This document shows positions 1 through 62,904 of a DNA stretch of 62,904 bases, one piece after another. Origin of the DNA: Candidatus Tayloriibacteriota bacterium (GTDB lineage: Bacteria > Patescibacteriota > Minisyncoccia > Phycocordibacterales > UBA10002); contig SIBZ01000003.1 in NCBI GenBank assembly GCA_009694955.1, forward strand, positions 1 to 62,904, read 5' to 3'. The notes below the pieces were generated by a model. The model was not told where the DNA came from. It saw only the letters and a program-made list of their open reading frames with translations, and made no database searches. Position 1 is the first letter of the stretch; the number at the start of each line of letters is the position of its first letter. The translations under genes were made by a program, and so were the position numbers.

Positions 1-42
1 TTAATCATTGTCCTGTTTTCCGGTTGGCTCATAGTGATCACA

Positions 43-426
43 TTAATTATTAGCTTCGTATAATTCTATTGATATCCCGTTTGGGTCCGTTGTGAAGGTG
101 TAGTACTTGCAACTCGTTCCCTTCTCGATAGGGCCAAATGATAGCCCGCTCTTACTTAAACGCTGTGTTGCTTCTCTGATGTCTTCAACCTTAAATGCTA
201 TGTGACGTAACCCAGTAATTTTCATATCCACCTGGCTGTCCCTTGGTTTCGCCCCATCACTAAACTCGAATAGTTCCAACCGGACATTCTCCCGTTTCAG
301 AAAACAAAATCGCGGACCGTTCAGTTTTTCATATATCCCGTCCAGCACAAAACCAAAGTGCTTTTCATAAAAGCCGACACTCCCTTCCAGATTGTTGACG
401 CTTAGCGCGACGTGGTTGAATTCCAT
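43..426 (-). CDS. VOC (glyoxalase/bleomycin-resistance/dioxygenase) family protein, 127 aa
   Basis: ORF track. FNHVALSV..GSVGFYEKHFGF and GLRHIAFKVEDI look like the two halves of a VOC fold. ATG at 426. Confidence 0.8.
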   Translation of the reverse strand: MEFNHVALSVNNLEGSVGFYEKHFGFVLDGIYEKLNGPRFCFLKRENVRLELFEFSDGAKPRDSQVDMKITGLRHIAFKVEDIREATQRLSKSGLSFGPIEKGTSCKYYTFTTDPNGISIELYEANN

Positions 427-431
427 AGAAT

Positions 432-477
432 AAAAAAGTCCTTACAAAATCACCCCAAAGGATGGTTTTGTAAGGAC
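432..477 (-). terminator. Intrinsic terminator ending 5 nt upstream of the VOC gene ATG
   Basis: 12-bp stem gtccttacaaaa (438..449) / ttttgtaaggac (466..477). It is followed on the minus strand by T6 (plus-strand A-run 432..437). Confidence 0.6.
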
Positions 478-538
478 GTTCTTTGCCTAAACACATTTGT
501 GTCGGCCAAGTGAGCGTGGTGCCACCTTACTTCGCCTT

Positions 539-591
539 CTGTCATTCCTGCGGCGTAGCTACAGCGTAGTAGTCGTAGACTATGCAGGAAT
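539..591. repeat. REP-like palindromic element, copy 1
   Basis: attcctgc (544..551) pairs with gcaggaat (584..591). It shares the 14-mer ctgtcattcctgcg with 4185..4198. Confidence 0.5.
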
Positions 592-737
592 CCAGTCGGT
601 CTCATTCCAAGCTATAACGGGCTTTCCCGGGAGAGTCTACTTGCTTTTGGCGTTCTTTCTCCGGCTCAGCCGTGTCATCGGCTTCGTTGCTTTCCTGTAC
701 TGTACCACAAGCGGGAAAAAATAAAAGTCGGGTTGCG

Positions 738-1040
738 TCAGTGAGTCATATCAAGTAGCCGATGGGCAAATGGCAGAAAGTAATCCCGGAGGGATGCTGC
801 GTCCACTGAAAAATGAGGGTTTTTATTCGGTAGGTCCTCAATCACTTCCCGCAGTATCTTAATTTCAGCACGTTCCGCCTCACGTAGAGGCATTTCGGAA
901 AGCCTTTCAAAAATAGTTTTTGCTCGTTGCAACGCACCTTCGGCGAGTGTCGTATCCCCATTCGCGAGTGCGGATTGCAGACGCGAGACTTCGCTTCCCA
1001 GGTTTGCTACATAAAAGGCACTTGTCCGCGCGGGTATCAT
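738..1040 (-). CDS. Hypothetical protein, 100 aa
   Basis: ORF track. ATG start. ATGA overlap with the upstream gene (1037..1040) suggests translational coupling. No family recognised. Confidence 0.5.
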   Translation of the reverse strand: MIPARTSAFYVANLGSEVSRLQSALANGDTTLAEGALQRAKTIFERLSEMPLREAERAEIKILREVIEDLPNKNPHFSVDAASLRDYFLPFAHRLLDMTH

Positions 1041-1381
1041 TGTATCTTTTTATTAATAATCGTCCTTATTTTCTCCCGAAGTTTTCCGTCTTCAATCAGC
1101 ATGTCCCTATTGTTCTGTGCGGGACGGATGTTGATAAGTGAGGTGAACTCAATCCAGTCGGCACGAGGTCTGTTTAGGTGAATATTAAAACCCCAAACTG
1201 AATTCTGTCGGGAACCGTTCTCTATCAGGCAGACATTCGCATCCATGTGATATTCGCCTCCGAGGGCCAGTATTTCCCGTTCAACATCCACGACACCTTT
1301 TAGCATATCCACATACCATCCACGGGCGAGCTCCGTCAATTCAGCTTGAGAAATTGTTTCGGTTACTATCTTTATTTCCAT
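1037..1381 (-). CDS. Small conserved hypothetical protein, DUF5674-like (family name recalled from memory), 114 aa
   Basis: ORF track. Its ATG overlaps the trpS stop by 1 nt (TAATG). The VVDVEREILALGGEYHMDA..WGFNIHL segment resembles that family. Confidence 0.55.
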   Translation of the reverse strand: MEIKIVTETISQAELTELARGWYVDMLKGVVDVEREILALGGEYHMDANVCLIENGSRQNSVWGFNIHLNRPRADWIEFTSLINIRPAQNNRDMLIEDGKLREKIRTIINKKIQ

Positions 1382-2334
1382 TAGTATAGTTTTACCCCTA
1401 CTTTTTCCCTCACCTCGTCCATTTTTGCCGAGGCTTTTTCTTTGGCGCGTTGACCTCCTTCCTTCAGCATTTTTAGTACGTTTCCCTTATCCCCCTCAAT
1501 CACCTTTCGCTTCTCGCGGAGTGGGCGGGTAAATGCCTTGATATCTTCAATAAGTGCCTCTTTGAGCACCTTGTACTTCCCTTCGTGTTGTTTGTAGAGT
1601 ACCGCAAGCTCGGCTTCGGAGCGGAACAGTGTATGAATCGCGTAGACATTTTTCGGAATACCTCCACTTGAATCAGTGACGATACTCATCACCGCTTTCT
1701 CTATCTCAACGTCCTCGGCAAAAAGCGGAATGGTGTTGTCATAGCTCTTGCTCATCTTTCGTCCGTCAACACCCGGCACCACAGCGACGTTCGGCAGGAT
1801 TTTTACTTCCGGAAGTTTGAATGTCTCACCGTAGAGATTGTTAAACTTCTGCGCGGTATCGCGCGTAATTTCCACGTGCTGTTTTTGGTCCGCGCCTACC
1901 GGCACTACATCAGTGTCGTACAGAAGGATATCCGCGACCATAAGCATCGGATAGTTGAAGAGTCCGACACTTATCTCCTTATTCAGATTCGCTTCCGCTG
2001 CCTTGTAAGCATGCGCACGCGCCAAATAAGGCATTGTCGTGATGGTATCGAATATCCATGCAAGTTCGGTGTGCTCCGATACGTCAGATTGCTTGAAGAT
2101 AACGGACTTTTTCGGGTCAAGGCCGACAGCAAGATAGTCAATAGCTTGGTCGACGATATTCTGCCGTAACACTTTCGCGTCCTGAATCGTATTTAAAGCA
2201 TGATAGTCGGCAATCATGAAAAAACAGTCATGCGCATCCTGCATGTCCACGAATTGTTTCATTGCGCCGAAATAGTTCCCGATATGCGGTCGGCCGGAGG
2301 GCTGTATTCCCGATAGCAGTATCTTTTTTGCCAT
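1381..2334 (-). CDS. trpS: Tryptophanyl-tRNA synthetase
   Basis: Class I motifs PSGRPHIGNY (HIGH) and KMSKS, at a size typical of TrpRS. Start moved to ATG 2334 (MAKKILLSG); the longer track ORF adds a non-homologous extension. Confidence 0.9.
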   Translation of the reverse strand: MAKKILLSGIQPSGRPHIGNYFGAMKQFVDMQDAHDCFFMIADYHALNTIQDAKVLRQNIVDQAIDYLAVGLDPKKSVIFKQSDVSEHTELAWIFDTITTMPYLARAHAYKAAEANLNKEISVGLFNYPMLMVADILLYDTDVVPVGADQKQHVEITRDTAQKFNNLYGETFKLPEVKILPNVAVVPGVDGRKMSKSYDNTIPLFAEDVEIEKAVMSIVTDSSGGIPKNVYAIHTLFRSEAELAVLYKQHEGKYKVLKEALIEDIKAFTRPLREKRKVIEGDKGNVLKMLKEGGQRAKEKASAKMDEVREKVGVKLY

Positions 2335-2514
2335 ACCGCACATAGTAGCAAGAAGAAAGAGTTTTATAAAGCCTCCGATGAGAATATATTGACATTTTAT
2401 AGGGATACGGCATAGAATGAGCTTCGAGGAAACGGGGTTCTTTAAAACTAAAGCCAAGGAATTTCCTCATGGAAAGAACGCTTTGCAACCGCGGAAACGA
2501 AAGGCAACTCACAT

Positions 2515-2868
2515 ATGAAAGCAACGCAAACGAACGGTCGTCAGCTCCGAGAAATGACAATGCACGGGATTAAACTCATCCATGGCGGTACAGAACTGTC
2601 CTGTCGCCTTACGCACAACGCTCGGCACACAGGATTGCTTGTCTTGTTCAACATGGAGGGCGGAGATTTCAAAAATCCGGATGTCCGAATTTCGGTCCAG
2701 GGAAAATCACTGATTGATTCATTCTTCCCTTCAGATGAAGGTACTGTCATTTGGTGCCAACTCAACTCAGGCGAACAACGTTACTACGAGACACGAACCG
2801 GAAAACAACTGACTGAAAAACAACTGCAGAAACAGAAAGCAGATGGAAAAGTTCACTTCATTCAGTGA
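2515..2868 (+). CDS. Hypothetical protein, 117 aa
   Basis: ORF track. One of the few plus-strand ORFs, followed by a hairpin at about 2895..2920. No family recognised. Confidence 0.45.
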   Translation: MKATQTNGRQLREMTMHGIKLIHGGTELSCRLTHNARHTGLLVLFNMEGGDFKNPDVRISVQGKSLIDSFFPSDEGTVIWCQLNSGEQRYYETRTGKQLTEKQLQKQKADGKVHFIQ

Positions 2869-2935
2869 CAACAGCCTCGGCTTTCGTTCGCGGAACACCC
2901 CCTCTCATTAGGGGGTTGTGTATTTAAGGAAGCAT

Positions 2936-4093
2936 ATGAAAAAAAGAATTGCAGTAAAAATCGGTTCAGCAGTGTTGGGAGGTTCGGAAGGCGGTGATAC
3001 CCAGAGTGTCATTGCCGGTTTGGTGGAGGACGTTTCCACGCTGATGAAGCGTGGCTTTGAAGTCGTCATCATTTCATCGGGAGCGGTGAATACAGGAAGG
3101 TCGGCGAAGGCGCTTACCGACCCGAACTTCGATGTCTCCACACCTACCAAGTACGACAAACGACTGCTCCGCGAGCAGATTCTTGCAGCCGTCGGACAGC
3201 CCAAGCTGATGGCGCTCTACATTGTGGAGTTCCAGAAGCATGGCATTGACTGTGCGCAAGTACTGACGACTCGGACGGACTTTGCTGACCGCACGCGCTA
3301 TCTCAGTCTGCGTTACGTCACGGAGGGACTTCTCCGGCACCACATCGTCCCTGTCTTCAACGAGAACGATGTTCTGTCGCCTGAAGAACTTGATTTCAGC
3401 GACAACGACCAGCTCGCGCTCATGACCGCCGCAATGATACTCGCCGACCGGTTGGTCATTCTGACCGATGTGGCGGGGGTCTATGACAAGTCTCCTCTTG
3501 AGGCCGGTGCAGTGCTGATATCAGAAATCACCGATGTAAGCGCGTTTTTGACGAACTTTGAGGCCGGTAAGCATAAGGGCAAAGGGGGCATCAAGAGCAA
3601 GCTCACGACCGCGGAAGTCGTTACCTCACTCGGCATTCCGATGAATATCGCGAGTGGTGCTGAGAAATTGGCGCTCACCAGGATTATCGACGGCGAGAAG
3701 CTCGGTACTTCATTCCCTGCTACAAGTGAGAAGGGGGATCCTGTTAAAAGCTGGCTCGTAACCTCTGCTGCCGGTGAGGGCAGACAAATCGTTGTCAGCA
3801 CCTATCTTGCGGACATACTTCGTCAAGGAGAGAGTCCTGAGAGGAAATCACCCTCGATTCTGCTTGCGGGCATTGAGGAAATTCGCGGTGAGTTCGAAAA
3901 GCGCGACGTCGTCGAGATTGTCGACGATGTCGGTGTTGTGCTCGGCCGTGGGCTTTCCCGCGACTCCAGCAGCAGCTTGCGGAAGAAAATTCCTTGGTAT
4001 CTGGCACTTTCGGATGTCGAAAGGGCGAAGGTGCGTTCGGCGGACATTATCGCCGTACACGCCAATGACCTCGCCTTCGTCAGGCAGCCATAA
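2936..4093 (+). CDS. proB: Glutamate 5-kinase with C-terminal PUA domain
   Basis: RIAVKIGSAVL amino-acid-kinase N-terminus, SDNDQLA motif and a PUA-like C-terminal region. ATG 2936 is preceded by aaggaag; the track start at 2918 is GTG. Confidence 0.9.
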   Translation: MKKRIAVKIGSAVLGGSEGGDTQSVIAGLVEDVSTLMKRGFEVVIISSGAVNTGRSAKALTDPNFDVSTPTKYDKRLLREQILAAVGQPKLMALYIVEFQKHGIDCAQVLTTRTDFADRTRYLSLRYVTEGLLRHHIVPVFNENDVLSPEELDFSDNDQLALMTAAMILADRLVILTDVAGVYDKSPLEAGAVLISEITDVSAFLTNFEAGKHKGKGGIKSKLTTAEVVTSLGIPMNIASGAEKLALTRIIDGEKLGTSFPATSEKGDPVKSWLVTSAAGEGRQIVVSTYLADILRQGESPERKSPSILLAGIEEIRGEFEKRDVVEIVDDVGVVLGRGLSRDSSSSLRKKIPWYLALSDVERAKVRSADIIAVHANDLAFVRQP

Positions 4094-4105
4094 GCAAGAC
4101 GTCAC

Positions 4106-4142
4106 AACTCCTCGCGTCCCAGCGGACGCGAGGAGTTTTTTT
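4106..4142 (+). terminator. Intrinsic terminator of proB
   Basis: 14-bp stem aactcctcgcgtcc / ggacgcgaggagtt followed by T7. Confidence 0.75.
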
Positions 4143-4184
4143 ATGCAATACTGGGAATTACGAAACTATCAACTCTATATGTGT

Positions 4185-4213
4185 CTGTCATTCCTGCGAA
4201 AGCTGGAATGACA
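4185..4213. repeat. REP-like palindromic element, copy 2
   Basis: tgtcattcc (4186..4194) pairs with ggaatgaca (4205..4213). Same 14-mer as 539..552. Confidence 0.5.
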
Positions 4214-4235
4214 CAATATGAACGGAGAGTATAGG

Positions 4236-5501
4236 TTACTTCCGTACCGCTCCGTCGCTTTCAACAAGATATTTATAGGTAGTGAGTTCAGCTGTAGCGA
4301 AAGGTCCCCGTGCGTGCAGTTTCTGGGTACTCACTCCGATTTCCCCTCCAAGACCAAACTCTCCCCCGTCGCTGAATTGTGTAGAGGTGTTTACGTACAA
4401 GCACGCCGCGTCAATACGCAGGAAAAACTCTTCCGTCTGCTTTTTTGAGCGAGTCACAATCGCCTCGCTATGGCCGAGACTGTGCGTTTCTATATGTTGC
4501 ATCGCCCCCTCGAAATCTCCGACGATTTTTACCGCCAGGACATAGTCGAGGAATTCCGTGTCGAAATCAGCCTTCTTCGCGCGCGTCAGATGGACATATC
4601 CACACTGTTTCAGTATTCGGTAACTTTCCGCATCCGCCCGTATTTCGACATTCCGTTTTGAGAGTTCCACCGCCAGCAATCCTAAGACTTCGGATGAAAC
4701 ATCTTTGTGTACGAGTGCCACATCGAGCGCGTTACAGATTGAAACGCGCCGTGTTTTCGCATTAACGATAATCCGTACGGCGTCCGTGATATCAGCGCTT
4801 TTGTCGATATAGGTATGCACGACCGACGCGCCGGTAATAATGACGGGAACCCGCGCGTGCTCCTTCACAAAGGCAATAAGCCCGTGCCCTCCGCGAGGAA
4901 TAAGACAGTCGATAGCCGTATTTTGCATCAGCTCGAGCGTCAGCTCCTTTTCTAGACCGCTTACATCCTTCACCGAATCGGTATGCACGTGCTCCTCGGT
5001 AAGCGCTTTGTGGATAAGCGCAATGAGCGCCTTGTTGGTATGACAAATTTCCTTGCCTCCCTTCAGAAGTAATGCGTTTCCGCTCTTGAACGCAATTGCG
5101 AATGCTTCGATAGTCACATTAGGACGAGACTCGTATATCATCGCGACAAGTCCGAGGGGAAAGCGGACTTTTTTAATATGTAATCCACTAGGTCTTCGGG
5201 TTTCCTCGAGTGTTTCAAAAAGGACATCTTTTGCGTCCGCAATCGTCCGGACCGATTCCGACATTCCCAAAATCTTCCTCTCATCAAGAGACAGTCGTTC
5301 AATAAAGCTCGTGGGCTTGCCGGAGCGCTCCGCCTCCCGTACGTCCTTCTTGTTGGCTTCAATAATCATCAAGGAGTTTTTTGTAAGCGCATCGGCAAGC
5401 TTCGCGAGAACACCACGTCGTTCTTGTGCGGTAAGGGAGAGCAAGCTGGTGCTCGCCTTCTTTGCCCGTGCTATTTCCTTTTTGAGATTATTTAGATTCA
5501 T
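4236..5501 (-). CDS. proA: Gamma-glutamyl phosphate reductase
   Basis: 421 aa. Aldehyde-dehydrogenase-like, with VSICNALD and STQFSDGGEFGLG motifs typical of ProA. Confidence 0.9.
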   Translation of the reverse strand: MNLNNLKKEIARAKKASTSLLSLTAQERRGVLAKLADALTKNSLMIIEANKKDVREAERSGKPTSFIERLSLDERKILGMSESVRTIADAKDVLFETLEETRRPSGLHIKKVRFPLGLVAMIYESRPNVTIEAFAIAFKSGNALLLKGGKEICHTNKALIALIHKALTEEHVHTDSVKDVSGLEKELTLELMQNTAIDCLIPRGGHGLIAFVKEHARVPVIITGASVVHTYIDKSADITDAVRIIVNAKTRRVSICNALDVALVHKDVSSEVLGLLAVELSKRNVEIRADAESYRILKQCGYVHLTRAKKADFDTEFLDYVLAVKIVGDFEGAMQHIETHSLGHSEAIVTRSKKQTEEFFLRIDAACLYVNTSTQFSDGGEFGLGGEIGVSTQKLHARGPFATAELTTYKYLVESDGAVRK

Positions 5502-6309
5502 ATGAAGAAATCTCCTTTGCTCGCCGGTTTGCCTCGGCTATCGCTTGTTTCCACTCTGCGTAGAAATGTGCGACATCAAGTTTCTGTAGTGCCGCTTCGG
5601 TCGTTCCGCCCTTTGATTGTACCTTCAAGATGAGTTCGCTAAAATCAGAATCTTCTTGAGTCGAGGCGTAGGCGAGCGAACCGTGCATCGTCTGTAGCAC
5701 AAGTCGTTTGGCAATCTCCCTGTCGAACCCGAGACTCTCCGCCGACTGTATAAGCGCGTTCGCGAACAGAAACACATACGCAGGGCCCGAGCCGGCAACA
5801 GCCGTGAGTGCGTCAAGCATCTTTTCGTCCGCAAGCGCGATGCTCATGCCGAACACCGAAAACAGTTTTTCGAGGAGCGCATACTCTTCCGCGTCAAACT
5901 CCGTCTTTTTTAGATACCATCCGATAACACCCTCTCCAATCTGTACAGGAAGGTTCGGCATCGTCCGCACTATCCTTGCACCGGGAAATATCTTCCGTAT
6001 GTTTTCGGTGCAAACTCCCGCCATAATGGAAATCACAGTCAGATGTTCCGTATCTGAGCGCTTGAAAGGAATCAGGTTGTAAAAGTCCTGAGGTTTAATA
6101 CAGAGAAATACCACACGGCTTACACCGAATAATTCCTCGGCGGATAAAGCAACATGAGCTCCCGACACGCTACCCACATCACGTGAATATATCGCAAGAG
6201 CCTCTTTTGCACGAAAAGCCGAAAGAGTTCGTATCCGCGTTACGATTGCCCGCCCCATATTTCCATAGCCAAAAATACCGATGGCTGTTTGTATGTTTTT
6301 TCTCTGCAT
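5488..6309 (-). CDS. proC: Pyrroline-5-carboxylate reductase
   Basis: IGIFGYGNMGRAI Rossmann motif and KGGTTEAAL C-terminal motif. Start moved to ATG 6309 (MQRKNIQ). Overlaps the proA start by 14 nt. Confidence 0.85.
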   Translation of the reverse strand: MQRKNIQTAIGIFGYGNMGRAIVTRIRTLSAFRAKEALAIYSRDVGSVSGAHVALSAEELFGVSRVVFLCIKPQDFYNLIPFKRSDTEHLTVISIMAGVCTENIRKIFPGARIVRTMPNLPVQIGEGVIGWYLKKTEFDAEEYALLEKLFSVFGMSIALADEKMLDALTAVAGSGPAYVFLFANALIQSAESLGFDREIAKRLVLQTMHGSLAYASTQEDSDFSELILKVQSKGGTTEAALQKLDVAHFYAEWKQAIAEANRRAKEISSYESK

Positions 6310-6492
6310 ATACCTGTGTATTTGAAGCCTCCGCTTTCCCTCTTGACGTCCACCTTTAGCTCTGTTGACAGTAACACGGCTTACGTCTAGATTGTAGGAG
6401 GCCAAAACAACAATCCTCAAAGAGATGTTCTTTACCATAACACAAAACAAGAGAACTGGGAACATCCTTGGCCATAACCGAAAGACGACCTT

Positions 6493-8223
6493 ATGAAAAT
6501 GACCAAATTATTTCCGCGAACCCGCTACGGCGAGGTTGGCGCGACGACCGCTGCTCATGCCCTCCTTCTGAAGGCTGGCTTCATCAAGCAACTCGCCGTC
6601 GGTTCCTACATTTTGCTTCCGCTCGGTTTTCGGGTGTGGCAGAATGTGCAAAGAATCGTCTGGGATGAGATGGAAGAGAAAGGAGTCCAGAATCTCCAGG
6701 TGCCGATTATGCAACCGAAAGAGCTCTGGGTGAAGAGTGGCAGGTGGCAGAAATACCAAGACGCCAAGACGATGTTCCAAACCACTGAACGCCATTCAGG
6801 CGCCGTGTTTGGACTCGCACCGACTGCCGAAGAGCCCTTAACATGGCTCGCCGGAGAGTCGCAGCTCAGCCACAAAGACCTCCCTCTTTCGTGGCATCAA
6901 ATCGGGTGGAAGTTCCGCGACGAAAAGCGTCCGAGACACGGGCTCCTTCGTTGTCGTGAATTCGATATGTCTGACGGCTACTCATTCGACAAAGACGAAG
7001 TCGGCATGCGTACCAGCTTTGAAATGTTCCGCGAGATTTACCGGTGCATATTCCACAAAGTAGGACTGCGCGACTGCATCTACGTGCAGGCGGACTCAGG
7101 GGCCATCGGCGGTAAAGGTTCCGCCGAGTTTATGGCGCTTTCAGACGAAGGGGGCGAGGATACGCTTCTTACCTGCAGTGATTGCAGTTATGGGGCGAAT
7201 GTGGATAAGGCGGGAAGCATTGTCCCGGAGGCGACACGTCCCGCCGACACATCGGTGGCGTTGCATCTTGAGTACACGCCGACTGCGCGTACTGTCGAAG
7301 AACTCACGGGGCTTTTCCCGGGAGTTGACGCAACGCGGATGGTGAAGACCATCATCTTTACCGTTGACGGAGAGCTTGGTGAGGAGAAGTGGTATCAGGT
7401 TGCGGTATGTATCCGAGGCGACCTCGAAGTGAATGAGGTCAAACTACTCAACGCACTCGGTGCGCAATCCGTGTCTCCTGCTGAGCCGTCTGTTGTCCGA
7501 GCGGTAACGGGAGCAGACGTCGGTTTTGCCGGTCCCATCGGTCTCGAAAATGTACGGGAAATCCTGTTTGACCGTTCGGTGGAAGGTTTGTCCAACTTCC
7601 TGTGCGGGGGAAATAAGTCTGGTTACCACTATCTTGATGTGGTGCCAGGGCGCGATTTCACCGCTCCGAGCCGATTCTACGACCTACATCGAGCAGTTTC
7701 CGGCCATACGTGTCCCGAATGCAAGTGCAGTTTGCTCAGGGAAAGCAGGGGTATCGAGGTCGGACATATCTTTATGCTCCAGACAGGCTATTCATTGAGT
7801 ATGGGCGCAATGTATCGCGGTGAAGACGGTCAGGCACATCCGCTCTGGATGGGATGCTATGGCATCGGCACGACTCGACTGGTACAGGCGATTGCGGAAC
7901 AGAACCGAGACGAAAAAGGCCTCATTTGGCCTGAGTCCGTTGCTCCGTACCTCGTCGAGATTGTTCCGCTTAAGTACGATGACACGCATCAGCAACCGCT
8001 CGCCGACGCTCTGTATGCCGGCCTTAAGGCGCGCGGAACGTCCGTATTGCTTGATGACCGAGCGGTTAGTGCTGGCGTCAAGTTTAAGGACGCTGACCTT
8101 ATCGGTTGTCCATGGCGGGTTACCATCGGCCGGCGCGCTCCGGAAAGTATCGTTGAGCTCTGGAACCGCAGAACCGGTGAGATGGTCGAGATGACTATCC
8201 AGGAAGTTCTCAAGAAAGTCTGA
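6493..8223 (+). CDS. proS: Prolyl-tRNA synthetase (bacterial type with insertion/editing region)
   Basis: 576 aa. Class II motifs (FRDEKRPRHGLLRCREF, GCYGIGTTRL) and a C-terminal anticodon-binding domain. Confidence 0.93.
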   Translation: MKMTKLFPRTRYGEVGATTAAHALLLKAGFIKQLAVGSYILLPLGFRVWQNVQRIVWDEMEEKGVQNLQVPIMQPKELWVKSGRWQKYQDAKTMFQTTERHSGAVFGLAPTAEEPLTWLAGESQLSHKDLPLSWHQIGWKFRDEKRPRHGLLRCREFDMSDGYSFDKDEVGMRTSFEMFREIYRCIFHKVGLRDCIYVQADSGAIGGKGSAEFMALSDEGGEDTLLTCSDCSYGANVDKAGSIVPEATRPADTSVALHLEYTPTARTVEELTGLFPGVDATRMVKTIIFTVDGELGEEKWYQVAVCIRGDLEVNEVKLLNALGAQSVSPAEPSVVRAVTGADVGFAGPIGLENVREILFDRSVEGLSNFLCGGNKSGYHYLDVVPGRDFTAPSRFYDLHRAVSGHTCPECKCSLLRESRGIEVGHIFMLQTGYSLSMGAMYRGEDGQAHPLWMGCYGIGTTRLVQAIAEQNRDEKGLIWPESVAPYLVEIVPLKYDDTHQQPLADALYAGLKARGTSVLLDDRAVSAGVKFKDADLIGCPWRVTIGRRAPESIVELWNRRTGEMVEMTIQEVLKKV

Positions 8224-8248
8224 ACTCGTTTCAGTCCAGTTTCATTCG

Positions 8249-8291
8249 TCCCGTCTTGCGACTCCCTCACGGAGTTGCGGACGGGATTTTT
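8249..8291 (+). terminator. Intrinsic terminator of proS
   Basis: tcccgtc / gacggga outer stem with an inner actcc/ggagt stem, then T5. Confidence 0.6.
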
Positions 8292-8346
8292 GTTTACATC
8301 CTTAAAGGATTGCAAATAGGGATTGCTGAGTAAAAAGCCTGGGTCT

Positions 8347-10050
8347 TTACTGCTTGACTGGAAGTTCAATAGTAAAGGTAGACCCTTTACCTTCCCCTTC
8401 CGACTCAGCCCAGACCTTACCCTTTTGCGCCTCGATAAGTTGCTTTGCCACGTACAGGCCAAGACCGGTGCCGAGTATGTTCGCCTTACTTGCGTCCTTC
8501 GCACGGCTGAATTTCTGAAAGAGTTTCGGAAGCACCTCGGGCTTAATACCGACGCCCGTATCGGTTATGGACATCTGTACCGTCTCCGCCCCCGTTCGCT
8601 TCACTAAGATGTATATAGAGCCCTTCGGGGTGTATTTAAGCGAGTTATCAATGAGATTCTCAACCACCTGACGGAGTTTGCCCGAATCGGCATATACCGT
8701 TATGGATGGTTCGATATCCAGCGAAAGCGAAAGATGTTTTCGCTCCACATTAGGCTTCAGTTCAATTGCCACGTCCGATACCAGTTTGCTTAAATCAAAA
8801 TCGGCAAACTCATACTTCATCTTTCCCTGCTCAATGCGGGATACGTCCAAGAAGTCCTGCACGACGACGGTAAGTGCGTCGCTCGAGTCATAAATCGCCT
8901 GAATAATATCCTCAAGTTTTTTGGGAACCGCCCCGTAGTCGCCTTCCCTCACCATCGAGGCGTAACCTTTGATAGCAGTGAGCGGACCGCGTATCTGGTG
9001 CGATGCGAGCGATACGAACTCGTTCTTCAGCTGGTCGAGTTCTGTCAGGCGTGAATTTGCGACCTCCAGTTCTTTTTCTTGCTTCTCTATTCTCTCGCGA
9101 AGGGCGATCTCCTTTTTAACACTTCGTATGAGGTTGATGCCTATTGCTCCCGTAATAATGAGTGTGATCCCCGTAAGTATACGATTTGTATTGTTCTGTA
9201 TGAAAAAGAACTGGGACCCTATCAAGATCACCAGAGAAACAATGAGTGCCTGTGCGCCGACAAGCTTTATGTCGAATGTCTTGAACTTCACAATTCCGTA
9301 GACAAACAATCCGATAAATACGGGCATTGCAAAGAGTCCAATTTGTGCGAATTGCCAATCCTCCGTAAAACTGCTTATGATATTTCCCGACGAAAAGGCG
9401 AGGAGGAGTAGTATTGTACCCGTGGTGAGTGTAAGAATTTGTCGTTTTACCTCCTGTGTCTTTGCGCTGACAAATTCCTTCACCGAAAAGCCGATAATCC
9501 ATAGCGTAAGCAGGATTTGGAGACCATACGACGCATATATAATTATGGGTGATTCTTCACTGAGACAGGTGGCAAGGTTAAAGGCGGAGAGGCTAAACTT
9601 TGTCGGTACAAGGGCAATAATGGGAAAATACAACGCTGCGAGCAGGACCTTTTTTCCGAAAGGCATGTCCTCCTTTCGAATAAGAACGTGCAGGAGATAT
9701 AAGGCACTTGTATAGACAATTGGTTCAAAGAGGATTTGCAGCGACCACACAAACATAATCATGTCGCTTCGGTTGGTTGCCCAAAAAAGCGAGTCAAGAA
9801 AAACCCATGCCGAGAATGCAAGCGTCAGACTAAAAAGTATTCGGTTTGGCAACCCTTTTTTGTTTTTGAACAACACAAAAATTCCCAGAATAAGGGAAAT
9901 AATGATGATGGGAAGGTGGGAATAGTAGACAAGGGGAGGAACATTGTCCGAAAAGAGGAGATATGTCGGACCAGCAAAATCACAAAATGCGGGATTTGAA
10001 AAAATGCGGCTAAGTAGCGAAAACATAGTTTGTGAAAAATGTCGTATCAT
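8347..10050 (-). CDS. Sensor histidine kinase with a large polytopic N-terminal membrane domain
   Basis: Multiple hydrophobic segments, then HisKA (SLASHQIRGPL) and HATPase_c (DNSLKYT, DTGVGI, GTGLGL). No response regulator is adjacent. Confidence 0.85.
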   Translation of the reverse strand: MIRHFSQTMFSLLSRIFSNPAFCDFAGPTYLLFSDNVPPLVYYSHLPIIIISLILGIFVLFKNKKGLPNRILFSLTLAFSAWVFLDSLFWATNRSDMIMFVWSLQILFEPIVYTSALYLLHVLIRKEDMPFGKKVLLAALYFPIIALVPTKFSLSAFNLATCLSEESPIIIYASYGLQILLTLWIIGFSVKEFVSAKTQEVKRQILTLTTGTILLLLAFSSGNIISSFTEDWQFAQIGLFAMPVFIGLFVYGIVKFKTFDIKLVGAQALIVSLVILIGSQFFFIQNNTNRILTGITLIITGAIGINLIRSVKKEIALRERIEKQEKELEVANSRLTELDQLKNEFVSLASHQIRGPLTAIKGYASMVREGDYGAVPKKLEDIIQAIYDSSDALTVVVQDFLDVSRIEQGKMKYEFADFDLSKLVSDVAIELKPNVERKHLSLSLDIEPSITVYADSGKLRQVVENLIDNSLKYTPKGSIYILVKRTGAETVQMSITDTGVGIKPEVLPKLFQKFSRAKDASKANILGTGLGLYVAKQLIEAQKGKVWAESEGEGKGSTFTIELPVKQ

Positions 10051-10074
10051 TGTAACATAGGTACGATTGCTTTT

Positions 10075-10467
10075 ATGTTACGTGTCAAAACTAAACTCGG
10101 ACAAAGTGAAAAGGAGGGAATCGGACTCTTTGCGGATGAATTTGTTCCCGCCGGTACCGTAACGTGGCATTTTGACCCCGAATTTGACGCTGCTTTCGAC
10201 GAGTCGGCCGTCGCGCGCGTTCCTGAACATGTTCGCGGACAGTTTCTCAAGTACTCATATTTCGACCACACACTCGGGAAATACATTCTTTGTTCCGATG
10301 ACCAGCGATTCATCAATCATTCCGATGCTCCCAATATCCTCTCGACACCTGAAAGAGATGTCGCCTCTCGCGATATCAAGCAAGGTGAAGAAATGACCTG
10401 CGATTACACCAAATACGAACCGGGCTGGTTCGAGCGAAGAGGTATCAAGCGGGAGGATTTTAAATAG
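10075..10467 (+). CDS. SET-domain protein (putative protein lysine methyltransferase)
   Basis: GIGLFA, RFINHSDAPN and GEEMTCDY motifs. ATG 10075 preferred; the track start is 10039. Confidence 0.8.
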   Translation: MLRVKTKLGQSEKEGIGLFADEFVPAGTVTWHFDPEFDAAFDESAVARVPEHVRGQFLKYSYFDHTLGKYILCSDDQRFINHSDAPNILSTPERDVASRDIKQGEEMTCDYTKYEPGWFERRGIKREDFK

Positions 10468-11436
10468 CTAGTTCAGCTTGGTGATGCGTATCTTCGCATC
10501 CTCCGGTTTGCCGCTATAGGCATACGCCAACGCAAGTTTCACCTTGTCCCCTTTTGTCACGGATATTGACGGGGATAGAGCAACGACGATTTCATTATTA
10601 AGGAATGTCGTATCATCTTTGCCGATGACTTTCCCGCTCGGTAGTAACACCTCGCTGTAGATCAGGAGGCCGTTCAGCGAACCGCTGCTTTTCGCTTCGA
10701 TTACTAGTGTTCGATCAACCGAAACGGGAGATACGGCCGAAAAGTTGATATCGTCGTACTGATGGGGGTCGGAAAGAAGCGCGTACGTCATTTCCTTGCC
10801 GCTTTCCTCGGAAGGTATGAAAAGCTCTTTGTCTTTCGGAGTGCGCGGAAAATGTGTCTCGGTGAGAGAGACAAACGAACGCATCGTTTTGGGAATGGAT
10901 ATCCCGCCCGGGCGAAGGTGACTAAGCAGATGATTCGTTATCTGCACCTGATATTCAAAAAACATTCCGGTATAGATATTTTCGCTGATGAGTACGTCCA
11001 CTTTTTCCGGAGGAGTGAAGGTCATGGCGTCATGGAGAAAGAATGTTACCGATGCGGGAGGTATCAGCCTTCTAGTTTCAAGATGTTCCTTTATTTTCTC
11101 CGCGAGTTCAAAAACGGCCGGGTTAATTTCGCATCCGTATACCTTGGCGCCGAGCGCGGCGGCACAGAACGACAGGATTCCCGTACCGATTCCCGCTTCG
11201 AGAACGCGGTCCCCCACCGAAACATTTTTCACGAGCTCTTCCATGAAAAAATTTGTCCGGCTTGCGTCATAGATGCAATGGACGGCATCAAGCACATCGA
11301 GACCCGATTTCCCGACATCCAGCGCGTTGAACCGCTGGCTTTCGGGAACATGGAAACTCTTTTCGAGGCGTTTGATAAGACCGTGCTCCCTGCAATACGC
11401 CATCACTTCGTTGTAGATTTCCTTCGTCTGTTTCAT
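10468..11436 (-). CDS. Class I SAM-dependent methyltransferase with PRMT-like architecture
   Basis: VLEAGIGTGILS motif I. VDVLISENIYTGMFFEYQ sits at the double-E-loop position. About 130 aa of C-terminal extension, as in arginine methyltransferases. Confidence 0.7.
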   Translation of the reverse strand: MKQTKEIYNEVMAYCREHGLIKRLEKSFHVPESQRFNALDVGKSGLDVLDAVHCIYDASRTNFFMEELVKNVSVGDRVLEAGIGTGILSFCAAALGAKVYGCEINPAVFELAEKIKEHLETRRLIPPASVTFFLHDAMTFTPPEKVDVLISENIYTGMFFEYQVQITNHLLSHLRPGGISIPKTMRSFVSLTETHFPRTPKDKELFIPSEESGKEMTYALLSDPHQYDDINFSAVSPVSVDRTLVIEAKSSGSLNGLLIYSEVLLPSGKVIGKDDTTFLNNEIVVALSPSISVTKGDKVKLALAYAYSGKPEDAKIRITKLN

Positions 11437-11443
11437 GGTGTCG

Positions 11444-12031
11444 TTATAAAATCTGTGCGGTGCGTGCGCGTCGGGGACGTAAAAGGAGCAGCGTTATTGT
11501 GGCATTCATTGCGAGAAGATAGAGCGGGTAAAAAGCAATGGCGAATGTCCATACGCTTATCGCAAACAGATTACAGATTCCCGCAAGCGATTCGAGCATC
11601 CATGCCGCCCGGTCTTCTCCTTCCGGCCGGAGGTATGACTTTTTTATTGTAGGAATAAGACCCAGGAAATCCATCAGGATGTTTATGGTAAGAGCCGTGA
11701 TGGCGGAATCTGAGAGATACCAAATCACCGCACCCGCAAGCGCGCCAGCAAGACATATCTTATCCAGTCTCTCCCATGTTCCCTCTCCATATCGGAGCGA
11801 GAGGACGGCAATAATCGCCGGACCCAGCACGTAACTTACCGCCACCCATATCGTGTCCCGTGCTCCGCTCGCATAGTAGCTCGCCGCAATGAGGGACCCC
11901 ACAAGGGTCAGTATCCACCATGTCGCCCGATTCGGTTTGGTCTCTCCGCGAAAAGTCGAAAAAAAGTAGAGAACGTATGCGGCAAAAGAAAGAATGCCTG
12001 CACTCATGCCGATGAGTTCGCCGTCACTCAT
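11444..12031 (-). CDS. Polytopic membrane protein, 195 aa
   Basis: ORF track. About six hydrophobic segments. 7 nt upstream of the methyltransferase gene. Confidence 0.6.
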   Translation of the reverse strand: MSDGELIGMSAGILSFAAYVLYFFSTFRGETKPNRATWWILTLVGSLIAASYYASGARDTIWVAVSYVLGPAIIAVLSLRYGEGTWERLDKICLAGALAGAVIWYLSDSAITALTINILMDFLGLIPTIKKSYLRPEGEDRAAWMLESLAGICNLFAISVWTFAIAFYPLYLLAMNATITLLLLRPRRARTAQIL

Positions 12032-12150
12032 TGTGATGCCTCGATAATCGGATAATCCTTGGCAACCATCGTCCGATAAAAAGTCAGTAACACTGAAAGG
12101 AACACAAGAATGAAGATGACAGCAATGACCGTTTTAGATTTCTTATCCAT
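12028..12150 (-). CDS. Unannotated small single-pass membrane ORF, 40 aa (MDKKSKTVIAVIFILVFLSVLLTFYRTMVAKDYPIIEASQ)
   Basis: Translated by hand; below the track cutoff. The ATG lies 5 nt after the speH stop and its TGA forms an ATGA overlap with the next gene. Confidence 0.45.
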   Translation of the reverse strand: MDKKSKTVIAVIFILVFLSVLLTFYRTMVAKDYPIIEASQ

Positions 12151-12155
12151 GCTGG

Positions 12156-12542
12156 TTAGTCGATATTGTGCTGGGGATAACGTGTTCCCCGTTTAAGGAA
12201 ATTCTGCTCAATATCCTGAAGGCCAAATTCTTTTGTGAAATAGTCGAGAATAAACTTCGTGTCCATGTCGTCCATACAGGTATAGACATCCGCGGTCAGG
12301 AAGCGCCTCTCGGGGAACGTGTGAATACTAATATGACTTTCGGCAATCAAGACAACTCCGGAAACTCCGCCGGGATCTTTGCTGTCGTTGCCCGGGAATA
12401 CCACCACTTGCGGTTCGGTAATTTTTCGCATACCAAGAAGGTCTGGCAACTCATTGAGACACCCTAAAACCAGTCCCTTGTCATTGAGTTTTTTCTTGTC
12501 GCCGCCATAGCCATCAATTGTCAGGTGTTCTCCGAAATGCAT
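12156..12542 (-). CDS. speH: S-adenosylmethionine decarboxylase proenzyme (small pyruvoyl type)
   Basis: The LIAESHISIHTFPE self-cleavage/pyruvoyl motif. 128 aa from ATG 12542 (MHFGEHLTIDGYG). Confidence 0.85.
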   Translation of the reverse strand: MHFGEHLTIDGYGGDKKKLNDKGLVLGCLNELPDLLGMRKITEPQVVVFPGNDSKDPGGVSGVVLIAESHISIHTFPERRFLTADVYTCMDDMDTKFILDYFTKEFGLQDIEQNFLKRGTRYPQHNID

Positions 12543-12588
12543 TCCGTGTTCAGTGAAAAGAAGTGTAATTAGTATACCATAAAAAGAA

Positions 12589-12641
12589 AATCCCGCCTTA
12601 AGCTCGCTCCCAAAACATTGGAGTGGGCTAAAGGCGGGATT
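12589..12641 (-). promoter_or_regulatory. Long hairpin plus T-rich tail in the speH upstream region (second terminator or attenuator)
   Basis: 11-bp stem aatcccgcctt / aaggcgggatt followed on the minus strand by ttcttttta. A TATACT box (12571..12576) lies just downstream. Confidence 0.35.
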
Positions 12642-12645
12642 CCCC

Positions 12646-12675
12646 AAAAACTAAAAATCGGTCGCATACGCGACC
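12646..12675 (-). terminator. Intrinsic terminator of the HAD/MFS unit
   Basis: ggtcgc-atac-gcgacc hairpin followed on the minus strand by gatttttagttttt. Confidence 0.6.
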
Positions 12676-12767
12676 AACTAATTTGGAGGATTCACCGCTG
12701 TTTGGGAGCAATCTGCGAGAAGTATAATCCTTTTCAGGAATTTTCGCTAGTTTTTCTGTGGATGGAA

Positions 12768-13370
12768 TTATAAAAGGCGGGTGAAATAGTTTTTCATTGT
12801 CCTGACAAAGTTCTCCATATCGGTAAAGCGTTCCGCTGTAAATCCGTGCTTGCACGACATATCCAAATTTTCCTGCTCGTCATCCCACACCAGCGTTTCA
12901 GAAGGAATTACCCCTTTGTGGATTGTAAGATGTTCCCAAAAGCCTGCATCTTCTTTCCTAAACCCGATATATGCCGAAGAAAAGACAGAATCAAAGTACT
13001 TTCCATATCCGAACTCATTCACGATATAGTCGGTACGGTATTTTTCGTTATCGGTAGCGAGATATACCTTGATTCCGCTTGAGCGAAGTTTCGTAAGCAT
13101 CGCGAGCATCTCCTTGTTATGTGAGCCTTCTTTACTAAACCAAAAATGAAGCAGTTCATCGACAGTACCCTTCCATCCCCAGGAACGGTAATAGCGTTCT
13201 AGCTCCTTTCTTAAATCTTTTTTGCCAATCGTACAATCCCGGAACACGTCGGAAAAAAATGGCGCAGTTTTGTCGCGCATGATGCCATACTCCGACGCCA
13301 GCCGGTCGCTGAACCGCTTGTCGCGCAGAATGGCCACCCCGTCTCCGTCGATAATGAGTGAGTTAATCAT
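12768..13370 (-). CDS. HAD-superfamily hydrolase
   Basis: N-terminal LIIDGDGV (DxDx motif I) and a later ATDNE segment. ATG 13370 gives an ATGA overlap with the MFS stop; the track ORF is over-extended. Confidence 0.75.
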   Translation of the reverse strand: MINSLIIDGDGVAILRDKRFSDRLASEYGIMRDKTAPFFSDVFRDCTIGKKDLRKELERYYRSWGWKGTVDELLHFWFSKEGSHNKEMLAMLTKLRSSGIKVYLATDNEKYRTDYIVNEFGYGKYFDSVFSSAYIGFRKEDAGFWEHLTIHKGVIPSETLVWDDEQENLDMSCKHGFTAERFTDMENFVRTMKNYFTRLL

Positions 13371-14638
13371 GTTTTGTGACGGGCACGATGAGGCTTCGCG
13401 GGTAATAGTGAAAACGAGATATGCCTCCGGCCGTGCTTCCGTACCACGAATTGATACACGACCCACGTGAGGAGCACGGGTATGGAGCCGATAACGATGG
13501 TAAGTGATGGGCCAACCAAGGTGTACGCGACACCGGCAAGCATCGGGCCAATTGCCCACCCAAGGTCCTGAAACAGCGTAATAACGCTCGCCACGACACC
13601 GTCGCTCGCATGCTCATGGTCGAGCGAGTGGAGCCACGACCAGAGCGAAATGCTGGCCATTTCGTCTCCCGAGGTAGCGAGAAATCCAAACAGAAGGAAC
13701 AGCCAACCGAAGTTGAAGCCAAGAAGCATTCCCGAAATCGAGAAAAGTAGCAAACCGAAAAAGATAAGCGCTCGTTTATCGCTCCTGTCTGCGAGATTAC
13801 CGAGGAGAAAGCCGAGCACGACAATCGAGAAGTCGAAAATGCCGAGTCCGAGTCCAAGGAGTCCCGCACTCGCCTGATGGGCGATGATAAGCGGTACCAC
13901 AAACCAGATACACCCGTAGAAGATGGAGCTTGAGAGCGAAACAAGAAGCAACATTCCACTCGCTGGGTTCAAGCGTTTCATCGCTCGAAGCGTGGTAAGA
14001 ATGAACTGCCTGCGGATGTAGTGGTGTTGTGTCGGAAGTTTCTGCTCTGCGTGCACCGACGTGTGGTCTTTCGGACTGAAAAACAAAAAGAACAACGAAA
14101 TTAGAAGCAGGAAAAAGATTACCGCACCCATCATTTGCGGTGTCTGTGTAAGGACAATCGGGAGCGCAGCGCTCGAAAGCACAACGCCGATGGAGCCGAA
14201 TACGTCGCGCACAGACATAAATCTGCCCGCGCTTTCTCTTGGTGCGTGGGAAAGCACATACGCGTTGAGTCCCGGTCCGAAAAACAGCCAGCCGAAAATA
14301 CTAAACAAAAGACTGAGGAGGTAGGTGATTTTTGTAAGGCCGAGCGTCAAGGAAAGCGCCGCGATAAGAAAAATCGCGGTTGTGATTTTCAAAAAGCGGA
14401 GATATCCGAACCGGTCGAGCAAATGTCCCGCGGGGACATCAAGCAGAAGCTGTACAACAGAACAGCCTCCCATGAGAATTCCCACAAGCCACAACGGAAA
14501 GAATTTCTCCCCAAGCGGGGAAATCAGCGAGTAGTGCAAACCGCCTCCGAATTTGAAGAGAAGTAGAAAAAACCAAAACGGGAGAAAACCCGTGAAGATA
14601 TATGAAAGCGAACGAGTTTTGGCTAAGAGCCTGTTCAT
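13367..14638 (-). CDS. MFS transporter
   Basis: 423 aa with about 12 hydrophobic segments and a GHLLDRFG-type loop motif. Confidence 0.85.
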   Translation of the reverse strand: MNRLLAKTRSLSYIFTGFLPFWFFLLLFKFGGGLHYSLISPLGEKFFPLWLVGILMGGCSVVQLLLDVPAGHLLDRFGYLRFLKITTAIFLIAALSLTLGLTKITYLLSLLFSIFGWLFFGPGLNAYVLSHAPRESAGRFMSVRDVFGSIGVVLSSAALPIVLTQTPQMMGAVIFFLLLISLFFLFFSPKDHTSVHAEQKLPTQHHYIRRQFILTTLRAMKRLNPASGMLLLVSLSSSIFYGCIWFVVPLIIAHQASAGLLGLGLGIFDFSIVVLGFLLGNLADRSDKRALIFFGLLLFSISGMLLGFNFGWLFLLFGFLATSGDEMASISLWSWLHSLDHEHASDGVVASVITLFQDLGWAIGPMLAGVAYTLVGPSLTIVIGSIPVLLTWVVYQFVVRKHGRRHISFSLLPAKPHRARHKT

Positions 14639-14773
14639 AATCTACTGCCTAGGTAAAATGTCCAAAATTCGTCGCGAAAATTTTGGGCATTTCGGTGAGC
14701 AAGGAGATATTCCCCGCCCGCCCCGCCCGAACGACTGATATCGTTCAGTCGGGCGGGCTGACTTGCATATGTG

Positions 14774-14845
14774 TGCTCCTGGCTGGAATCGAACCAGCAT
14801 CGTCTCCTTCGGAGGGAGATATCCTATCCATTGAAAGACAGGAGC
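14774..14845 (-). tRNA. tRNA-Arg (anticodon CCG)
   Basis: Hand-folded cloverleaf. Acceptor GCTCCTG/CAGGAGC, anticodon stem TCTCC/GGAGA with loop CTCCGAA, T arm GCTGG-TTCGATT-CCAGC. CCA is not encoded. Confidence 0.85.
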
Positions 14846-15007
14846 GTCAGACACCTGCCCGACACGCTTCGCTGTCGTTGCGGGCGGGAGTCGGCAGGTA
14901 TCCATTGAACGACAAGGGCAACAGAAGCAGTATAAAGTATTAAGTAGAAAGTATAAAGCTAAAACCAACAGGGCTTTTTCTCCCCTTCACTAACTACTTT
15001 CTACTTA

Positions 15008-16090
15008 CTAGATTCCCTGCTTCTTCAGCTCCTCTATAAGCTTCTTGGCATCCCTTGAGAGTTTACTCGGAAGGTCAATGACGATTTTGATGAGTAGGTC
15101 GCCACGGCGAGTGCGGTCAATCGGAACACCTTTGCCTTTCAAGCGGAGGAGTTCACCGTGCCGGATACCTTCAGGAATTTTAACGGTAACGTTGCCGTCC
15201 AGTGTTTCAATCGTATATTCATCGCCAAGAAGCGCGCTCGAGAGCTTGATGGAAAGGTCCATAAGAACGTTTGTTCCCTCGCGTCTAAAGTGCTGATGTC
15301 GCGTGACGTGCACCTTTACGTAGAGGTCGCCGGATGCGCCGCCCTGAATCGCCTCCCCCGCTCCGGTAAGGCGTATGACTTCTCCGTCTTCAATACCTAT
15401 CGGCACTTTGACCGATATTTCCTCCTGCTTGCGAATGACTCCCGCGCCATGACAGGTTCCGCACTTTTCCGCGGGGGCCTGACCTCGTCCCTGACAGGTA
15501 TCGCAGGTTCGTGTGGTTTGGACCGAACCGAAAATGGAGCGCTTCGTCTCGCGAAGTTTTCCCTTGCCGTTGCAGGTCTTGCAGGTTTCCATCTTGGTCC
15601 CCGGCTTCGCCCCGTTTCCTTTGCAGGTTTCGCATGCGGACGTCTTGTTGATAAGCATTCGTCGCTCCGTGCCGAAAATAGATTCGGAAAAGGAAAGCTC
15701 AATGTCCACGGAAATATCGCGGCCACGTCGTACACGCTCACGCTGTCCGCCGAAGAAATCGCTGAAGATGTCACCGAGGTCAAATTCAAATCCATTTGCG
15801 TTACCGCCAAATCCCTGTCCGGAAGCAAAGCCGCTGAAGTCAAAGCCTTCGGGTCCCTGCTCTCCGCCGCCAGCTCCGCCAGAAAACACGCGGCCGTACG
15901 CGTCGTACTCGGCACGCTTCTTTTCATCGGAAAGCACGCTGTAGGCCTCGTTCGCTTCTTTGAACTTGGCCTCATCTCCGCCTTTCTTATCGGGGTGATA
16001 TTTATGCGCCAGCACACGAAACGCCTTTTTGATGTCGTCCGCTGTGGCGCTTTTGGTTACGCCGAGAAGTTCGTAGTAATTTTTGCTCAT
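15008..16090 (-). CDS. dnaJ: Molecular chaperone DnaJ
   Basis: J domain with HPD (KYHPDKK), G/F-rich region and four CxxCxGxG zinc-finger repeats. Confidence 0.95.
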
Positions 16091-16277
16091 ATTTTTGACA
16101 CGTGTACCGTGACTGCTTTCAATTTTACGATATGAGAATAGTCTAAAGAGTTATGATTCAAGATGCAAGTACTAATGGTGCTGGTAAAGTGACAACCTCA
16201 AAGTCTTGTGTTAATCTGGTTTTTTCGGTCAGTTCATTCACCAAAACAAAGGCCGTAGAAAGGACGGCAAAAGAGTT

Positions 16278-16508
16278 ATGCATAAACCTCTGTCATCAGG
16301 TGCTCTTCGAATCCACAACCGACGGGCAGTCGCACGAATGTTTGGACCTCGATTCACAAGGGCGCAATTAACGGCCAAGTGGCGGCGCACTGATAAACTC
16401 TGGAAGCACCTTCTAGAGGTGGCAGGGAGATCTCGTAAGCCTCGGGCATTGGAACGTTTTCAGCGGGCATTGGAACGTTATAAGTCGCAGACAGCCACGC
16501 AGGCCTAG
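16278..16508 (+). CDS. Possible small, very basic protein, 76 aa
   Basis: ORF track. Ends 45 nt before a plus-strand terminator. Arg/Lys-rich with no recognisable family, and it could equally be non-coding. Confidence 0.3.
   Translation: MHKPLSSGALRIHNRRAVARMFGPRFTRAQLTAKWRRTDKLWKHLLEVAGRSRKPRALERFQRALERYKSQTATQA
16443..16479. repeat. Tandem direct repeat, 2 x 16 nt (cgggcattggaacgtt) with a 21-bp period
   Basis: Exact copies at 16443..16458 and 16464..16479. Confidence 0.9.
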
Positions 16509-16552
16509 CCGAAACATTGCGTCAAATATTTCGCCGCCGTCTCTCGGCAACA

Positions 16553-16589
16553 GGCATTCTCCCATCAGCGGAGAGTGCCGGTTTTTTTT
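16553..16589 (+). terminator. Plus-strand intrinsic terminator inside the dnaK-dnaJ gap
   Basis: ggcattctcc / ggagagtgcc 10-bp stem (one G-U pair) followed by T8. Confidence 0.65.
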
Positions 16590-16682
16590 ATTCACACTAC
16601 CCCATCTCAATCCTCCCCTCTTCCGCCAAAGGACGGATCCGCCTCAGGCGGAAAAAAGGGGAAGAAACGAGAGAGCGGGAAA

Positions 16683-18581
16683 TTACTTTGTTTCCGCGTC
16701 GCGGACGGGACCTTGGGCTTCCGGACCTTTATCGTCTTTGGGAGGTTGCTCTGCGCCACCTTTTGCGTCAGGAGCGGGTTGCTGCTTGTAGAGCTCCTGA
16801 CCTACTTTTTGAATCTCCTGTGAGAGGGCCTCGGTAGCCGTCTTTATCGTGTCGAGGTCGGAGGCATCCTTAACTTTTTTAAGTTCTACAATTTTGTCTT
16901 CGACAAGCTTCACGGAATCGGCCGGAACTTTATCTTTATTATCTTTGAGTGTTTTCTCCGACGTGTAGATAAGCTGCTCGGCAAGATTTTTCACCTCAAC
17001 AAGTTCACGTTTCTTTGCATCTTCACCCGCGTTCGCTTCCGCGTCTTTCTTCATCTTCTCGATTTCATCTTTGGACAAGCTCGAGCGTGCTTCAATCTTT
17101 ATGGATTGCTCCTTCCCTGTCGCTTTGTCCTTGGCCTTCACGGCGAGGATACCGTTCGCGTCAATGTCGAAGGTTACCTCAACCTGCGGCATACCGCGCG
17201 GAGCCGGAGGAAGTCCGTCGAGAATAAATCGGCCGAGCGACTTGTTGTCCGAAACCATAGGACGTTCACCTTGTACCACATGAATTTCCACCGAGGTCTG
17301 ATTGTCCGCGGCTGTGGAGAATACCTGTGAACGTGATGCCGGAATGGTCGTATTCTTCTCGATAAGCTTCGTGGCAACCCCACCAAGCGTCTCAATGCCA
17401 AAGGAAAGCGGGATAACATCGAGAAGCAATATGTCTTTCACGTCGCCCGCGAGAATACCTCCCTGAATAGCGGCACCGACGGCAACCACTTCATCGGGGT
17501 TGACACTCATATTCGGCTCGCGGTTGAAGAAGGCCTTAACCGCAGCTTGTAGTGCGGGCATTCGGGTCTGGCCTCCAACGAGAATGACCTCGTTGATTTG
17601 CGGCACCTTGAACGGAGAGGCATCCATGGCGCGCTTGGTTATCATCATGGCCCGGTCCACGAACTCCTGCGCGATTTCTTCGAGCTTGGCGCGAGTCATG
17701 GTGACCAGAAGGTGCTTCGGGCCGTCAGAGCCGGAGGTAATAAACGGAATGTTAATTTCCGTTTGTACCGCCGTTGAGAGCTCAATCTTGGCTTTCTCTG
17801 AGGCTTCATCAAGCCGCTGGAGCGCAAGTGCATCCGTTCGAAGGTCAATGCCGTTTTCTTTCTTGAAGGTATCGGCGAGCCAGTTAACAATTTTCTGGTC
17901 AATATCGCGCCCTCCAAGATGTGAGTCACCGTCGGTTGATTTCACCTCGATAACGTCATCTCCTACCTCCAGAATAGATACGTCGAAGGTACCGCCTCCG
18001 AAGTCGAAGACCGCTATTTTTTCTTCTTTCTTTTTGTTGAATCCGTACGCGAGGGCGGCAGCAGTCGGCTCGTTTATGATACGCTTTACTTCCAGTCCCG
18101 CGATTTTGCCCGCGTCCTTGGTCGCCTGACGTTGTGCGTCGTTGAAGTAGGCCGGAACGGTGATAATCGCTTCCGTTACCTTCTCTCCCAGCCGGGTCTC
18201 CGCGTCGGTCTTGAGCTTCTGGAGCACCATCGCCGAGATTTCCTCGGGGCGATACCACTTATCACCCATCTTCACTTCTATGCCGTTATTCGGTCCTTTG
18301 CGTACTTCAAACGGGACACTCTTGATATCTTTCTGTACTCCCTCCTCGTCGAAGTTATGCCCCATGAATCGCTTTATCTGAAAGACGGTGTTCTTCGGGT
18401 TGGTAACGGCCTGGCGCTTTGCGAGAAGTCCCGCGAGGCGCTCACCGGTTTTTGACTGCGCGACTATGGAAGGAGTCGTTCGCACGCCTTCCGCATTCTC
18501 CAAGACCTTCGGCGAACCTCCTTCCATGACCGCAACGGCCGAGAAGGTGGTTCCGAGATCGATTCCAATTATTTTTCCCAT
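16683..18581 (-). CDS. dnaK: Molecular chaperone DnaK (Hsp70)
   Basis: [17 protein letters not shown] and [11 protein letters not shown] signatures. 632 aa. Confidence 0.97.
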
Positions 18582-18708
18582 ATATTTAGTATGTAGTTAG
18601 TAGTAAATAGTCCTAAATTCTTCTTTTTCTAAAGGAGGTGCCAAAGACGGAGGATTTTAAAATCCCTCCACGGCTAAGAAGCCGGTGCTCCCTTTAGGAA
18701 AGGGAGAA

Positions 18709-19041
18709 TTAAAGAGAAGGCGCGCGAGTCATTTGACTCATGAAAAATTCAAGTGTTGAAAGAGGAGAAACTAGTTCCTCAAAAAGTACGCGCGAAATCG
18801 GAGCGGGCTGAAGGTCGGCAAGGACGGGAAGATAGGAAGAGGTGCTTTCGGTGCTCTCTCCCGCAAGTATCTCAATCGGCTGACATGAAAGTATTTTACC
18901 GCGGAGCTTCCCTTCCCGTTCCAAAACCACGAAGCGCATGAGAAAAAGCTTCCCATTCCGGCGGACGAGCTTTTCAAGAATCCCCGATTGCTTCCCGGAA
19001 ATTGTTGCTGCGGTTTTCAGTTTTCGATATTTGTAAAACAT
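18709..19041 (-). CDS. Hypothetical protein, 110 aa
   Basis: ORF track. The ATG overlaps the stop of the upstream gene by 1 nt. No family recognised. Confidence 0.45.
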   Translation of the reverse strand: MFYKYRKLKTAATISGKQSGILEKLVRRNGKLFLMRFVVLEREGKLRGKILSCQPIEILAGESTESTSSYLPVLADLQPAPISRVLFEELVSPLSTLEFFMSQMTRAPSL

Positions 19042-19610
19042 TAGCGTGTATCTACAATTGAAAAGACTATTTTTTCAAGTATCGGGGTCAGCACATCGTT
19101 CTTGTCGAGTGAATCGCCTCCGAGCAGTTGAATCATAAGACCTTCAACATCTTCTTCGGTATCGGCACGGTCACGAGGAAAATCTTTTGGAAATAGGATG
19201 TACTGCCTTGCGATGCTCGGGTCTCCGGTTGAAAATGAGGTGACAATAAATGGAGAAGCGGTCAGGTCTTTGCGGCTTTCGCGATGAGTCTCTGTTGCTT
19301 GAAGTCCCCAAATCTGGCTCATAAGCCCCTTCTCCCGTGAAATTGTGATGTTGGAAACCAAATCCGGAGCGTGCTGTATCACGATAGCTCCCTCCGCTTC
19401 AGTTATCTTATATGTCGTTGGATAACGCAACGAGACGCCGAGGTTCTTGCTTTGATAGTATTTCCAATCAGTGGGAACTTCGCCGGAGTCATTGGAAACA
19501 ACGACCGTGGTTTTTTCGCCTACAGGCGTATGTCTGGCCAACCCACTCAGTGCACCGAGTACCACGAGCAGGGCAATTCCCACAACAAGAACAATAATTC
19601 GTTTTGCCAT
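19041..19610 (-). CDS. Membrane-anchored or secreted hypothetical protein, 189 aa
   Basis: N-terminal hydrophobic anchor (IIVLVVGIALLVVLGALSGLA). Starts 2 nt after the grpE stop. Confidence 0.55.
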   Translation of the reverse strand: MAKRIIVLVVGIALLVVLGALSGLARHTPVGEKTTVVVSNDSGEVPTDWKYYQSKNLGVSLRYPTTYKITEAEGAIVIQHAPDLVSNITISREKGLMSQIWGLQATETHRESRKDLTASPFIVTSFSTGDPSIARQYILFPKDFPRDRADTEEDVEGLMIQLLGGDSLDKNDVLTPILEKIVFSIVDTR

Positions 19611-19611
19611 G

Positions 19612-20184
19612 TTATGCGGTATACTCTGCCAATTTTACTTTTGCCGGTTGGACTATTTTACCATGAAGCGAATATCCCTTTTGCACCACATCCGCGACAG
19701 TGTGGTTTTCGCTCTCCTTGTCCGTCGGAACGGTGGCGATACTCTCGTGCCTTTGGGTATCAAAGGGCTCACCAACCTTAGGCTCAATAAGTGTAATGCC
19801 ATTGTTCTCTAAAGCACCAATGAGTTGCGAGTAGATATACTGCACACCCATACGCCAATTTAAATCAACCTTCTCCCACGCTTCTTTGTTACCGAAGGCT
19901 ATGTGGAAGCTGTCGAGAGCCGGCAAAATATCACGAATTACTCCTTCTTTGGAGAACTTGGTGAACTCCGCACGGGATTTCTCTTCGTCCTTGCGGGCGT
20001 TCGCGTAGTCGGCCTTGGTTCTCTGCCAGCCCTCCAAATACTCCTGCCGCTCCTTTTGGGAAACCTTCAGCTTCTCCTTCAGAGCCTTAATCATTTCGGC
20101 AGGGTCCTTGGCGTTATCCGAATCAAGTTCGGCCTCGAACACCACATCGTCAGCATCTTGATTTTTCTGGTTGTTTTCAGCCAT
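19612..20184 (-). CDS. grpE: Nucleotide exchange factor GrpE
   Basis: Acidic N-terminus, coiled coil, and a typical GrpE C-terminal region (GYSLHGKIVQPAKV). First ATG is at 20184; the track start at 20214 is TTG. Confidence 0.88.
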   Translation of the reverse strand: MAENNQKNQDADDVVFEAELDSDNAKDPAEMIKALKEKLKVSQKERQEYLEGWQRTKADYANARKDEEKSRAEFTKFSKEGVIRDILPALDSFHIAFGNKEAWEKVDLNWRMGVQYIYSQLIGALENNGITLIEPKVGEPFDTQRHESIATVPTDKESENHTVADVVQKGYSLHGKIVQPAKVKLAEYTA

Positions 20185-20293
20185 ATTTGACAGATTAGGG
20201 GTATATGGTATCAATTTTTCCGCATCAACGCAAGAAAATCAGCCAAACAAAAACATCCGCCAAGGTTTCCTGCCCTTTAAAGAGGGTTACGGC

Positions 20294-20593
20294 CTACCTA
20301 GCACCCACTGAGTACAAGACTCCAGAAATCAAGACGAGCAAAGCCAAAGAAATAAGCCCGAAAAACAGAATTTTTCTAAAAGTCTTATTCTTAAGATTTG
20401 GCAGGGTCATCAAAGCCCACGGCAAGAAAACTGGAAGAAATAAATACGATCCGAATCCCCCGGTCAGGCCATTTTCGTCTCCTCCGATTGAGCCAAGACA
20501 CACAAGCAATAAAAGGGTGAGAAGTAAGTAGAAAAAATAAAATGGTTTTCCAAGACCGCCCCTTTCTTCTGGATATGGTGGATTCTTGTCCAT
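20294..20593 (-). CDS. Small membrane protein, 99 aa
   Basis: ORF track. Three hydrophobic segments. Confidence 0.5.
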   Translation of the reverse strand: MDKNPPYPEERGGLGKPFYFFYLLLTLLLLVCLGSIGGDENGLTGGFGSYLFLPVFLPWALMTLPNLKNKTFRKILFFGLISLALLVLISGVLYSVGAR

Positions 20594-20597
20594 TTGT

Positions 20598-21008
20598 TTA
20601 TCGTTTGCTCCACTGTGGAGACTTGCGGGCCTTTTTGAGACCGAACTTACGGCGTTCCTTGGAACGCGGGTCGCGCTTGAGGAATCCAGCTTTCTTGAGT
20701 TTCTTGCGGAGTTCGGCGTCGTGTTCTACAAGGGCGCGGGAAATGCCGTGGCGGAGTGCCTCTGCCTGACCGGCGAGTCCACCGCCTGAAATTTTCGCGG
20801 TAATTTTGAACTTAACGGGAAGTTTGGTCTTAGTGATGGCATCAACAGCCACGCGTCGCTGTTCGTCGGTCTTGAAATAGGTATCAACATCTTGGTCGTT
20901 GACGGTAATCGACTGCTTCGTCCCCGGAGTAATGCGCACTCTTGCGGCTGCCGTCTTGCGGCGTCCGATGGTTTCGATATATCGTTCAGTTTTAATTTCA
21001 GTTTCCAT
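20598..21008 (-). CDS. rpsI: 30S ribosomal protein S9
   Basis: GRRKTAAARV motif, GGGLAGQAEALRHGISRAL, and a C-terminal ...KR. First ATG is 21008; the track start is TTG. Confidence 0.93.
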   Translation of the reverse strand: METEIKTERYIETIGRRKTAAARVRITPGTKQSITVNDQDVDTYFKTDEQRRVAVDAITKTKLPVKFKITAKISGGGLAGQAEALRHGISRALVEHDAELRKKLKKAGFLKRDPRSKERRKFGLKKARKSPQWSKR

Positions 21009-21021
21009 ATATTTCAACTAT

Positions 21022-21084
21022 ATATCTTTATATCCTGTATCACAAATTACGATAGACGTTTCGCGATACACGATATAAAGATAT
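21022..21084 (-). promoter_or_regulatory. 19-bp interrupted hairpin in the rplM-rpsI intercistronic spacer
   Basis: atatctttatatc (21022..21034) pairs with gatataaagatat (21072..21084), and tgtatc pairs with gataca across one C/C mismatch. It ends 14 nt before the rpsI ATG. Confidence 0.5.
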
Positions 21085-21089
21085 AAATG

Positions 21090-21434
21090 CTAATTTCGAA
21101 CAGTGAGCTTTTTGATTAACCGAGAGCGCTGGCGGTTCCGCGGAAGCATTCCGAGGATAACCTTACGGAGCAATTCGGCGTGTCCTTTCTTGGTAACAAA
21201 CTCCGCGAGACTTGTTGCACGAAGGCCTCCCGGGTAACCGGAGTAGCGGAGATATTCCGTTTGCAGACCCTTCTTCTCCGTAATGGAAAGCTTAGAAGCG
21301 TTCAGAATTTCAACCTGTGCGTCCGGTAACTCGTTCGGTGTATATGACGCAGAGCCCTTACCGCGCAAAAAAAGTGCCGCCTGACTTGCGATACGTCCGA
21401 GCTTTTTCCCTTGTGCGTCAATCGTGTATTTCAT
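21090..21434 (-). CDS. rplM: 50S ribosomal protein L13 (short form, 114 aa)
   Basis: GKKLGRIAS..A..LRGK N-terminus and YSGYPGGL motif. Confidence 0.9.
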   Translation of the reverse strand: MKYTIDAQGKKLGRIASQAALFLRGKGSASYTPNELPDAQVEILNASKLSITEKKGLQTEYLRYSGYPGGLRATSLAEFVTKKGHAELLRKVILGMLPRNRQRSRLIKKLTVRN

Positions 21435-21512
21435 ACTCAGATTTCAGATTTAAGTTGAAAGATTATAGTAAGGCGGTAATAAGTCGTTTTAATTTACTTA
21501 AATCTTTAATCC

Positions 21513-21863
21513 TTATACTAGCTCTATGACAGCCATCCTTGCGCCATCGGAAAGGCGCTGTCCCATTTTAACCACCCGAGTGTAACCACCCTTGCGCGAA
21601 GCATACTTCGGGCCGATTTCTTTGTAAAGCTTTGCGATATTCATATCATTTCCGAGACGAGTTTTCACAAGTCGTCGTGAGGCCGGAGTACCTGTCTTCG
21701 CGTGAGTGATGAGACGCTCGACGAAAGGACGAAGAGCTTTCGCTTTCGCCTCGGTTGTCTTGATGCGCCCTTCTTTCAGAAGTGCCTGCGCCAAAGAGCG
21801 CATCAGCGCACCACGTTGATTCTTCTCCCGACCAAATTTTTTAATTCTGTTTGAATGTCTCAT
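21513..21863 (-). CDS. rplQ: 50S ribosomal protein L17
   Basis: MRH..R.KKFGR....R.AL.R.L N-terminus and a C-terminal GYTRV.K...R.GD segment. Confidence 0.93.
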   Translation of the reverse strand: MRHSNRIKKFGREKNQRGALMRSLAQALLKEGRIKTTEAKAKALRPFVERLITHAKTGTPASRRLVKTRLGNDMNIAKLYKEIGPKYASRKGGYTRVVKMGQRLSDGARMAVIELV

Positions 21864-21925
21864 AATAGCTTCTAACTTTCAGTCCGAGGAGATTTTCCTA
21901 GAGGCTGAAACCTAGCACCTAAAAA

Positions 21926-22897
21926 CTATTTTAGTGTTATTCCCATTCCACCAAGCACCTTCTTAATCTCCTGAACCCCTTTGGTGCCGAGCCCATCGAT
22001 ATCGAGAATATCCTCTTCCTTCTTTCGGACCAATCCGCCAAGTGTCCTTATATTCGCGCTCGAGAGAGCGTTGGCGGTCCGTTGGGTAAGGCCGATGGTC
22101 TCAATGCGGGTCTTGAGGAGTTCAGTGTCGATTTCGCGTTTTGGCGTCGATCCTTCCTCCTTTGAGGCCTGCGCTTCTTCCTCGGAAGCGACCTCTTCGG
22201 AAGGCTCTTCAAATCCAACAATCGCCTTAAGCTGTGAAATCATAATACCGATTGCACGGGAAAGCGCTTCGTTTGCGGTAAGCGAACCGTCGGTTTCGAT
22301 GGCGATTTTCAGACGGTTAAAATCGGTACGGTTACCAACGCGCATGTTCTCCACTTCGTAGTTAACACGGCGGATGGGAGAGAAAATTGCATCAAGCGTA
22401 ATCTGTCCGATTTCGACTCGGTCCTTTTGGAGAACCTCTTTCGGGATGTAACCGAGTCCCTTCTCAACCCTCAGCTCCATAACAAATTCGGAACTTTTCT
22501 CGGTGAGCGTCGCGATGTGCTGTTCAGGGTTGAGGATGGTGACCTGTCCCGGGTGTTCGATGTCGGCGGCGGTAATATCCTTGATACCCTTTGACGAGAT
22601 GGTGAGTGTCTGAGGCTCGTCGGTATACATCGCAATACGGACGCGCTTAAGGTTGAGGATGATGGTAACCACATCCTCCTTAACGCCCTGAATCGTTGAA
22701 AATTCGTGTTCGACACCGTCCAGTTTAATGCCGGTAATTGCAGCTCCCGGAAGTGACGAGAGTATAATCCGGCGGAGTGAGTTGCCCAGTGTGTGTCCGT
22801 ACCCCGGGTACAAGCCGTCTATTTCATAGACGCCCGAGGACCCCTCTTCTTTGACGACTCGAGGCTTCGACGGGAGGATAATAGTGAAATCCGGCAT
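21926..22897 (-). CDS. rpoA: DNA-directed RNA polymerase alpha subunit
   Basis: GHTLGNSLRRILLSS-type N-terminal domain and a C-terminal domain with a TANAL...I.TLG helix-hairpin-helix. Confidence 0.95.
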   Translation of the reverse strand: MPDFTIILPSKPRVVKEEGSSGVYEIDGLYPGYGHTLGNSLRRIILSSLPGAAITGIKLDGVEHEFSTIQGVKEDVVTIILNLKRVRIAMYTDEPQTLTISSKGIKDITAADIEHPGQVTILNPEQHIATLTEKSSEFVMELRVEKGLGYIPKEVLQKDRVEIGQITLDAIFSPIRRVNYEVENMRVGNRTDFNRLKIAIETDGSLTANEALSRAIGIMISQLKAIVGFEEPSEEVASEEEAQASKEEGSTPKREIDTELLKTRIETIGLTQRTANALSSANIRTLGGLVRKKEEDILDIDGLGTKGVQEIKKVLGGMGITLK

Positions 22898-23017
22898 AAA
22901 TAGAGTTGGCGGTGTCGGAAAAAGAATGACTCAATCGTTCCCGAACCGCTCAAATTAATAAATAATGCTGACGTGCGTTAAAAAATATAATAACCTATTT
23001 TACAAATATTGGCAAGT

Positions 23018-23617
23018 TTACCTGCGATAGAACTCAAGAATGGCGCCAATATTGAACGGAAGCTCTGTTCGGACAAGTTTCGGGGTGCCCACAACTGTCG
23101 CTTCACCTTTTTGAAGGTCGAAACGAAGCCATGTCGGATTTTGATGGTCTCGGATGGTATCTTTCAGATTAAGAAACAATGGTTTGCTTTCGCTCGCTTT
23201 CCGTAGGCGGATGACGTCCCCAGTCTTAACGCGATATGAGGGGATGGTGACTCGCACGCCGTTGACCATGAAGTGTCCGTGGGAAACATACTGTCTCGAG
23301 GCCTGCCTGCTCGGGGCGATGCCCAGACGGTAAATGACGTTATCAAGGCGGGTTTCAAGTTCCAGATACAGTGCTTCATCATCGCGCAGATTTTTCTTCG
23401 CGATAGCGTTCGAAACATAGCGGGCAAATTGGCGCTCACCGAGTCCGTAGAAAAATCGTGCTCGTTGCTTTTCCTTAAGCTGGGCACCGAACTCGCTTCG
23501 GCCGTATCCCTTCACCATTACCTTCCCTGTGCGAAGCGCGAACTTAGGCGACTGTGTCTTCGGAAAGATATCAGCTCCTAGGCGTCTGGCGATTTTATAT
23601 CGTGGTCCTATTTTCAT
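23018..23617 (-). CDS. rpsD: 30S ribosomal protein S4
   Basis: YG..L.EKQ..R..YG and an S4 RNA-binding domain (RLDNVIYRLG..SR..ARQ.V.HGH..VNG). Confidence 0.95.
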   Translation of the reverse strand: MKIGPRYKIARRLGADIFPKTQSPKFALRTGKVMVKGYGRSEFGAQLKEKQRARFFYGLGERQFARYVSNAIAKKNLRDDEALYLELETRLDNVIYRLGIAPSRQASRQYVSHGHFMVNGVRVTIPSYRVKTGDVIRLRKASESKPLFLNLKDTIRDHQNPTWLRFDLQKGEATVVGTPKLVRTELPFNIGAILEFYRR

Positions 23618-23626
23618 AAAAATAAA

Positions 23627-24055
23627 TTAGACTCGTCGTGCTCGCGGAGGTCTTGGCCCGTTATGCGGAACGGGTGTCGCGTCCTTAATGCTGGCGATTG
23701 AAAAACCCTTGTTGACAAATCCGCGGATGGAAGACTCTCGGCCGGAACCAACGCCCTTTACCACCACGCTTACCTCGCGGACTCCCATTGCTTGTGCTTT
23801 TACAGCGAGTGTTTCGCCCACCTTTGCGGCTGCGAACGGGGTTCCCTTCTTTGCGCCCTGAAACCCAAGTGCTCCACTTGAAGAAAAAGCAACAACATTT
23901 CCCTTTTCATCGGTAAGGGTCAATCGGGTGTTGTTGTAGGTTGAATCAACATACAGAACGGCACGGTCAAGCACGCGCTTCTTTGACGCGGTACCGCGCG
24001 AAGCGCCACCGGCGTTTTCTGTCTCTCCCTTTGCAACTATGCGTTTCTTTCCCAT
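23627..24055 (-). CDS. rpsK: 30S ribosomal protein S11
   Basis: NNT..TLTD..GN and a C-terminal TP.PHNG.RP...RRV. Confidence 0.95.
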   Translation of the reverse strand: MGKKRIVAKGETENAGGASRGTASKKRVLDRAVLYVDSTYNNTRLTLTDEKGNVVAFSSSGALGFQGAKKGTPFAAAKVGETLAVKAQAMGVREVSVVVKGVGSGRESSIRGFVNKGFSIASIKDATPVPHNGPRPPRARRV

Positions 24056-24143
24056 GTTCCCTAATCAATCTCTAATTAAAAACTCTAATTTCCCGAAATC
24101 CGTTTCGCAATGATTCGCGTCTGAATTCGGGATTGATTCGTGA

Positions 24144-24524
24144 CTACTTCTTTTCGACAGCCCTTCGTCCGGTGCCCATAGTCTTTCGGATGTTACCTCG
24201 ACGGGTCCGTGAGTTGGTCTTTGTTCTTTGTCCTCGTACGGGAAGTCCGCGAAGATGTCGCACGCCCCGGTACGCCTTGATATCCTTCAAGCGTTTGACG
24301 TTTGAAGAGATGTCGCGCTTCAAGTCTCCCTCGATGGTATACTTCTCTATTTCACGGCGAATTGCGTTTTCCTCGTCGGCGGTGAGGTCCTTTGACTTCT
24401 TGGCTGGGTCCACCTTTGCATCCTTAAGAATCGCGAGGGCAAGCGAATGACCAACGCCGAAAATGATACGAAGACCGTACTCGAGCCGCTTGGTGTCTGG
24501 AATGGTGATACCTGAAATGCGCAT
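24144..24524 (-). CDS. rpsM: 30S ribosomal protein S13
   Basis: MRISGITIP N-terminus, YRG.RH..GLPVRGQRTKTN. Start moved to ATG 24524. Confidence 0.93.
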   Translation of the reverse strand: MRISGITIPDTKRLEYGLRIIFGVGHSLALAILKDAKVDPAKKSKDLTADEENAIRREIEKYTIEGDLKRDISSNVKRLKDIKAYRGVRHLRGLPVRGQRTKTNSRTRRGNIRKTMGTGRRAVEKK

Positions 24525-24534
24525 AAAGATTGAT

Positions 24535-24651
24535 TTACCCCTGACGTTGCTTATGTCTCGGATTGCTTTTGCACAGCACATAGACATACCCCTTCCGGCG
24601 TATCACTTTGCATTGAGCACAGATTTTTTTGACGGATGCTTTTACTCTCAT
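24535..24651 (-). CDS. rpmJ: 50S ribosomal protein L36 (38 aa, absent from the ORF track)
   Basis: Hand translation gives [38 protein letters not shown]-stop, which is canonical L36. Confidence 0.9.
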
Positions 24652-24725
24652 ACGCGTAGGCTGTAGCAAGAAAGGCCCTAGACCCTAGCAAAGAGCTTCC
24701 TCTCACCCAAAGCCTAGTGCCTCGA

Positions 24726-24950
24726 CTAAAGTCTTTTAGTTATTCTCCCCTTTCCTCCATAGGGGTCTATTTCAACCGTCACTTTGTCTCCGATGAGTAC
24801 GCGGATTCGATGCATCCGCATCTTTCCCGCAAGGTAGGTGAGGATCTCGCTTCCGTTCTCAAGGCGTACCTTGAAAAGCGTATCGGGAAGTGCTTCCGTC
24901 ACAACGCCGGTAACGGCATTTCCTCCTTTTTGACTCATTGTGGACATCAT
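24726..24950 (-). CDS. infA: Translation initiation factor IF-1
   Basis: G.V.E.LP...F.V.LENG...L.Y..GKMR...IR...GD.V.VE..PY....GRI..R S1-like fold. The start is ambiguous among ATGs at 24950, 24947 and 24938. Confidence 0.88.
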
Positions 24951-25080
24951 TGATGTGACGGGCAGTATAATAGCAATAAATGATTTAGGCGTCAACCCCG
25001 TTTGGGGTAGGACACCAGTAGTTATGTATTCGACGGCGCAACCGACTGAAACACATAGGTAGGGCGAAGAAATAAGCTGA

Positions 25081-26391
25081 TTACTGCGTTTTCGGAGAGG
25101 CCTCAGGTGTTGCCCGTTCAATAGTTACTTTACTCGGGTTGTTGGGAAAGCTTCTGCTCCAGAATGGTTTCAAGACCAGGTCAACCTTTTCAATAGTCGG
25201 AAATGCGGAAAGTGTTGCCGCAAGCTCATCTTTCGGCTTCCCAGTAAGAGCCTTTTGAAGTTTTTCCTCATCGAACAACCACACAATCCTGGCACCTCCT
25301 TTTAAAGTAAACCTCAGTACAGTAGCTTCGCCTGTGTTACTACCTGAATCCTTAATCTCAAAAGTGAGCGAATCAAGATCGGGTATCTCAACGGGGAGCA
25401 CCTCGCCCGGCGGGAGCACCGTTGCGGCCACTGCCTTGGCGATATCCTCGCGCTTAAAGATATAGGCGGCACCCGTCACCGTCTCCTTAACCGCCGAAGT
25501 TTCGCCGGAACGTTCCTCGGGGGCGAGTGATTCGTTCTTAACGGATATCGCGCCATTCCAAAGTATATACCCTTCCGGAACCAGCGAGCGTTTCCCCGTC
25601 AAAATCTTTTCCTGCAATGCCTTTCGAAGTGAGGCTCGTGCGGCAGTGAGTGCGTCTTCAGAAGGAATCTTGACAGTACCGTCAAACCCACCCGTCATCG
25701 GAGTCTTTGAGCGCGCATAAAAGCCGGCAAATCGAGCGCTATCACCCTTAAATCCGGGAACGGTAAAATCCGAAAGAGGAATATTGTACTCTTTGCCTGG
25801 AGAGTCTGCGAACACGGTTGCTTCGATGCTACCGGGGATACTCCGTCCATCCTTTACCGTTTTGCCAGGAATCGTAATAGAGTTTGCAATTCGGTATATC
25901 AGGCCATCGCGCGTTTCAAAACGGGTGTTTTTGATAAGACGTTGGGGTTTATCCGAGAAGGTGTTATAGATGAGCAGTGTGCCGGAAGCTCGTTCGGCAA
26001 TCTTCCTCGTGGTGTCGGCGGGTATCACAAGTTCGGCTGTCTCTTGTATAGGAAGCGTTTCAAAGCGTAGTTTGGCGTCGGCTGATTTCGAGGCGGTAAA
26101 CTCCTTGTTAATTGAGAGAAGCTCGGTTTTTGGAGTTACGGTAACCGTTGCCCCTGTAAAACCGGTAGCGAGAGAAACGACAAGCAACGCAAGAAACAGA
26201 AAAGTCGCTCCCCAGAGAAACACACGGCGCCACGATGAGGGACTTTCTTCCTCAATTTGGAACTCCTCACGCTCATACAGAATAGAGTCCACCTCGTCGT
26301 CACCGGTTCCGCGACGGTTCTTCGGCATTGGAACGTGTCGGATGGAGCGTTGTTCTTTCATCATAACATCGTGAAGTACATTTTTTGGCAT
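25081..26391 (-). CDS. Bitopic membrane protein with a large extracytoplasmic domain, 436 aa, unknown function
   Basis: ORF track. About 65 aa of charged N-terminus, one TM segment ([19 protein letters not shown]), then about 350 aa rich in beta-strand-like sequence. Confidence 0.6.
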
Positions 26392-26423
26392 ACGAGAAGT
26401 AGATGTTTAGTCTCTCGATTTTA

Positions 26424-27611
26424 CTATCGGCGCACACGATTGGCAAATGCTGACACCATTTCGATAAAGGGGTCATGGCTGTAAGAGGTACCTGTCCGTA
26501 TGAGTGGTGAGAGTGTACCGCCCTGCACGGGGATAATCCGGAATGGCGAAGACGAAATGGTAAACGAGCTCACGTCTCCCGAAGCAATCGCCTTCTTAAA
26601 AATCGGGAGTACATCATCGTCAGCCGTGAGAAAAAGTGTTTTTGGCAAAAATACCTCACCCGAGAAGTCGGAAAGCGTTTTCATGAATCGCGTTTGCCAG
26701 TCCTTGCCGGCGGTATCAAGCAGTTTCTTTGTCCGTTCAAACAATCTTCCGGTTCCCGCATCCTCGGCGTATAGCTTGAAAAGAGCCGAAGCTCCTCCTG
26801 CCGGGATATTAGTATCCTTCTTAAGCGAGCGGATGAGATGGTTCTTTCCGAACGGAAACGTCACCGTTTCAACCAATACGCCTTTTTTTGCGACTGAAAT
26901 TTCCGTCTGTTCCCCGCTGATATCCGCAAATAAGAAATTTTCTTCAGCCGGATACAGTTCGCGAAGCATAGCGAATGCGATAAGGGAGAACGAGTGGAAC
27001 GTCAGATGCTTTGCGTGCAAAAGTTGGGTGATGGTATCGGTAATTTTTTCGGTAACGCGCGGGACCGAAAAACCTCCGAGCACGGCGAATTCGGCCTCGT
27101 ATGCGAGCTTTCCATACGGAAGCGACGTCTCATATCCGTTCAGTACCGATTTGATAAGTTTCTGCTCAATTTGCGCGCTCCCTTTCGGGATATCTTTATC
27201 CTCCGACTCGGCATTTTTTTCCGATTCCTGAAGCAGTCCTGTAAATACGTCTTCCGTGATAAGCATGGGTTCTTTATTTCGCAACCGGAGGAAAAATGTC
27301 TTCGAAATCACCCACGGGGCGGAAAGCGAAATAAGCGCCTCCTGTATCCTGGGCCTGTGTGAGCCAAAACCCGCAACCTCAAAACCTTCATGAACAATTG
27401 CGAGCACTACTTGCGAGAGCGCGCGGAGCATAAGCGAGAGAAGCCGAAGCCCTGTAGCTTCTTCCTGAAATGGAATCTCACTACGGAAACTATAGAGTAG
27501 TGTCGGAGTATGGGTGGCCGATGTCAGGATAAGAGCGCCTCCGACGCTTCCGCTCCCAATATCAAAAACAAGAAAGACGTCACTATCCTTCTGTGGAGAG
27601 AAAAGAGACAT
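26424..27611 (-). CDS. Actin-like (ASKHA-fold, FtsA/PilM-like) ATPase, 395 aa
   Basis: FDIGSGSVGGA (phosphate 1) and FADISGEQTEISV (phosphate 2) motifs. Start moved to ATG 27611 (MSLFSPQ). Confidence 0.55.
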   Translation of the reverse strand: MSLFSPQKDSDVFLVFDIGSGSVGGALILTSATHTPTLLYSFRSEIPFQEEATGLRLLSLMLRALSQVVLAIVHEGFEVAGFGSHRPRIQEALISLSAPWVISKTFFLRLRNKEPMLITEDVFTGLLQESEKNAESEDKDIPKGSAQIEQKLIKSVLNGYETSLPYGKLAYEAEFAVLGGFSVPRVTEKITDTITQLLHAKHLTFHSFSLIAFAMLRELYPAEENFLFADISGEQTEISVAKKGVLVETVTFPFGKNHLIRSLKKDTNIPAGGASALFKLYAEDAGTGRLFERTKKLLDTAGKDWQTRFMKTLSDFSGEVFLPKTLFLTADDDVLPIFKKAIASGDVSSFTISSSPFRIIPVQGGTLSPLIRTGTSYSHDPFIEMVSAFANRVRR

Positions 27612-27710
27612 ACGGTAAGTATAACAAATAACTGAATAACTCATAACCGAACAACCCATTCCTTCGGAATCGGCCTTTTGTCATTCAGTGATTCAGTTAT
27701 CGGTTATAGG

Positions 27711-29606
27711 TCATTCCGTCAGTACAGCCTTAATCCGGCGGACTCCAGCAGAGACCGCTTCTTCCTTTGAAATCTTGAAAGCGCCAAGCACTCCGATATT
27801 TGTTACGTGCGGGCCTCCGCAGAATTCCTTTGAGTATGCTGTTTGGAGCGAGTCACCGATAAAGTAGACATTTACTTCATCACCGTATTTTTCGCCAAAA
27901 AAGTGAAGCGCTCCGGTTTTCTCGGCTTCCGCAAACGGCAAAATTACTTTCTGCATTGGGAGCTTTGCCTGAATCTTCTCATTCACGATATCCTCCACTC
28001 GCTTTTTCTCTTCGTCGGTCATCTTTCGGCCAAACGCAAAGTCAAAGCGTAATCGTTCCGGCGTGATGTTACTTCCCTTCTGCCGAACCTCTTCGCCAAG
28101 AACATCACGAAGCGCTTGATGTAAGAGATGAGTGGCGGTGTGGTATTTGACCGAAATCTCACTTGTGTCCGCAAGCCCACCCTTAAACTTTTTCTCGCTT
28201 CCTGCTCGCGAAATTTCATGATGCTTCCTGAGCTCTTCGTCAAAACCAGCGGTATCCACCGCTAGCCCTCTTTCAGGTGCAAGGTCGGTAATCATATCGA
28301 TAGGGAGTCCGTAAGAGGAAAACAGCATAAACGCGTCCTTTCCTGAAAGCATTTTTGATTCTACAACCTTTCCTGCAAGGCGGTTAAACTCCTTAAGGCC
28401 TGCGTCCAGTGTTTTACGGAATTTTTGTTCCTCGTTTCCGATTTCCTCCTCAATCATCGACTTTTTCTGTGCAAGTGAAGGGTATACGTCACTGTATGTT
28501 TCGACGATGGAAGACACGAGGTTTGGAAGAGTGTTTTCCTTAATTCCCAAAAGGTCCAAATGTCGGACCGCGCGACGAAGGAGACGCCTTGTGAAATATC
28601 CTTGGTCGGTATTTGAAGGATGTGCTCCATCGGCGATAAGGAAAACCGAGGCCCGCAAGTGCTCCGCCACGACGCGAAACGAGCGGAGGAAAGACGTATC
28701 GCCATACAATTTTCCCGAGGCGCTTTCCAGTGCCTTAGTGGTCGGAGTAAAGACATCAAGCGTAAACACATCGGCGTTGCCGCTTGAAGCAGCCGCAATA
28801 CGCTCAAGTCCTCCGCCAAAATCAACGTTCCGTTGCGGGAGTCTCTCGAATCCTTTATCAGTTTTCCGGTACTCCATAAACACAGAGTTTCCGATTTCCA
28901 TGAATCGGCCACAATCACAGTTCGGATGGCAAAAGTCGCCGAATCCAGGCAAAATGCACTTCTCGCCACTATCGGGGTAGAAGTCGAAAAAAATCTCACA
29001 GTCGGGGCCTCCCGGCTCGCCAGCGGGCATATTCTCGGGAACACCCGCGCGCGACCACCAATTTTTCCTCGCGTTGTAGTAAAAAATACGTCCACCTTGC
29101 ATCCCGTTCCTCCCTCCCAGCTCCTCGGTAAGGAGCGCGACCACGCAAGCCTCGATATCGCGTTCACCAAATAGGGTTTGCAATACCTCCACCGATTCTG
29201 CGTCTTGTGGAATGCCGTTTTTTTCGTCCCCTGCGAAGGCCGTGAAATAAAGGCGGCTCGGGTCAAGTCCGATAGTAGCAGTCAAGAATTCAAAAACAAA
29301 ACGGAGTTGCTCCTTCTTAAAATAATCGCCGAGTGACCAGTTTCCGAGCATTTCAAAAAAGGTCGTGTGTCGGTTGTCGCCCACCTCCTCAATATCCTGC
29401 GCGCGGAAGCACTTCTGGGAATCCGCAATCCGCGCTCCCGACGGGTGATTCGCGCCCAAAAGATATGGCACCATCGGTTGCATACCCGAACCGGTAAAAA
29501 GTGTCGTCGGGTCATTTTCGGGGACGAGCATAGCGCTCGGGACAATGGCGTGCCCTTTTGACTTGAAAAACTCGAGGTATTTCCTGCGAACTTCAGCGAC
29601 GGTCAT
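27711..29606 (-). CDS. alaS: Alanyl-tRNA synthetase, short form lacking the C-terminal C-Ala/DHHA1 region
   Basis: Class II catalytic core (FTGSGMQP, RH.TFFEMLGNWS) and editing-domain motifs HTATHLLH and CGGPHV. 631 aa. Confidence 0.92.
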   Translation of the reverse strand: MTVAEVRRKYLEFFKSKGHAIVPSAMLVPENDPTTLFTGSGMQPMVPYLLGANHPSGARIADSQKCFRAQDIEEVGDNRHTTFFEMLGNWSLGDYFKKEQLRFVFEFLTATIGLDPSRLYFTAFAGDEKNGIPQDAESVEVLQTLFGERDIEACVVALLTEELGGRNGMQGGRIFYYNARKNWWSRAGVPENMPAGEPGGPDCEIFFDFYPDSGEKCILPGFGDFCHPNCDCGRFMEIGNSVFMEYRKTDKGFERLPQRNVDFGGGLERIAAASSGNADVFTLDVFTPTTKALESASGKLYGDTSFLRSFRVVAEHLRASVFLIADGAHPSNTDQGYFTRRLLRRAVRHLDLLGIKENTLPNLVSSIVETYSDVYPSLAQKKSMIEEEIGNEEQKFRKTLDAGLKEFNRLAGKVVESKMLSGKDAFMLFSSYGLPIDMITDLAPERGLAVDTAGFDEELRKHHEISRAGSEKKFKGGLADTSEISVKYHTATHLLHQALRDVLGEEVRQKGSNITPERLRFDFAFGRKMTDEEKKRVEDIVNEKIQAKLPMQKVILPFAEAEKTGALHFFGEKYGDEVNVYFIGDSLQTAYSKEFCGGPHVTNIGVLGAFKISKEEAVSAGVRRIKAVLTE

Positions 29607-29684
29607 TTCGATATCCTAGCGCATTTTCGGGCAATAAAAAAGCCACCGGCAGTAGAGCCAGTGTTGGTGTAGAACACGTTCGCA

Positions 29685-29993
29685 TTATTTTGCCTCTGTT
29701 GCCTTCGCAATGGCGGCAACGTTGATAAGGGTCGGAGTAATCAGCTTTTGAAACTCGCCAGCAGTTGTCTGTGAACCAACAGTATTGCCACTCGCCGTCT
29801 CCTTCGCGGCCCACTCGAGAATTGCCATGGCGTGGTCAAATAGCTCTCGCTTAGTTCGCAGTCCGGTTCGTCCCATAATTTCACCGATTTGCCCTAGTCG
29901 ACATTCGAGTATTTCTACCTGAAAGCGAACCGTTGGCTGTTTGTGAAGTTCTGGATTTGAAGTTCGTCGGCGCCGCTTTTTTTCTTCGCTCAT
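29685..29993 (-). CDS. Possible ribbon-helix-helix DNA-binding protein, 102 aa
   Basis: Basic N-terminus, TVRFQVEI strand, then helices (RTKRELFDHAMAILEWA). ATG 29993 preferred over the track start at 30092. Confidence 0.4.
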   Translation of the reverse strand: MSEEKKRRRRTSNPELHKQPTVRFQVEILECRLGQIGEIMGRTGLRTKRELFDHAMAILEWAAKETASGNTVGSQTTAGEFQKLITPTLINVAAIAKATEAK

Positions 29994-30116
29994 ATCTTCT
30001 CTCGGTTGAGGATTTACTTCCGGTATAAAAACAGAAAAGACATCGATTGTCAAGGAAGGAAAACGATTATCGCGACGGTACATTTTTAGCACATAGCCAC
30101 GGCTGTGGCGATGTCG

Positions 30117-30377
30117 CTAAATCAATTTGGTGCCCTCGGCGAGAAGAAGCTTGCGCTTTTCTGAGGTGCCACCACGGTTGTAGTCTCCAAGAGAGCCGTC
30201 GCTTTTAGTAACGCGATGGCAGGGAATCTTAGGGTCAAAGTTGGTTTTGAGGACGGAACCGACCGCGCGAAAGGCGCGTGGTGAGCCGATTTTCTCGGCT
30301 ACTTGTTTGTAGGTTAACGTCTTTCCCTTTGGGATTTTTTGTACAACGGCAAAGACTTTTTGGGAGAAGGAGGTCAT
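30117..30377 (-). CDS. MGMT-family protein (O6-alkylguanine-DNA alkyltransferase C-terminal domain only), 86 aa
   Basis: PCHRV active-site motif, in IPCHRVTKSDGSLGDYNRGG. Confidence 0.8.
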   Translation of the reverse strand: MTSFSQKVFAVVQKIPKGKTLTYKQVAEKIGSPRAFRAVGSVLKTNFDPKIPCHRVTKSDGSLGDYNRGGTSEKRKLLLAEGTKLI

Positions 30378-30434
30378 AAAAACAAAAGCACCCCACCTCA
30401 GTCCTCCCCTCTAAAGAGTGGGAGGAGGTAAGAA

Positions 30435-31292
30435 CTAAAACAACGAAGCGGTGGGAGAAGAATCAGTCACTTTTGATTTTGGCTTAGTCAATTTTTCTGA
30501 AGATCCATTAGCAGAAGCAAAAGAAACCTCGGCAGCAGCCTTACGGTAATTGCAGTAGTCACAGAGTTTTGCCGGAGTGGGCACCTCATCCGAATCCAAG
30601 CATTTCTTTATTTCAAGCAGGGTCGGTTCAACCCAATCGGTTTTACCGGTATAGGGAATAATCTTTACGTCAAACTCGAGTTTGGCATCGAACGCTTCCC
30701 TATCCGTTTTGCCATTCACGTAGACAAAGTATCCCGTATCGGAAACCTTAAAGCCATTTTGGCGGAAGAGCCATTGATAGGTTTCCATTTGTCGCTTGTA
30801 TCCGTCCTGCCAGTCCGCATCAAGACTGACCTCGCCGTCCTTGCTAGTCGCTTTATAGTCCACCACGATAAGCTCACCGCTCGGGTACACCCAGACATCA
30901 TCAACTCCGCCCCGCACCAGAAAGCCCGTAGGCGCGTGATGAGTGCTGACACCGGCGCGTAGCGAGTCGCGCCACTCCTCTATCTTTGGATGCTGAAGCG
31001 GCACGGCATCAATTCTGTACTCCTTCATAAGTGGATGTGCGGTTCCCTTAGCGCGATGTCCATCAAATTCCTTTTTCAGGAGCTTATCAACAGCGCTGTT
31101 CAGGTTAAACGGAAATCCCGGCGGTCGTGCTACACCAAGCTTGTTATCCACATAAAAACAGCGTGAACACTGCATAAAGAGGTCAATTTTTGACCTCGAA
31201 AGCTTCCAGTTTGGCCCGCCGTAATTCCAGTCGGGCTTTCGGTGAGGTTTGTAGTATTCGGACATAACTCTGCGAGAATAATCAATAGCCAA
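30435..31292 (-). CDS. PD-(D/E)XK nuclease family protein with four Cas4/AddB-style cysteines
   Basis: The VVDYKATSK core (D..(D/E)xK pattern), a QMETYQWL segment, CSRC near the N-terminus and CDYC near the C-terminus. Confidence 0.6.
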   Translation of the reverse strand: MAIDYSRRVMSEYYKPHRKPDWNYGGPNWKLSRSKIDLFMQCSRCFYVDNKLGVARPPGFPFNLNSAVDKLLKKEFDGHRAKGTAHPLMKEYRIDAVPLQHPKIEEWRDSLRAGVSTHHAPTGFLVRGGVDDVWVYPSGELIVVDYKATSKDGEVSLDADWQDGYKRQMETYQWLFRQNGFKVSDTGYFVYVNGKTDREAFDAKLEFDVKIIPYTGKTDWVEPTLLEIKKCLDSDEVPTPAKLCDYCNYRKAAAEVSFASANGSSEKLTKPKSKVTDSSPTASLF

Positions 31293-31360
31293 TTATCAAC
31301 AATCAAAAATCAATCCAGCCCTGCCAATTGGTGATTGGGTATTGGTGTTTAATTATTACC

Positions 31361-32200
31361 TTATGCCGGACATATCGCATTACTTTCCGCTTCAACTTCT
31401 CCAATGAGATGGTCAGGAAATCCGAGTGCGCGGAGTCTGTCCTTGTTGTCACGTACACTCTCGCAAAGCACAATCCCCTGTTCCATAAGTGTCTGCTTCT
31501 GGCTGTCGGAGAGGGTTGTAAGACAGGTAATCGGATGTACACCCGTTTGTTCAATAAAGTCGTGCAGATTTCCCGTTTTCGGGTAATTCCAACCAAGAAG
31601 TCTCATTCCACTACATTCGGCGTATCGTACCGCCTTCTCCGTAAACTTGGTGTTGGTAATCAACCATCCCTCATCAAGCTTCCGCTCCTTTCCGTACTGA
31701 AAGGTAGAAGCCATCAAATCGTCAATGCGTGCCTTCACATAGAGCACCACCTTCAGGTCTGACTTGTACGCCAACTCGTGATGATACTTCGCCTCGGACA
31801 TAATCAGCTTGTCCGCATTCCATGCGACAATATCGATTTCGTGGTCGACACACTTACCCTGCACTATCTGGTCAATTTGCACCGAAAAGCCTTTTCGCTT
31901 GAATATCTCACCCACCAGTTTCTCGAAGGGAAATCCGGTCGGTCCAAGGGCCAGAAGTGAACGCCTGAGGGAATAGCGTACCGCGGCGGATTTCTCTCTG
32001 GCGCGCAACACTGAAAAAGCGTGGCGATAAATATCGTCGGTGGTCATTCCGCTTACGAGCTCCTTACGCACATGTTCCGCCACGGCTGAAGCAATGTCCT
32101 CGTCGGCTCCCGAAACCCGGAGTGATTCCGCGAGCTTTGAGAGGTCAAAGCTTTCGCGTGTTCCATCCGCCTTAACGATTTCGACTGTGTTCTCAGGCAT
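31361..32200 (-). CDS. ATP-cone domain fused to a restriction-endonuclease-like (Mrr-type) domain
   Basis: N-terminal V.K.DG..E.F...KL..SL ATP-cone pattern, then GFPFEKLVGEIF..KGF and HEIDIVAW...LIMSEAKYH (D..ExK). Confidence 0.65.
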   Translation of the reverse strand: MPENTVEIVKADGTRESFDLSKLAESLRVSGADEDIASAVAEHVRKELVSGMTTDDIYRHAFSVLRAREKSAAVRYSLRRSLLALGPTGFPFEKLVGEIFKRKGFSVQIDQIVQGKCVDHEIDIVAWNADKLIMSEAKYHHELAYKSDLKVVLYVKARIDDLMASTFQYGKERKLDEGWLITNTKFTEKAVRYAECSGMRLLGWNYPKTGNLHDFIEQTGVHPITCLTTLSDSQKQTLMEQGIVLCESVRDNKDRLRALGFPDHLIGEVEAESNAICPA

Positions 32201-32271
32201 ACGGGTAGTATACCTCCCGGAGCTTTCGGCTACTAGATGCCCACTGTGAGCAAGCTACTTTCCGAAAACTT

Positions 32272-33360
32272 TTACGCGATACTACCTCCTCCGATAAGGA
32301 TATCGCCGTCATAGAGTACGAGCGACTGCCCTGGGGCAACAGTTTGCTTGGACACAAACCGAAGTATGAATTTCGAGTTATGCATTTTAAGTACAGCCTG
32401 TTGAAGTGATTGGCGATAGCGGGTCCTGACATTGTATGCTTTTCCGTTCTGCGGTGCGGTAAGCCAGTTACAGTCCCTAACAGCAACCTCAGTAACGGTT
32501 CCATCAAGGACACCTTGGGGGGATTTTTGGGAAACAGTGAGTGTATTTTTTTTGACATCCTTTCCTATAACGTAATACGGCTGACTCCCCAGGAGTACGT
32601 TGGTACGCTTGCAGCTCTTCACTGCCTCAAAGGAGAGACGCTCTCCAATGGTAACGAACTCGACGCCCTCATGTCCGCCGATGACTTTTCCGTGCTCGTC
32701 CAGGACCTTTCCTTTCTTCGGTTTGATGTAGTACGAAAGAAATTCCTTCATATCCACCTTGCCGATGAAGCAGAGCCCCTGACTATCTTTTTTATCGGCA
32801 GTGATGAGTCCGAATTTTTTCGCGAGCTTCCGCACCTCTGGTTTTTTCAAGTCGCCGACGGGGAACAGGATATGCGGGAGTTGCTCTTTTTTGATTTGCC
32901 AGAGGAAGTAACTCTGGTCCTTTTCTTTATTTGTAGACGCTAGAAGCTGAAACCTAGAACCTGAAAGCTTCCTAACTCGCGCGTAATGCCCAGTGGCGAT
33001 GTAGTCAGCACCATTTGCAAGTGCATACTTGTAAAACCCGCCAAACTTTATGAAACGATTGCACATCACATCCGGATTAGGGGTCTTCCCCATCTTATAT
33101 TCGCGTATCATGTAGTCCACGACCTCCTTCTTGTACTCCTTTTCAAGGTCCAATTCCACGAAGGGAATACTAAGTTTTGCGCAGACCCTCATTGCGTCGA
33201 GACGGTCGTCTTTCCATGTACATTCAAAAAAGTCCGGTTGCCACACGCGAATGAAAACGCCGGTAACATCATAGCCGGTGTTTTTGAGTAACAGTGCTGA
33301 AACCGAACTGTCGACTCCTCCCGAAAGCCCAACGAACACTTTTTTGCCCTTTTCGTGCAT
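32272..33360 (-). CDS. mnmA: tRNA 2-thiouridine(34) synthase
   Basis: VGLSGGVDSSVSA PP-loop, TGHYAR and DQSYFL motifs. Confidence 0.93.
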   Translation of the reverse strand: MHEKGKKVFVGLSGGVDSSVSALLLKNTGYDVTGVFIRVWQPDFFECTWKDDRLDAMRVCAKLSIPFVELDLEKEYKKEVVDYMIREYKMGKTPNPDVMCNRFIKFGGFYKYALANGADYIATGHYARVRKLSGSRFQLLASTNKEKDQSYFLWQIKKEQLPHILFPVGDLKKPEVRKLAKKFGLITADKKDSQGLCFIGKVDMKEFLSYYIKPKKGKVLDEHGKVIGGHEGVEFVTIGERLSFEAVKSCKRTNVLLGSQPYYVIGKDVKKNTLTVSQKSPQGVLDGTVTEVAVRDCNWLTAPQNGKAYNVRTRYRQSLQQAVLKMHNSKFILRFVSKQTVAPGQSLVLYDGDILIGGGSIA

Positions 33361-33434
33361 TGCTACGTTATAGCAGAAGTCCAGAATATTGACAAATCAC
33401 CCTTTTTATATTATTTGACACGCCTACGCCTCAA

Positions 33435-34493
33435 TTACTTCCCTAAATACTTCGCCCGATTTGTCAGGTGCTCCGCGTGCGTCCTCGCATAATGCATCAC
33501 ACCTTCGCTGTCGGTGAGGTAGTACAGATAGACTGTCTTGTTTGGGTGCACAGAGGCAGAAATCGCATCGAAACTTGGGTTATTGATGGGTCCTGGTGGA
33601 AGTCCCGCGTACTTATACGTATTGTAGGGAGAATCAACCTTCAGGTCCTCGGTTGTCACTTCAAACGTATTTTTCCCGAGAATATAGGGGAACACAGCAT
33701 CCACCTGAAGGAGCATACCCAGTTCCATTCGGCGCCACAGAATTCCGGAAATCTCCCTCCGCGTTTCGGATGTCCTTGCTTCGCCCTCGATAAGAGAGGC
33801 CATTATTAGAATATCCTGCGGGGTCTTACCTGAGCGTTCAAGAGCAGTCCTCAACGGCAGAATCCGCTTCTCGAAATTTTGTGTAAGCTCCGTGATAATG
33901 TCTTCTTCGGTCGCATTCTGCTGGAACACGTAGGTATCTGGGAATAAATATCCTTCTTTTTTCTTCGTGAGTTCGACAAAACGCACACGGTCAAGTCTTG
34001 GAAGTGATTTCACTAGTAGCGATGCAACCTCGGCATTCGAGAGACCTTCCGGAATAGTCACGCGGATTTCCGATACGTTTTGAATTCCACCGGAAAAGCG
34101 CTTTGCCACTTCATAGACAGAAATCGGGTCGGAAAAATGGTACTCTCCTGCCTTGAGGCCACTGTTTCCGCCAAGGAGCAGACTAAGTATCTTAAACAAG
34201 AACGATGAGCGAATAACTTCCTTTTCCTCGAGCAAAACCGCGGTTTCGCTTATCGTCATTCCCTTCGGTATCGTAACGACAAAACCCGACGGAAAGGCCG
34301 AAGGTGGAGTTTGGGCGAAAACAAGTACCGAGAAAACAGCGACAACAAGCACTCCCCCTCCTATGCAGATTCGCCACAAAAAGCTTCCCGTTCGCCTTAC
34401 CTTAGGTTCATGAGCCGCGTCTTTTTGCTCAAGCAGAGAATCAAGAGCGGAATCAACGCTTGTGGTTTCTTCGTTATGTGACATTTCAGGCAT
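33435..34493 (-). CDS. mltG: Endolytic murein transglycosylase (YceG-like)
   Basis: N-terminal TM anchor, SLIEGEA and YNTY...GLPPGPI.NP motifs. Confidence 0.88.
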   Translation of the reverse strand: MPEMSHNEETTSVDSALDSLLEQKDAAHEPKVRRTGSFLWRICIGGGVLVVAVFSVLVFAQTPPSAFPSGFVVTIPKGMTISETAVLLEEKEVIRSSFLFKILSLLLGGNSGLKAGEYHFSDPISVYEVAKRFSGGIQNVSEIRVTIPEGLSNAEVASLLVKSLPRLDRVRFVELTKKKEGYLFPDTYVFQQNATEEDIITELTQNFEKRILPLRTALERSGKTPQDILIMASLIEGEARTSETRREISGILWRRMELGMLLQVDAVFPYILGKNTFEVTTEDLKVDSPYNTYKYAGLPPGPINNPSFDAISASVHPNKTVYLYYLTDSEGVMHYARTHAEHLTNRAKYLGK

Positions 34494-34511
34494 GCGGAAA
34501 ATTCAAAAGCA

Positions 34512-35978
34512 TTATACCGGCAAGTTTGCCGGTGGCTCCACCTTCTTGGACGGAATGCGTTCGAAGGTCGGCGTGGTGACAACCTGGCCCGGGATGTGGT
34601 AAATGGTGGCCAACTCTTCGCATGTCAGTATAAAGGGTCGTGATTTCCAATTCCGGAATGGCGCGTAAAAGAAGGAACGTCGGCGGAAAGCATCAATGAA
34701 ATATGTGGCATACTTTGTAATATAGATTTTCATCATCTTCTCTTTAAGCCCGAAGAGAAAAAGAAAATCTTTCGTCGAATCTTGAAGGTCAGTCCACGAG
34801 TTGGCGTCAAGCTTGAATCCATTAAGCAGGTTTGAATTAAACGGCTTTCGGAAGGTACCGAGAAGACCAGAAATACTTGAGGAAATGAGGTGAAAGGCTT
34901 CTTTCTCTGCGTGGTAGCAAAGTCTGATGGAACAGAGGAAGGCTCGCTTGTCGAGGCTCCGTTCGATAGCCTCCACCTGCTTTTTTTCCCCCTCGGTGAG
35001 GGTCGGGATAATAGGAAAGCCGGTTGCAGTCTGAGAACGCGAGCTTTTGGTCTTCGGGTCACGCCTCATGATCTTGTTCACCTCAGCGTGGCCTTCCGCA
35101 ATCCAATCCTTGTCCTTGAACATCTGTCCTTCTTTAATTCCGCGGATTTTGTACGCCTGCGAGAGTATCTGAATCCAGACCTCCTCGCCTTTTTTCATTG
35201 AACCAAGGTACTCGAGCAGTGTCGAAAGCGGGTCGACCTTATATTCCTCCTCGGTTTCCTTATCGAGGCCGTAGTCAATATAGGTCATAATCGGATACGG
35301 GTCGGGCTTTTGGAGAATAAAGTGGGTTCCCCACATAAAATTGTTGGGTGGGTCGTATACCTTTTTCTTGGTGTAGTCTTCAGACTCGACGATTTCAACT
35401 GTTGGGTACTGGGCGTACATCTGCGCCTCAAAAGAATTACGGTACTTCGCCCATGTCCAAACATAGAAATGGATATCACCTCCGAACGAGGCAATCTCAT
35501 ACGAAAACCATGGACGCACTTTTCCGTCCCAATACGTTTCCACGTAATCGACGCTCCCCGTCTCGTACATGGCCATAAAGAAAAGCTCCATCGCCTTTGG
35601 GGTTTTTTCTATTATCTTCGGTATCCTGATTTCCAGAAGCACTTCTCCGACCCTCCCCAAGAAACCCAGCCGAATATATTTAAGCCACAATTCCAGGAAA
35701 ATTTTCAACAAAAAAAGTGGGAGCCAAATCGGATACCATGTGTAAATGAAGCCGGAAACTTGCCACCATAACGTACCCAGGGGAATGCGGACTCCCTTAG
35801 CATACACGTACAAGCCGATGGCGAAGGTTGTCAGTCCTGAACCCACCAGGAGAAACCAGAGTCCCTTGCCGTGGCCGTGAGGCATAGCGAACATTTCATG
35901 AGCAAGTTCACCCGCGATTTCAACGAGTTCCTCCGCGTAATGCATACAGCGATGCCAAAGAGTATGTTTGTGAGCCAT
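34512..35978 (-). CDS. Large membrane-associated hypothetical protein, 488 aa
   Basis: ORF track. His-rich N-terminus, 3-4 TM segments, then about 370 aa of soluble region. No family recognised. Confidence 0.6.
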   Translation of the reverse strand: MAHKHTLWHRCMHYAEELVEIAGELAHEMFAMPHGHGKGLWFLLVGSGLTTFAIGLYVYAKGVRIPLGTLWWQVSGFIYTWYPIWLPLFLLKIFLELWLKYIRLGFLGRVGEVLLEIRIPKIIEKTPKAMELFFMAMYETGSVDYVETYWDGKVRPWFSYEIASFGGDIHFYVWTWAKYRNSFEAQMYAQYPTVEIVESEDYTKKKVYDPPNNFMWGTHFILQKPDPYPIMTYIDYGLDKETEEEYKVDPLSTLLEYLGSMKKGEEVWIQILSQAYKIRGIKEGQMFKDKDWIAEGHAEVNKIMRRDPKTKSSRSQTATGFPIIPTLTEGEKKQVEAIERSLDKRAFLCSIRLCYHAEKEAFHLISSSISGLLGTFRKPFNSNLLNGFKLDANSWTDLQDSTKDFLFLFGLKEKMMKIYITKYATYFIDAFRRRSFFYAPFRNWKSRPFILTCEELATIYHIPGQVVTTPTFERIPSKKVEPPANLPV

Positions 35979-36132
35979 GATTGATTTTTAAGGAGTACAA
36001 CGATAATCCGGCAGTTTCAGGTGAGGTGATTAAGAACCTATACTCCACTTCGCTCCAGTAGGTTCTATAAGTATACCAAGTGTACGCAAAACAAAAAACT
36101 CTCTCGTCCCTGCTCTGCAGGGTCGAACAAAC

Positions 36133-36160
36133 AAAAAACATCCCCTCGGGGATGTTTTTT
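36133..36160 (-). terminator. Bidirectional-looking intrinsic terminator after the sigma-r4/HARE-HTH gene
   Basis: A6-catcccc-tc-ggggatg-T6. A second hairpin, ccctgc-agag-caggg, lies just beyond it. Confidence 0.7.
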
Positions 36161-36180
36161 GTTCTAGTCGTGCACTCCTG

Positions 36181-37239
36181 TTACTGCGCAATCGAGTATC
36201 TTCCCTCTTTGTCTTTCTTGAAAAATTTTGGGTTCTGCAAGTTTACGAGAATCGTATTTTCCTTCACGTAGCGCTCCTTTAGGACCTTACTCACGATATC
36301 CTCTTTGGTAAGCGGTCCGCTCTTCTCAATAATTTTCCGTATAACATCCTTTACCACCCCGCTCATATATCCCCATTCAGCAAGCGCATAGAGACCACGA
36401 CCGACGAGAATAAAGCGGGAATCTTTAATCAGTTCATTGTGCGTCGTGGCCACGTGCGCTTTCCTGCCAAAAAGCTTTTCGATGGATTTCGCAACCTCAC
36501 GGAAGTGGATGGGAGAGCCGTGCTTCCGAAGAACCAAAAAGGCGTAGTCGCGCATACCTTTCGCGCGGATGTTCGGTGATGTGTGGAGACCCCACTCGCC
36601 GAGCGGATTCTTCGCAATGACCTTGGAAAGGTTAAGGTATCGGCGGACAATGCTTTCGTGTTTCAAGTGGTCCGCAACATCCTCAACGTGAGTTAAAAAC
36701 TGGGCAATAATGTCGAGTTCCGAGACGAGGTCGTTGTCGTTTAGGCTCTTGTAGAGTTTTCGAAGAGCGTCACGCACCTTACCTGCAAGAGACTCGTCAA
36801 TATACCAGCGGTGTTTAAAATGCTCGTCTTCCTTTTCCTTCTTGAACGCTTCTCCAACAACGAGCAAAAAGTGAATATGGTTTTGCGCGCTTTTGTCCGG
36901 TGAGGCGTGAGGAAGAAGTTCTTCTTCGGCAATGATGCCGCCGAGCGAATGAATGAGTTGTTCAAGTTCCGAAAACACCGGCTTTTCCTTCTGGTACGCG
37001 AGCGCCTTGCGGATACTCATCAGCGCGTAATTCTCAATCTGGCGGACACGCTCACGGGTAACGCCGTATTTCTTGCCGATAGCTTCAAGAGTCATCTTTT
37101 TAGATGACTCTCCAAGTCCATAGCGACTCACAATCACATCACGAGCGCGATCCGGAAGAGCTGAAAGCAAGCGTTTAACCACCTGCTTCGGCTTGAAGGT
37201 AAGGGCTGGAGGCGTCGTTATCGTGATTGTCTTGTTCAT
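36181..37239 (-). CDS. Sigma-70 region 4 domain fused to a C-terminal HARE-HTH-like domain, 352 aa
   Basis: MTLEAIGKKYGVTRERVRQIENYAL (region 4.2 HTH). The C-terminal FLVLRKHGSPIHFREV...VGRGLYALAEWG resembles the RpoE-delta/HARE-HTH fold. Confidence 0.6.
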   Translation of the reverse strand: MNKTITITTPPALTFKPKQVVKRLLSALPDRARDVIVSRYGLGESSKKMTLEAIGKKYGVTRERVRQIENYALMSIRKALAYQKEKPVFSELEQLIHSLGGIIAEEELLPHASPDKSAQNHIHFLLVVGEAFKKEKEDEHFKHRWYIDESLAGKVRDALRKLYKSLNDNDLVSELDIIAQFLTHVEDVADHLKHESIVRRYLNLSKVIAKNPLGEWGLHTSPNIRAKGMRDYAFLVLRKHGSPIHFREVAKSIEKLFGRKAHVATTHNELIKDSRFILVGRGLYALAEWGYMSGVVKDVIRKIIEKSGPLTKEDIVSKVLKERYVKENTILVNLQNPKFFKKDKEGRYSIAQ

Positions 37240-37319
37240 ACGTATGTGCTCCGCCTTCGACGGACAGAACCTGTAGTTAAGCCTGCCATTTGGCAGGCGG
37301 TTGCTAGTCTTTGTTTCCT

Positions 37320-37348
37320 ATTTTTAACATATTCACAATTCCTGTCAA
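37320..37348 (-). promoter_or_regulatory. Candidate sigma-70-type promoter for 36181..37239
   Basis: Minus strand reads TTGACA, a 16-nt spacer, then TAAAAA. About 80 nt upstream of the ATG, with a gcctgcc/ggcaggc hairpin in the leader. Confidence 0.35.
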
Positions 37349-37482
37349 GTCCTGCAAAATTCTGAAGCTTTGACCACGGGAGTCTTTACGCATTTGATAA
37401 AAAACAGTTTAATACGTTGTTCAAGAAAATGCAAAAGTTCCCCCTCCCACCCAAAATATGTGTATGGAAGCTTCGTGTGCCA

Positions 37483-39951
37483 TCAGGAATCCTTCACGAC
37501 GATGTTCAACAAACGGTCCGGCACCACAATCACTTTTACAATGGTCTTACCCTCAGTCCATTTCCGTACTGACGACAGCGCGAGCGCAATTTCTTGTATT
37601 CGTTCATTAGGTTCGCCTCTCTTTGCGGTAAAGCTTTCGCGGGTCTTGCCGTTCACCTGCACGATGATTGTAATAGGCGCACTCGTGGCGATTTTTTCAC
37701 TGTACTCCGGCCATGACTCGGAATGAATGCTTTTCTTGTAACCAAGATGTCCCCAGAGCTCCTCAGTGAGATGGGGAGCGAAGGGAGCCAAGAGTTTCAG
37801 AAACGTTTTGAACGTTTCCGCTGAAATAGCTTCCTTTCCTTCAAGTGAATTGAGTAAAATCATCAGACCACTGACAGCAGTATTGAACCGGAAGGCCTCA
37901 ATATCCTCCCCTACCTTCTTTATTGTCTGGTGCAGGAGCGAAGCTGACACGAGTGCCGTTTCATCAGCGGTTTCCTTACTGATTTTTTCGCGGAGTTTCC
38001 AGACACGCTCCAAAAAACGTCGGGACCCGACAAGGCTGTCGGAATTCCACGCAATCGCCTGATTGAACGGCCCCATGAACATCTCATACACCCGAAGCGA
38101 ATCGGCACCAAAGCGGTCTACGATTTCATCTGGGTTCACCACATTACTAAAACGCTTGCTCATCTTCCTTCCATCCGAGGCAAGAATAAGTCCGACGTTT
38201 TGAAGGCGCTGAAATGGTTCCTCCGTACTGACCGCACCAATATCGAAGAGGAATTTATGCCAAAAACGTGCGTAAATAAGATGCCTTGTGGCATGTTCAG
38301 CTCCTCCCACGTACATATCCACGGGTTGCCAATATTTTTCCGCTCTTTGTGAGGTAAACCGCTTTCGGTTTTTCGGGTCGGTATAGCGAAGATAGTACCA
38401 GCACGAACCCGCCCACTGCGGCATTGTGTTGGTTTCGCGTTTTGCCGGTCCTTTGCACTTTGGGCACTTCACATTCACCCACTTTTCAATTCTCGCGAGT
38501 GGTGACTCCCCTGTTCCCGCAGGGGCGTAGGACTTCACGTTCGGAAGCTTCACCGGCAGGTCCTTCTCGGGAACGGGAACGACGCCGCACTTTGGACAAT
38601 GAATAAGTGGAATCGGCTCACCCCAGTAGCGTTGGCGTGAAAATACCCAGTCGCGGAGCTTGTAGTTCGTTACCGTCGTTCCCCCGACAAAAGAGGCGAT
38701 TTTCTCCTTTGCATCCTCATTTAACAATCCGTCAAATTGGCCTGAGTTAACAAGTAGACCACCACCGAGATGCACAAAACCTGACTTACGAATACTTTCA
38801 ATCTTAGCTTCGGTGAGACCAGGAAAAATCTCAGCCACGGAATTAACTTGAGCTATAACGGGTTTAATTTTTAGGTCAAATCTTAGAGCAAACTGTAAAT
38901 CCCTCTGGTCGTGTGCGGGCACCGCCATAACCGCCCCTGTTCCATAGTCAGCAAGAACATAATCGGCTATCCAAACAGGAATCTCTTCCTGGTTGACAGG
39001 GTTAATTGCCTTTATTCCCATCAGCTGTACTCCAGTCTTTTCCTTTCCTTCCGCCGTTCGTTCAATCTGTGTTTTGTTTTTTACCTCAGCTTGATACTTT
39101 TCGACCTCTTCAAAATTTGAAATCAAAGCCTCAAGTTTTTTCAGAATAGGATGCTCAGGTGCGAGTATGAGATAAGTGACTCCAAACAGTGTATCCGCCC
39201 TGGTGGTGAAGACTTTTATCTTCTCTTCAACTTTCAACTTTAAACTTTCAACTTTAAACTCTATCTCCGCTCCCTCAGAGCGTCCTATCCAATTGCGCTG
39301 TGATTCCTTGATATATTCAGGCCAGTTAAGGGTATCGAGACCGGAGAGAAGCCTGTCGGCGTATTTTGTTATGCGAAGCACCCATTGCGGAATGGGACGT
39401 TTCTCGACAACGGAGCCGCAACGTTCGCACGTTCCGTCCTCCAAGTCCTCGTTGGCAAGGCCGGTCTGGCACGAAGGACACCAGTTAATCGGCTCGTGGG
39501 ATTGGAATGCAAGACCCGCTTTGTACATCTGGAGGAAAATCCACTGCGTCCACTTGTAGTAGCCGGGGTCGGTGGTGTTTATCTCTCGGCTCCAGTCGTA
39601 GTTGAAGCCGATTTTTTGAAGTTGGGACTTAAAACGCTTGATATTCTTTTTTACCGCGACCGCCGGATGAATCTTGTTCTTTATCGCATAGTTCTCTGCG
39701 GGAAGTCCAAATGCGTCCCAGCCCATGGGGTGCAAAATGTTGTAACCCTGCATTCTTTTGAGGCGAGAGTAGACGTCCGTCGCGATGTACCCCTTAGGGT
39801 GACCGACGTGAAGCCCGTCGCCCGATGGGTACGGGAACATATCAAGAACGTAGGATTTCTTTCCGTTACCCCGTTTGGTCTTATACAGATCGGTGGATTC
39901 CCAGACCTTCTGCCATTTCTTTTCAATTTTGTTGTGGTCGTACTTATTCAT
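37483..39951 (-). CDS. leuS: Leucyl-tRNA synthetase
   Basis: FPYPSGDGLHVGH (HIGH), KMSKRFSN (KMSKS) and a CP1 editing insertion. 822 aa. Confidence 0.97.
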   Translation of the reverse strand: MNKYDHNKIEKKWQKVWESTDLYKTKRGNGKKSYVLDMFPYPSGDGLHVGHPKGYIATDVYSRLKRMQGYNILHPMGWDAFGLPAENYAIKNKIHPAVAVKKNIKRFKSQLQKIGFNYDWSREINTTDPGYYKWTQWIFLQMYKAGLAFQSHEPINWCPSCQTGLANEDLEDGTCERCGSVVEKRPIPQWVLRITKYADRLLSGLDTLNWPEYIKESQRNWIGRSEGAEIEFKVESLKLKVEEKIKVFTTRADTLFGVTYLILAPEHPILKKLEALISNFEEVEKYQAEVKNKTQIERTAEGKEKTGVQLMGIKAINPVNQEEIPVWIADYVLADYGTGAVMAVPAHDQRDLQFALRFDLKIKPVIAQVNSVAEIFPGLTEAKIESIRKSGFVHLGGGLLVNSGQFDGLLNEDAKEKIASFVGGTTVTNYKLRDWVFSRQRYWGEPIPLIHCPKCGVVPVPEKDLPVKLPNVKSYAPAGTGESPLARIEKWVNVKCPKCKGPAKRETNTMPQWAGSCWYYLRYTDPKNRKRFTSQRAEKYWQPVDMYVGGAEHATRHLIYARFWHKFLFDIGAVSTEEPFQRLQNVGLILASDGRKMSKRFSNVVNPDEIVDRFGADSLRVYEMFMGPFNQAIAWNSDSLVGSRRFLERVWKLREKISKETADETALVSASLLHQTIKKVGEDIEAFRFNTAVSGLMILLNSLEGKEAISAETFKTFLKLLAPFAPHLTEELWGHLGYKKSIHSESWPEYSEKIATSAPITIIVQVNGKTRESFTAKRGEPNERIQEIALALSSVRKWTEGKTIVKVIVVPDRLLNIVVKDS

Positions 39952-40024
39952 AGGTGGCTTGACCCGGTAGAAGTGTCCAAGAGAGAGCGTAAATTCTAAC
40001 CGTGTCGTCGTCTATATCGAAGTC

Positions 40025-40052
40025 ATCATACAATCTTTCGTACCTTTTTCAA
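40025..40052 (-). promoter_or_regulatory. Candidate promoter for leuS
   Basis: Minus strand reads TTGAAA, a 16-nt spacer, then TATGAT. About 75 nt upstream of the leuS ATG. Confidence 0.35.
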
Positions 40053-40128
40053 AAGGGGCTCGAATCGTGCCCTACATTCAGAAAGAAAAATGCCAACAGG
40101 AAAGACCCGTCGGCACCAGTGCACACCG

Positions 40129-40299
40129 TTAATTAGTGTGTGCTCGAAATATAAGATATAAAACCATACCGGCAAAAGTGAGGATAGCCATTATTGCAGG
40201 CCAAACCGCATTTTTGGCAGTTCCCCCTACATGCGGTGAATATGGTTCTGCGGAGTGCGTTGTTCGAAAGAGTGTTCCAAGAGGTAGCTTTCTTTTCAT
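40129..40299 (-). CDS. Possible unannotated tail-anchored small membrane protein, 56 aa
   Basis: Hand translation gives MKRKLPLGTLFRTTHSAEPYSPHVGGTAKNAVWPAIMAILTFAGMVLYLIFRAHTN-stop. It is followed by a hairpin and T-run at about 40090..40118. Confidence 0.3.
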   Translation of the reverse strand: MKRKLPLGTLFRTTHSAEPYSPHVGGTAKNAVWPAIMAILTFAGMVLYLIFRAHTN

Positions 40300-40424
40300 G
40301 GCAAGATTTTGTGCTTCGTTTTCTCAAGCTTCCGGATACCCTTGAAGCAGTACTGGAAGTTACTTCTAAAAGACTAGCAAGGCTGCAATATCTTGTCAAA
40401 GTAGCTATTTTGTTGTCTCTTTGT

Positions 40425-41522
40425 TTATATTTTGAATTCAATCACATCGCCATCTTTCACAATATATTCTTTTCCTTCCGTGCGTAGGCATCCTTTTTCC
40501 CTCGCTGCGGCATAAGAACCGACTTCAAGTAACTTATTCCATTCGATTACTTCTGCCCTTACGAATTTATCTTTGAAGTCTGTATGAATTGCGGTTCCCG
40601 CAAGCGGAGCGGTCCATCCACGTTCTATCACCCATCCGCGCGTTTCGTCTTCTCCTGTAGTGAAGTAGGTAATGAGTCCAAGCATATCGTAACCGGCTCG
40701 AATCAGGCTGTTTACCCCGTCGTCCTTTCCACCAAGCTCCTTTCGGAACATTTCTTTCTCCTCCCCCACCAATTCCTTGAGGTCTTCTTCAATCTTCGCG
40801 TCAACCAAAACGTAACTTGAGTTCGTGCTTTTCAAAAACTGCATCAACTTCTCGAAGCGGGGGTCACCGAGTTCGTCAAGATTCTTACCTCCGCCCTTCT
40901 TGTTCAGCACATACAAAATTGGCTTCACGGTTAAAAGGTTGAGCTGTTGTATCAACGGCCTCTCAAATTCGCTTAGTTCCACTGTTCGGGTAAGTTTGCC
41001 GTCTTGAAGTGCTTTTTCCAGCCGAGCTAATGCCTCATTTTCAATTATCGCGTTTTTTACTCCTTTCTTGATGTCGGACTTGATGTTGTGCAGGCGTTTA
41101 GAAACCGTCTGAAGGTCGGCGAGAATAAGTTCAAGGTTAATAACTTCGACATCCTTCAGCGGGTCAATTTTGTTGTCGACATGAATAATATCGGAATCTT
41201 CAAAAATACGGACGACTTCCGCGATTGCATCGGTCTCTCTGATATTGGTCAAAAACTGGTTTCCAAGTCCCTCACCTTCTGATGCTCCTTTGACTAACCC
41301 CGCAATGTCGACAAATTCTACCGACGCGGGAACCGTCTTTTTTGATTTGCTGAACTCGGAGAGTTTCCAAAGTCGGTCATCAGGTACGGCGACAACGCCA
41401 ACCGACGGGTCAATCGTGGCGAATGGGTAGTTGGCGGCGAGCACGCTCTTTTTGGTGAGCGCGTTGAACAACGTGGACTTCCCCACATTCGGCAACCCGA
41501 CAATTCCGATGCTCAAAGACAT
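40425..41522 (-). CDS. ychF: Redox-regulated ATPase YchF (Obg-family GTPase)
   Basis: GIVGLPNVGKST P-loop, DIAGLV, a TGS-like C-terminal domain and a GDV..F.. ending. Confidence 0.93.
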   Translation of the reverse strand: MSLSIGIVGLPNVGKSTLFNALTKKSVLAANYPFATIDPSVGVVAVPDDRLWKLSEFSKSKKTVPASVEFVDIAGLVKGASEGEGLGNQFLTNIRETDAIAEVVRIFEDSDIIHVDNKIDPLKDVEVINLELILADLQTVSKRLHNIKSDIKKGVKNAIIENEALARLEKALQDGKLTRTVELSEFERPLIQQLNLLTVKPILYVLNKKGGGKNLDELGDPRFEKLMQFLKSTNSSYVLVDAKIEEDLKELVGEEKEMFRKELGGKDDGVNSLIRAGYDMLGLITYFTTGEDETRGWVIERGWTAPLAGTAIHTDFKDKFVRAEVIEWNKLLEVGSYAAAREKGCLRTEGKEYIVKDGDVIEFKI

Positions 41523-41563
41523 AGCTGATTAGCTTACTAGCTTCTTAAGCGTTTAGCAAAAGA

Positions 41564-42154
41564 TTAGTAGGCAGTGTGACCCCAGTGGTGGAACCTACGT
41601 TTCCATTTTTCAACCTTTTGCTCACTGATGAATTTCAGCGGGCCGATTTTCTTTACCCACACCCTGAATCCCGAGAACCAGAGGGTTCCCTTTCGGATTT
41701 CGTTGGTCGTATCGCCAAAAATAACACGTGCAAGAAAAGGTGGCGAATCCGAAAGCACGAACACCCTGGCAGTCTTTCCTCTCAAAAGTGGCTTCCACAA
41801 AAGTCCGGCAAAAGGGCCGGTTTTATAGAATTGATACGCAAACTTCGGAAGCCATATACGGTCAAACATACCTTTTAGGAGTGCGGGCATCGTTGACCAC
41901 CACGATGGATACACAATGACAAAATGGTCCGCCCAGGCGATATCTTCCTGAAGCTTCAGAAGGTCGGGTTCGAGTTCCTGCCGTACCTTGTATCCTTTGT
42001 GCAAAATCGGGTCAAAGGAAAGCTCGCCGAGGTTGGTACGCCGGACCTCGTGACCGCGTTCCTCCGCGCCATACGCATAGCTGGTCGCAAATTCTGAACT
42101 CAAACTATCGCTGTCTGGGTGCCCCACAAGAACAAAAATTTTTTTCTTTTTCAT
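41564..42154 (-). CDS. Flavodoxin-like-fold NAD(P)H oxidoreductase (NQO/KefF/MdaB-like)
   Basis: KIFVLVGHPDSDS N-terminus and YPSWWSTMPALLKG motif. Confidence 0.78.
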   Translation of the reverse strand: MKKKKIFVLVGHPDSDSLSSEFATSYAYGAEERGHEVRRTNLGELSFDPILHKGYKVRQELEPDLLKLQEDIAWADHFVIVYPSWWSTMPALLKGMFDRIWLPKFAYQFYKTGPFAGLLWKPLLRGKTARVFVLSDSPPFLARVIFGDTTNEIRKGTLWFSGFRVWVKKIGPLKFISEQKVEKWKRRFHHWGHTAY

Positions 42155-42156
42155 TA

Positions 42157-42843
42157 TTACGAGGAAATATCAGTAAACAAAGTGACTGACGGGAGTGTTT
42201 TCAAAAACATTGCCGGAAAGTCGTGAATGGGTCTCCGACCATCCAGAAATGTCAGTAGTGCTTCCGCTTTTTCTCTTCCCACAGCGTACAGTATAACATC
42301 TGATGCCTTTGCTATAAGACTACATGTTGCGGTGACGCGTTCGGGAAACGGTCCGTAGCCGGTTTTGTATCCTACCGCAAGGGTATCCGGCGTAAAAAAT
42401 AGTTTTTGAAAACTATCCGCGTCCGAAAACGGGACAATACCGGCTGTGTGACCATCAGAACCCATTCCAACAGTTACTACAATCTTTCCTGTTGGATATT
42501 TCACCCTCCAGTCCTTTAAGAATGTATCAAATCGCTTCCCCGCTTCTTCTACTGCTCCGCCGAAAGGGTCGAAGACCGTAGCTCCCATTTTTTTAAGTGC
42601 GAGAAAATATGCAGTCTTCTGTAATTTACAGAAATTCCTATTTGTCTCGTCTTCGGTGTAGTGTTCGTCCAGTACCGAAACAGTGAGTTCTGCATTTTCT
42701 GAAAGTATCGATGGCTCCACTAGTGCGAGAGCCGATCCACCCGAAGACAAAAAAAGCACCGGAATATTTTTGTATTCCTTAAAAAGCTTAGCGAGAGCAT
42801 CGGTTGCCTCTTGTTTTGGGTTTGTGGAGTAGATGACTTTCAA
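42157..42843 (-). CDS. 6-phosphogluconolactonase / glucosamine-6-phosphate isomerase family protein
   Basis: LSSGGSA and GMGSDGHTAGIVP motifs. The only in-frame start is TTG at 42843. Confidence 0.72.
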   Translation of the reverse strand: MKVIYSTNPKQEATDALAKLFKEYKNIPVLFLSSGGSALALVEPSILSENAELTVSVLDEHYTEDETNRNFCKLQKTAYFLALKKMGATVFDPFGGAVEEAGKRFDTFLKDWRVKYPTGKIVVTVGMGSDGHTAGIVPFSDADSFQKLFFTPDTLAVGYKTGYGPFPERVTATCSLIAKASDVILYAVGREKAEALLTFLDGRRPIHDFPAMFLKTLPSVTLFTDISS

Positions 42844-43012
42844 TAGAGTTAATGTCCCTTCCCTTCAGGCGAGGAAGTTTTTTATGTGGTGTTTTTTAAA
42901 AAAGGCAGAACTCATTTTGCGGAGAACCACGAAAACTACGATGTGACTGAAAACTATGACGGCCAATGGTTCTACATCAATTACTACATTGACCAGTATA
43001 AAAGCTATATTA

Positions 43013-43645
43013 TCATGTCCTTTCAATTAAAATCTTGGCTTCAACAATAATATTATTTTTGAATTTTATTCCAAGCCATTCATCATCAGTAGATACAAAT
43101 CTCCGTTTTGGTCCCAACCAATACACATAATCATAATCGCTAAAGTAACCAGTTGGTTTAGGAACACCCAATAACTCATCGACCTGATTTTTCGACATAC
43201 CCACAAGCTCATGTTTCCTGAGCAAGTCATCTACCATTCTAAGTCGTATCGAGTTCTCCCAATTGTCTACTAACTGTTCATCCTTCCACGAAGCAGAATC
43301 AAATTGTGTTCGGTGAGCATAGTCAGAAATAACTGGCACTAAAAAGAGGTAACCAATTATAGAAACATAGACGAGAGCGAGTCCGAGAAAAAAAGAAAGT
43401 GATCGTGCGAAGTTTCTTTTTAAAATATCGACAATAAAGACGATTCCCAACACAACCCAGGGCGAATAAGCAAGAAAAGATGCGATATGTCCTAGAACTG
43501 TTGGCTGAAAATCAAAGCCGACGAATCTTAAACCCTTTAGCCAATAACCTTGTATGAAAAAATCGGCAACGAAAACTACTATACCTAAACCAAGAAAAGT
43601 GAAAAATGTTCTCTTTGTAAAATGAAAATATTTTGTCATACTCAT
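43013..43645 (-). CDS. Polytopic membrane protein, 210 aa, in a markedly AT-rich stretch
   Basis: ORF track. Three to four TM segments plus a soluble C-terminal part. Confidence 0.6.
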   Translation of the reverse strand: MSMTKYFHFTKRTFFTFLGLGIVVFVADFFIQGYWLKGLRFVGFDFQPTVLGHIASFLAYSPWVVLGIVFIVDILKRNFARSLSFFLGLALVYVSIIGYLFLVPVISDYAHRTQFDSASWKDEQLVDNWENSIRLRMVDDLLRKHELVGMSKNQVDELLGVPKPTGYFSDYDYVYWLGPKRRFVSTDDEWLGIKFKNNIIVEAKILIERT

Positions 43646-43701
43646 TTCATTAAATTCTCAATTGCGACATCAGGGGCTCTTGCGTCAGATAAGTGTGACA
43701 A

Positions 43702-43965
43702 CTACCCTTTCTGGATCTCTAGGCAGTCGAATAGTGACATGTAAACCTCTTTAAAGAAAATCGGTAGTCGCGCATTAGCCCGGCTGATTACATGATAACA
43801 GTAGTCTCCACTGTTGTGTGACAAGCTCCATCCATCCATGTATGTCACGTCTTTTTGAACCGGTGAGCCTACCATTACCCAGGTTTTGCGCAAAGAACGC
43901 ATTCCACTCTCTACCAGGCACTCAACCCCGACAAGCTTGTCGCGCAGATTTCTTCGGCGAAACAT
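43702..43965 (-). pseudogene. Truncated remnant of an IS200-like/REP-associated (Y1) tyrosine transposase
   Basis: GDYCYHVISRANARLPIFFKE matches the conserved N-terminal YHV..RGN.R..IF block of Y1 transposases/RAYTs. The ORF stops about 15 aa later, so the catalytic HUH and Tyr regions are missing. Confidence 0.4.
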
Positions 43966-44147
43966 ATGTGAGTCCTCAAGGGTTTTTATCAGGCACTGAG
44001 AATTATGGTCACGTACGAGGGGGTTCTTGCAATTATTATATATTTATGTTCTAATCATCTATAGATGGTCCTCCTATATTTATGGCCGCAATGGACATAA
44101 AAAAGGAGGTATCGATAACAAAACCAGTGAGACATAGGAGAAACATC

Positions 44148-44693
44148 ATGAGTAGCCAGAGTAGCTTGTACATTACTGCTAAGAATAGTGTTACTGACTC
44201 AGTCGTTGCGCCAAAGGGAGGCATTCTTTGCATCCTCTACCCGTACGTGGAAGTTGAATGGGATATGCCTTGGAGGGATCAGGTGAGGGGCGCCGGACCA
44301 AACACAGACGAAAGTGGCAACATTTGGAATGTTGGCCATCTCTATCAGCCGGACGGAACGATGGATATTAAACCAAGACTTATTTTGCTCAACTATCCGA
44401 ATGGTGGTGGGAATTTGCCTAAAGCACTGAAATGGGCGCGAAGCCAAGGCTTGGAAAATACTTGGCCGCAAGAAGCCTTCGCGATCGGCAAGCAACATCC
44501 CGAATTTAGGGAAAACGTCAAACAGGGACTTGCAGTAAATGTTGTAGCAACTACTAAGTGTGTTTTTCTAGAGCCCAAACGTACGTTGGTCTGCTGTGTC
44601 TGGTTTGGTAAAAAAGCTGGTTGGCGTCAGGCAGCCACACACGGTCCAGAACAGTTTTGCTCGTTATACACGTGGTTTGCCTTTCGTAGGTGA
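44148..44693 (+). CDS. Hypothetical protein, 181 aa
   Basis: ORF track (44082..44693). ATG 44148 is preceded by taggag. Followed by a strong terminator. No family recognised. Confidence 0.55.
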   Translation: MSSQSSLYITAKNSVTDSVVAPKGGILCILYPYVEVEWDMPWRDQVRGAGPNTDESGNIWNVGHLYQPDGTMDIKPRLILLNYPNGGGNLPKALKWARSQGLENTWPQEAFAIGKQHPEFRENVKQGLAVNVVATTKCVFLEPKRTLVCCVWFGKKAGWRQAATHGPEQFCSLYTWFAFRR

Positions 44694-44714
44694 CCGACTC
44701 TAAAAAAGCATCGG

Positions 44715-44748
44715 CCGGGTTCGTTCACGCGAACCCGGTCAATTTTTT
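44715..44748 (+). terminator. Intrinsic terminator
   Basis: ccgggttcg / cgaacccgg 9-bp stem, then tcaaT6. Confidence 0.75.
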
Positions 44749-44875
44749 ATACTTTTGGGCATTTGTGCTTGGGACATTCCTGTGCGAATCTTTCTCTCAT
44801 GTCAGCGCCGAACGTAAACGTATATCTCCAGAAGACTGGAAGCGAGAGTAACCTGTCGCTAATTAGCCTAGCTGA

Positions 44876-45376
44876 TTATATAATAACAGTAGTCTCCATT
44901 GCCTGTATTGACTGAATATCGATTTGCTGATGGTCGCCATCAAGTAATTTTTTGTAGGCAACTAAATCTTTTTTGGGAATTACTGGTACCTCTAATCCCA
45001 AAAAAGTTCTGTTTACTGCTTTAGAAAAATCGGTGCTGAAGTCAATCCATGTATCACGGTTTTTAGTAGAGATTTTAGCATTTCCGCCACCAATATCTAT
45101 TTCTTGCCCAGCATAATCTAGGGTTACAAGATATAAATCCCATTTTCGATCAATATAGTGTTCGGGACCATACATAATATATGGTTTTACATCTGCCCTT
45201 ATTTTTTCAAAGCAATCTTCCGGTATACGTATATCAATGTCATTCAATTCTCGCGGGGAGCCATAAATTTTTGCCGCACAACCTCCAGAAATTTGAAATG
45301 GTACTTGATGCTTTCTTAAGACACCAACAATCCATTCTAAAGCCTGTTTCGTGTCTCTCTTGAGTTTAGGGCTCAT
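44876..45376 (-). CDS. Minimal nucleotidyltransferase-fold protein (Lnu/ANT-like layout), 166 aa
   Basis: ISGGCAAKIYGSPRELNDIDIRI (G[GS]..x..DxD NTase motif) followed by a second acidic EIDIGGG segment. AT-rich. Confidence 0.6.
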   Translation of the reverse strand: MSPKLKRDTKQALEWIVGVLRKHQVPFQISGGCAAKIYGSPRELNDIDIRIPEDCFEKIRADVKPYIMYGPEHYIDRKWDLYLVTLDYAGQEIDIGGGNAKISTKNRDTWIDFSTDFSKAVNRTFLGLEVPVIPKKDLVAYKKLLDGDHQQIDIQSIQAMETTVII

Positions 45377-45458
45377 ATAGGTATCTTATCAAATCGCCAA
45401 CCGACACCCCGATAGCTTTCGCCAATGTTGCCCTTTCGGACGGAGAAGTTTCAATTTG

Positions 45459-45529
45459 TGGACCTGGGGGGAATCGCACCCCCGATTCGACTATGCCATA
45501 GTCGCGTGTTACTACTATACTACAGGCCC
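45459..45529 (-). tRNA. tRNA-Ala (anticodon GGC)
   Basis: Hand-folded. Acceptor GGGCCTG/CAGGTCC with a G3:U70 pair, anticodon stem CGACT/AGTCG with loop ATGGCAT, T arm GGGGG-TGCGATT-CCCCC (G at position 55). CCA is not encoded. Confidence 0.8.
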
Positions 45530-46198
45530 TTTGTGAATTACTTTTGCAATCGCTCTCAATTCCAGAGACAGGTCTGCCGAAAAATAATTAATACGGCAAA
45601 CTCCCCGATAACCGGACTTTTTAGTTGGCTTTCCAATGGTGCGAGGATCAACCTGGGACTTGCAAAACCTACCTTCCGGAATTTTAGTAACTTTCTCCCA
45701 AAAGCGAGCTAGTTCAGCGATGTTTTGGTCAGCCCTGCATTGCACGGTACAGCGCAATTTTTGCTCGTCAATACTATAGCAGAAACGTAGAAGATGTAAA
45801 AACAGACTAATAATGTAGGGGTCAGAATTTCCGAAAGTGATACCCCCTTTTTGCGAGCGGGAACCCTCGGTAATGTAGAGAATAGCAAGAACAATCCTCC
45901 CCACCTTTTTGTCTTTTAATGCCTTTGCAAAACCTCTTACTCGCTCTGTAATGGAGCTAATATACAAGTGTCGCTTTTCCTTATTTACAGACCAAGCCTT
46001 CAAGCGCGATATTTCCAATGATTTCAAATTCTGCTTCTGTATTCTTTCGCGTTGGACCAAAGTTAGTTCCAGGTCTTGGAACCAGTAGGAAAGAACTCCT
46101 TTGGAGATGCCTGTTCCTAATTCTTTTTGGATTTCTGGGTACGTTTTACCCTGTTTTCTAAGCAAGACTGCAAGTTCCCGTTCTTCTATTGGTCTCAT
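45515..46198 (-). CDS. HTH plus LAGLIDADG-like homing-endonuclease-family protein, 227 aa
   Basis: N-terminal HTH (GKTYPEIQKELGTGISKGVLSYW). IVLAILYITEGSRS resembles a LAGLIDADG motif. Start moved to ATG 46198. The last 5 codons overlap the tRNA-Ala 5' end. Confidence 0.55.
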   Translation of the reverse strand: MRPIEERELAVLLRKQGKTYPEIQKELGTGISKGVLSYWFQDLELTLVQRERIQKQNLKSLEISRLKAWSVNKEKRHLYISSITERVRGFAKALKDKKVGRIVLAILYITEGSRSQKGGITFGNSDPYIISLFLHLLRFCYSIDEQKLRCTVQCRADQNIAELARFWEKVTKIPEGRFCKSQVDPRTIGKPTKKSGYRGVCRINYFSADLSLELRAIAKVIHKGPVV

Positions 46199-46291
46199 GT
46201 CAATATTGTACCATAGACCATACTCATGTGATATGAAAAAGCCGGTTGAGCTTGCGCACAACCGACCGTGTAGGACTTCATAGTACCTGAG

Positions 46292-47590
46292 CTATCTCAA
46301 ATTCAATATTGGACCGCCAATATCGCAACGAAATATCGGTCGCTCGTTTCCGAATCTAATTTCGTTTGCTGCACGATATGCTGTCAGTCTGGCTTCTTCA
46401 AGCGTTTCCGCCCAGGTGGTAAGTCCGAGGACGCGACCTCCGTTAACGACTACGTTTCCTTCTCGTAAGGTAGTTCCAGCATGGAACGGCTTCAGATTGG
46501 GGTACTGCGTCAAGGTATTAAGTCCACTGATCATCCGACCTTTCTCTTTGGAGCTGTCGCCCGGATAGCCTTTTGATGCTAAGACCACACAAACTGAGCT
46601 GCCTGGTTTCCATGTGATATCAAGATTACAAAGGTTTCCGTCGATACTTGCCTGTATGATTTCAACAAGGTCGGTTTCCAGCCGCACAAGATGTGTCTGA
46701 GCCTCGCTGTCTCCAAAGCGAGCATTGAATTCCAGAACCTTTGGACCTTGCGCAGTCAGCATAACTCCAGGATACAGAACCCCTCGGAAATCAATTCCTT
46801 CCTTTTTGCAACCAATCAACCATGGAGTCATGATGGCTTTAGCGATGTCAAGGTATTCCTCGGACGTAAGATGCGGGTCAGGAGAGACGGTTCCCATTCC
46901 TCCGGTGTTTGGACCCACTCCTGCTTCTCCGATTGACTTGTGATCCACCGAGCTGGGCATAAGTTGTGCAGTCCTTCCGTCGCAGAAGAAGTGTAGCGAG
47001 GTTTCCCGTCCCTGCAGTAATTCCTGCACTACGATGAGTTCTCCCGCGGGTCCAAGCTTCCGGATTACGGAGATTGCATCCCGTACTTCCTGTTCCGTGT
47101 GACAAACGAAAGCTCCTTTGCCAAGGGCGAGACCGTCTGCCTTCAGCACACACTGCCACCTTAGTCTCCGTGCAAACGCAAGAACGTCCGCCTCGGAGCG
47201 AAAAGATTCACCCATGGCGCAAGGTACTCCATACTGCTCGCAAAACCACTGACTCCATGCCTTAGAGCACTCAAACTTTGCTGCCCGCTGATTCTGTCCC
47301 CAGATGCGGAATCCCCCCGCCTGAAACCGGTCAACGATGCCGAGTCCGAGCGGGTCTTCCTCACTACAGATGACAAGGTCGGGCTTTTGTTCCTTCGCCA
47401 ACACCAACTGTTTCTCAACATCGGCAGGTCCTACCGGGAAGCACACAACCGCGTCACCGTTGAGGAGCTTTTCTCCCGCGATGCCTGCGTTCCCAGGAGC
47501 GCAATAAAGCGCGGTAACTTGCATCGATTGAAGCAACTTCCATACAAGAGCGTGAACACGCCCACAGCCACCGACAACATGAATTTTCAT
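46292..47590 (-). CDS. purD: Phosphoribosylamine-glycine ligase
   Basis: ATP-grasp enzyme with KADGLALGKG, GPNTGGMG and EFNARFGD motifs. Start moved to ATG 47590. Confidence 0.9.
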   Translation of the reverse strand: MKIHVVGGCGRVHALVWKLLQSMQVTALYCAPGNAGIAGEKLLNGDAVVCFPVGPADVEKQLVLAKEQKPDLVICSEEDPLGLGIVDRFQAGGFRIWGQNQRAAKFECSKAWSQWFCEQYGVPCAMGESFRSEADVLAFARRLRWQCVLKADGLALGKGAFVCHTEQEVRDAISVIRKLGPAGELIVVQELLQGRETSLHFFCDGRTAQLMPSSVDHKSIGEAGVGPNTGGMGTVSPDPHLTSEEYLDIAKAIMTPWLIGCKKEGIDFRGVLYPGVMLTAQGPKVLEFNARFGDSEAQTHLVRLETDLVEIIQASIDGNLCNLDITWKPGSSVCVVLASKGYPGDSSKEKGRMISGLNTLTQYPNLKPFHAGTTLREGNVVVNGGRVLGLTTWAETLEEARLTAYRAANEIRFGNERPIFRCDIGGPILNLR

Positions 47591-47653
47591 AAGAGCTTTC
47601 GATCCTTCATTGGTTGAATTTCTGTTCGACACTCACTCTAGCCCAGCTGGCAG

Positions 47654-47686
47654 AAAAAGAAAAGCCGGACGATTTCCGGCTTTCTT
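47654..47686. terminator. A-rich / hairpin / T-rich bidirectional terminator candidate
   Basis: gccgga (47664..47669) pairs with tccggc (47675..47680), flanked by aaaaagaaaa and tttctt. Confidence 0.5.
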
Positions 47687-47714
47687 ATAGGCTAATTCGC
47701 ACGAATTAGCCTAT
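47687..47714. repeat. Perfect 28-bp palindrome ataggctaattcg-ca-cgaattagcctat
   Basis: Arms of 13 bp are read directly from the sequence. Confidence 0.9.
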
Positions 47715-47792
47715 GGGCGAGACCTCTTTTATTATGTAAAGCAAACTCTATTTTCTTATTCGGCGAATAGGAAAATGAACGAGAAGAAGCCG

Positions 47793-48043
47793 CTATCTCA
47801 AAAGAATTGTGGGTCGGCTATCACCCGATACCTCCATAAACCCGCCAGCAATTTCAAATGTTTTCGGCTTGTCTTCGAAATTCGCGCGGATAGTTTCTTT
47901 CGCAAGATGCGACACGAGTGGAACGTATGCGGAAGCACGGCAATTTCACCCGACTTGGTGGGCATAGTAACGGAATCAACGTAGTAGTTGTACACGACTT
48001 CTTTGAGAGAGACGATTTTGAGTTGGAGTCCCGTAGCCGTTTT
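47793..48043 (-). pseudogene. Relic of a second ATP synthase epsilon (atpC-like) N-terminal domain; no start codon and one frameshift
   Basis: Hand translation gives ..LQLKIVSLKEVVYNYYVDSVTMPTKSGEIAVLPH, then a -1 shift, then YVPLVSHLAKETIRANFEDKPKTFEIAGGFMEVSGDSRPTILLR-stop. It aligns with the genuine atpC N-domain at 48924..49370. Confidence 0.5.
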
Positions 48044-48047
48044 TTAG

Positions 48048-48767
48048 CTAGATTTTAGGGTTCGCACACATGTTAATAAGTTGCTGTCCTCGGATGGGAC
48101 CAAAGTCGGATAAGATGTTGTTATCCTCCCCTTTGATATACTTGCAACCAACAAGATTGCCTGCGCCCAGCATTTCTTCACCCACCAGATATTCACATCT
48201 TTTTACCTCAGATGTGTCTAACATTTGGGAGCAAGCGACCGGGTCCATCTTCTTTTTAGCCTTGTCAATGACACAAATACGCTGTTCCGAATCTCTAGAT
48301 TCCCCAAGAGAGACGTTGACCCGACAGTCGGTCACGGCTAGGACAAATTTTGAAGCGTAACTATACGACACAGAGAATAAAATAGTGAGCACACCTGCAG
48401 TTACTACAGCTCCGAGCAAGGCCTTTAGGGACGAAGTATCAGCTCCGAGTCTTTTTCTGGCTGCTAAGAAAAGCCCAGCCACCACTGTAGTGATCAGTAG
48501 CGCGAATACAGCGAACCAAAACATTTTCCTGATGTCGTAATCAGCAATCCAGAAATTGGTTGCCAGTGCATACATAAGCGCGACTACGAGGGCCACAAAA
48601 AATCGGGAGGAACCGCTATTTCTAAACGGAAAAAGAATTAAAATCTGAAGTAAGAGTGCCAGAAGTCCCGCAACTGCTATTCCTGCAAATATAGGCAACC
48701 AACCACCCCCATCAGCTTGTGTGATGATAGGTACACTAAAGAGTGCCAAAAACAAAATAAATTTCAT
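48048..48767 (-). CDS. Membrane protein with signal-like N-terminus, about five TM segments and a Cys-containing C-terminal domain, 239 aa
   Basis: ORF track. Confidence 0.6.
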   Translation of the reverse strand: MKFILFLALFSVPIITQADGGGWLPIFAGIAVAGLLALLLQILILFPFRNSGSSRFFVALVVALMYALATNFWIADYDIRKMFWFAVFALLITTVVAGLFLAARKRLGADTSSLKALLGAVVTAGVLTILFSVSYSYASKFVLAVTDCRVNVSLGESRDSEQRICVIDKAKKKMDPVACSQMLDTSEVKRCEYLVGEEMLGAGNLVGCKYIKGEDNNILSDFGPIRGQQLINMCANPKI

Positions 48768-48923
48768 AAAATTACTGGAGTAACGATTTTAGACCGTATC
48801 AGGATGATTTTTAGAACGATTGCAAAACTTCTCATACTTGAAACAATAACTACTTACTACTAGCTGCTAACCTCGTCAATCGCTCCTTCATTTTAGAACA
48901 CAACCTCCGGCTTGTCATCATAC

Positions 48924-49370
48924 TTACCCTCGGTACTTTTTAGAGCGCCACTTGTCCGCAATGCGGACACGAGTGAGAGAGCGTTCCAGTTCGGCGGCGA
49001 AGTGTTCGTAGTCCACATGCTCGGTATTTTCCATTTGCTTGCGTAGTTCCTCCGCGCGGGCCTTGGCTTTTACAATCGCCTCGTCGGAAAGTTCGGAAAC
49101 GTGCTCGGCAAAGTCGGCGAGAACGGCGACGGTTGTCTGCCCTTTCTCATCTTTTTTTACTTCTACAAACCCACCTGCGACCGCCCACGGCATATGTTCG
49201 CCGTTTGCGAAGGCTACAACATCACCTGAAGAGAGTCCCGCAATAAGCGGAATGTGGCCGGGCAAAACAGTCAACTCACCCTCGGTGGTTGGAAAAGTCA
49301 CTTGATCGACGTCTTCCTCAAGGATGAGACGTTCCGGAGTGACGATTTTTAGTTTTAGTTTCTTAGTCAT
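48924..49370 (-). CDS. atpC: F1 ATP synthase epsilon subunit
   Basis: LKIVTPE...FPTTEGELTVLPGHIPL....GGFVEV plus a helical C-terminal domain. Confidence 0.9.
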   Translation of the reverse strand: MTKKLKLKIVTPERLILEEDVDQVTFPTTEGELTVLPGHIPLIAGLSSGDVVAFANGEHMPWAVAGGFVEVKKDEKGQTTVAVLADFAEHVSELSDEAIVKAKARAEELRKQMENTEHVDYEHFAAELERSLTRVRIADKWRSKKYRG

Positions 49371-49595
49371 TTAATTTGTTTTCGGTGTCCACTTTGCGAA
49401 ATTACATGCATTTCCCTGCGCTTTATCGTTAAAGGTTACCGGTCCGCCACATTCAAATACACAGTTCCGCCCAGTTTTTTCTGTACACTCTGCTTCAGAT
49501 TCAAACCCCAGAGGTTTCGAGAAGAAAGATTTGTAAGCATAAAAACCAGTTGCAATGACGATAATTATGAACAGTGTTATAAGTATTTTTTTCAT
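49371..49595 (-). CDS. Small Cys-rich exported or membrane-anchored protein inserted between atpD and atpC, 74 aa
   Basis: ORF track. N-terminal hydrophobic segment and five Cys. Its stop directly abuts the atpC ATG (TAA then ATG). Confidence 0.55.
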   Translation of the reverse strand: MKKILITLFIIIVIATGFYAYKSFFSKPLGFESEAECTEKTGRNCVFECGGPVTFNDKAQGNACNFAKWTPKTN

Positions 49596-49625
49596 TTCTT
49601 TCTCAGAATCTAAAAGCGAGCAGTT

Positions 49626-51943
<2,318 letters not shown>

Positions 51944-51950
51944 TTAATAA

Positions 51951-53450
51951 TTACTTAAAATTTGACTTAAACTCTGCGATTACTTTCTTCAACTCAGCTT
52001 CGCCGGCATCGGTCCACATTTTGGTCTCGAGGATTTCTTTGAAGAATAGCTTTGCGTTTGACTCCGTGTAATCAATAAGACCGGCCTCAAATTCCTTGAT
52101 TTTGGCCACAGGAACATCGTCCATGAAGCCTTTGACCAGTGCGTAGAGAGTAACGACTTGGTGTTCGGTTTTCACCGGAGCATATTGTGGTTGCTTCAAA
52201 ACTTCCACGGCGCGTTTGCCTCGTTCCAATTGTTTCTTGGTGCTTTCGTCGAGGTCCGAACCGAATTGTGAGAACGCTTCAAGCTCACGATACTGGGCAA
52301 GTTCGAGCTTCAATGTCCCGGACACTTTCTTCATGGCTTTAATCTGGGCGCTTGAGCCGACGCGAGACACCGAGAGGCCGACGTTAACGGCGGGGCGGAT
52401 ACCTTTGTAGAACAGGTCTGTTTCGAGGAAAATCTGACCGTCGGTGATGGAGATGACGTTCGTCGGAATGTAGGCGGAGACGTCACCGGCTTGGGTTTCG
52501 ATAATCGGCAGAGCTGTGATTGAACCGCCTCCGTATTTTGCGTTTCGCCGGCAAGCACGTTCCAAAAGGCGGGAGTGGAGATAGAAAACATCTCCAGGGT
52601 AGGCTTCACGGCCAGGTGGTCGGCGAAGAAGCAAAGAGATCTCACGATAGGCGACAGCGTGCTTAGAAAGATCATCGTAAATGATGAGTACGTCCTTTCC
52701 CTGGTCCATAAAGTATTCGGCAATAGAAACTCCTGTGTAAGGAGCGATGTATGAAAGTGCGGAGCTCTCGGACGAACCGGCGGAAACGATGACTGTGTAC
52801 TCCATTGCGCCACCTTCCTCCAGACGAGTCTGAAGTTTGCGAAGTTTGGAATCTTTCTGGCCGATAGAGACATACACACAAATCATGTTCTGGCCTTTCT
52901 GGTTCAAAATCGCATCGATAGCAATAGCTGTCTTTCCTGTCTGACGATCACCAATGATGAGCTCACGTTGGCCACGACCGATCGGAATCAAGGCATCGAT
53001 AGCTTTGATTCCTGTCTGTACCGCTTGGTCGACTCCTTGCCTCGTGACGACGCCAGGGGCCACCTTCTCAATTGGATAGGTCTTATCAGATTTAATCGCG
53101 GCTTTACCGTCGATAGGTTCAGCAAGTGCATTTAAAACACGGCCAATGACCGCATCACTGACAGGGATTTCAAGAATGCGTCCTGTAGCTTTCACCTCAT
53201 CGCCCTCGTGAATATGTGTAAAATCGCCAAGAATGATGACACCTACAGAATCCTCTTCCAGGTTGAGAGTCACACCGACTTCACCGTTTGGAAAGGTGAC
53301 CATTTCTGACGCCTTAATGTCGGAGAGTCCTGAAATTTTCGCGATGCCGTCGAAGACTTCCACGACATGCCCAACCTTTTCTGCCTTGATGTCGGATTGA
53401 AACTTCTCGATTTGCTTGCGCAAGTTTTCTACAATGGTGTTGTTAGACAT
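51951..53450 (-). CDS. atpA: F1 ATP synthase alpha subunit
   Basis: GDRQTGKTA Walker A and YDDLSKHA motifs. Confidence 0.97.
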
Positions 53451-53856
53451 GGTGGTGTAATAAATAACTTTGGAGCTGGCTTAACTTATTTCGAAGTGAG
53501 AGGTCTATAATTTCGCCGTTTGCTTCTATCTTGATACCTCCGATAAGAGACTGATCTTCGTGTGTTTTAAGGGTGATATCGGAAGCGTTGTAGCGAGCCT
53601 TTAAAGTTTTTCTAATATCGGCAAGGGTTTCTTTCGTAAGTATGCTACGGCTGGTAACTTCTGCGCTTACAATGCCAAGATCTTTGTTCTGTATTTCCTC
53701 CAATCGTCCGAGAATCTCCGGTGCCTTAGAGAGAAGTCTGCTCTTCGAGAGCATCTCCACCGCACTCCCAAGCGCTCGGTCGAGCTCGCCTCCACTCTTG
53801 CCCTTGGCCACATGATAGATTGCCTCGGCAATATGTTTAGTAGAAATCTTCGCCAT
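53443..53856 (-). CDS. atpH: F1 ATP synthase delta subunit (short, 137 aa)
   Basis: Position between atpF and atpA, 8-nt overlap with atpA, and an OSCP-like C-terminal GGIKI...G..IDLS pattern. Confidence 0.78.
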
Positions 53857-53870
53857 AGTATATATGTCGT

Positions 53871-54365
53871 TTACGCTATCTTTCCTAGCTCAGCTGCCGA
53901 CTTCGTACTCGCGGAAATGTCCACCTTATCATCGAGTACTTTTTTCGTAGCGGCAACAACTAGAGCAACCACTTCCCTTTTGGCATCCTCAACCATTCGT
54001 ACTTTTTCAGCCTCAAGTGTTTTCTTCCCGCTCTCTATCATTGCCTTAACCTCGACCTTAGCAGATTCGAGCATTTCAGCACGTTTTACCTCTGCCTCCT
54101 TCTTGCCAGTCTGAAAAATCGCAGTAGCCTCGGCTCGTGCTTTCGAAAGAGCGGTCTCGTACTCGGCCTTTGTTGCCTCAAGAAGCTGGGCGTTCGCCTT
54201 GGCATCGGCGATACCTCTACCAATCTTCTCGGAACGTTCTGCCATCAACTTATTCAAGGGTTTAAGCGCGAACAGGTAGAGTACGATGAAAACCACGGCA
54301 AAGTTCACCGCTTGAGCGATAATAATTTTCCAGTCTATGTGAAATGTGGCGATTATTGATTCCAT
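53871..54365 (-). CDS. atpF: Fo ATP synthase subunit b
   Basis: One N-terminal TM segment followed by a long charged helix. Start moved to ATG 54365. Confidence 0.85.
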   Translation of the reverse strand: MESIIATFHIDWKIIIAQAVNFAVVFIVLYLFALKPLNKLMAERSEKIGRGIADAKANAQLLEATKAEYETALSKARAEATAIFQTGKKEAEVKRAEMLESAKVEVKAMIESGKKTLEAEKVRMVEDAKREVVALVVAATKKVLDDKVDISASTKSAAELGKIA

Positions 54366-54469
54366 GGAGCGAGGTATGAATGAAGAATTATCTATACAAC
54401 AAATAAATTGGGCTACGAGCGGCCAGTAAAAAAGATTCAAGGAGTTTCCTTAAATCTTTTAACTGTCAA

Positions 54470-54691
<222 letters not shown>

Positions 54692-54760
54692 TTACCTAAT
54701 AATTATTTGACCTCTGCTTTCTGGTATCTACTCTAAATACCAAAAGGTAACTTTCAAATA

Positions 54761-55657
54761 TTACACATGCGCGGTGTGGTGTTCTGTACCTTCTTCAGAA
54801 TGTTCATCGTGATCTTGTGCAGCAATGGTGAAGTATACGAGGACAAGAATGGAGAAAATAAGCGCTTGAATGAGCCCCACGAAGATTTCCAGAAAAAGGA
54901 ACGGGATAGGAAGAAGAAACGGCAGAATTTTGCTCATCGCCATGAGGAGCACCTCCCCCGCGAAGACGTTTCCAAACAATCGAAACGAGAGGGACGCGAT
55001 CTTGGCGAATTCGCCGATGAGCTCCAAGAGGCCGACAAAGAACGTGACAGGAGCTACCACGAGCACTGTAGGCTCTTTCGAGACCTTAGTGAAGATACTC
55101 AAGAGCGCTTTCAGGTTAACATATTTGTTGAAAGTCTTCCATATTCCGAGGGAGAAAATACCGAAAAGGTTTGCACTCACAACTGCCATGATTGCCAATG
55201 CAATAGTGGTGTTAATATCAGCCGTACCACTTCGTAAAAACGGAATAAACGATAAGCCATGCTCACCTGTTTCTATAATTCCAAATCCACCCACAGGAAG
55301 AAGGCCAAGCCAGTTGTTTACCAAAATAAAAAGGAATACGGAAATTGCCAAGGGAAAGACTTTGGCCGAGATTTTTCTGCTATTGGTGACTTGATCGCAG
55401 AGCTGAAGTGCTCCTTCAACCAGGACCTCAAAGAAATTCTGAATTCCTCGTGGAACTTCCCGTAGCTTCAAGCGAATGACAACAGCAATGAAAGCAATGA
55501 CAATAACCGCTCCGGTACTCGTCAGGAGCGCGTTTGTAACATGAAAGGAGCCGACATCGGTGACTTTCTCGGCATAGAGCGTCGTCTCATGCTTCACCTG
55601 AGGCTCCGCTTGATATTGAATAGCATCTATTTGATTTTCAGTATTATTTTGGTCCAT
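54761..55657 (-). CDS. atpB: Fo ATP synthase subunit a
   Basis: LSFRLFGNVFAGE motif with the essential Arg. Start moved to ATG 55657. Confidence 0.9.
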   Translation of the reverse strand: MDQNNTENQIDAIQYQAEPQVKHETTLYAEKVTDVGSFHVTNALLTSTGAVIVIAFIAVVIRLKLREVPRGIQNFFEVLVEGALQLCDQVTNSRKISAKVFPLAISVFLFILVNNWLGLLPVGGFGIIETGEHGLSFIPFLRSGTADINTTIALAIMAVVSANLFGIFSLGIWKTFNKYVNLKALLSIFTKVSKEPTVLVVAPVTFFVGLLELIGEFAKIASLSFRLFGNVFAGEVLLMAMSKILPFLLPIPFLFLEIFVGLIQALIFSILVLVYFTIAAQDHDEHSEEGTEHHTAHV

Positions 55658-55934
55658 TACTTTTTTCACTCTCCTTTCTGACCTCTTCCATATAGGAGTA
55701 GGCTGTACGAACAATTCCGAATGTAGAAACGGCAAACCCTACACAGGTAGAGACAATAAATATCCACGGCTCAGTAGCAAAATGCGTATCAAGATTTTTG
55801 CCTATAATGAGTGACAGAACGAGCGGAACAACAATCCAACCTGAGATCTGACTGAAGACTTTAAGGGCTGGTTTCCACCATGGTCCACTTTTCGTATCAC
55901 TCTCTTGCACGTGGTGCAGTATAGCTGAAATCAT
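55644..55934 (-). CDS. AtpZ/AtpI-like small membrane protein preceding the ATP synthase genes
   Basis: Two TM segments, first position in the operon, 14-nt overlap with atpB. ATG 55934 preferred over the TTG at 55946. Confidence 0.5.
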   Translation of the reverse strand: MISAILHHVQESDTKSGPWWKPALKVFSQISGWIVVPLVLSLIIGKNLDTHFATEPWIFIVSTCVGFAVSTFGIVRTAYSYMEEVRKESEKSNGPK

Positions 55935-55947
55935 CAGCAACGGCAAT

Positions 55948-55975
55948 AAAAAAGCCGGAGGGGTGCGCCTCCGGC
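55948..55975 (-). terminator. Intrinsic terminator between the GRDP-like gene and the atp operon
   Basis: gccggagg / cctccggc 8-bp stem followed on the minus strand by T6. Confidence 0.7.
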
Positions 55976-55998
55976 AGGGTCAAAATTTCGATCCGTTC

Positions 55999-56505
55999 TC
56001 AACCGCATTTTGCTCCGTCATCGAGTTTGTCGCTAAGGTCTCCGTCGTGGTTAACGGCCTCCGCCATCTCGTAGGCCTCACCGAACGTGGCCTCGTAGAG
56101 CTGCTTAGTCTGAGCGTACAGGATTCTGAACTCCGCCTCATCGCCCTGTGAACCAAGGTATGGAAAGTGGTGGAGGTAAAAACCGAATATTTGCTCGCAA
56201 TCTCTCGCATACTTCAGCGTATCCAGGATATGGCAATGCCAGAATATGTCCACTCCGCCATTCGGAATGATTATTGCTCCCGTACTACCGCACAAAATGA
56301 GAAAGTTCCGGTAACGTCTCTCGTGGAAGTTCAGAATTTCGTCCCTCCACTTGTGTCTTTGAGCGATGGTGACGCGTATGCATTCGAGATCAAGTGCGCT
56401 GATGGTGGTTCTAAGTTCGTCTGAGGTTCTTTGAGCTTTTCTGTATATCTTGCGGTTTGGGATCATTCTTGTCCTTTTGTTAGGAGCCACGCGAGACAAT
56501 AACAT
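55999..56505 (-). CDS. GRDP-like (DUF1399-type) protein, 168 aa
   Basis: VDIFWHCHILDTLKYARDC..HHFPY resembles the D..WH.H.L.P..Y..DC signature of glycine-rich-domain-protein-like families (recalled from memory). Confidence 0.5.
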   Translation of the reverse strand: MLLSRVAPNKRTRMIPNRKIYRKAQRTSDELRTTISALDLECIRVTIAQRHKWRDEILNFHERRYRNFLILCGSTGAIIIPNGGVDIFWHCHILDTLKYARDCEQIFGFYLHHFPYLGSQGDEAEFRILYAQTKQLYEATFGEAYEMAEAVNHDGDLSDKLDDGAKCG

Positions 56506-56512
56506 ATGTTAT

Positions 56513-57184
56513 CTATCTAAGCAATGCTCTGCTCTCACGAAGCATCCTTACTCCCGCATACACTGCTGGGGTTATAAGGATGGCAAAGGCGATTTTAAGC
56601 AGAAAATACGGAATAATCATTTTGATAACGAACAATGCGTCAAATTTTGGAGTCATCATGTAGAACGCAATGAACATGAATACGGTCGTATCCACGAGTT
56701 CCGAAGCGAATGTTGAGACGTTGGTGCGAATCCAAAGATACTTTCCCTGGGTCATTTTGCGAACCCGGTCAAAGATAAGTACATCCTGAAGTTGGGCCAA
56801 CCCAAATGCGACGATACTCGCGATGATGATACGAAGTGACGAGCCGAAAATTGTGCGGTAAGCATCGTCCGCGGCAAAACGAACATTCGGTGCCAACGTC
56901 ACAAAAATCGCCGAGTAAATCATCAGCAGTACGAGCGTTATCATACCCGCCAGCGTAAGCTGACGTGTGAACTTTTTCCCATAGAGCTCAGTTGAGATAT
57001 CGGTGATAGCGAAGGTCAGCGGTACCATGAAAACGGCCACTGAACCGACGACCCCGAAGATGGTAATGATTTTCCCGCCAAGTAGGTTCATTCCTACCAG
57101 CATTCCGATGAAAACACTAACGAGAGTGAGGAGCTTGAAATCAGCTTCAGGCTTTTGCTCGACAGAAATTATTTCTTGATTCAT
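56513..57184 (-). CDS. yhhQ: Queuosine-precursor transporter family protein (YhhQ/DUF165, VUT family)
   Basis: Six TM segments, FAITDISTELYG and DT.VF..IAF motifs. Confidence 0.8.
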   Translation of the reverse strand: MNQEIISVEQKPEADFKLLTLVSVFIGMLVGMNLLGGKIITIFGVVGSVAVFMVPLTFAITDISTELYGKKFTRQLTLAGMITLVLLMIYSAIFVTLAPNVRFAADDAYRTIFGSSLRIIIASIVAFGLAQLQDVLIFDRVRKMTQGKYLWIRTNVSTFASELVDTTVFMFIAFYMMTPKFDALFVIKMIIPYFLLKIAFAILITPAVYAGVRMLRESRALLR

Positions 57185-57768
57185 ACCTTTTTGCTATTTT
57201 TATAATGAAGTAACACTGTCCCTGTCTTGTTTAATTTTTGCATCGACTGGAGTGTAAAATCGGTTGTCCGCGAAAGCGTATTTGCAGTCAACAGTTTACC
57301 GGAACCGAAAATAACAGGCTCCACCGTTATGTACAGCTCATCAATAAGTTTTTTCTCAAGAAACCACCCGTAGATTGACGTACCACCGACAACCGCGATA
57401 CGGGTCCAAGCGTTTCTCTTAAGCAAACCGATTAATTTCTTTACAGACCCCTTAAAAGCGACAGGACTCTGGATTCCGTCTTTCGAAGGAATGACAAAAT
57501 CTCTGTGTGTGAAGACAATGCGGTTGCGGGGTTTGAGGGGGCGTGGGATAGCTTCGAAGGTCTTTCGTCCCATTATCACCGCATCCGCTTTGTCGAGCTC
57601 GGACTGGAAAAATTTCTTGTCCTCCTTTGACGTCCACTCGCTTCCCTCTCTTTTGCCTGCCGTAATCCGCCCGTCCAGGCTGACTGCGGCGATTAGAGTG
57701 AATGTTGCACCCCCTCTCAATCTCCCCCTCTCAAGAGGGGGAGAGGTAAGACGTCTACTTTTTGGCAT
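57181..57768 (-). CDS. Dihydrofolate-reductase-like (RibD C-terminal domain) protein
   Basis: IAAVSLDGRI...D.....DAVIMGRKTFE......R.RIV.T and VVGG..IY motifs. ATGA overlap with yhhQ. Confidence 0.7.
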   Translation of the reverse strand: MPKSRRLTSPPLERGRLRGGATFTLIAAVSLDGRITAGKREGSEWTSKEDKKFFQSELDKADAVIMGRKTFEAIPRPLKPRNRIVFTHRDFVIPSKDGIQSPVAFKGSVKKLIGLLKRNAWTRIAVVGGTSIYGWFLEKKLIDELYITVEPVIFGSGKLLTANTLSRTTDFTLQSMQKLNKTGTVLLHYKNSKKV

Positions 57769-58477
57769 AGAACGCTTTTAACAATGGATAGTAAATGTCC
57801 TTCTTCGGGTCAACGAAAAGTTCGCTCTGAACATTACGGGAGGTGAACCGAACTTGTGGCACCGAGCGAGCGATAGCAATGGGAATCTGTTCGGTTGTCT
57901 CGCCCATGACGGCAACGGCCGCAGCCGCGACACCATCGGCAATGTTGGACTTGGAAAACTTGAATCTCCGCCCGAAGATATCCTCCTTGCCGATATGGTT
58001 TGCCGTAGGATGAAATCCGTAGAAACCGATGGAGATACCGATGGTGCCGGAGCGCATCGGTGTGCAGTAGCTGTCGGTGATGATAACGCCGAGTTCCTTC
58101 AGACCGGTTTCCTTGCGAACGAACTTCCAGATTTCTTTTGCCGCCTTCGTCGGGTCTTTGGGCCAGAGTATCCAATATCCGTTTCCATTGCTGTCGTCTA
58201 TTCCAGCCGATGCGATGACGGTGTGTCCCTTGATTGAGAACATCACGTCCTTCACTCCGCCAAAAGCGATGCGTGACTCGGCCTCGCTCTCAACCAACCT
58301 TCTCTTTGCTTCCGGCGTTGTCGCGCGAACGCATCTCCCCTCCCCAATCGAAATCACTTTGGAGGTAATAACGAGAATATCTTTTTCCTTCAACCTTCTT
58401 GCGACTTTTGTAAGTGTCGGAAAAATATCGTCCTTTGGAGGTAGAAATGTGCGAGTTTTGATAGGTAGCACCTGCAT
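57755..58477 (-). CDS. CofE/F420-0:gamma-glutamyl-ligase-like domain protein
   Basis: ILVITSKVISI.EGR, ASAGIDDSNG and GVIITDS motifs. 14-nt overlap with the DHFR-like gene. Confidence 0.68.
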   Translation of the reverse strand: MQVLPIKTRTFLPPKDDIFPTLTKVARRLKEKDILVITSKVISIGEGRCVRATTPEAKRRLVESEAESRIAFGGVKDVMFSIKGHTVIASAGIDDSNGNGYWILWPKDPTKAAKEIWKFVRKETGLKELGVIITDSYCTPMRSGTIGISIGFYGFHPTANHIGKEDIFGRRFKFSKSNIADGVAAAAVAVMGETTEQIPIAIARSVPQVRFTSRNVQSELFVDPKKDIYYPLLKAFYAKK

Positions 58478-58613
58478 AGTTGGAAGTTAAAAGTTTATAG
58501 TTCAAAGTCAGGAAACCTCCCAACGTATCAACGTTAAACTAACCAACTATCCATAGACCACGTTTGAGTTGTTTTTGAAAGAAGCATGAAAAGTAGCATA
58601 CCATTGATTATGT

Positions 58614-58650
58614 AAATAAAAAGGCCGGCAACATCTGTCACATGTTGCCG
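58614..58650 (-). terminator. Intrinsic terminator about 135 nt upstream of the CofE-like gene
   Basis: cggcaacat / atgttgccg 9-bp stem with a 7-nt loop, followed on the minus strand by gccTTTTTaTTT. Confidence 0.65.
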
Positions 58651-58771
58651 AACCTATGAATCCCGGCAGTCCTTTTGGACCATGCTGTGCCCCTTCCAAG
58701 GCGGGGAACGTTTTGACTTTAGGGTTTAATACATTTTCAGCCATAATTATAGTTGGTTGATTTGCACTGCT

Positions 58772-58835
58772 CTAAGCGCATTCCTACACCGGTACATACC
58801 GGTTCGGCCGCTTAGTATTGGGAGTGTTTCCCAAT
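58772..58835 (-). ncRNA. Two adjacent stable stem-loops of unknown function (candidate leader or sRNA module)
   Basis: attggga/tcccaat (58817..58835), and ctaagcg/cgcttag (58772..58815) enclosing accgg/ccggt. Confidence 0.3.
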
Positions 58836-58893
58836 TCGAAAATACTACACAATGAATGCAGTGTGTCAAGAAGGTGAACGTCGAACAGGCGTC

Positions 58894-59415
58894 CTACTCG
58901 GTATGCACGCGGTGGTGTTCGGACATAATCATATCCTTTAGAACGTTCGGGTGGGCAACCCCTTTAAACACAAATGACTCGTTGCTGGCGGTGTGTATCT
59001 CAACCGTTCCAAAGCCAATGAGTGTCTCGACAAGACCGGAGACCTTCACCGTCGTGTCTTGTATCTGGTCGAACCGAAAAAACGAAACTTTTCGGTTGAA
59101 GAGCCCGATTTGCTCGATATCGACGACGCGGTGATTAGTAAGTACCCAGATGTCCAGATAGTAGTTGGTCCAGAGCAGAGCAAGCATAAGCCAGAGAAGG
59201 AGGAGCCACAAACTCCAAAAAAATGTAAAAAGTGGAACTCCGTAATTAACAACATGCAATGCGGAAAATGCTTCGTTAAACGCCGACACCGGAATCAGCA
59301 AGAGAGCCAGAGGCACTACCGCGAAAAAGAACAAAAAAATAGTCTGGCCGAAAAACAAGAACCAGTGCTTCCGCGCAATGTACAAAATTTTCTCACCGTC
59401 TTCGAGAGTAAGCAT
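58894..59415 (-). CDS. Membrane protein with bacterial PH (bPH_2/YdbS-YdbT-like) domain
   Basis: GEKILYIARKHWF, two TM segments, then Y.LTN.RVV.......R.......I.D... typical of bPH_2. Confidence 0.62.
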   Translation of the reverse strand: MLTLEDGEKILYIARKHWFLFFGQTIFLFFFAVVPLALLLIPVSAFNEAFSALHVVNYGVPLFTFFWSLWLLLLWLMLALLWTNYYLDIWVLTNHRVVDIEQIGLFNRKVSFFRFDQIQDTTVKVSGLVETLIGFGTVEIHTASNESFVFKGVAHPNVLKDMIMSEHHRVHTE

Positions 59416-59421
59416 ACGGTT

Positions 59422-59646
59422 TTATTCAAGGATTAAAAAAACGTAGGAAAGAATCGCTAGAGCGCAGAACGCTGTCGAAAAAGCCAAGTAGATGGGTGGC
59501 GCCAACTTTATGAACCTCGTGTTCATCCCATACTCCTTCCAGTGATAGAGAAAGGCCGCGCTCAGTGCCCCGAAAACGAAAAGGCAGAGCACGAGCAGGA
59601 TGCCGAGCGAGAGCGGACTGAGAAGCGTTGAAAACTCAAAATTCAT
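59422..59646 (-). CDS. Small two-TM membrane protein, 74 aa
   Basis: ORF track. 6 nt upstream of the PH-domain gene. Confidence 0.5.
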   Translation of the reverse strand: MNFEFSTLLSPLSLGILLVLCLFVFGALSAAFLYHWKEYGMNTRFIKLAPPIYLAFSTAFCALAILSYVFLILE

Positions 59647-59690
59647 AACACAATTCTACACCGCGCAATTCAAAGATAAAAGGTTCTGCG

Positions 59691-61337
59691 TCAGGCCGAA
59701 ATCCTGAACGTTTCGGGCGGGAGCAAGAATTTCTCGATAAGCGCCTTGTTCGCCTCGACTCTCCGGACCAAAATAAGCACCCGTTCATCGACATACACGG
59801 GAGCCCACTCGGGGTCCTGTAAGCGCTGTATCATAAAATGCTGTCCCCACGGCGTTGCATCGCGATGGGAAAAGATAATTGAGTTGAAGCGGTATTCGCC
59901 GAGTTTTTCTTTCCATACTGCGTTATCCTCCTGCATCGGGATATATGTTTTCTGGAAAAATTCGACAGGATACGCTTCGGGACGGTTGTCGACAAATACC
60001 TTTTCCGAAGGAAACAAATAAAAGATAAGATAGCCACCAATATCGTAGTTGTTGAAGTACGGACCCTGAACACCTTCCTTCTGCAGAAATTCGATTGCTC
60101 TGCCGTTGCCTTTCTGCAATCCGAACCCGAACGAGTGCCAGTACGGGAAGAAGCGCGGAAGTGTGAGGAGTACCGTAAGAAACAGCGTGACGAACGAACA
60201 GAAGACGGCAGGCGAAAGCACCGCTCTTTCCGCGAGCGGACGCCGGATTGCCGTTTGAACTCCGGATGCCAGGAACGGGATGGAAAAAAGACCGAACAGA
60301 GCGATATTTCTGATGGCAAACCACGCCATAATGCTGATGCCAGCCATCACGAACACCTGCGCCAATCGTATTTTGCGCCAATTCCTTACTGCGGTTACAA
60401 GAAGCGTGAGCAGGCAAAACGCAAATACGATTTTAAAAATCAGGAAGCTCGGGTCGGCCATAATTCTCTCCATAAACCAGACCGACTGATTTTCTGCAAG
60501 CTTGTACCCGTAATTCTTGAAAATGCCGACAGCCTCCGTGAGCGCTCGGTAGCCATAGGGATTAATAAATATCGCCAAGACTACCGAAATAAATACCGAC
60601 AGCAACCGCAAAAATCGCTTTCGATAGATAAGCAGGCTCTCAAGAAGAAACGCCCCCAAAATGAGCGGACCTAGAAGAAAGTAAATATGTGAATTGACCC
60701 AGAGAATCTGAATAACTGGCAGCAGCCAGAGCGAACTCTCGCTTCGCAGTACATAGGTACGGTCGTGGCCGTTTACTTCAGGCTGGTCGTTCACCTCCGA
60801 AAATCGGGAAAGTAGAAAAAAGAAAAACCCGGCGAACAGGTAGCTAAACACCTCAGGGCGTATTTCCGTGCGCTCAGCGAGCAGGAAAATCGCGGGAAGA
60901 GCGGCAAGGCCGACAACTCCCCAGGGCGCATAGAGGCGAGCAACTTTCAAAAACATGAAAAGCGCCAAAAAGCTAAGCAGTATGAAAAAAAGATGCACTC
61001 CCGTAAACCCGAACAATGCGAAAACCACATATGTAAGGAAACCGCTTCCCCAGTGGTGGTTAATCGCATGAAAGTTGGGGTTTGTATACGAGTAGAAGTT
61101 TTCCTGAAGTACCGTCGTATCCTGAAGCAACATCTCTCCGTTCTTAAGGTGACGTCCGAGGTCGGCGGTCACAAGGTCAATCGGATGCGAAAGAAAGAAT
61201 CCGTAGAGCGCGAATAAAATTGTGCAAAGAAGCAGTACGTTGCTGTTTCGAAACAGCCACGCGAAAGAGGGTCTCTCGGCCCATTTGGGTTCACGCTGTA
61301 AAACGTCTAGCAAGCGTGTAGCCGGCTCATTTTCCAT
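59691..61337 (-). CDS. Large polytopic membrane protein, 548 aa; the GT-C-type glycosyltransferase fold is only a guess
   Basis: About 12 hydrophobic segments followed by about 130 aa of soluble C-terminal domain. Start set to ATG 61337; the track's TTG start at 61439 lies inside IR-L. Confidence 0.65.
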   Translation of the reverse strand: MENEPATRLLDVLQREPKWAERPSFAWLFRNSNVLLLCTILFALYGFFLSHPIDLVTADLGRHLKNGEMLLQDTTVLQENFYSYTNPNFHAINHHWGSGFLTYVVFALFGFTGVHLFFILLSFLALFMFLKVARLYAPWGVVGLAALPAIFLLAERTEIRPEVFSYLFAGFFFFLLSRFSEVNDQPEVNGHDRTYVLRSESSLWLLPVIQILWVNSHIYFLLGPLILGAFLLESLLIYRKRFLRLLSVFISVVLAIFINPYGYRALTEAVGIFKNYGYKLAENQSVWFMERIMADPSFLIFKIVFAFCLLTLLVTAVRNWRKIRLAQVFVMAGISIMAWFAIRNIALFGLFSIPFLASGVQTAIRRPLAERAVLSPAVFCSFVTLFLTVLLTLPRFFPYWHSFGFGLQKGNGRAIEFLQKEGVQGPYFNNYDIGGYLIFYLFPSEKVFVDNRPEAYPVEFFQKTYIPMQEDNAVWKEKLGEYRFNSIIFSHRDATPWGQHFMIQRLQDPEWAPVYVDERVLILVRRVEANKALIEKFLLPPETFRISA

Positions 61338-61375
61338 TGGGAAATTGTAGCATACACTATCATTTACAGACTCAC

Positions 61376-61498
61376 CACCCGATTGAATTTCCTCGCGAAA
61401 ATGCGTCCGCGCTCCGCGCGGTGATGGGAAGTTCGGCAAGAAAAGAAAAGGGCGTTTTGAAATCCACGGAGAGCGCGCTTGCGCGCAAATGGCGGTTC
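61376..61498. repeat. IR-L, left arm of a perfect 123-bp inverted repeat
   Basis: Exact reverse complement of 62637..62759, checked base by base. Confidence 0.95.
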
Positions 61499-62333
61499 TA
61501 TGAGCTAAAGCTCATTCTGTGGAATACCACAGGAGACGATGGGAAGCGAGATTTAGAAATTGTCGGTGTAATGCAAAACCTTTTATCAATTTAATCCCCG
61601 AAGCTCATGATCAAATATTTTATATATTGTAGGAAATCGAGTGAAGATGAAGAACGCCAAGTTTTGAGTATTGAGGCGCAACTTCATGAGCTTCGGGAAT
61701 ACGCCAAGCAAAATGGTTTGTTTGTTGTTCGTGAGTATTACGAGAGTAAAACTGCCAAAGAGCCTGGTCGTGAAGTATTTAACAAAATGCTTGGCGAAAT
61801 TGAAAAAGGTTCTGCTTCGGGAATTTTAGCGTGGAATCCAGACCGTTTAGCGAGAAATAGTATTGATGGTGGCAAGGTCATATATTTTGTGGACACGCTA
61901 AAAATTGTTGCGCTAAAATTCCCGACATTTTGGTTCGAAGCGACACCCCAAGGAAAATTCATGTTGAGTGTCGCTTTCGGACAGGCAAAATATTACACCG
62001 ACAATTTGAGAGAAAACATTTTGCGTGGCATACGACAAAAGATACGCCGTGGTGAATTATCGGCAAAAGCTCCAATCGGTTATTTTAACGAACCGCGACT
62101 TCGCACGATTGAACCTGACAAAAAGACCTTTCGTAAAATAAAAGAAGTATTGGAGCTTTTTTCTACTGGCGAATATACACTCACGGCAATTGCCCGCAAA
62201 ATGTTCTCTCTTGGCTTGGTTGGCGCACGATCCGGCAAACCTTTCGCACTCGCCTCGGTAGAACATATTTTGAAAAATCCTTTTTACTATGGATATTTTT
62301 CTTACCGAGGCGAGGTGCATCAAGGTTCGCACA

Positions 62334-62362
62334 AGCCAATGATTTCCTTTTCGCTCAAAATC
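62334..62362. repeat. Left arm of a nested perfect 29-bp inverted repeat
   Basis: agccaatgatttccttttcgctcaaaatc is the reverse complement of 62506..62534. Confidence 0.95.
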
Positions 62363-62505
62363 TGCGTTTTTCTATTTCTGACATCAAAGCTAAAATTGAC
62401 CGCCTCATGGATGGATACTTGGATGGTGGTTTTGAATTGTCGGAGTTTCAACAGAAAAAGAACGCTTTGATGTCTGAAAAGAAAACGCTAGAGGAAAAAT
62501 TATCT

Positions 62506-62534
62506 GATTTTGAGCGAAAAGGAAATCATTGGCT
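62506..62534. repeat. Right arm of the nested perfect 29-bp inverted repeat
   Basis: gattttgagcgaaaaggaaatcattggct. The spacer between arms is 143 bp. Confidence 0.95.
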
Positions 62535-62636
62535 CGAACTCGTGCGAAACTGGATTTTACAAGCCAACCAAGCACAAAATCTCGCTTTTTCAAAAAAGTT
62601 TGAGGAAATGAAAACTTTTTTGAAAACCATCGGCTC

Positions 62637-62759
62637 GAACCGCCATTTGCGCGCAAGCGCGCTCTCCGTGGATTTCAAAACGCCCTTTTCTTTTCTTGCC
62701 GAACTTCCCATCACCGCGCGGAGCGCGGACGCATTTTCGCGAGGAAATTCAATCGGGTG
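62637..62759. repeat. IR-R, right arm of the perfect 123-bp inverted repeat, inside the recombinase 3' coding region
   Basis: Exact reverse complement of 61376..61498. Confidence 0.95.
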
Positions 62760-62904
62760 TCTCTATTGTACCAAGTTAGAACCTATTTTCAAAACAAAGT
62801 GAGGTAATGAATTCCGTCACGCCGTAGCGTCCACTCCACCGAACACCGCAAGGTGTTCGGCTCCGTTCCCGCTCCGTCGCTCCGCCCTCGCCTCGCCACC
62901 ACGC

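Follow-up and report, generated by a model that had tools for sequence, protein, structure and literature searches.

What is a long, perfect inverted repeat doing inside a recombinase gene whose reading frame breaks within one of the repeat's own arms? The gene lies near the end of a 62,904-nt stretch of DNA (the window), which is one whole contig (C12) of the 868,699-nt genome, in 52 contigs, of a Candidatus Tayloriibacteriota bacterium. Positions 62334-62362 (AGCCAATGATTTCCTTTTCGCTCAAAATC) are the exact reverse complement of 62506-62534 (29 of 29 positions match), with 143 nt between the arms. Each arm occurs a single time in the genome, and the chance expectation in the window for perfect inverted repeats of at least 29 nt is about 7e-9 by simple arithmetic. 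Folded as single-stranded DNA, 62320-62550 reached -62.2 kcal/mol, compared with -24.5 ± 3.2 kcal/mol in 200 shuffles (z = -11.85, 0 of 200 as good), and the fold included a weaker outward pairing of GGTTCGCAC with GTGCGAAAC. The 29-nt pair is itself nested within an outer perfect inverted repeat of 123 nt (Table 1). A preliminary description of the locus, made from its letters and translations, had reported the repeat, its spacer and the weaker similarity beyond its arms, all of which hold, and had read the arrangement either as a deletion joint or as a second small invertible segment.

A frameshifting deletion in the recombinase gene

Translation confirmed that the frame opened by the ATG at 61607 ends at 62468-62470 and that the -1 frame runs open to 62802, as had been described. 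In Pfam searches, the window copy matched Resolvase (PF00239, 1.4e-20, residues 5-150) and Recombinase (PF07508, 3e-08, residues 178-247), the latter match stopping at the joint, at profile position 88 of 102. There was no Pfam match to Zn_ribbon_recom (PF13408) in the window copy, in agreement with the ribbon's reported absence, whereas the intact orthologue L002 matched at residues 275-333, inside the stretch (residues 263-378) that the window copy is missing. Intact family members share the Resolvase, Recombinase and Zn_ribbon_recom domains with large serine recombinases, or serine integrases (phiC31, Bxb1, A118 and TP901-1 type), and are likewise found, as serine integrases of islands are, at the 3' end of tRNA genes; the window copy differs in being frameshifted and without the zinc ribbon.

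Alignment to full-length homologues defined what has been lost. A DNA search over 60 related genomes and the window's own genome yielded two intact orthologues, L002 (84% nucleotide identity) and L003 (79%), both of which align to the window up to 62346 and again from 62346 on, with about 348 extra nt between. The window's genome also holds three full-length paralogues (on contigs C42, C38 and C13, at ~51% identity), all with a Cys-rich ribbon. A scan of genome contigs gave at least 600 matched stretches, at least 578 of them encoding relatives, of which the best 80 were kept; these best 80 have 67-100% protein identity and come from many Patescibacteria classes. Six very close intact relatives are found among them (L060, L059, L026, L025, L027 and L032), with up to 96% nucleotide and 98% amino-acid identity. 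Compared with L060, the closest of the best 80 (intact, 508 residues), the window has 98.4% amino-acid identity over the 246 residues before the joint and 97.7% over the 130 residues after it, and is without 116-117 residues, KKTFDK...NRQSSG(V). Eight intact relatives have 348-350 extra nt at window position 62346-62348, including the zinc-ribbon region. At the DNA level, 350 nt are gone and 1 base is extra, and this net loss of 349 nt therefore shifts the frame, so that zinc ribbon and coiled coil do not stand in one frame with the catalytic domain (116-117 codons missing, frame shifted).

These alignments, together with Pfam, support the earlier reading of a deletion joint that sits inside the left arm and has lost the zinc-ribbon segment. 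A 1-nt indel in the T-run, which the preliminary description had put forward as a possible sequencing error, was rejected, as 348-350 nt rather than 1 nt are missing relative to the eight intact relatives. The accompanying scenario, in which homologues would naturally lack both ribbon and repeat, does not apply either: the ribbon is present in homologues, and so is the repeat, though split. A programmed ribosomal frameshift was also discarded, given that such a shift would still leave a product without the 116-117 residues that include the zinc ribbon. The gene is left encoding the catalytic and recombinase domains followed by a junk tail, and is therefore regarded as a recent pseudogene; the near-unchanged flanks on both sides of the joint and the stop-free downstream frame suggest that the event was recent. 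The gene is frameshifted and appears to be recently dead, with a product that is probably inactive.

Split complementarity and nested helices in intact relatives

In intact genes, the reverse complement of the right arm (segment C) is present in two pieces: it equals segment A, plus 1 unpaired base, plus segment B, with A and B lying about 350 nt apart. The split is 11 + 17 nt in L002 and L003 and 13 + 15 nt in the window's own clade, A being AGCCAATGATT (K-P-M-I-S codons) and B being CCTTTTCGCTCAAAAT[C] (L-F-A-Q-N codons). Segment A is found at the same codons in the intact L002, L003, L059, L026 and L060. Segment C is gap-free in the alignment to orthologues (S-[DN]-F-E-R-K-G-N-H-W-L) and to the matching paralogue segment, and it is identical at 29 of 29 positions in L059, L026 and L060. 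Chance likeness of the two arms to native motifs was set aside, since both arms are native, the left one in two pieces.

Intact orthologues contain non-crossing perfect inverted repeats along the gene, with an outer pair of 133 nt and about 20 inner pairs of 9-20 nt, and the window copy keeps the same repeats wherever sequence has been retained (Table 1). To describe them, we used an alignment (A1) of 33 of the best 80 loci, those that include both outer arms and everything between them (the remaining 47 stop short or are diverged at their ends); a homologous outer repeat of 124-133 nt is present in all 33. The structure was defined as the column pairs that lie in perfect repeats of at least 9 nt in at least 30% of sequences, which gave 259 inner pairs in 20 helices.

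Table 1. Features of the window copy of the recombinase gene, in window coordinates; helix numbers are those of alignment A1.
Feature	Position	Strand	Remarks
Recombinase 5' part (Resolvase + Recombinase domains)	61607..62346	+	ATG 61607 frame up to joint; then out-of-register to stop 62468-62470
Recombinase 3' part (coiled-coil + C-terminal region)	62347..62802	+	-1 frame, stop-free until own stop 62800-62802
Segment A (AGCCAATGATTTC, codons K-P-M-I-S)	62334..62346	+	Native 5' arm of A-C helix; helix 12, 99.2% of cells paired
Junction base C	62347	+	Complementary to G of GGA in right arm; found in neither native flank of the six closest intact relatives (among best 80 loci)
Segment B (TTTTCGCTCAAAATC, codons F-A-Q-N)	62348..62362	+	Native 5' arm of B-C helix, fused to A; helix 18, 97.5% of cells paired
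143-nt spacer, native coding (ends EKLS)	62363..62505	+	Holds conserved helix 62380-62390 / 62464-62474 (16 nt at 94% from 62375), helix 19
Right arm = segment C (GATTTTGAGCGAAAAGGAAATCATTGGCT, 11 codons)	62506..62534	+	Native coding; 3' arm common to helices B-C and A-C
Outer repeat, left arm	61376..61498	.	123-nt perfect arm; inverted copy of the gene's 3' end
Outer repeat, right arm	62637..62759	.	Native 3' coding end of recombinase gene
Conserved helix 61557-61572 / 61992-62007 (16 nt)	61557..62007	.	Encloses 61597-61610 / 61684-61697 (14 nt, over start codon region) and 61817-61831 / 61911-61925 (15 nt); helices 3, 4, 6
Conserved helix 62015-62025 / 62195-62205 (17 nt at 94% from 62009)	62015..62205	.	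Encloses 62065-62076 / 62149-62160; helices 8, 9
Conserved helix 62214-62224 / 62563-62573 (GCTTGGTTGGC)	62214..62573	.	Encloses 29-nt repeat; helix 10, 97.5% of cells paired
Local hairpin 62587-62601 / 62612-62626 (15 nt, 10-nt loop)	62587..62626	.	Relatives have a hairpin of other sequence here; helix 20
Promoter-like site TTGAAA-16-TGnTACAAT	62765..62792	-	In conserved 'T' piece, directed into the gene's 3' end; 10/12 matches with TG

The helices covary. Across A1, 91.0% of cells form a standard pair compared with 36-48% when the partner is slid by 1-3 columns, 50 pairs have changed on both sides (13-29 slid; 33.3 ± 2.7 shuffled, 0 of 500 shuffles as high) and 224 cells carry a double change (39-87 slid; 96 ± 8 shuffled, 0 of 500 as high), although the structure was derived from the same sequences, which flatters the pairing figures, and the covariation counts ignore phylogeny. 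Both-side changes are seen in 8 of the 17 pairs of helix 20, and helix 19, within the spacer, has compensated changes relative to L002. Even among sequence pairs that are 85-93% identical, there were 203 compensated double differences compared with 18-42 for slid partners (91 non-independent pairs). At third codon positions, mean identity was 0.873 in helices (n = 160) and 0.708 outside them (n = 298; Mann-Whitney p = 3e-19, with non-independent sites).

The close sequence pairs, the third codon positions and the synonymous shuffling described below do not depend on how the structure was derived, and further independent support for the pairing comes from the paralogues and from a fold based on energy only. 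At 51% identity, the paralogues have repeats whose alignment columns coincide with those of A-C, B-C, the first inner branch and the 3' hairpin, and the sequences of these repeats differ (for A-C across copies, AGCCAATGATT, CGAGCCAATCATT and ATTCTTTCTC). The helices held in common with the three paralogues number 4, 4 and 2, against null means of 0.24, 0.19 and 0.12 over 2000 circular shifts and null maxima of 3, 2 and 2, the observed 2 of the C42 paralogue being equal to its maximum. When the closest intact gene among the best 80 was folded as single-stranded DNA by energy only, it reached -140.4 kcal/mol compared with -67.4 ± 4.7 kcal/mol in shuffles (z = -15.5, 0 of 100 as good), and contained a four-way junction whose outer stems were A-C and B-C. 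The inner branches of this junction, one long composite hairpin and one short, encode the zinc-ribbon region and correspond to the stretch lost from the window. In A1, all five helices with an arm in the lost stretch (helices 13-17) have both arms there, and the lost 350 nt, which code for 116-117 residues with the Pfam zinc ribbon among them, form a self-contained hairpin branch.

Other origins of the repeats were considered. Synonymous shuffling (200 shuffles per gene, three genes) gave a mean of 0.01 repeats of at least 14 nt compared with 4-6 observed, and ~0.1 repeats of at least 12 nt compared with 6-7 observed, and the first of these comparisons rules out amino-acid sequence and codon usage as their source. 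A genome-wide habit of forming repeats was likewise rejected: the genome contains 390 perfect repeats of at least 12 nt in 869 kb, and its two richest 2-kb bins (13 and 12 repeats) are the recombinase loci on C38 and C13. The C42 recombinase locus ties third with 7, and the window's two 2-kb bins hold 5 and 4. Per gene, there are 6-10 perfect repeats of at least 12 nt in four intact family genes, and 5 in the window copy, counted over 1.03 kb, compared with 0, 1 and 1 in three phage serine recombinase genes (24-27% identity); a general property of serine recombinase genes is therefore not seen in these three phage genes, a small sample. An Rfam search of 59000-62904 gave no match at gathering score, and three sub-threshold matches to miRNA precursors reflected the hairpin shape (for example 29.4 bits compared with 500). 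In open-access full text, we found no description of the family or of internal repeats in serine recombinase genes. The recombinase family is widespread in Patescibacteria (CPR), and the nested helices across the gene belong to the family and not just to the window copy.

In the canonical layout, taken from the complete genome that carries L049, a conserved 48-nt piece ('T') is followed by the left outer arm, the gene, the right outer arm (equal to the gene's 3' end) and a tRNA gene, which lies on the opposite strand and adjoins the right outer arm; homology between loci stops ~50-70 nt outside the outer arms. Unlike this layout, the window copy has no tRNA gene beside it (none in 55000-62904), and its T-like piece lies to the right of the right outer arm, reversed (62760-62814), whereas the L049 homologue is upstream of the left outer arm. 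The window's T-like piece holds the best promoter-like site of the region (62792 to 62765, minus strand). In a crude survey of the 80 loci, the T piece was upstream in 30, downstream in 0 and undetected in 49, with no gene match in 1; many of the 49 are without flank or have a diverged piece, so that these counts are no guide to the frequency of the window's layout. The outer repeat of the family probably inverts.

Origin of the joint

The deletion took out precisely the two inner branches, give or take one base, so that A and B now adjoin each other opposite C, a placement that would not be expected from two random endpoints. The parental state, as represented by intact relatives, is an interrupted palindrome that the deletion has made more perfect. 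We consider it probable that the 29-nt repeat is the scar of a 350-nt deletion made by a replication template switch across the conserved four-way junction, in what has become a recent pseudogene. In a single strand, A-C and B-C would form the outer stems of the junction; a polymerase would copy one paired segment, and its growing end would anneal to the complementary arm. Copying would then cross the junction, including the base opposite the unpaired G, writing one base dictated by arm C, before the growing strand went back to its first template on the far side of the folded branches. In this way, the two inner branches (350 nt) would be lost, and A and B would end up contiguous as the 29-nt complement of C. 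What is observed is the deletion with its endpoints exactly at helix ends, a complementarity to C that already existed in split form, and helices that are conserved and covary; the template switch itself, and its occurrence in the cell rather than in the tube, are what we infer.

Models of quasipalindrome template switching, or palindrome-directed mutation, were reportedly set out by Ripley (1982) and by Glickman & Ripley (1984). Template switching between the arms of inverted repeats is an established mutational mechanism (PMC7202029, Lovett laboratory, E. coli; PMC8604942). As in quasipalindrome events, a nearby inverted copy would have served as alternative template here, the product is more perfectly palindromic than its parent and the base at the joint may be one dictated by the other arm. 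Most known cases alter a few bases inside a single imperfect hairpin, whereas at this locus one arm spans two helices of a multi-branch junction, and folded coding sequence of 350 nt has been removed.

The extra base at 62347 bears on how the joint was copied. The native left flank reads ATTTC/aaag (the slash marking the joint), and the native right flank in the six closest relatives reads gggaG/TTTTCGC five times and gggtG/TTTTCGC once. The C of the window fits arm C and not the flanks of these six of six relatives, as a template switch would predict; yet across the 74 family loci where the site was found, the base is C in 65, G in 8 and T in 1. The extra C is thus weak evidence when taken alone, and the direct ancestor may have had C, in which case the scar would be a clean deletion for which hairpin bypass would be just as good an explanation. 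Such a structure-juxtaposed deletion, with slippage past the folded inner branches (hairpin bypass), an ancestral C at 62347 and no copying of arm C, is favoured by the C that precedes TTTTCG in 65 of 74 loci, and it too predicts endpoints at the base of the folded branches. Against this, G occupies the position in all six closest relatives, which are 96.2-98.6% identical to the window over the 289 nt after the joint (the next loci among the best 80 reach at most 83.3%). In addition, the direct repeat shared by the deletion endpoints is at most 1 nt, and slippage between direct repeats is therefore unlikely. Taken together, we regard a hairpin bypass as quite unlikely.

Polymerase jumps are known to be provoked by inverted repeats, and the site lies 370-570 nt from the contig end, both of which could suggest an artefact, that is, an in-vitro polymerase template switch (library PCR or whole-genome amplification) or a mis-assembly near the contig end. 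However, a graph mis-join would need overlaps of just 13 and 15 nt, presumably below usual assembler word lengths, the flanks on both sides come from the same close clade, and an in-vitro jump would have to dominate the reads, which makes an artefact highly improbable. An in-vitro switch during library amplification may nevertheless have occurred, or an intact allele may coexist in the population.

The other earlier reading, a second small invertible segment, would make the 29-nt arms recombination sites and the flip of the 143-nt spacer a switch for the enzyme. Perfect arms and a short spacer within a recombinase gene are what such an inverton would show, and the larger outer repeat of the family probably inverts, judging by layout. 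However, the left arm exists solely as a by-product of the deletion and is not present in intact genes; in every intact member examined, the arm sequences belong to two separate conserved helices. The gene is already broken in its present orientation, and a flipped spacer would bring nothing but added stops, at 62366 and 62461. The preliminary description had predicted an immediate stop in both frames upon inverting 62363-62505, which is right for the ATG frame (62366) and wrong for the -1 frame, where 38 codons run to 62461. It had also proposed comparing the arms with crossover sites elsewhere in the genome, and neither arm was found elsewhere in the 868,699-nt genome, where each occurs once, so that they are not shared sites. 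No two of the ~20 other arm pairs in the gene have the same sequence, and they can therefore not all be sites of one enzyme. A functional inverton is scarcely credible on this evidence. Invertons, including intragenic ones, likewise involve inverted repeats inside a gene (10.1101/2023.03.11.532203), but the 29-nt pair, a product of deletion, gives no indication of inverting, and the internal arm pairs are nested like a fold rather than arranged as recombination sites.

The fused A-B junction had 0 matches in metagenome contigs, compared with at least 121 matches of the intact A junction in the same collection, and this lack of a second instance also speaks against an inverton. As far as these data go, the fused allele is private. 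The template-switch model predicts that the junction is a deletion hotspot dependent on arm C; it counts against the model that the deletion is known from a single instance, since recurrence would be expected of a hotspot. A single further candidate for an internal deletion turned up in the family, in L058 (~77-80 nt), and it too counts against the model, in that its ends are not obviously at helix bases.

Nature of the pairing and its meaning for the family

We examined whether the helices are more readily explained as pairing of DNA or of RNA. Among the cells of the inner helices that are not Watson-Crick pairs, 228 are G·T, 223 are A·C and 538 are transversion mismatches; G·T is no commoner than A·C, and the pattern is therefore DNA-like rather than RNA-like, as selection on the sense RNA would be expected to accept G·U much more readily than A·C. 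According to PMC6993869, G·U is favoured at the paired sites of RNAs and RNA viruses, whereas the genomes of single-stranded DNA viruses have little or no preference for G·T. We accordingly favour intrastrand pairing of single-stranded DNA, and the window deletion is itself evidence for A-C and B-C pairing in DNA. Such pairing may be selected for a function, or recurrent template switching may maintain it by homogenising the arms.

The family element resembles single-stranded DNA viruses, as portrayed in PMC6993869, in its conserved pairing within coding DNA, complementary coevolution without favoured G·T and lowered synonymous variation at paired sites. It differs in being known only as integrated copies in double-stranded bacterial chromosomes and in the unusual length and perfection of its helices (up to 20 nt, with an outer stem of 133 nt). 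Short folded single-strand sites are known from integron attC and CTX phage attP, where tyrosine recombinases exchange one strand pair. These sites, like the family gene, have inverted segments of one DNA strand that pair into duplex; in the family gene, by contrast, there is nothing pointing to a serine recombinase using a folded strand. Genome-scale secondary structure in single-stranded DNA viruses was reportedly described by Muhire et al. (2014).

The helices could instead be an RNA structure of the recombinase mRNA, serving for example in translational control or RNase III processing. Fold-back inhibition is known for transposase mRNAs, and the helix 61597-61610 / 61684-61697, which takes in the start codon and the bases immediately ahead of it (12-14 nt in all), resembles it; in the canonical layout, moreover, the promoter-like T piece would place both outer arms in one transcript. 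RNA structures strongly favour G·U (PMC6993869), however, and there is no such excess of G·T (228) over A·C (223) here, and the window deletion is taken to reflect A-C and B-C pairing that acts on DNA. An mRNA structure in place of a DNA fold is rather unlikely for the gene as a whole, while an mRNA role for some helices, especially the one over the start codon, is possible.

It is also conceivable, though we are doubtful, that the helices have no function and are the self-perpetuating by-product of frequent template switching, which would homogenise the arms (PMC8604942) if the locus is frequently in single-stranded form, as it might be behind the 133-nt outer repeat. The lack of a wobble preference, the coupled double changes already present among 85-93% identical pairs and the one such switch seen in the window would all be in keeping with it. 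On the other side, no helix crosses another and over 1.7 kb they follow one another with no unpaired base between them, homologous codons are kept as helix sites with complete sequence turnover in paralogues of 51% identity, and both coding arms are constrained, so that a neutral process would need to be faster than selection on the protein at ~500 positions.

The mechanism that made the scar is already known, and the window alone is a dead gene with a tidy scar. The scar becomes legible only once the intact gene's split complement of the right arm is seen, and it leads from there to a conserved, covarying system of nested inverted repeats that runs through the whole integrase gene of an island family found in hundreds of Patescibacteria genomes. 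For annotators, this means that precise loss of folded sub-domains is to be expected in such genes, and that internal repeats are not to be read as invertons or sequencing errors. We found no description of a DNA-type pairing constraint along the whole length of a protein-coding gene of a chromosomal element, which is what the family appears to have.

We tentatively propose that the recombinase gene of this common Patescibacteria island family folds along its whole length as single-stranded DNA, with ~20 nested Watson-Crick helices and a 133-bp closing stem, and that the element has an obligatory single-stranded stage, such as entry by competence (DNA uptake). The islands are without transfer genes and yet common to many CPR classes at 67-93% protein identity, which in that reading would call for such a stage. 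If this is true, the fold would shield the strand, act as a primer for its conversion to duplex or offer an attachment site in duplex form, and the window deletion would be a natural footprint of the fold acting in the cell. The elements, or the locus, would then spend an important part of their life single-stranded, which would bear on how genes move among tiny uncultured bacteria.

Orientation of the cassette and its T piece

In the canonical layout the left outer arm is preceded by the conserved T piece, whereas in the window this piece is found downstream of the right arm and in reverse orientation, with no tRNA gene adjoining the cassette. The T piece contains a promoter-like site, TTGAAA-16-TGnTACAAT, which is directed into the recombinase gene's 3' end. 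The window's cassette seems to be in a flipped, or "off", state. Another contig of the same genome carries the T piece once more, along with the GC-rich stretch that comes after it in the window (93% identity over 57 nt and 75% over 97 nt). The same 50–60 nt recur close to contig ends in many related genomes.

Positions of the features described here
Feature	Sequence	Position	Strand	Remark
T piece	window	62760-62814	reverse	
Promoter-like site	window	62765-62792	minus	within T piece
Membrane-like ORF	window	59691-61439	minus	582 codons
Second T piece copy	C49	100-302		close to contig end
Recurring motif	33-locus alignment	columns 114-122, 1493-1500, 1588-1596, 1813-1821		
Recombinase paralogue	C42	4914-6476	(-)	intact
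Recombinase paralogue	C38	439-2034	(+)	intact
Recombinase paralogue	C13	152-1762	(+)	intact
Repeat cluster	C22	8593-9302		non-recombinase
Repeat cluster	C31	32570-32979		non-recombinase
Repeat cluster	C6	12538-13318		non-recombinase

Outer arms and the neighboring reading frame

Both the outer arms and helix 19 contain the short motif TTTCCGCC[AT], and its recurrence gives rise to alternative, mutually exclusive pairings, supported in 14–20 of the 33 aligned sequences. On the minus strand, an ORF encodes a multi-pass membrane-like protein for which no Pfam match was found; because its longest reading starts within the left outer arm, an internal methionine (…MENEPATRLL) is probably the true start.

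Paralogues, repeat clusters and decayed relatives

Three large serine recombinase paralogues in the genome share about 51% identity with the window's recombinase, and nested inverted repeats are abundant in all three. Their gene ends resemble the reverse complement of a tRNA 3' end (…GLEPS, …GLEPPRP and …GNRTRI). Two of the three are located at contig starts. Clusters of perfect inverted repeats were also detected outside recombinase genes, including one on C22 composed of two adjacent pairs (24 and 25 nt) about 600 nt apart.

Among related loci of the family, L058 is missing about 77–80 nt within the zinc-ribbon region (around 1103-1107; element positions about 1182-1261). The copy in a complete genome (L049:1501-2565, CP064994.1) is itself broken, its frame ending after 354 codons, with a 1-nt gap in the alignment near column 1410; decayed copies of the recombinase gene therefore seem to be common.
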